DNA of 20,000 bases, taken from the IMG/VR virus record IMGVR_UViG_3300035682_000026. One strand, 5' to 3'. This DNA is from an uncultured virus (IMG/VR IMGVR_UViG_3300035682_000026). Taxonomy: Duplodnaviria; Heunggongvirae; Uroviricota; Caudoviricetes. The notes below the pieces were generated by a model. The model saw only the letters and a program-made list of their open reading frames with translations. It ran no database searches and was not told the origin of the DNA. Positions 1 through 20,000 of this stretch are shown here, piece after piece (within the stretch, counting starts at the first letter, position 1; the number at the start of each line of letters is the position of its first letter). The translations under genes and the position numbers were made by a program.

Positions 1-30
1 TATAAAGTAATTGTTATTTTATTATTTTAG

Positions 31-61
31 CAAACTTACAACTAATTTTCTGTTGTAGCAA
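31..61 (-). promoter_or_regulatory. Bacteroidota-type sigma70 promoter driving a gene left of the window
   Basis: Minus strand TTG (61-59), 20 nt, TAAGTTTG (38-31); matches the TTTG/TAnnTTTG consensus. Confidence 0.55.
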
Positions 62-1082
62 CATTTTTTTCAAGTTTTTCTTTTAAATCTATTAATAATG
101 ATTTGGCATCATCATCTAAATCTTTTGGTATCTCCACATTTAATGTAATAACTACATCACCTCTTTGGTCTTGACCATAAAATTTCATACCTTTCTTTTG
201 TATTCTCAAATTAGAACCAACATCGCTATATTCTGGTATAGAAACTCTAATTTTACCACCATCAATTGTTTCTATTTCTACTTTACCACCTAGAACAAGC
301 AAAGGATAATTTACTTTCAAATTAAGTTTTAAATCATTACCACTTCTTTCATATGTTTTATGTAATAATTCTTGAACGTTAATAAGTAAATCACCACACT
401 TACCACTTTTTATCGCATGACCTTTTCCTTTCATGATAAATGTCATACCTTGTTGAACACCAGATGGAATATCAACATCAATTTTTTCTTCTATTGTTTT
501 TGTTCCACTTCCACTACATTTACCACATTGAACTTTATATTTAGTACCAAGACCAGAACAAGTTGGACATGGCATTGATTGTTGCATCATTCCTATTGGG
601 GTTTGCAATACCCTGGTAATAACACCTGACCCATTACATGAACCACAATTATCAATATCAGTACCACCATGACCACCGCAAGAATCACAACTATCATGTC
701 TAGAATATTTATAAGTTTTTTTAACACCTGTATAAATTTCTTCTAGCGTTAATCTAATGTTTAAACTCATATTATAACCAAAACGTTCAGGTGATTGTTG
801 GAATCCATTAAAATCAAAACCACCAAATGGATTTCTTTGTTGGTTTTGTTGACCCTCATGACCAAATTGGTCATATTTTTGTTTCTTATCATTATCAGAT
901 AAAACTTCATATGCTTCATTAACTTCTTTGAATGCATTTTCATCACCCCCTTTATCTGGGTGATGAATTTTACATAATTTTTTATAATTACTTTTTAATT
1001 TAGATTTAAATTCATCCTTTGATAAATTTTTATCATTTTTTGATAATTCTAATAATTCGTAATAATCTTTTTTATTTGACAT
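42..1082 (-). CDS. dnaJ: DnaJ (Hsp40) type I co-chaperone
   Basis: N-terminal J domain with HPD (HHPDK), short G/F region, four CxxCxGxG zinc-finger repeats, C-terminal substrate-binding domain. Confidence 0.96.
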   Translation of the reverse strand: MSNKKDYYELLELSKNDKNLSKDEFKSKLKSNYKKLCKIHHPDKGGDENAFKEVNEAYEVLSDNDKKQKYDQFGHEGQQNQQRNPFGGFDFNGFQQSPERFGYNMSLNIRLTLEEIYTGVKKTYKYSRHDSCDSCGGHGGTDIDNCGSCNGSGVITRVLQTPIGMMQQSMPCPTCSGLGTKYKVQCGKCSGSGTKTIEEKIDVDIPSGVQQGMTFIMKGKGHAIKSGKCGDLLINVQELLHKTYERSGNDLKLNLKVNYPLLVLGGKVEIETIDGGKIRVSIPEYSDVGSNLRIQKKGMKFYGQDQRGDVVITLNVEIPKDLDDDAKSLLIDLKEKLEKNVATTEN

Positions 1083-1185
1083 TTTTATTTATTTTAATAT
1101 TATTAATCATTTCTATTTCATCAGTATAAACAATGTCAAAATACCCACCATTAATACATTCTATTTTATCAGTATAATAAAACAT
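1072..1185 (-). CDS. Possible 37-aa small ORF (MFYYTDKIECINGGYFDIVYTDEIEMINNIKINKNVK), not in ORF track
   Basis: Read by hand; lies between the promoter at 1270-1301 and dnaJ, overlaps dnaJ start by 11 nt; contains an internal duplication. Confidence 0.3.
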   Translation of the reverse strand: MFYYTDKIECINGGYFDIVYTDEIEMINNIKINKNVK

Positions 1186-1269
1186 TTTTACATTATTATA
1201 AATGTATAGAAACCTATAAAAAGACTATATTACTATAGTTTATTTCATTCTAATGTATTTATTTTTTTG

Positions 1270-1301
1270 CAAATATACGTATACTTATTCATATAAACAA
1301 A
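1270..1301 (-). promoter_or_regulatory. Bacteroidota-type sigma70 promoter for dnaJ unit
   Basis: TTTG (1301-1298), 20 nt, TATATTTG (1277-1270). Confidence 0.7.
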
Positions 1302-1308
1302 TAATTAA

Positions 1309-1965
1309 ATGACATATCGAGTAGTTTTATTAGCAAACGGTAAATATAAGAAGACTTTACATAGGAGTAAGACTAGTGAAACAGCTTATCTTAACTTTCA
1401 TTCATTGAAAGAAAATAATAACGTCATGTTCCCTAGAAAATTTATCAATTCTAATGGTTTAAAACCAGTTAAGTATCAAATATGTGTTACAAAAATAACT
1501 GAAGAAGGTGATACTTTCCGTACCCTTAGAGATGGATATGGTAAATTATATACTGAAGAACCCCTAGGTGATTGGACAATCCTTGCTTCAGCTGATTATA
1601 ATGTAGAAGAAACCTTCTGGATACATGGATTAGAAAATAATAAAGATAGACCTACCATATCAGAAGTTGTTAAAAGACTTATGATAGGTGCTCATGGTAA
1701 AAAAATGGTTAAACAAATCATTGTTGTGTATAATAAACTAATAATATACAACGAGGACCAATTTGATATGATTATTTGTAAGAAATTAGAAGATGCTCAA
1801 CGATTACACCATACACTAGCTAAAATTGCAAAGAAACAAAAGATTAAGAGTCTATTGTTTATGGGTACTGCTAGTCCAGCAAATATTGGTAGATATTATG
1901 ATGTTATTCACGAAAATACTGGCTGGCCATATACTAAAATAAGACGTACTAGTACAAGACCATAA
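1309..1965 (+). CDS. Hypothetical basic phage protein
   Basis: 218-aa ORF with genome-typical codons, followed directly by a terminator; no family recognised. Confidence 0.85.
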   Translation: MTYRVVLLANGKYKKTLHRSKTSETAYLNFHSLKENNNVMFPRKFINSNGLKPVKYQICVTKITEEGDTFRTLRDGYGKLYTEEPLGDWTILASADYNVEETFWIHGLENNKDRPTISEVVKRLMIGAHGKKMVKQIIVVYNKLIIYNEDQFDMIICKKLEDAQRLHHTLAKIAKKQKIKSLLFMGTASPANIGRYYDVIHENTGWPYTKIRRTSTRP

Positions 1966-1999
1966 TAAAAAACCCACAGTAATTGTGGGTTTTTTATTA
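1963..1999. terminator. Bidirectional intrinsic terminator
   Basis: Perfect 16-bp inverted repeat TAATAAAAAACCCACA-gtaat-TGTGGGTTTTTTATTA between convergent genes. Confidence 0.9.
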
Positions 2000-2671
2000 G
2001 AAATTTAAAATCATATTACCAATTATTATTGTTACTTTACATGTTACCATTTCATCTATATCCATATCTAAAGGACCAAAATCCATTGATTCGAAGTAAC
2101 ATTCAGAAAAAAGCCATTGTTCAATAACAACACCAGTTGGGTCAAGCAAATCAATTGAAAAATCAAATGGTTCTCCTGGTCTTTCACGTAAAATAATCGC
2201 TAGTCTTTGTGCTACTGATGGACCAATAGGGTCAGCAAAAACCAAAACCATTGGGTCATATCGAATTTCACATCCATCAGGACCATTTCTTAAAATATAT
2301 GTTGATGGTCGACATGCTTTTCTAACCACCCATTGCTGTATTTCAAATTCTGGTGGCATATTTACCAAAAATCTGTTTTGTCTTTTTGGTTCATAAGGAA
2401 CATACCCAAAATTAGCCCTATTTACAGGTTGATGTATTGGTGATGGTTTAACCCATTTAATTTCATCAGAAACTGATTTTTCTAATCCATTTGTTTCAAC
2501 CCATTCTTTAACGGTGTTCACACATACCTCTTCCGAAAGGCTAAATATTTTGACCATATTTGTGACTATCCTATCACCAGTCACGATATTACCTTCACCA
2601 TTAATACAGTTATTATTAATAATTCTATAATATCTATCAAGATAACTAACAACCATTTGAATTTCTTCCAT
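1997..2671 (-). CDS. Tail-tube (T4 gp19-like) domain protein with ~85-aa N-terminal extension
   Basis: C-terminal motifs PYEPKRQNRF, RPS, FADPIGPS, LLDPTGVVIEQW, DFGPLD resemble myophage tail tube proteins. Confidence 0.7.
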   Translation of the reverse strand: MEEIQMVVSYLDRYYRIINNNCINGEGNIVTGDRIVTNMVKIFSLSEEVCVNTVKEWVETNGLEKSVSDEIKWVKPSPIHQPVNRANFGYVPYEPKRQNRFLVNMPPEFEIQQWVVRKACRPSTYILRNGPDGCEIRYDPMVLVFADPIGPSVAQRLAIILRERPGEPFDFSIDLLDPTGVVIEQWLFSECYFESMDFGPLDMDIDEMVTCKVTIIIGNMILNF

Positions 2672-2859
2672 TAACTAAATAAACTTTCAAGTCTTTTTAC
2701 TAGATAGCTAATTTTTTCATTGTTTCTATCTAGTATTAATTGTTGTTCAGGTGGGATATTACCAGCATATTCTGATTTTATCTTGGAATTTACTCTCTGT
2801 AAGTGGTCGCTTTCTCTAAGACATTCATCATAGATTACTGCTTTGTTTTCTTGTTCCAT
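2671..2859 (-). CDS. Hypothetical protein
   Basis: 62 aa, stop overlaps next start (TAATG); tightly packed operon. Confidence 0.75.
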   Translation of the reverse strand: MEQENKAVIYDECLRESDHLQRVNSKIKSEYAGNIPPEQQLILDRNNEKISYLVKRLESLFS

Positions 2860-2862
2860 ATT

Positions 2863-3207
2863 TTATTGGTTACATTTGCAATTTCCACCACATTCACATG
2901 GGTTATCATCAGGTGTTATTTCTTCATCTAGGACATCCATTTCCGCAGCTATTGAAAACTGTTCTTTAATGTCCGCTATCATTTGTGTTACTTTTGCCAT
3001 ATCAGGCTCTGCCATAACTACAGGGTTAATACATTCGATTCTTTCTTCACCACGTGTTGGTAAAAAGAAAGCAACTGCGTTAGCATCTTTCTGTGTTATC
3101 ACATCATTAACCATATCAACAAATGGTTGTGCAATTTCTCTATTGCTTAATAATTCTATATCTAAATAGAATACGAGTACTAATGGGTGTTGTTTTTCTT
3201 CTGCCAT
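2863..3207 (-). CDS. Hypothetical protein with Cys-rich C-terminus
   Basis: 114 aa, ends CECGGNCKCNQ; 3-nt spacing to both neighbours. Confidence 0.8.
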   Translation of the reverse strand: MAEEKQHPLVLVFYLDIELLSNREIAQPFVDMVNDVITQKDANAVAFFLPTRGEERIECINPVVMAEPDMAKVTQMIADIKEQFSIAAEMDVLDEEITPDDNPCECGGNCKCNQ

Positions 3208-3210
3208 TTT

Positions 3211-3453
3211 TTAATTGTTTATTAATTCCTCAAAGGTAACTTCTTTGATTATGTCTTCTAGAGCGATTTCTAGGTCAAAATTATCAACGATAAGTTCATT
3301 TACTCTCATGTCTTTAGATTCTTTACCAAGTTCGCTGTAACACGCTAATTTAACGTCATTTTCCATTAAGTAAACTAAATATTCACTAACAAGTCTATTT
3401 TTATGTATTTTGCTGTGTAATTGGTCTACTTCTTTAATAAGTATTGATTTCAT
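3211..3453 (-). CDS. Hypothetical protein
   Basis: 80 aa, first gene after a TAAATTTG promoter. Confidence 0.75.
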   Translation of the reverse strand: MKSILIKEVDQLHSKIHKNRLVSEYLVYLMENDVKLACYSELGKESKDMRVNELIVDNFDLEIALEDIIKEVTFEELINN

Positions 3454-3473
3454 AGGTTTTTTATTTTTATATT

Positions 3474-3504
3474 CAAATTTACTGAAAATAAAAATATGTG
3501 TAAA
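3474..3504 (-). promoter_or_regulatory. Bacteroidota-type promoter
   Basis: TAAATTTG at 3481-3474, weak TTTA 19 nt upstream. Confidence 0.5.
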
Positions 3505-3515
3505 TACTAAAAACG

Positions 3516-3541
3516 AAAAAAACCCACATTTCTGTGAGTTT
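3516..3541 (-). terminator. Intrinsic terminator after DUF2828 gene and putative ncRNA
   Basis: RNA AACUCACA-GAAA-UGUGGGUU-UUUUU: GNRA loop, G-U wobble valid only on minus strand, U tail. Confidence 0.85.
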
Positions 3542-3549
3542 CTTTTTTC

Positions 3550-3702
3550 TTTGTTCCAAGATAGGGGGGCATTTTTTTCTTCTAACCCTGTTAAGAAGCT
3601 TTCCCATTAAATAAAATTGTTAGAGGATTGGGTACCTACGGATTTCAAGTTTAGTTAAATTTTTTGTGTGTTTGGTTGCAGCACTTATCTTTTATGAACA
3701 AA
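3550..3702 (-). ncRNA. Putative structured ncRNA (Y-RNA-like architecture)
   Basis: 5' UUUGUUC and AAGAUAAG pair with 3' CCUAUCUU and GAACAAA; inner UCUAAC/GUUAGA stem; fills the gap between DUF2828 stop and terminator. Confidence 0.45.
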
Positions 3703-3706
3703 TATA

Positions 3707-5146
3707 TTATACTGTAATCGCAGAGTAACGCTCTGAATCAATTACATTCATCATCATTGAGTATGGACTCATATCTTTTCCACCCAATAGATTTGATAAT
3801 AGTGATGGCGAAAATCCACTAACGAGGCAAGTCCCATTTTTATCAAATTGAACTGGTTTGTTAGAGTCGTTTCTAGAATGGATATTCCAGTAAACAATTT
3901 TTGGCATCACATAACCTGCTTCAGCATACAATTTTTCAAAAGTTTCTTGTGCAGTAGAGTCCCAATTTCCTCTAGTACCAGCATTGAATTCCATATCCGA
4001 AAGGATAAGAATCATTGTTGGCATTTCACTTTCTTGAACATTGCTATCAATAGCTTTTTTCAAAATTAAATTAAATACAGCTTCAACATTAGTTGACATA
4101 TCCCATGCAGCGTTTTCTAATTGACTGTATCTTTCAGAAAGAGAACCTTTAAGGATTTGTAATTCTGGTCTGTTTGAGAAAGTAATAAACGCATCTTGAA
4201 ACATACCTATATTTCTTTCAGATATGTATAATCCCAATGAGATTGCTACATCCATACATGTTACACTTTGGCTGTTACCAGCAGAGCATGACATAGACCC
4301 AGAAACGTCAACAACTGGAAGGAATCTTTCATTGTTAGACTCCAAGAAGTTTGGCAATGCGTTCCATTGAGCGTTAGCACCTTTCACATTGTCTTGTTTA
4401 AGGTTTTTGATAACATCATATGGGTACAAAGCACCAGCATTGATTTTAGCTTCACCTTTTTCAACACTTGTTAAGTATTCTTGAAAACGAGCCAAGTCGT
4501 TTTTAGAAAAGGCTTTCATCAAATCACTCATTGCTTTTGAAGGCAATTTAGAGTATTCTATTTTAGTCCATTCTCTAGCACACATCAATTGCTCAACAGT
4601 GTTAGAGTTTTCAACAAGTAACTTACGGTACTCTTTTGGAGATAACCCTAAGTGTTTTCTAAGTGTATTAGCTTGTCTTTTAGCATCACGGCTAGCAACG
4701 TTTGGACGTGGCATCCATTTGCATGCTAACCCATTTTTAGCGTTTAACGCTTCAGTGATTATAGTTAATGCTTGATTCTCCAATGGAGTACCAAATAACA
4801 CTAACATATCATCCCATCTACCAAATTCTGAAATAAGGTGTAGGTTTTTACCTAATACTTCTGTACGGTTCTCAGCCAAGTAAGAGATTATATCTTTAAA
4901 TATTTGTCTTTCACCAGCACCACCACGTACATCTCTGGCCCAAAATAATAAACGCATAGCAGTCAATGGATTTTCTCCAAATGCTTTCGTAAATACATTA
5001 ATTAGACGAGTTTTGTCAGCACCTCTCATTGCACCAATCTGGAAGAATAAATCTACACAGTGGTTTAATGATGACGAGTTAGTAACCATACCGTTTTCAG
5101 TAAGTGAATTTTTAGTTTGCATTGCAGATAATAATGAATTTCCCAT
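3707..5146 (-). CDS. DUF2828-family Ro/TROVE-like protein with C-terminal vWA domain
   Basis: TENG N-terminus, ARDVRGGAGER, FGRWDD, KWMPR, KINAGALYPYD, MIDAS DVSGSMS, STN, ILSDMEF, IVYWN, VSGFS. Confidence 0.9.
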   Translation of the reverse strand: MGNSLLSAMQTKNSLTENGMVTNSSSLNHCVDLFFQIGAMRGADKTRLINVFTKAFGENPLTAMRLLFWARDVRGGAGERQIFKDIISYLAENRTEVLGKNLHLISEFGRWDDMLVLFGTPLENQALTIITEALNAKNGLACKWMPRPNVASRDAKRQANTLRKHLGLSPKEYRKLLVENSNTVEQLMCAREWTKIEYSKLPSKAMSDLMKAFSKNDLARFQEYLTSVEKGEAKINAGALYPYDVIKNLKQDNVKGANAQWNALPNFLESNNERFLPVVDVSGSMSCSAGNSQSVTCMDVAISLGLYISERNIGMFQDAFITFSNRPELQILKGSLSERYSQLENAAWDMSTNVEAVFNLILKKAIDSNVQESEMPTMILILSDMEFNAGTRGNWDSTAQETFEKLYAEAGYVMPKIVYWNIHSRNDSNKPVQFDKNGTCLVSGFSPSLLSNLLGGKDMSPYSMMMNVIDSERYSAITV

Positions 5147-5181
5147 AACGTTAAATTTTAAGTTTGTTTTTTAATTGAGTG

Positions 5182-5212
5182 CAAAGATATAACATTTATA
5201 CACTAATACCAA
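5182..5212 (-). promoter_or_regulatory. Bacteroidota-type promoter for DUF2828 gene
   Basis: TTG (5212-5210), 20 nt, TATCTTTG (5189-5182). Confidence 0.75.
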
Positions 5213-5229
5213 GTTTTTTTTGAATTATT

Positions 5230-5843
5230 TTAAATAAAATTTCTAACGTATTGATTTCTATGGTATTTACATACACCTTTTTCTTTAATTGCAGCTATAT
5301 GTGATGGTGATAAGTATCCTTTATTGCTATCCCAATCATATATTGGGAATAATTGATGTAACTTAACCATATATTCATCACGTCTAACCTTAGCAACAAT
5401 TGCTGCAGCGGCAATCGATAAATAAGTATCATCACCTTTAGGTACTAATTCAACTCTAATATCACCAATATTATCCCAAACGGTTCCATCTAATAATATA
5501 TAATCTGGTGTTATTGATAATTCGTCAATACATTTATGCATAACTTTGAACGTGGCGGGATTTATGCCAAGTTCATCTATATCAGATACAGAACCAGCAT
5601 TACAAGATATGGCTAACGCATTATCAATAATTAATTGGTATGCTTCTAATCTTTGTTTTTCCGTAAGTTTTTTTGAATCTCGTAATAACGGTGATGAAAA
5701 ACCCTTAGGTAATATCACAGCAGCAGTTACTACTGGACCAGCACCACAACCTCTACCAATTAGCCCACCTCGTCAATGCCGCAGATAAAATCTAATTCGG
5801 CTAGACGAGGTGGAGCATATTCTAAAATTTTATTTAATTTCAT
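5230..5843 (-). CDS. rnhB: Ribonuclease HII, discontinuous: 27-aa ORF 5843-5760 plus main frame 5757-5230 (about 201 aa if the 8-nt gap is skipped)
   Basis: MKLNKILEYAPPRLAELDFICGIDEVG* then, in another frame, GRGCGAGPVVTAAVILP..RDSKKL..LLDG..KGDDTYLSIAAAAIVAKVRRD..NKGY..HR. Confidence 0.9.
5763..5816 (-). other. GC-rich mRNA hairpin in the 5' rnhB segment ending at the last sense codon
   Basis: CCACCUCGUC (5813-5804) pairs with GACGAGGUGG (5774-5765); nested GCCG/CGGC and AGAU/AUCU stems. Confidence 0.75.
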
Positions 5844-6084
5844 TTCTTTTTTTAATTATATAATCATAAATTCCCCAACCAGATACTAGAACCCAAGTAG
5901 CCTCTAAAATTATAAATGGTGTATATTTTATTAGAATTGAGGCGATGCACGCTAAAATACCACCAAATAAGTTTAGTAATATATAAAAAATATTATCATT
6001 GTCTAATTTATCAACAATGTTTAAAACAAAGCCAAATAACATCATTGTTACACCTATTGAACCTATTATATCATTTATTTCCAT
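5830..6084 (-). CDS. Small 3-TM membrane protein (CBU_0592/PQ-loop-like)
   Basis: Three hydrophobic helices; IGSIG, Y..LN..G and PFIILE..W pattern. Confidence 0.7.
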   Translation of the reverse strand: MEINDIIGSIGVTMMLFGFVLNIVDKLDNDNIFYILLNLFGGILACIASILIKYTPFIILEATWVLVSGWGIYDYIIKKRNEIK

Positions 6085-6088
6085 AATG

Positions 6089-6118
6089 CAAAGTTACATA
6101 AATAATTTAAACTTACAA
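6089..6118 (-). promoter_or_regulatory. Bacteroidota-type promoter, possibly leaderless transcript (membrane gene + rnhB)
   Basis: TTG (6118-6116), 19 nt, TAACTTTG (6096-6089); ATG 4 nt downstream. Confidence 0.65.
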
Positions 6119-6349
6119 CTATTCTTCTTCTTTTTTTATAAATTTAACAACAATCCCATCAAAATCAGCTTCAAATTCATCAGTAAGTATTGGGTTATCA
6201 GTAATTGGATTGGATTTATAAAATAACAACTCATTCATTGCTTTATGATTTTTTGGTGTTAACTCATAAGTTAAGGTTAACCCATTTTTGTAAATTGTTT
6301 CATCATCTAGTATTGATGTTACGGTTTCTATTAAATTTTCGTATGTCAT
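6119..6349 (-). CDS. Hypothetical protein
   Basis: 76-aa ORF packed 1 nt from upstream gene. Confidence 0.8.
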   Translation of the reverse strand: MTYENLIETVTSILDDETIYKNGLTLTYELTPKNHKAMNELLFYKSNPITDNPILTDEFEADFDGIVVKFIKKEEE

Positions 6350-6350
6350 T

Positions 6351-6578
6351 TTAAAATTTTGTAAATATTTTTTTCAACCATATCATTAATTTTTCATATT
6401 TGGTTTTTTTAATTATTTTAGCTCTTCCTGGATTTTTTTTGATTTCTTCACCTAACCCTGTTTTTATATCTGTAATTAGTTCTCGTTTTCGTTTATCATT
6501 GTTTTGAGCCATCAAAACTTTTTCTTTCTGAGTTTGTTCAAGTTCTATACTTAATTCATCTTTATTTACTCGTATCAT
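6351..6578 (-). CDS. Hypothetical basic protein (start revised to MIRVNK at 6578)
   Basis: Track start at 6653 is non-ATG and runs across the divergent promoter region; ATG 6578 follows an ATATTTAT motif. Confidence 0.7.
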   Translation of the reverse strand: MIRVNKDELSIELEQTQKEKVLMAQNNDKRKRELITDIKTGLGEEIKKNPGRAKIIKKTKYEKLMIWLKKIFTKF

Positions 6579-6630
6579 AATTATATTTTTGATAAATATA
6601 ATAAAAAAAACAGTTTTGTCAATATAAATA

Positions 6631-6661
6631 TTTACTAATAGCGTTATAAACACTATATTTG
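6631..6661 (+). promoter_or_regulatory. Bacteroidota-type promoter for the + strand membrane gene
   Basis: TATATTTG at 6654-6661, TTTA 19 nt upstream, ATG at 6672. Confidence 0.55.
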
Positions 6662-6671
6662 AATAAAAATT

Positions 6672-7004
6672 ATGACAACACTTATTTTTATCCTTATTTG
6701 TTACGGAGCTTGTAACAATTTAATTTACGGTTCTCTATTCGAAGGATATAGAGATTTTTTAGCAAAATTTGGTACTGGTGGTTATAGCTTGTATAAATTA
6801 TTCACATGTTTTATGTGTTTAGGTACATGGATGGGATTTGCAGTATCAGGTATTCTTTATTACTATGGTTTTGAGCATTTAACACCTATGGGTGCTATTA
6901 CTTTGCCATGGTTAATGATTTTTATGAATGGTTTGGTTTCAACTGCTGGTGTATGGTTAATCCACACACTACAGGAAGCTTTAGAATCAATATCAAACGA
7001 ATAA
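6672..7004 (+). CDS. DUF1360-like membrane protein with CxxC
   Basis: Three hydrophobic segments; LFTCFMCLGTW resembles the L-x-x-C-x-x-C-x-G-x-W motif. Confidence 0.65.
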   Translation: MTTLIFILICYGACNNLIYGSLFEGYRDFLAKFGTGGYSLYKLFTCFMCLGTWMGFAVSGILYYYGFEHLTPMGAITLPWLMIFMNGLVSTAGVWLIHTLQEALESISNE

Positions 7005-7026
7005 TCATATACGAATACCATTAAAT

Positions 7027-7057
7027 AAAAAAGAGCCCTTAAAAAGGCTCTTTTTTT
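7027..7057. terminator. Bidirectional intrinsic terminator
   Basis: AAAAAAGAGCC...GGCTCTTTTTT between convergent genes. Confidence 0.88.
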
Positions 7058-7060
7058 GTT

Positions 7061-7831
7061 TTAGTATTTTGAATCGATGCAACGGTCACAAGCTTCATCT
7101 GGTCCACATTCACAATCACCACCATAATCAATAGTTGTTTCTAGTACTGGTTTACGTTTTGGTGGTAGTTCCACTTTATTTGCAATTTTTTTACTAGTAT
7201 TGTTTTTGTTTTTACTATCTAAGTATTTGCGATTTTGTTCGGCTCTAGCTTCTTCAGCTAATAATTCCATATCATCTTCACTTAGTTCAATTGGTTTGCC
7301 ATCTTCATCTAAATATGCAGTATGTTCAATAGATATTGGAGTTGATTCCACTTCTTCGTACTCATCAGTAACGCTATACTCTTCTGGTATTAAATTTTCT
7401 GATGGTAATGGTTGTGGTATTAATTCTTCTTCATCAAAATCATCCATATCAAATTCTGTTAAAGTGGGTACCAAATCTTCTTCAGCAAAGGTAAATTTAA
7501 GACATTTAAGTTTATCTAGAGATGTTTTTTTAAAGACTTCTTTTAACTCATTAAATTTTACTTTAAGTAAATCATGTTTTTTTTCTCTTTCTATATTTAA
7601 CTTTATAGTTTTATCAACAAAAGCTAATAATTCATCTAGACCAACACCAGGAATTTCACTAAGTAACATGAAATAATTCATATCATCATTCCCTTTAATC
7701 TTTTTTATCTTTGGGTCATCTGGAACATTCCAACCTTCTTTAAATACAGCATCAACAAGAGGAGTTCCTTCAAGGTAGCGTATCCCAATTACATATGGTT
7801 GAAGTGAATCAAGAGTTTTTTGTATATTCAT
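7061..7831 (-). CDS. Hypothetical protein with acidic linker and Cys4 C-terminal motif
   Basis: 256 aa, ends CECGPDEACDRC. Confidence 0.85.
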   Translation of the reverse strand: MNIQKTLDSLQPYVIGIRYLEGTPLVDAVFKEGWNVPDDPKIKKIKGNDDMNYFMLLSEIPGVGLDELLAFVDKTIKLNIEREKKHDLLKVKFNELKEVFKKTSLDKLKCLKFTFAEEDLVPTLTEFDMDDFDEEELIPQPLPSENLIPEEYSVTDEYEEVESTPISIEHTAYLDEDGKPIELSEDDMELLAEEARAEQNRKYLDSKNKNNTSKKIANKVELPPKRKPVLETTIDYGGDCECGPDEACDRCIDSKY

Positions 7832-7837
7832 AGTTTT

Positions 7838-8053
7838 TTATTTTAGTGTTATACCTGTAAATAAGCTTGATAAAATATACGCAATAGAAACACCTAATAA
7901 AAGTAATGATATTTTTGAAATTCTGTACTTAACTGGAGTATCCTCAGTGGATGAGAAAAATGCTTGAATAAAATAATAACCATGTCTAAAAGTAGTTAGA
8001 CAAGACAAAAAGAAACAAATCATCAATATTTTATTAGATATTTCTATTAACAT
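7838..8053 (-). CDS. Small two-TM membrane protein
   Basis: 71 aa with two hydrophobic helices. Confidence 0.7.
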   Translation of the reverse strand: MLIEISNKILMICFFLSCLTTFRHGYYFIQAFFSSTEDTPVKYRISKISLLLLGVSIAYILSSLFTGITLK

Positions 8054-8057
8054 AATA

Positions 8058-8231
8058 TTATTGTTTGTTTTTTTCTGAAACTTCGTTTCTCATTGTTTGA
8101 GATAAACCTTTAATTTCTTGTAAGGCTTTTCTAACTCTTACACCAGCAGCTTTGTTATCTTTTTCGTAAAACTTTGTTACGTCTTCTTCCATACTTGCTA
8201 CTAATGCTTTTAATTCATTAAAATTTTCCAT
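8058..8231 (-). CDS. Histone H1-like (Hc1-family) small basic protein, missing from ORF track
   Basis: Read by hand: MENFNELKALVASMEEDVTKFYEKDNKAAGVRVRKALQEIKGLSQTMRNEVSEKNKQ (57 aa); KF.EK.NKAAG.R.RK motif. Confidence 0.85.
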   Translation of the reverse strand: MENFNELKALVASMEEDVTKFYEKDNKAAGVRVRKALQEIKGLSQTMRNEVSEKNKQ

Positions 8232-8253
8232 TTTTTTCTTTTTTTTTTAAATG

Positions 8254-8466
8254 TTATTGTATTGTATCTTCATTACGAAACATATTATTAAATTTTGCTA
8301 ACTTATTTTCAGCTAATAATAAATTGCCTAATTGAGCCTTAGCGTTATTAATTTTAATATCTAACAAATCTGAAGAATTAATGGTTTTTTCCAAAGCTTC
8401 TTCTGCTTTTAGAATATCTGAAGTTAACTCCATAACCATAATTTGCATAAATCTATTCGTTTCCAT
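8254..8466 (-). CDS. Hypothetical coiled-coil protein
   Basis: 70-aa helical ORF in operon. Confidence 0.7.
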   Translation of the reverse strand: METNRFMQIMVMELTSDILKAEEALEKTINSSDLLDIKINNAKAQLGNLLLAENKLAKFNNMFRNEDTIQ

Positions 8467-8518
8467 AATTGTAAAGCTACTACATATTTTACAAAACTAA
8501 ATAGTAAAAGGGTTTTTT

Positions 8519-8986
8519 TTATAATATTTTTAGGGATTTTTCGAATATAGTATATATTTCGGTAAGTGCGTCAATATCTGAATTGGTTTTAATTTTATCA
8601 TAATCAAAAATATCTATCCATAGTTTACATATTTTTTTATCAATACCTAATTCATTTTTATTTGTTATTTGATAATAAACTTCTAGCATAAATTCTAAAA
8701 AATATTCATATAAAATATTAGTTTCAAAATCTAAACCCTCCTCAACAAAATTTTGTATTGTTTTTTGCCATGCCCATTCGAAGTGTTTGAATTGGTCTTC
8801 TAAAGAGGTAACATCGTCACCCATATAAGTATCAAAAATAGTTATAATAAGAGAAAGTGCGAAATCACTATATAATTCGCACTTCTCATATTTTATATTG
8901 TTTTCTTTATAGAATAACATCATATCCTCTTTACTCATAGGGTTATTGATGTAGCCTAGAAAACTATTTTTGTTAAATTTATCCAT
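8519..8986 (-). CDS. Hypothetical protein
   Basis: 155-aa acidic/aromatic ORF. Confidence 0.8.
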   Translation of the reverse strand: MDKFNKNSFLGYINNPMSKEDMMLFYKENNIKYEKCELYSDFALSLIITIFDTYMGDDVTSLEDQFKHFEWAWQKTIQNFVEEGLDFETNILYEYFLEFMLEVYYQITNKNELGIDKKICKLWIDIFDYDKIKTNSDIDALTEIYTIFEKSLKIL

Positions 8987-9035
8987 TAATTATTCTTTTT
9001 TATAATTATATTAAAAAGAATCAAAAAATAAATAC

Positions 9036-9650
9036 TTAAGTTGTTAACCAACCGTAATATTTTTTAGTTTTTGCTGCTCTATCTTCTAAACCGTGTGTAC
9101 CACCGTTAACTCTTTTTGTTAAAGCTAGGATTGATGCATCACTAACTCCTTTGTCACAGATTGACCATAATTTGTTTTTATCAAAGAAAAACTTAGCAGA
9201 TTCAAAAGCTAATTCAGTAGCAACAATATCTGGATTTGTTAATACATCAGGTCTTTTAATACTTTCAGAAAATTGTTTGTAGTTATCTTTACCTGTTAAT
9301 TGGATTGCTCCACGACCTCTAAATTTGTAACCATCTTTTGATGCTTCATTTCCATTACCCATTCTATCAGCATATACTCTAGATGCTATTTTCTCTGGTT
9401 GTCTAGCATAAGACTCTTCTAAAGTACCTGGAAAGTATTTTCCAAAGATATCTTGTAATCCTTTTGCTGAATAGTTAAGATTTTCAGTGAATATTTTAAA
9501 ATCACCTGTCTCATGTCCGCATTGTGCAAAGAAATGTGCAGCTCTTGCTGGTGTTAATTTGTAGTAAGCCATTGCTGCTTTAAGTGTTCCAGGACCAAAA
9601 GCTCCATCAGCTTTTACACCTAATTTTTCTTGTAGTTTAGTTAAACTCAT
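9036..9650 (-). CDS. Glycoside hydrolase family 19 endolysin with N-terminal peptidoglycan-binding-like segment
   Basis: LQEKLGVKADGAFGPGT; F.AQCGHET, ENLNYS, RMGNG, FRGRGAIQLTGKDNY, RVNGG..GLEDR. Confidence 0.93.
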   Translation of the reverse strand: MSLTKLQEKLGVKADGAFGPGTLKAAMAYYKLTPARAAHFFAQCGHETGDFKIFTENLNYSAKGLQDIFGKYFPGTLEESYARQPEKIASRVYADRMGNGNEASKDGYKFRGRGAIQLTGKDNYKQFSESIKRPDVLTNPDIVATELAFESAKFFFDKNKLWSICDKGVSDASILALTKRVNGGTHGLEDRAAKTKKYYGWLTT

Positions 9651-9688
9651 AGTTTTATTTTTAAAAAATTGTTATTGTTATTCATTTA

Positions 9689-9696
9689 ATAAATAT
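9689..9696 (-). promoter_or_regulatory. Putative phage late promoter motif ATATTTAT (also 6592-6599, 11577-11584, 14211-14218, 17428-17435)
   Basis: Same octamer 4-38 nt upstream of five start codons, three times directly after a terminator. Confidence 0.6.
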
Positions 9697-9705
9697 CTTT
9701 AAAAC

Positions 9706-9736
9706 AAAAAAGCTACCCGAATGAGTAGCTTTTTTT
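9706..9736 (-). terminator. Intrinsic terminator
   Basis: RNA AGCUACUC-AUUC-GGGUAGCU-UUUUU. Confidence 0.85.
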
Positions 9737-9751
9737 ATTTATGTTTTAATA

Positions 9752-10051
9752 TTAGTATTCATGTGGTGGGAAAGGAACAGAATCAATAAATTTATCATTA
9801 TCTTTTTCTATCATGTATTTAATATAATCTAAATCATCAGATTTTATAAATCTTTCTTCAGAATCAGAATAATATACATACATACCACTTGGGAATAATC
9901 TGTTGATGTGTTTTCCTTTATAGGTAATTACATCGTCTTTATCTTCTTCCTCAGAATATACGGGTTGAGTTTTTAATTTCTCTTCTCTATCTTCTGGTGC
10001 TAATTTGTTTAAGACATTATCATTACTATACCCCTGTGGACCTTCATCCAT
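9752..10051 (-). CDS. Hypothetical protein; possibly the frameshifted C-terminal extension of 10066-11559
   Basis: Frame stays open upstream to the A10 run at 10074-10083. Confidence 0.7.
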   Translation of the reverse strand: MDEGPQGYSNDNVLNKLAPEDREEKLKTQPVYSEEEDKDDVITYKGKHINRLFPSGMYVYYSDSEERFIKSDDLDYIKYMIEKDNDKFIDSVPFPPHEY

Positions 10052-10065
10052 CCAATGTTCTTTAA

Positions 10066-11559
10066 CTAATTTATTTTTTTTTTAGCTACGATTGGACCGT
10101 AATATACACCACCTAGTGTAACACCTTCAGACATGCTAACATGTTTTTTAGCATCAGCAGCTTGTGGTACGTTTATTTTATCCCATTCACCTGTTCCAGG
10201 AGCTGGAGCATAAGTTGTTTTTGATGGGTTACCATGAGCAGCACCTTGTGGTACATCAATTTGGTCCCATTCTCCTTCTGGAGCTTTTTCACCTAATCCC
10301 ATTCCAATTTTACCATCAACACTTCCTTCAACATGTTTCTTAGCTTCTGGAGCTTGTTTTTTAGCTGAATCTAACGCTTCTGGTGAAGTTGTTTTAACTT
10401 TTGGTGCTTGTGTGCCTTTATCAGTAGATACGCTTCCTTGGATGTCTTTTTTAGCTTCTTTAGCAACAGATACAGATTTACTAGCATCTTTTACTTCAGA
10501 CGCATCTTGGTCTTCAATATCTTCACCTTCTAAAAGAGCTTTAGTTTTAGTATAGATATCATTGAAGATAGCATTTTCATTAAGTCTAGCGTTACCTTTT
10601 ACAAGACCAAGAGTTTTCTCAGATTTGTAACCCATAAGGTGTTTCATTTTTTGCATATCTTCGTTAACCATAGTTTTGTTAGCTGCAGTTAATACGATTG
10701 CTCTACCTTCAGAAAGAGTACCTTCCCAACGGATTTTGTATGATTCATTACCGTCAGCCATTTCGAATACTTTGTTGTCTACTTTGTATGATTCAGGTAT
10801 CATTTTCAATGCGTTTCCAACACCATTGAATTCTTTTTTGAAATTAAGTCTTTTCATTCCTTCTTTTATTTTTGGTTTATTATTATTATTTTTATTCTCT
10901 TCTTTTTGTTCTAATGGTTTTTTAGCATCGTCACTATTATTGAATTCATATTCATCTTCAGTACCATGTGGTTTATCATTTTCAATATCTTTGCTAGCTT
11001 GTTCTTTACCTTCAGATAAAGCTCCATGTTTACCAATTGGCTTAGACCCCTTAGGAACAGTTTCAATATCATCACCAAAGCTAATAACACTATCGGTAGC
11101 ATCTTGTCTTTTCTTTGTAGAAGCTTTAATAGCTTTAACTAGGTTTTTACCAAATTCTGGGTCACCACCTTGTCCTTTTGCAACAACATTTGCCCATTCT
11201 GGGTTGTTTCCCATTCTAGAACTACCAGCTATAGCTTCTTCAGCTCTATCTTTAAATTCTTTGTTTGGGTCTCTATCATATTGAATCATTTCTTGACCAT
11301 TCATAATTTCCATTTGGTCATGATATTCTTTTTCTTTATCACCGTTGTAATTAAACTTATTAGCTGGCATTTTACCTGCTTTTTCTGTTTTTACAATAGC
11401 TTTTTCATAACCAGCTAACTCCTTGTCCATGTCTTTAACCCCAGCTTTGTTAATCTTTTCAGATTGTTTTTGAGCTTTTTTAGTTACATCAATACCAGGA
11501 GTGCTTTCTTCTTTTAAGAATCTAGCTATTAATTGATTTTTTATTATGTTTTTGTCCAT
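10066..11559 (-). CDS. Large hydrophilic K/E-rich protein with internal repeats, probable virion internal protein
   Basis: 497 aa; repeats EAKK.(I/V).GSV and AP..GEWD.I.VPQ; late-type motif upstream. Confidence 0.8.
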   Translation of the reverse strand: MDKNIIKNQLIARFLKEESTPGIDVTKKAQKQSEKINKAGVKDMDKELAGYEKAIVKTEKAGKMPANKFNYNGDKEKEYHDQMEIMNGQEMIQYDRDPNKEFKDRAEEAIAGSSRMGNNPEWANVVAKGQGGDPEFGKNLVKAIKASTKKRQDATDSVISFGDDIETVPKGSKPIGKHGALSEGKEQASKDIENDKPHGTEDEYEFNNSDDAKKPLEQKEENKNNNNKPKIKEGMKRLNFKKEFNGVGNALKMIPESYKVDNKVFEMADGNESYKIRWEGTLSEGRAIVLTAANKTMVNEDMQKMKHLMGYKSEKTLGLVKGNARLNENAIFNDIYTKTKALLEGEDIEDQDASEVKDASKSVSVAKEAKKDIQGSVSTDKGTQAPKVKTTSPEALDSAKKQAPEAKKHVEGSVDGKIGMGLGEKAPEGEWDQIDVPQGAAHGNPSKTTYAPAPGTGEWDKINVPQAADAKKHVSMSEGVTLGGVYYGPIVAKKKIN

Positions 11560-11610
11560 CTTTAATTGGTTTTATTATAAATATCTAACTTTTTAATAAA
11601 GTTATAACTA

Positions 11611-14196
11611 TTATTGTTTTTCTGTACTACTAACTTGTTTATCTATTTTGTCAATAATAAATTGAGATACCTTAGAAATGATTTCTAAGTTATTTTGTAT
11701 TCTTTCTTTGTTTGCTTTCCATAAAACTAAATATGTTGCATGGTGAGCTACTGGAATACCATAATGCTTCAACACAACGTAAGAAACACTTTCAGCTTGT
11801 AATTCTTGTAATTGATTTTTTTCTTTACCTTCACCATTATCGATAAAATATATAGAAGATTTTTTCCAGTGCATTAGTTCGTGAGCAATCTCGTGAATAG
11901 TAGTTGATAATCTAGCTGCACCTGATACATCTGATGATATATTAATATGGTCACCAGCACTATAACCTTTTTCTCCACCTTGTGCATCGCTTTGAGTTAC
12001 TCTAATACCTAAATCAGTAGCTACTTCAGATACAGCACCAAATAATATATCTGCAGTTTCTGATGGTGTGTTATCACCCCACCATTGTGGTGAATCTGGA
12101 ACATCACCTCTTTCATCAATAGGCTCTGTATCGCTAATGTCAAAAACATTAACCGCTCTAAATCTAGTTATTTGAGGTCTATTTGTCATACCCATTTGAC
12201 CCACTAATGCGGTTGTTTCGTCATCGTATTGAGTCATTTCTGGTTTACCAGCTGGTGCCAATACTTTGATTGCTTTAGCACCTTTTTTGACTCTTCTAAA
12301 TTTAGATTCCCATAATTTAAATGAACCAACTTTTGTTGCGTCTGGTCTTTGAATGAAAATAAGCATTCTATTATAGAAACTATAACTGTGGAATTTAGAA
12401 AAGAAAGTTAAATATCTTCTAATTTCTGCTGATAAAGCAGCTTCATCAGTTGCATTAGCTAAATCCATAATATATTGTTCAATTCTAGCTTTTAATAATT
12501 CTTTATTATCAGCTGTTGAACCTTCTACCGCATCTTCTAGGTCTTCTAATTCACCTATAATATACTCTGCTTTATTTATTAATGTAAGTGTTTTTTTTGC
12601 AATTTCTAATTTATCAGCATCAATAACCCAATTTGTACCATTCCAATTAAAACCATTTTGTTTTAAAACAGCTTTATTGTGAAATGTTTCTTGACTAGCA
12701 GCTCTACCTTCTAAATCTGATAATACAATAAGTTTACCTTGATTTTTATCATGTTGTAATTTTAATGCTTCACGCATTAACCCTTCGTTTAATGAAGGTG
12801 CATTTATGTTACCACTAGTTTTTTTAAGTTTTACAACATTATCAACAGCACCTGTACTACAACCACCGTTTTGAGCTTTTTTATTGTTATTTAATTTTGT
12901 ACAATCATCTAATTCAACAAAGGCACCACCAGACCATTGAGTTTTGGCTTGTGCTTTAGTTTTTTTTTTAGGTTCTTTAAATTCACCATTTCTACCTATG
13001 TTGGCAAGTCCTGGTGTGTCATATTGAAAATTACCAGTACTAGCAATAGTCGATTCATAAACAGTTTCGATTTTTCTTTTAATTGGTGTTGTACCCATTG
13101 GAGCTGTAAAAGCACCAGATGAACCACCAGCAGCACTAGTCATTTCATCTAAATCTAATTCTGTTTGTTTAGGGTCATTCCATTCACCATGTGGATGTTT
13201 AGAACCCATTGGTTCTCTAGATGCTAATTCTTTAGCTCTACGAGCTTGTATTTTTTTTTGAAGACTTTCCATATCTTCAGGAGTTCTTTCAGGATATTCA
13301 TTGCTAAAATCTTCTAGTCCTTCACTTAAACCAGACATGATAGTTTTAACTTGTTCAAGTTTTTTCATGAAAAATGGATTTAAGGGATAGATTTCACCTA
13401 ACTCATCAATCAACTCAATATTTAAAGGGATAAGAATTTTAGGTAATTCACGTTCTTTCTTATTAAGAAAGAAATTAATATCATCTTCAGTCATTTCACG
13501 ACCTTCATAATCAACACCATTATCAAAAAAATCTAACAAGAAAAATTCAGTGCCTTGGTTAAGTATTGCAATACCATCATTATATACAAAAACATCGTAA
13601 TCTGTATTGTTTTCAATAGGTTCTGGGTCTTCTTGATTTGATGGGTTATCAGGACTATGTGTATCGTATGTATCTAATTCTTCTTCTATTTCTTCCATTG
13701 GTTCACCAACAAATTCTCTCATAGTCTCTTCAATAGCAGCTTTAGCTTCTTCTTTGGTACCAATACTTTTAGGTACGATATAATTACGCCCTTTTTTAAC
13801 AATATGTCCTTTACTAGTTAAATACTCACATATTTCTTCGGATGATTTACCTTTTTCTCCAACCCAATAATCCGAATTAAATTCAGGTGTATAACCATAT
13901 AGATGTTTTAACAAATCTTTTATTTCTGTACTAATTTTATCAGTACCACCTTTTTTAGCTTCGTCTATATTATGTTTTGCTCCTAGTGGTTTTTGTTGTG
14001 CTCTAGGTAAATCAGTATTAGGTGCTTTAATATTAAAATTTTCATCTTCAGTTACTGATTTAATATCTTTACCAGCAAATGCTTGATTAAATGACTTTTG
14101 TACTCTATCAATACCACCTTTAATGCTAGATTCTTTAATCAAACCAGCTTTAATTAGTATATTATATTGTTCTTTTGTTATTTTAAGTTTTTTCAT
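11611..14196 (-). CDS. Multidomain protein: low-complexity N-terminal half plus ArdC-N-like ssDNA-binding domain and zincin metallopeptidase
   Basis: FSKFHSYSFYNRMLIFIQRPDATKVGSFKLW..RRVKKGAKAIKVLAP..VFDISDT; IHEIAHELMH..ELQAESVSYVV. Confidence 0.85.
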   Translation of the reverse strand: MKKLKITKEQYNILIKAGLIKESSIKGGIDRVQKSFNQAFAGKDIKSVTEDENFNIKAPNTDLPRAQQKPLGAKHNIDEAKKGGTDKISTEIKDLLKHLYGYTPEFNSDYWVGEKGKSSEEICEYLTSKGHIVKKGRNYIVPKSIGTKEEAKAAIEETMREFVGEPMEEIEEELDTYDTHSPDNPSNQEDPEPIENNTDYDVFVYNDGIAILNQGTEFFLLDFFDNGVDYEGREMTEDDINFFLNKKERELPKILIPLNIELIDELGEIYPLNPFFMKKLEQVKTIMSGLSEGLEDFSNEYPERTPEDMESLQKKIQARRAKELASREPMGSKHPHGEWNDPKQTELDLDEMTSAAGGSSGAFTAPMGTTPIKRKIETVYESTIASTGNFQYDTPGLANIGRNGEFKEPKKKTKAQAKTQWSGGAFVELDDCTKLNNNKKAQNGGCSTGAVDNVVKLKKTSGNINAPSLNEGLMREALKLQHDKNQGKLIVLSDLEGRAASQETFHNKAVLKQNGFNWNGTNWVIDADKLEIAKKTLTLINKAEYIIGELEDLEDAVEGSTADNKELLKARIEQYIMDLANATDEAALSAEIRRYLTFFSKFHSYSFYNRMLIFIQRPDATKVGSFKLWESKFRRVKKGAKAIKVLAPAGKPEMTQYDDETTALVGQMGMTNRPQITRFRAVNVFDISDTEPIDERGDVPDSPQWWGDNTPSETADILFGAVSEVATDLGIRVTQSDAQGGEKGYSAGDHINISSDVSGAARLSTTIHEIAHELMHWKKSSIYFIDNGEGKEKNQLQELQAESVSYVVLKHYGIPVAHHATYLVLWKANKERIQNNLEIISKVSQFIIDKIDKQVSSTEKQ

Positions 14197-14230
14197 CTTT
14201 TTATTTTATTATAAATATATTATAGAAAAC

Positions 14231-14253
14231 AAAAAAAACCCAATAAGGGCTTT
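14231..14253 (-). terminator. Intrinsic terminator
   Basis: RNA AAAGCCCU-UAUU-GGGGUUU-UUUU. Confidence 0.7.
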
Positions 14254-14276
14254 ATTTTGATAATATTTCTATTTCA

Positions 14277-14741
14277 TTATTTGTGAAGTAATAAAAATGT
14301 AACTGGTATCAATATAGCTACACCAAACCCCATAATTTTAAAGAATTTTTGTTTAAATATTTCTCTATTTTGTTTTTTTATAATACCATTAAGCAAATCA
14401 ATTTCATTATTTTTATTTTTAACTATTTTTTCTGAATTTACTAACATAGTATCATAATTATTAATTTTAGATTCTAATGTTGATATTTTATATTTTTGTA
14501 ATGCTATTGTACCACTTCTAAGATTATCTAGTTGAATATATTCAGCTACAGTGCTATCGCAAACTTTTTTTTCTAAAACATCTTTTAACATACTTTTAGC
14601 ATCAGATAATCTTAACTGTATTAGTGTATCTCCTTTAGAAGTTAATACTGGTTTAACCCTTGGTTCTATCTTCGAGATATTTTGTGATTGCATTTGATGT
14701 CCCATTAGCAGACAAAGAATTAACGTAATTAGGTATTTCAT
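14277..14741 (-). CDS. Signal peptide + coiled coil + C-terminal TM protein (spanin-like)
   Basis: MKYLITLILCLLMG signal; C-terminal hydrophobic IMGFGVAILIPVTFLLL; overlaps upstream gene by 89 nt. Confidence 0.65.
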   Translation of the reverse strand: MKYLITLILCLLMGHQMQSQNISKIEPRVKPVLTSKGDTLIQLRLSDAKSMLKDVLEKKVCDSTVAEYIQLDNLRSGTIALQKYKISTLESKINNYDTMLVNSEKIVKNKNNEIDLLNGIIKKQNREIFKQKFFKIMGFGVAILIPVTFLLLHK

Positions 14742-15072
14742 TTTTCTTATTTTTTAATTTATCCAAAGCTGATAATACAGCATTTGTTTCTTTATTATTT
14801 TTATTTAATTTTGAATCAATTTGATTTAAAATAGCATCCAATTTAACATTTTCGTTTTTTAACCCTTCATTTTTAGATAATAATGAAGCATTTTCAATAT
14901 TCAAATTTTTTATTTCAGTTGCGTGTTTATCAATAGTATTATTACCAAATAAAAGCAAACCAATAACTATAATTCCAAGTATGAATATAAGTATTGTTTT
15001 CATATCTAAAAAATTAATCTTATTTGTTTGTGTTTTCATCAATTGATATAGTTTTATAAATGTTGTTTTCAT
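14653..15072 (-). CDS. N-terminal TM + coiled-coil protein (i-spanin-like); start probably 15072 or 15003
   Basis: TM ILIFILGIIVIGLLLFG then long heptad region; track start 15129 overlaps the upstream gene. Confidence 0.65.
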   Translation of the reverse strand: MKTTFIKLYQLMKTQTNKINFLDMKTILIFILGIIVIGLLLFGNNTIDKHATEIKNLNIENASLLSKNEGLKNENVKLDAILNQIDSKLNKNNKETNAVLSALDKLKNKKNEIPNYVNSLSANGTSNAITKYLEDRTKG

Positions 15073-15082
15073 ATTTAAATTT

Positions 15083-15613
15083 TTAACCTGCTTGATTTGC
15101 TTCTTTTGCTTCTTTATCATCTCTTTCATTATATAAAAATTCAGCTGTACCCATAGTATCGGCTAACATAGCATCCCAGAATTTTTGTAGATTTTCTTGA
15201 ACTTCTATATTTAAATTACCTTGAACATTTTCACTACTAACTAAGATATTAGGTTCAGAACGTGCTAAAGTAAAATATAATCCAGAATTTTCACTAAAAT
15301 CTAACGCAACACCATTTATTACTAATCCATTTGGGTCAGAAATATAAACACTAGTAATTTTTGCTTGTGATACTATTTCTGTTAATTTATTTTGTAAAGC
15401 TTTAAAACGTTGGTCGTTTTTATCCATTTCAAAATAAGAATTATCTAATTGTATTAATGATGCACGACCTTCACGTGGTGGTTTAGCTAAACCTTGGGGT
15501 TGGGAGTCAATTTCTCTTTCTTCTTCTTCTTCTTTAAGTAATGGTTTATAACCACCTCTCATGATACTCATCATTTTTTTAGTCATATCATGTTCATTAA
15601 TTGATTCTTTCAT
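15083..15613 (-). CDS. Hypothetical protein
   Basis: 176 aa in tight operon. Confidence 0.8.
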   Translation of the reverse strand: MKESINEHDMTKKMMSIMRGGYKPLLKEEEEEREIDSQPQGLAKPPREGRASLIQLDNSYFEMDKNDQRFKALQNKLTEIVSQAKITSVYISDPNGLVINGVALDFSENSGLYFTLARSEPNILVSSENVQGNLNIEVQENLQKFWDAMLADTMGTAEFLYNERDDKEAKEANQAG

Positions 15614-15618
15614 CGTTT

Positions 15619-16224
15619 TTATTTTATTTCTATATTATTTATAAAGTAGTCAAAATTAAATGCTGGTGATAAATCTTTATAATACATTTCAATATTACTT
15701 TTATATAATATACCACTATAATCTTTCAAATCATTTACTTTAACATTATGTGTCATCGCAGTTAAAGGAATATAAAATTCATTACACAATTCTTTAACTA
15801 AATTAATTGTTGAATCTATTTGTTCTTTTGTATATTGAACCCAAAAATTATGGTTTCGCCATTTTTTTTCAAATACTTCTTCTTCTTTATAAATATAACC
15901 TAACCATGAAATAAAACTATTTTTTTCTATATCTTTTATTAACCAACCATCATTTTCTAACAAAATAATAATACTTTTATTATTTTGGTCTAAATCTTTG
16001 AAATATTCTGATTGATATTTAGGGTCGAAGTGTTTATAAATTATCCCATCTAAACCAATAGTGAATGCCGCAGTTTTTTTATATTTACCATTATATCTAT
16101 TGACCCAACCAATATAATGTTTCATGTTATTATTATTCGTATTACCTATAACTATTTGCTTCTTAATACTTTCGATATTAACGTAATTATCATTTGATAA
16201 TATGTAAGATTCTTCAATTTTCAT
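15619..16224 (-). CDS. Amidase_2/PGRP-like protein, apparently lacking N-terminal Zn ligands
   Basis: KKQIVIGNT, FTIGLDGIIY, SIIILLEN.G, YTKEQIDS...LV..LC, THN, DLSPAFNF. Confidence 0.7.
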   Translation of the reverse strand: MKIEESYILSNDNYVNIESIKKQIVIGNTNNNNMKHYIGWVNRYNGKYKKTAAFTIGLDGIIYKHFDPKYQSEYFKDLDQNNKSIIILLENDGWLIKDIEKNSFISWLGYIYKEEEVFEKKWRNHNFWVQYTKEQIDSTINLVKELCNEFYIPLTAMTHNVKVNDLKDYSGILYKSNIEMYYKDLSPAFNFDYFINNIEIK

Positions 16225-17423
16225 TATCCACGTTTAAAAAAAAATTTACTGTTATTCCCATCTTTAATTAACTTGTTACTACCAATTCTTTCAACGGTAT
16301 TGTTACTTTTAGGTTGTGGTACATTTACGGAATAACCTCTTTGACCTTCTTTGATTTCTTTGATATCTTCTAAGGCTATTTTACTTGATGACATCATTGG
16401 ATTATTTGTTGGCATTTCAATTGTTTGTTCTGGAATTGAAACCTCTTCAACTATTGGTAACTCTACAATTTCAGGGTTTACTCCCTCACTTACTCCCTCA
16501 CTTACTCCCTCATTTACAGCATCATTTACAGCATCATTTACAGCATCATGTTCGTGTTCATGTTTTAACTCTTCTAATATTTCTTCTAACACTTCTTTAG
16601 TTGAATCTTTTTTAGGTTCTAATGGTGTGTTTTCGCCAGCTAAATCAAAAGCTTTATTTGTTGCTAATACTAGTGATATAGCTAGAGGGTCAAATACAAA
16701 TATTAATAAAAGTATTAAATAGTTAACAACTTTAGCCATTGGTATTCCTGTAAGTTCTGCTATGTATTTTAGTGGCCCAACTTCTCCAGCAACATCACTA
16801 CTTGATTTCATTTCTAGAGCTTTTACATTATATTTTCCAATTGAATCTGATAAGATAGTATTTTTATTATTTAAAACATCAATTTCACTTGAAAGTTTTT
16901 GTATTTCAGTATTTGCTGATGCAATGTCGCCCCTTACTGAATTTTTATCTCTATTGGATTTAGAACCATCTATTCTACTTTCTTGTGATGTTCTAAGACC
17001 AGATAATTGGTCTAAACGTTTATTTTTAGTATCAATTATTTTTTGGTTATCATCAATATTCTTTTGAAAAATATTTTTCTTACCATCTAAAACACCTAAT
17101 TCACCTTCATGAATCTCAAGTTTATTTGCCGTTTTTTGATAAGCATTTGAAAGAAACCCATAAATACCAGCAGATGTGATTAACATAAGAATAACAACAC
17201 TTATTGTTAAGTAACTTCTTAATAGTTTTGAAAATTTATCCCAATATGTGTGCAAAGCTGTTGTAACAACTAGTTTACCTATTTCTAAAACTGATGCCAT
17301 GATAATTACAGCAAAACTAGCACCAGCAAATAATTGACTAAGACCAAAAATTGAGAAAACGGCAGCACAACCAGCAATAGCTAGGGCCATCATTAACATT
17401 ATATATCTAAATTTTATTTTCAT
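16224..17423 (-). CDS. Membrane protein: 3 TM + long coiled coil + TM + acidic tail (start revised to 17423)
   Basis: FSIFGLSQLFAGA, MASVLEIGKLV, ITSAGIYGFLS, EVGPLKYIA, LIFVFDPLAI; track start 17447 lies in a terminator. Confidence 0.85.
   Translation of the reverse strand: MKIKFRYIMLMMALAIAGCAAVFSIFGLSQLFAGASFAVIIMASVLEIGKLVVTTALHTYWDKFSKLLRSYLTISVVILMLITSAGIYGFLSNAYQKTANKLEIHEGELGVLDGKKNIFQKNIDDNQKIIDTKNKRLDQLSGLRTSQESRIDGSKSNRDKNSVRGDIASANTEIQKLSSEIDVLNNKNTILSDSIGKYNVKALEMKSSSDVAGEVGPLKYIAELTGIPMAKVVNYLILLLIFVFDPLAISLVLATNKAFDLAGENTPLEPKKDSTKEVLEEILEELKHEHEHDAVNDAVNDAVNEGVSEGVSEGVNPEIVELPIVEEVSIPEQTIEMPTNNPMMSSSKIALEDIKEIKEGQRGYSVNVPQPKSNNTVERIGSNKLIKDGNNSKFFFKRG
16478..16549. repeat. 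In-frame 12-bp tandem repeats (3 x TTACTCCCTCAY + 3 x TTACAGCATCAT)
   Basis: Encodes DAVN x3 followed by EGVS EGVS EGVN. Confidence 0.9.
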
Positions 17424-17445
17424 ATTTATAAATATCATATAAAAC

Positions 17446-17470
17446 AAAGATGGGCATAAAGCCCATCTTT
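17446..17470 (-). terminator. Terminator-like hairpin after sigma gene
   Basis: AAAGATGGGC-ataaa-GCCCATCTTT perfect 10-bp stem. Confidence 0.8.
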
Positions 17471-18303
17471 TATTCGTTCATTAAACTATATAACCCATTT
17501 GAATTATAACGTAACTTCATCAATGCTTTATTTTTTATTTGGCGTATTCTTTCTTTAGTTAAATCATATTTTTCACCAATAGCTTCTAACGTCATTGGTT
17601 CTGATTCAGTATTTATACCAAAATAATTTTCAATTATTTCTTTTTCTCTATCATCTAATATACTAAGTGTTTTTTGAAGTTCGTTTTTAACTTTAAAATC
17701 AATTTCTGTTTTATTTTCTACTTCATCTTCATTATTAGGAATTAATTCAATTAATTCATCACCATCTTCATTTATCGTTTCATTTAAAGATAAACATTTT
17801 GGATAATAAATCAAATCCATAACCTCTTTATCTTTATCAAAAATTTCACCATAAACTGGTTCTCTTTCATTAATAAATTCAAATTTAGAAATTTCTTTAT
17901 TTAAATATGTTATTTTGTTAATTATATTAGCAGGTAATCTTACCATTCTAGCATTATCATTTAAACTTTGTAATATTGATTGTCTAATCCACCAAACAGC
18001 ATAGGAAATGAATCTAAAACCTTTTTCATGGTCAAATCTTTTTGCTGCTTTAACAAGACCATAATTACCTTCACTAATTAAATCTGATAAAGGTAATCCT
18101 TGATTTTGATATTCTTTCGCAACTGATATTACGAATTTAAGGTTTGCATTTACCAACAATTCAACTGCTTTGTCATCACCTTCTTTTATTCTTTCTGCTA
18201 ATCTAATTTCCTCACTAGGAGTTAATATTATTGATTTTCTTACATCTTTAAAATATTTTCCAATGTTATCTTCAACATCAAAATTTACATATTTACGACT
18301 CAT
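17470..18303 (-). CDS. RNA polymerase sigma70 factor, RpoD/SigA-like, Bacteroidota type (no region 1.1)
   Basis: LVNANLKFVISVAKEYQNQGLPLSDLISEGN, GFRFISYAVWWIRQSILQSL, TLEAIGEKYDLTKERIRQIK. Confidence 0.95.
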   Translation of the reverse strand: MSRKYVNFDVEDNIGKYFKDVRKSIILTPSEEIRLAERIKEGDDKAVELLVNANLKFVISVAKEYQNQGLPLSDLISEGNYGLVKAAKRFDHEKGFRFISYAVWWIRQSILQSLNDNARMVRLPANIINKITYLNKEISKFEFINEREPVYGEIFDKDKEVMDLIYYPKCLSLNETINEDGDELIELIPNNEDEVENKTEIDFKVKNELQKTLSILDDREKEIIENYFGINTESEPMTLEAIGEKYDLTKERIRQIKNKALMKLRYNSNGLYSLMNE

Positions 18304-18346
18304 TTATTTCTTCATATTTATCTTTTTTTCGTTATGTTAATACTGT

Positions 18347-18384
18347 TAAATATACGACAAAAACACTAAAAGTCAAGTGTTTTT
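18347..18384 (-). promoter_or_regulatory. Variant promoter of sigma gene overlapping a terminator-like inverted repeat
   Basis: TTG (18376-18374), 19 nt, TATATTTA (18354-18347); AAAAACACT/AGTGTTTTT inverted repeat 18359-18384. Confidence 0.5.
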
Positions 18385-18388
18385 CCAA

Positions 18389-18880
18389 TTATTTTGCTAA
18401 AAATGACATAATTTTTTTATCATTTTCGGTAAAATTATTAGCTCCTTTATCAAGGATTTTATCGAACATTTCTTTTTTTTCACTCAATGTTAATTTCATA
18501 ACATCTTCAATTGTTAATTCTTTAGGTTGATGACTTTTCATTTTACTGATTGTTTTAGCATCTTCTATCGTATCTAACAAATCTCTAGCTTTTTCTTCTA
18601 AATTAATTTCATTTAAAAATGAAAATAACCCTTCATGAACATCAGTTTTTGTTACATTAAAACCAGAATTTTCAGTGTTCAAATCAAATACTAGAAAACT
18701 TCTATTATTATCTTTAAACCAATCAGTTAATTCACATGGCTCAAAATTAGATGAAAAGGTAGCTATTAAGATACCTTTTGCATCTAAAACATTTACTTTA
18801 GATTTACTTATTTTTTCAATTTCAGGTAACGCATTTTTAGTTTCACCCATAATAACTACACAATAGTTTCTAAACTTCAT
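18389..18880 (-). CDS. Hypothetical protein
   Basis: 163 aa with its own promoter; C-terminal helical D.ILDK motif. Confidence 0.8.
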   Translation of the reverse strand: MKFRNYCVVIMGETKNALPEIEKISKSKVNVLDAKGILIATFSSNFEPCELTDWFKDNNRSFLVFDLNTENSGFNVTKTDVHEGLFSFLNEINLEEKARDLLDTIEDAKTISKMKSHQPKELTIEDVMKLTLSEKKEMFDKILDKGANNFTENDKKIMSFLAK

Positions 18881-18901
18881 ATCTTTATTTTTTTATTTTA
18901 A

Positions 18902-18933
18902 CAAATATACGATAAAGTTTTGGACTCACCAAA
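18902..18933 (-). promoter_or_regulatory. Bacteroidota-type promoter
   Basis: TTTG (18933-18930), 20 nt, TATATTTG (18909-18902). Confidence 0.75.
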
Positions 18934-20000
18934 CTATTTTATCGTTATTTTTGACACATTATCTGTTTTAGTGACAGTCAGGATGTTATCCGACCAATCC
19001 TTTACCAAGTCATTGTGTGTTATGAAAAATACTATCTCATACATGTCTTTAATCTTATCAAATAGTATTTTAAGCTTCTCTAAGTTATCTGGTGCCACTT
19101 TGCCTAATACTTCATCAAAAGTGATAAAATTAGGCATAGGTAATGTCGACATTTTACCTAATACGCATCTTAATGCAAGACTAGCTGCTGTTTTTTCAAA
19201 ACCACTACCAGCTTTCAAACGTTTAGTTGTATCATCTTTTATCATTAGGAATTGAACTTCATTTTTATCATCCATGTATATTTCAACATCAAAGTCGCAA
19301 ACATCTTCTAAAAGTCTTTGAACTTCAGAATTTATTATTGGTAACACGGAACGCAAAACTAATTTACTAATACCTTTTTTACCAACTAAATCAATATAGA
19401 TTTTATAAATTTTATCAACTTCTTCTTCTTTTTTTATAGCTTCTATTAATTTTTCTTTAACGTCAATATTGCTAGCATTTGATTCAATATCAGAAGTAAC
19501 TCTACCTATTTTACTCATAGTTTCTGTTTTTGTAACTTCAGCAACTTTAATATCTGTTTTCACCTTAGCAACTTCAGAATCAATTTTTCGATTTAATTCA
19601 ATCGCTTCTAGATTTAAATTGTATTTTTTCAAATCATTTGTCTTTGAAGCAAAACTATTTCTTAAAGAACCAATTTCAACTTCGGCCCTATCTTTATCTA
19701 ATTCAAGTCTATTTTTTTCATCAACCAAAACTTTAATTTTATTTAAAGCATCTATTTCATTACCTATAGTTTTAAGATTAGCATCTATTATAAATATCTC
19801 ATCATTCAGTTTTTCTACGCCTAATTCATGTTTTGCTATGTGTTCTGAGTTATCCACATCATCTAATTTTCTATTACAGGATTGACATATTCCACCAGCT
19901 ATTAAACCACTAATAACTTTTTTAACCCTATTAATTTCACTTTCTTTGATAGCTTTATCAGTTGTTTTTTGATTCAAATCTTTGGTTAAAACATAATGTT
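18934..20000 (-). CDS. SbcC/Rad50/T4 gp46-like ATPase, C-terminal part (5' end outside window)
   Basis: Zinc hook CQSC, coiled coil, signature GSGFEK, Walker B ITFDE, H-loop ITH; frame open to the window edge. Confidence 0.92.
   Translation of the reverse strand, partial: HYVLTKDLNQKTTDKAIKESEINRVKKVISGLIAGGICQSCNRKLDDVDNSEHIAKHELGVEKLNDEIFIIDANLKTIGNEIDALNKIKVLVDEKNRLELDKDRAEVEIGSLRNSFASKTNDLKKYNLNLEAIELNRKIDSEVAKVKTDIKVAEVTKTETMSKIGRVTSDIESNASNIDVKEKLIEAIKKEEEVDKIYKIYIDLVGKKGISKLVLRSVLPIINSEVQRLLEDVCDFDVEIYMDDKNEVQFLMIKDDTTKRLKAGSGFEKTAASLALRCVLGKMSTLPMPNFITFDEVLGKVAPDNLEKLKILFDKIKDMYEIVFFITHNDLVKDWSDNILTVTKTDNVSKITIK

Follow-up and report, generated by a model that had tools for sequence, protein, structure and literature searches.

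How can a phage gene specify a complete ribonuclease HII when a stop codon and a change of frame fall inside the motif that holds its active site? The question is raised by an rnhB gene on the minus strand of the window, by which we mean the whole 20,000-nt stretch of viral DNA analyzed, itself part of a 62.8-kb virus record. Lake-water metagenomes hold this record, with at least half of its sampled words found in 19 of the 24 runs listed. From an ATG at 5843 the minus strand reads through to GAC GAG GTG GGC (GGC at 5765-5763), TAA (5762-5760), TT, GGT (5757-5755) and AGA GGT TGT. The first frame of the gene has 27 codons and then the stop, and the frame opening at 5757 runs for 175 codons without a stop, to 5233. 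The features of the region are as follows.

5830 to 6084, minus strand: membrane-protein ORF of 84 aa that shares 14 nt with the start of rnhB.
5763 to 5843, minus strand: ORF1, a cassette-type RNase HII N-terminus of 27 codons ending in D-E-V-G, with both strand-1 catalytic acids.
5763 to 5816, minus strand: 5' hairpin whose outer stem (5813-5804 paired with 5774-5765) ends at the take-off codon; z = -4.0 against dinucleotide shuffles.
5763 to 5765, minus strand: putative take-off codon GGC (Gly), the least used Gly codon of the contig (21 of 907).
5760 to 5762, minus strand: in-frame stop TAA immediately 3' of take-off.
5755 to 5762, minus strand: coding gap of 8 nt, made up of the stop, 2 nt and the landing triplet GGT (5757-5755).
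5230 to 5754, minus strand: ORF2, 174 codons and a stop, encoding the host-type rest of RNase HII, which begins at the Arg of the GRG motif.

The downstream frame aligns with positions 7-196 of the 199 in the Pfam RNase_HII model (E 2e-30). As evidenced by this domain match, the D-E of ORF1 and the DG, KGD and DSK motifs of ORF2, the gene belongs to the RNase HII family (PF01351). ORF2 is 97% identical to the intact protein P0002, and the closest intact proteins have 201 residues, exactly the 27 + 174 of the two window parts; this bears out the proposal, made in a reading of the sequence alone, that skipping 5762-5755 restores an enzyme of about 201 aa.

An assembly error at the break, a concern of that sequence-only reading, is rejected. 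Runs X1 and X7, both flagged as possible sources of the window DNA, each provide a single contig across 5000-6500 that keeps the 8 nt, with no differences and no gaps. X9 was not counted as bridging because merely 22 nt cover one side of the site. The RNA-library run X24 yielded a contig (5679-5816; 3 other letters, no gaps) that retains the 8 nt at a low depth of 2.6 and with DNA carry-over possible; its two listed differences are both synonymous, one changing the take-off GGC to GGT. Chance or error is decisively rejected because 19 further distinct phage loci are broken at the same codon. The intact motif in the first 23 of 23 relatives had suggested a private lesion, which the pattern scans overturned. 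The 8-nt break GGC TAA TT GGT in the DEVG-RG motif is thus confirmed by the sequence, the contigs and a family of 27 loci, and it is real, conserved and mobile.

The 26 loci beyond the window came from pattern scans of viral and metagenome contigs followed by a tblastn filter, and the 27 gapped loci were collapsed by hand to 20 distinct ones. All are broken at the same codon and share 40-97% protein identity downstream. Gaps measure 6 nt in two of the 20 distinct loci, 7 in 13, 8 in four and 10 in one, and cover frames 0, +1 and +2. The stop codons at take-off are TGA (9), TAA (8) and TAG (3), the take-off codons GGC (18) and GGT (2), and the landing triplets GGA (7), GGC (7), GGT (5) and AGT (1). 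Comparison with the rnhB genes of related phages, which the sequence-only reading had recommended, therefore returned a stop after DEVG in 20 of 20 distinct loci, a second Gly codon in 19 of 20 and a variable gap length. Note that the stop was partly imposed by the search, as most patterns demanded it and three scans also demanded GAG GTG GG; degenerate scans yielded this codon string alone, and L077 and L263, the sole loci retrieved without the stop requirement, both have the stop. Downstream frames are open to full length save two ended by contig edges, and 18 of 18 full-length frames in distinct comparisons are free of stops. The first two pattern scans gave 77 matches, of which one was rnhB, and the scan of cellular genomes gave no rnhB among 64 matches. 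The 20 matches in GenBank phages were all below 60% identity. Ten further database proteins open with the out-of-frame residues R-W-A-x, the signature of a 7-nt gap.

Take-off and landing match by normal wobble in 12 of the 20 loci, including the window (GGC/GGT), and are mismatched in eight (seven GGC to GGA, one GGC to AGT). The proposal that a single tRNA-Gly(GCC) reads both codons holds for the former and fails for the latter. The protein P0176 moreover implies an Asp triplet at the landing position. In eight of nine loci checked the designated landing is the first downstream GG triplet, the exception being L328. These loose landing matches are the main unexplained feature of a bypass reading.

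The hairpin ending at the take-off codon sets gapped and intact genes apart. In the window it has a minimum free energy of -29.1 kcal/mol, and none of 300 synonymous recodings was equally stable. In each of the 18 distinct cassettes the folding energy of the 54 nt ending at take-off lies between -25.6 and -34.2 kcal/mol, whereas the same region reaches just -2.6 to -16.0 kcal/mol in 17 of 17 intact genes; no cassette had more than 2 of 300 synonymous recodings of equal stability. Found in every one of 18 gapped genes and in none of 17 intact ones, the hairpin is a candidate for a conserved mRNA stimulator. Its register is fixed and ungapped across cassettes. In the outer 13 pairs, 87.6% of cells are paired over the 18 cassettes and 0 of 500 shuffles reach the pairing or the covariation score, a test inflated by the relatedness of the cassettes; two-sided changes occur in only 2 of the 13 pairs. 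RNAalifold recovered the outer eight pairs. A-U/G-C exchanges in the stem alter the amino acid on the 5' arm. This arm also forces a Pro-Pro; of 134 intact proteins with a long enough N-terminus, only 2 have it at the same position.

The N-terminus encoded by the cassette has a history of its own. ORF1 shares 23 of 27 residues with the N-terminus of the gapped locus L197 (67% identical downstream) and only 17-18 of 27 with those of intact P0002-P0008, although these are 93-97% identical downstream. A second clade behaves likewise, its closest intact proteins differing in the N-terminus. The gap travels together with a replacement N-terminus. A single gapped clade was rejected (p-AU 1.8e-5) on a 32-row tree whose intact rows were picked as nearest neighbors of the gapped rows. 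Since gapped genes occur interspersed with intact sisters (97% identical for the window), the cassette is mobile. Uninterrupted close relatives, along with relaxed dN/dS in the window copy, had been named as grounds for dismissing a functional gap. Such relatives do exist, 93-97% identical and intact, but since the N-terminus differs too they reflect a mobile cassette and are no refutation. The insertions look recent, with the window at 0.03 substitutions per site from intact P0002 and the element flank of L308 and L309 identical at 102 of 107 positions. Three intact RNase HII known as proteins only (P0010, P0024 and P0216) have cassette-like N-termini, possibly through precise gap loss following invasion.

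An endonuclease-like ORF is adjacent in 11 of the 20 loci and absent from seven, the window included; two contigs are too short. In these 11 it lies directly upstream and in ten it overlaps the new rnhB start. Six are of the GIY-YIG/NUMOD3 type (three by scan, the rest by evident similarity), one is Vsr/NUMOD3 on the opposite strand and four belong to a weakly DUF559-like family. The Vsr-like ORFs of L077, L164 and L220 score under the Pfam cut-offs, and an Atlas search with the Vsr-like domain gave leads only to hypothetical, DUF559 and DUF2726 proteins. From their sequences the adjacent ORFs are probable homing endonucleases, GIY-YIG or Vsr-like. In three Vsr-type loci, all of the DUF559-like family, the old 5' exon of the host gene is stranded upstream, ending in D-E-V, D-E-V-G or D-E-V-G-R, and these ends therefore mark the insertion site; no conserved C-terminal extension was seen on the stranded exon. 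The left end of the element in L313, L331 and L220, just after the stranded exon, opens with a short second G-L-D-E coding copy, perhaps the remnant of an earlier target site. In L309, L323, L337 and L344 the endonuclease has been deleted, leaving tail remnants with different endpoints, and the gap is kept. The window has no endonuclease, its place being taken by the 84-aa membrane-protein ORF that also lies upstream of intact L002, L007, L015, L016 and L021. This arrangement would follow from either a loss running exactly from the old gene start to the new one or a transfer of only the recoding part.

Is the interrupted gene under selection? Six gapped pairs have a downstream dN/dS of 0.013-0.068, similar to intact pairs; this is weak evidence because the insertions look recent and independent, the gapped genes being polyphyletic. 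Within the cassette, the codons between the outer stem arms have pN/pS of 0.11 and 0.34 in two clades, and Glu, Ile, Gly and Asp are invariant under synonymous change. The N-terminal segment of the cassette is thus under purifying selection, while inner-stem pairing itself may constrain the same codons. D-E-x-G-x-G occurs in 149 of 150 distant representatives and in 221 of 240 closer proteins, the remaining 19 lacking the N-terminal motif altogether; no natural insertion within the DEVG-RG motif was seen in the 390 proteins. In the RNase H2 of T. maritima the GRG loop is described as sensing the 2'-OH, and G21S as reducing activity (PMC3025331). L329 and L341 encode an intact RNase HII with G-W-G replacing G-R-G and have no hairpin arm. 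Three of three CheckV-complete gapped genomes, of which two lack an adjacent endonuclease, have no RNase HII match other than the gapped gene, and a search of five records returned no RNase H1 in any of them. A weak search (E 0.001, 19 candidates) found no full-length protein combining a cassette-like N-terminus with inserted residues. In nominally intact L021 the frame shifts by 1 nt within a T run (3050-3065) about 20 codons past GRG, reflecting either an assembly error or a pseudogene, and rnhB may therefore be dispensable or the assemblies imperfect; L021 rows were left out of the dN/dS because of it.

What is established here, namely the sequence, the family, the hairpin, selection on the N-terminus, mobility and the linkage and loss of endonucleases, is best read as programmed ribosomal bypass that probably shields the gene from an endonuclease, and such bypass is the most likely mechanism of expression. 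The short-gap hop of the sequence-only reading accordingly has the best support among its suggestions (variable gaps in three frames, three stops, the 5' hairpin and endonuclease linkage), and the hop itself is what we infer from them. A mobile 'endonuclease plus recoding' cassette would invade phage RNase HII genes at the DEVG-RG codons, bringing a new 5' end of the gene, the hairpin, a duplicated Gly codon and a stop. The short insert alters the DNA of the insertion site and, to judge from T4 mobA, would probably block cutting by the endonuclease. During translation the ribosome would stall with peptidyl-tRNA-Gly on the GGC/GGU codon and the stop in the A site; the peptidyl-tRNA would detach, the ribosome slide 6-10 nt and the tRNA re-pair at the host's own Gly triplet, and translation would pick up again at Arg to give the full-length enzyme. 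As the outer stem forms only once the D-E-V-G codons exit the ribosome, its zipping would ratchet movement forward. In the window the endonuclease is missing and the recoding part is left.

A simple footprint model gives a steep drop in the folding energy of the exiting mRNA 5-13 nt past take-off. For the window about 13 kcal/mol are gained by 8 nt with a 9-nt footprint and 6.5 with a 12-nt footprint; the latter gives little gain at 6-8 nt, which counts against an exit-driven slide. Wills et al. (bioRxiv 10.1101/2024.12.09.627546) proposed for T4 an exiting-mRNA driver that this hairpin model resembles. According to the text available for T4, P-site re-pairing has latitude, with take-off and landing always readable by one tRNA (Manning & Atkins bioRxiv 10.1101/2022.08.31.505936). 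GAGGUG sits at Shine-Dalgarno (SD) distance, 6-10 nt before landing. A role for it is doubtful because SD motifs are avoided at phage gene starts (1 of 49 versus about 10% background) and ribosomes of Bacteroidia are reported to sequester the anti-SD (PMC10798248); the gapped phages may infect Bacteroidota. Bearing on anti-SD availability, one gapped genome of five records encodes ribosomal protein bS21 (G003:C1 40696-40851).

The cassette could instead be a selfish knock-out that protects itself and inactivates, or nearly inactivates, a dispensable gene for which host RNase H compensates. Because the insertions look recent, decay may still be invisible; L021 has its unrelated frameshift, and L328 and P0176 show drift of the landing triplet. 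We nevertheless consider this unlikely, as the catalytic strand comes with the cassette, in a copy that stays conserved while its codons vary synonymously, a costly hairpin is pointless if the protein is absent, the 18 full-length downstream frames are free of stops, and the gap outlasts separate endonuclease deletions.

Frameshifting or stop readthrough, with the motif tolerating two to four extra residues, is quite unlikely. Simple shifts are described as much commoner than hops (PMC5009743), and the window has a slippery G-GGC ahead of the stop with the -1 frame open. Different members, however, need -1, +1 (or -2) or readthrough, and the products would carry LIG, NG, EG, EFG or XG in a motif without insertions among the proteins examined; in L328 a Ser would take the place of the invariant Gly. 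For the window, LIG would be inserted, as the sequence-only reading had correctly foreseen in stating that a plain -1 shift adds three residues. Because the gaps fall in frames 0, +1 and +2, one hop explains all members and no single frameshift does. An amber-anticodon tRNA, encoded by two relatives, was considered as the cause and rejected, since it cannot account for TAA, TGA or shifted frames. The two large phages concerned carry, according to ARAGORN, a CUA (amber) anticodon tRNA and an unusual tRNA-Gly(ACC) (L415:771-844, L421:4305-4380, L415:3505-3577 and L423:4953-5026).

Removal of a 6-10 nt micro-intron from the RNA by a phage or host nuclease and ligase, with the base of the hairpin as guide, fits a hairpin that stops exactly at the junction, and would make non-Gly landing triplets harmless. 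It is very unlikely, given that the gap lacks a conserved length or 3' motif, that the use of three different stops suggests selection at the level of translation, and that the sole RNA-library contig, at low depth and with the carry-over noted above, retains the gap. Rfam gave no match up to E 0.5 in nine sources, namely the window and eight further loci, and no ribozyme core of a group I or group II intron was thus detected. The micro-intron or intron remnant offered by the sequence-only reading is thus not borne out.

Finally, a split protein, with the 27-aa peptide joined in trans by a C-terminal fragment made through re-initiation, is highly improbable. Possible starts do exist, an in-frame ATT ahead of the landing triplet where the gap is 8 nt and an in-frame ATG in some loci with 7- or 10-nt gaps, and a nrdA split by endonuclease insertion has been described (Manning & Atkins bioRxiv 10.1101/2022.08.31.505936), but five of 20 loci have no in-frame start in the downstream frame, the start varies between members, candidate starts lie within or beside the hairpin, and these phages avoid SD motifs.

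Programmed bypass of this kind has a close parallel in T4 gene 60/MobA, as far as the available text of two preprints describes it (bioRxiv 10.1101/2022.08.31.505936; 10.1101/2024.12.09.627546). Both systems have an endonuclease cassette at an invariant active-site Gly, a cassette-encoded new N-terminal segment overlapping the end of the endonuclease ORF, a stop right after a Gly take-off codon, insertions that arose repeatedly and independently, and endonuclease swaps (GIY-YIG, Vsr) with frequent loss and retention of the gap. The linked homing endonuclease lost in some members, typical of MobA, thus seems to recur at rnhB (11 of 20 adjacent, seven without). The target, however, is RNase HII here and the gene for the topoisomerase large subunit, with a CTE and an NTE, there, and the gap is 6-10 nt rather than 20-50 nt. 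T4 gene 60/MobA is described with a take-off stem-loop and a mini-SD inside the gap, and the rnhB gap contains neither. Conversely, rnhB has a long conserved 5' hairpin ending at take-off, whereas the 5' structure of MobA is not reported as conserved. At rnhB the whole N-terminus is replaced, while the T4 enzyme is split into two subunits, and the landing match is looser.

The nearest short-gap precedent in the literature available to us is the terminase of Streptomyces phage Hau3, likewise with a short (10-nt) gap in a phage gene and a slow A-site codon (PMC10732093). For Hau3, mass spectrometry is reported to have demonstrated the bypass in E. coli, using a cassette with a UAA substitution (PMC10732093). 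Hau3 has a hungry UUA as trigger and a proposed regulatory role, unlike rnhB with its true stops and variable gap length, and the available text mentions no homing endonuclease, which is linked at rnhB loci (PMC10732093). L311 (GGC TAA GGC) and L322 (GGC TGA GGA) resemble the synthetic 'stop-hop' (PMC5009743): in both loci Gly codons flank the stop, and the 9 nt would yield one residue. A 2016 review states that natural in-frame stop hopping was not known (PMC5009743); from their sequences, L311 and L322 would be candidate natural stop-hops. The byps of Magnusiomyces mitochondria are likewise mobile short inserts neutralized by bypass with imperfect landing tolerated (PMC5009743, PMC7026636). 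They differ in being mitochondrial, affecting many genes and having an unused A-site codon and a take-off hairpin, and the accessible text of both sources mentions no endonuclease linkage, which rnhB loci have (PMC5009743, PMC7026636). In a literature search that covered mainly open-access papers and the main text of preprints, we found no prior account of such a gap or bypass in RNase HII.

Other features of these genomes are recorded here for completeness. Outside the window, at G000:C1 8165-10010, a phosphoesterase that looks SbcD/Mre11-like by its motif is seemingly interrupted by a 301-aa ORF that divides it in two; neither junction shows a short gap, and it is possibly another endonuclease-split gene. 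The same contig carries several GIY-YIG-like ORFs, judged by eye, and encodes a tmRNA and ten tRNAs (33443-33816 and 34864-45091). The window also encodes an 861-aa protein (11611-14196, minus strand) whose C-terminal third contains an ArdC N-terminal domain.

Only a handful of systems are known to use programmed bypassing. If our reading is true, rnhB would add a second, independent endonuclease-plus-bypass cassette and reveal a repeatable route by which selfish nucleases enter active-site codons without introns or inteins. Gene callers truncate gapped rnhB, as with the ten database proteins that start R-W-A-x. The 20 natural variants in gap length, stop and landing around one fixed hairpin form a test series for sliding driven by exiting mRNA. 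We lean toward an independently evolved minimal bypass module of large aquatic phages whose hosts are probably SD-blind: a 54-nt coding hairpin, a rare Gly codon and any stop, moved among RNase HII genes by at least two endonuclease families, would carry the ribosome 6-10 nt forward almost irrespective of frame or codon match, and would include natural in-frame stop-hops.

Follow-up and report, generated by a model that had tools for sequence, protein, structure and literature searches.

A conserved RNA hairpin at a break in phage RNase HII genes probably belongs to a mobile cassette that is read by a short ribosomal hop

Programmed bypassing has been proven in very few natural settings. The MobA cassette is described, in the available part of the account by Manning and Atkins (10.1101/2022.08.31.505936), as confined to topoisomerase and as protecting against nicking, with VSR or GIY-YIG replacements occurring. 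The force that drives the bypass is the chief unsolved problem of gene 60 of phage T4, according to the available portion of 10.1101/2024.12.09.627546, and one model holds that pairing in the exiting mRNA pulls the message and drives the bypass (available parts of PMC5009743 and of Wills et al., 10.1101/2024.12.09.627546). As of 2016, no natural in-frame stop-hop was known, as stated in the available part of a review (PMC5009743).

The locus described here lies in the window, the whole stretch of 20,000 nucleotides that was analyzed from an uncultured virus (IMG/VR IMGVR_UViG_3300035682_000026). An RNase HII gene is split there within DEVGRG by 8 nt, and the frame of ORF2 differs from that of ORF1. 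The features of the interrupted gene are as follows:

5763..5843, minus strand: RNase HII ORF1, from the ATG at 5843 to GGC; 27 codons ending ICGIDEVG, with the first two catalytic carboxylates
5763..5765, minus strand: putative take-off codon GGC (Gly27); among the 16 interrupted alleles, 14 have GGC and 2 GGU
5760..5762, minus strand: stop UAA; UGA 7, UAA 6 and UAG 3 among the 16
5758..5759, minus strand: 2-nt spacer; 0, 1, 2 or 4 nt in relatives
5755..5757, minus strand: putative landing codon GGU, making the hop 8 nt; GGN in 16/16
5230..5757, minus strand: RNase HII ORF2, 175 codons from GRG to the stop; a usable start before GRG is absent
5830..6084, minus strand: hydrophobic upstream ORF of 84 aa, its final codons (NEIK-stop) overlapping the RNase HII start

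ORF2 matches Pfam PF01351 (RNase_HII) with an E-value of 2e-30 and 106.5 bits (cut-off 25.8) over profile positions 7-196, and a search of ORF1 alone with the same profile gave no match. The ORF1 motif was aligned to solved RNases HII via the uninterrupted relative L506, and DEVGRG is unbroken in the alignment of the solved enzymes. In RNase H2 of T. maritima, the catalytic residues include D18 and E19, and the 2'-OH is sensed through GRG (available part of PMC3025331). DE is encoded in ORF1 and RG in ORF2, and DE..GRG becomes contiguous in one polypeptide only if the gap is skipped. We assign a probability of about 0.74 to the whole explanation developed below, namely a mobile recoding cassette of endonuclease origin whose gap is hopped over by the ribosome with re-zipping of the hairpin.

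Relatives were retrieved by protein and pattern scans and from one phage record, yielding 134 loci (the window included) that match ORF2 from its start; these include repeat fetches of one contig and were collapsed to 98 distinct alleles, at least 16 interrupted at the DEVG/RG site and at least 82 not. L248, an intact GC-rich gene whose match began late, was left out. L021 was counted as intact at the break site, though it is broken further on; its RNase HII gene (1501-2016) has several single-base losses in homopolymer runs, which are probably sequence errors. The interrupted alleles, 41-78% identical to the window's ORF2, were enriched by gap-pattern scans, fall into about three groups with nine in one clade, and are not independent. 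A protein-only scan with the window protein retrieved 23 relatives, none interrupted, and one with the L219 protein retrieved 37, of which 13 were interrupted. Pattern scans gave mostly chance matches: a narrower version of the GAC scan had one true match in four, the first GAC scan none among the matches listed and examined, and the genome scan none among those listed, which is not a test of absence; yields from the metagenome pattern scans are "at least" values. Across 401 Bacteroidota genomes the gap pattern matched seven times, never in RNase HII, and the intact pattern was present in 400, while the GenBank phage collection showed no likeness. A covariance model found a single site on the window's contig; a second match (G001) sits in a continuous ORF and was set aside as chance. 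L464 (LR756504.1, a 636-kb phage) carries DESGVG in place of DEVGRG in its RNase HII.

Compared with T4 gene 60 and MobA, as far as the available portions of their descriptions extend, the RNase HII element shares a Gly take-off codon followed by a stop, a Gly landing codon, an upstream stem-loop proposed to pull the mRNA, an SD-like sequence ahead of the landing site, a gap in a conserved catalytic region, several endonuclease families (GIY-YIG, VSR-like), and stepwise loss of the nuclease and then of the gap. Measured against the same portions, it differs in its host gene, which is RNase HII and not the topoisomerase II large subunit, with no sequence likeness seen; in its gap of 6-10 nt in all three frames versus 50 nt in gene 60; and in its take-off codon, which sits at the 3' foot of a single, large hairpin upstream and not within the 5' arm of a stem-loop at the A site. 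Gene 60 further relies on a nascent peptide of KKYK type lying 25-30 residues away from the P site, whereas ORF1, with 22-30 codons across the interrupted alleles, has no KKYK, and the RNase HII gene, unlike gene 60, is not otherwise split and has a probable Bacteroidota host. Three hallmarks of bypassing are found in the RNase HII alleles (a stop on the take-off codon's 3' side in 16/16, a gap length independent of frame and a conserved 5' stem-loop), and that of a homing cassette, a nuclease beside its modified target and absent from sister alleles, is present at the level of the family but not at the window's own copy. The element works like gene 60 and MobA but is not a member of their class, whose defining features it failed to show.

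Three other systems, each compared on the available parts of its description, are less close. UUA-triggered bypass in a phage gene likewise has a short gap, Gly by the take-off region and an SD sequence proposed 5' of the gap; it depends on a rare UUA codon and is proposed to be regulatory, and those parts mention neither an endonuclease link nor a long hairpin. Synthetic stop-hops in E. coli (PMC5009743) use matched codons around a stop, with 9 nt yielding one residue, the exact layout of alleles L277 and L530; they are low-level and artificial, whereas the RNase HII case is natural and has a conserved hairpin. The byps of Magnusiomyces mitochondria are also mobile non-coding inserts that ribosomes skip with imperfect take-off and landing tolerated, but they measure 27-55 nt, place an unused sense codon in the A site of organelle ribosomes and occur at many sites per genome, whereas the RNase HII gap occupies one. 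In the literature searched, which included few subscription journals, no report of bypassing in RNase HII was found.

The original prediction described a hairpin with a perfect 10-bp stem and nested stems that ends at the take-off codon. Folding confirmed it on the minus strand:

5763..5816, minus strand: mRNA hairpin, MFE -29.1 kcal/mol, closing on the take-off codon GGC directly before UAA
5804..5813, minus strand: 5' arm of the outer stem, CCACCUCGUC; 10 bp, Pro-Pro-Arg codons, complementary to the SD-like 3' arm
5765..5774, minus strand: 3' arm of the outer stem, GACGAGGUGG; Asp-Glu-Val codons and the first base of Gly, containing GAGGUG (5771-5766)
5778..5801, minus strand: inner stems and loop, less constant across relatives than the outer stem

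On that strand, the inner GCCG (5801-5798) pairs with CGGC (5781-5778), and AGAU (5793-5790) and AUCU (5786-5783) enclose a UUU loop. An extra U-G pair that had been proposed is absent from the MFE fold, which instead has 5816-5815 paired to 5763-5764, with U5814 bulged out; the rest of the fold stands. Rare G/C-ending codons had also been read along the hairpin, and this is true of the 3' arm: such codons make up 7 of the final 8 in ORF1, against a GC3 of 0.17 in 54 contig genes and 0.07 over the 15 codons that open ORF2, and GGC represents 2% of Gly codons. The codons of the 5' arm, in contrast, end in A/U, its G+C coming from Pro-Pro-Arg. None of 200 dinucleotide shuffles of 5816-5763 folded as low (z -4.57). 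The synonymous-codon shuffles called for earlier gave the same answer under either codon model, with z -4.5 for uniform usage, z -9.9 for genome usage and 0/2000 as stable in each, and the hairpin therefore exceeds what coding needs.

Across relatives, all 16 interrupted alleles fold at -26.1 to -32.3 kcal/mol (z -3.5 to -5.4), and 79 of the 82 intact alleles are weaker than -19 kcal/mol. A z below -3 was found in two intact alleles, L476, which has the same helix and no gap, and L523, which forms another local helix. The prediction had named two outcomes that would speak against it, absence of the hairpin from other interrupted homologues and equal presence in uninterrupted ones; the hairpin is in 16/16 of the former and the same helix in 1/82 of the latter, which argues, as had been proposed, that the break is not a random indel. 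In all 16, the hairpin closes on the take-off codon, 2-7 nt (mostly 5) ahead of the landing codon. GAG is found in 16/16 interrupted versus 25/82 intact alleles, and GTG in 15/16 versus 6/82. Covariation, another suggested check, was present but modest: among 7 of the 16 interrupted alleles, pairing holds in 93.8% of cells and the covariation score is higher than in 499 of 500 shuffles, whereas 3 of 16 pairs changed on both sides, a number matched by 71 of 500 shuffles, and 7 of 16 never vary. It is close to certain that a conserved, selected RNA structure lies at a conserved break. Among intact alleles, L476, L477 and L478 have the full hairpin and a PPHL...DEV N-terminus with the gap absent, reflecting either precise gap loss or a state preceding the gap; in L479, L506, L001, L007, L019 and L016, an N-terminus of this type accompanies a hairpin that has decayed.

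A strong helix adjoining the gap, together with the GG repeat that flanks it, is also what hairpin-guided removal at the RNA level would display, whether by micro-splicing or by polymerase skipping between the repeats. An Rfam search of 5100-6200 gave no intron or ribozyme match (two chance matches fell below the gathering score, neither on the hairpin), and 8 nt is too short for a ribozyme. Splicing, moreover, needs no in-frame stop, yet one is present in 16/16, and the contig from RNA run X24 crosses the gap and retains it with no joint seen, which counts weakly because DNA may be in the library; this contig reads GGU for GGC. Removal from the RNA is thus very improbable.

The reading that best accommodates the alleles is a short programmed ribosomal hop over the gap, which, judging from the sequences, is likely to yield full-length RNase HII. 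A stop directly follows the GGY take-off codon in all 16 interrupted alleles, whose gaps measure 6 nt (2 alleles), 7 (11), 8 (2) or 10 (1) and so fall in all three frames; the landing codons are GGC 7, GGU 5 and GGA 4. In every one of them, the motif is restored if peptidyl-tRNA-Gly re-pairs once, at the second GGN. Since no single frameshift or readthrough serves all gap lengths, a hop is favored, and the recoding originally suggested for the break is supported in this form, the only single mechanism that fits. Take-off and landing codons are readable by one tRNA in 12 of the 16, the window (GGC to GGU) among them, and run GGC to GGA in four; matching across the interrupted alleles extends only to GG. 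Landing on GGY is not enriched (12/16 interrupted versus 55/79 uninterrupted, p 0.77). The start of ORF1, its open frame and its xGxDEVG motif are kept in 16/16 alleles, and ORF2 is open in all 13 that are full-length, with dN/dS of 0.015-0.30 in 10 interrupted pairs (one pair saturated). Because homing was recent in several pairs, these low values may predate the arrival of the cassette.

Ordinary recoding, worked out allele by allele, would suit twelve of the 16, in which the frame is +1, the A site holds a stop and an SD-like sequence stands 5'. It would comprise +1 shifting at GGC-U for gaps of 7 and 10, -1 for gaps of 8 and readthrough for gaps of 6, adding 2-3 residues, with the SD-like sequence or the hairpin as stimulator as in prfB. 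One conserved signal would then have to serve three mechanisms (-1 in two alleles, +1 in twelve, readthrough in two), and unconserved residues (N, E, R, S, EF, LI) would enter a loop whose length, that of DEVGRG, is constant in 82/82 uninterrupted alleles. By the rules of decoding, tRNA-Gly re-pairs poorly at GCU or GGG, the codons to which it would have to shift. We regard this alternative as improbable. Less probable again is a split enzyme, in which the 27-aa peptide and a re-initiated ORF2 would assemble as in endonuclease-split NrdA or topoisomerase. Split phage enzymes have precedent (available part of 10.1101/2022.08.31.505936), and an in-frame AUG within GAUGAG occurs in 8/16 alleles, a count that, however, equals chance (11 GAT x 12/16). 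ATG, GTG and TTG are all absent before GRG in the ORF2 frame in 6/16, including the window, which has AUU only, and the codon before GRG is a stop in two alleles; a divided protein is accordingly the most remote of the readings considered.

Under the hop, the ribosome would unwind the hairpin and then stall, its A site holding UAA and peptidyl-tRNA-Gly sitting on GGC, by which time the hairpin's top would have re-formed behind it. The GC-rich base would then zip, pulling mRNA out as the ribosome slides 8 nt, and the tRNA would re-pair at GGU, with decoding restarting at Arg to give a normal DEVGRG enzyme of 201 aa. This motor role, suggested by analogy, would match the exiting-mRNA pull model of gene 60, and, given a hop, re-zipping is rather more probable than not as its main driver. 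Pro-Pro lies 15 codons before take-off in 15/16 interrupted alleles and may be a mere by-product of the 5' arm; another main driver, such as pausing or nascent Pro-Pro, is unlikely. No strong nascent-peptide or A-site stem-loop signal of known type is present, and hop efficiency could for that reason be low.

Pairing with the anti-SD is likewise an unlikely main driver. The SD-like GAGGUG (5771-5766) does sit 8 nt ahead of GGU (5757-5755), as had been noted, and the 3' arm could pair with the anti-SD of 16S rRNA at -10.7 kcal/mol. The element would stand at the usual spacing only after the slide and is invariant among alleles, a hint in favor of an SD role. The original prediction was cautious on this point, and fairly so: Bacteroidia ribosomes sequester the anti-SD (available part of PMC7797042), and prfB frameshifting in Bacteroidia normally proceeds without SD pairing (available part of PMC10798248). 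SD sequences precede just 2 of 77 ORFs, both calls doubtful, and the five records examined contain no phage bS21, leaving phage-altered SD use without support. Any Shine-Dalgarno contribution to the hop is thus doubtful.

A link to homing endonucleases, absent from the original prediction, would explain why the gap exists. In the proposed scheme, a free-standing endonuclease targeting the conserved DEVGRG...AGPV region would spread together with a replacement 5' gene end, in which the gap spoils the target and protects the carrier; by analogy, the nuclease would cleave the intact allele and spare the gapped one. From the window's copy, the endonuclease would since have been lost. An endonuclease-like gene or remnant lies within 1.5 kb upstream in 13 of 16 interrupted versus 1 of 82 intact alleles, using three queries that all came from interrupted loci; the misses among the interrupted are the window, L485 and L325, which offers 122 nt only. 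An independent Pfam scan of 115 upstream ORFs of 78 intact alleles retrieved one GIY-YIG gene (L473), whereas 12 upstream ORFs of interrupted alleles, five fragments of a common neighbor having been left out, gave seven nuclease-type matches, one of them below the cut-off. A GIY-YIG/NUMOD3 ORF is directly upstream in L532, L530, L537, L538 and L541 and absent from their sisters L533, L525 and L545. In L217, a weakly DUF559-like ORF overlaps the RNase HII start (as a query in viral contigs, it matched only itself), and L218 has a NUMOD3/Vsr ORF on the opposite strand. These nuclease identities rest on Pfam and PHROG names. Beside the window's RNase HII there is no endonuclease; its upstream 84-aa ORF and the L217 nuclease both end NEIK-stop overlapping the RNase HII start, which suggests that the former is the scar of a deleted endonuclease. 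The GIY-YIG gene of L473 (762-1454, plus strand), of GIY-YIG/NUMOD1 type, is directly upstream of an uninterrupted RNase HII whose altered N-terminus (AALDEVGRG) is perhaps another escape from the nuclease.

In a maximum-likelihood tree built quickly from 97 ORF2 rows, L021 excluded, the 16 interrupted rows require 14 changes, at least nine of them forced by well-supported branches; shuffled labels average 15.1, so the clustering is not more than chance. L532, with the gap, and L533, without it, have identical ORF2 proteins. The ORF1 DNA of L338 and L152, and that of L541 and L537, is identical letter for letter, at ORF2 dS values of 0.82 and 1.19. In the three closest pairs of gapped and intact sisters, differences cluster in the first 30 nt past the landing codon. 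This clustering and the shared ORF1 fit a cassette that moves as a unit. The GIY-YIG cassette has GG(A/T)CCAG at its left edge in 8/9 interrupted alleles of that clade (L532, L541, L537, L530, L538, L462, L531 and L539, at 186-783 nt upstream of the landing codon), and the motif is present in 0/9 intact relatives checked. It resembles the Gly-Pro-Val codons of the RNase HII AGPV motif and may be a scar left where the insertion first occurred.

In another reading, the cassette would simply inactivate a dispensable phage gene, the host having its own RNase HII, and the hairpin would serve the endonuclease element, for instance as a stability or processing signal at the end of its transcript. Homing was recent in several pairs, and conservation of ORF2 need not mean present function; the gap is absent from most sampled relatives; and the sole RNA-run contig at the site, from X24 (depth 2.6), starts right at 5816, where the hairpin has its 5' foot, although contigs cannot show ends and the coincidence is possibly chance. 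Against a dead gene, ORF1 is kept in every interrupted allele and the landing GG stays constant while the spacer varies, and the nuclease-less window, L485, L462, L531, L539 and L277 retain hairpin, gap and intact ORF2. There is also no U-tract 3' of the hairpin, and the processing or autoregulatory roles that had been offered as alternatives found no support. An inactivating cassette is therefore judged improbable, if the least so of the competing readings.

In the RNase HII cassette, a single hairpin, a 6-10-nt gap and a stop would be all that is left of the system. Its natural allelic series spans gaps of four lengths, three different stops and landing codons of three kinds, besides a hairpin allele without a gap and sisters with neither, and opens the landing rules, the contribution of SD pairing and the exiting-mRNA motor model to direct testing. 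If the explanation is true, homing endonucleases have independently adopted ribosomal hopping for immunity a second time, and genes of this kind in phages are misannotated as truncated or dead. A broader proposal, which we put forward tentatively and at somewhat less than even odds, is a distinct class of minimal "translational introns": a 54-nt coding hairpin alone would drive efficient 6-10-nt hops on Bacteroidota ribosomes, natural in-frame stop-hops included, with landing at two of three matched bases tolerated and gap length set by the re-zipping push, and would serve unrelated homing endonucleases as an immunity device handed from one to another.

Contigs from runs X9 (5505-6028) and X13 (5738-5897) cross the break with zero differences, which rules out assembly error as its cause. 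A contig from X20 (depth 29.5) matches 5759-5845 with eight differences, of which the four listed miss the outer stem and two fall in inner stems; its two loose ends, just 14 and 30 letters long, were read by hand and hint at a gap of 7 nt and at an upstream ORF with an end like that of the L217 nuclease. At least half of the window's words are present in 22 of the 24 listed runs, which are from lake water, and eight of these are possible sources of the same DNA. The virus record holding the window comprises 62,756 bases, linear and estimated as 18% complete, and relatives of the window sit on contigs of up to several hundred kb. A TAnnTTTG-type motif, which we take to be a Bacteroidota promoter, occurs in 13 of 66 upstream regions versus 2.3 in shuffles and points to Bacteroidota as the probable host. 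The sequence ATATTTAT, a candidate phage promoter, lies within 40 nt of 9 of 66 ORF starts in the upstream regions of G000:C1 (1.4 in shuffles) and also occurs in the window.

No Gly or suppressor tRNA is encoded on the 63-kb contig; a tmRNA and ten tRNA genes, none for Gly, occupy G000:C1:33443-45091, and several free GIY-YIG/NUMOD3 ORFs are found elsewhere on that contig, one among the tRNAs. In the window and several relatives, RNase HII is followed by a 479-aa protein (3707-5146 in the window, minus strand) assigned to phrog_850, "RNA-binding protein", with DUF2828 and DUF7788. Farther away in the window, an 861-aa protein (11611-14196, minus strand) displays an ArdC N-terminal-like domain and, close to its C-terminus, weakly matches IrrE/M78 peptidase.
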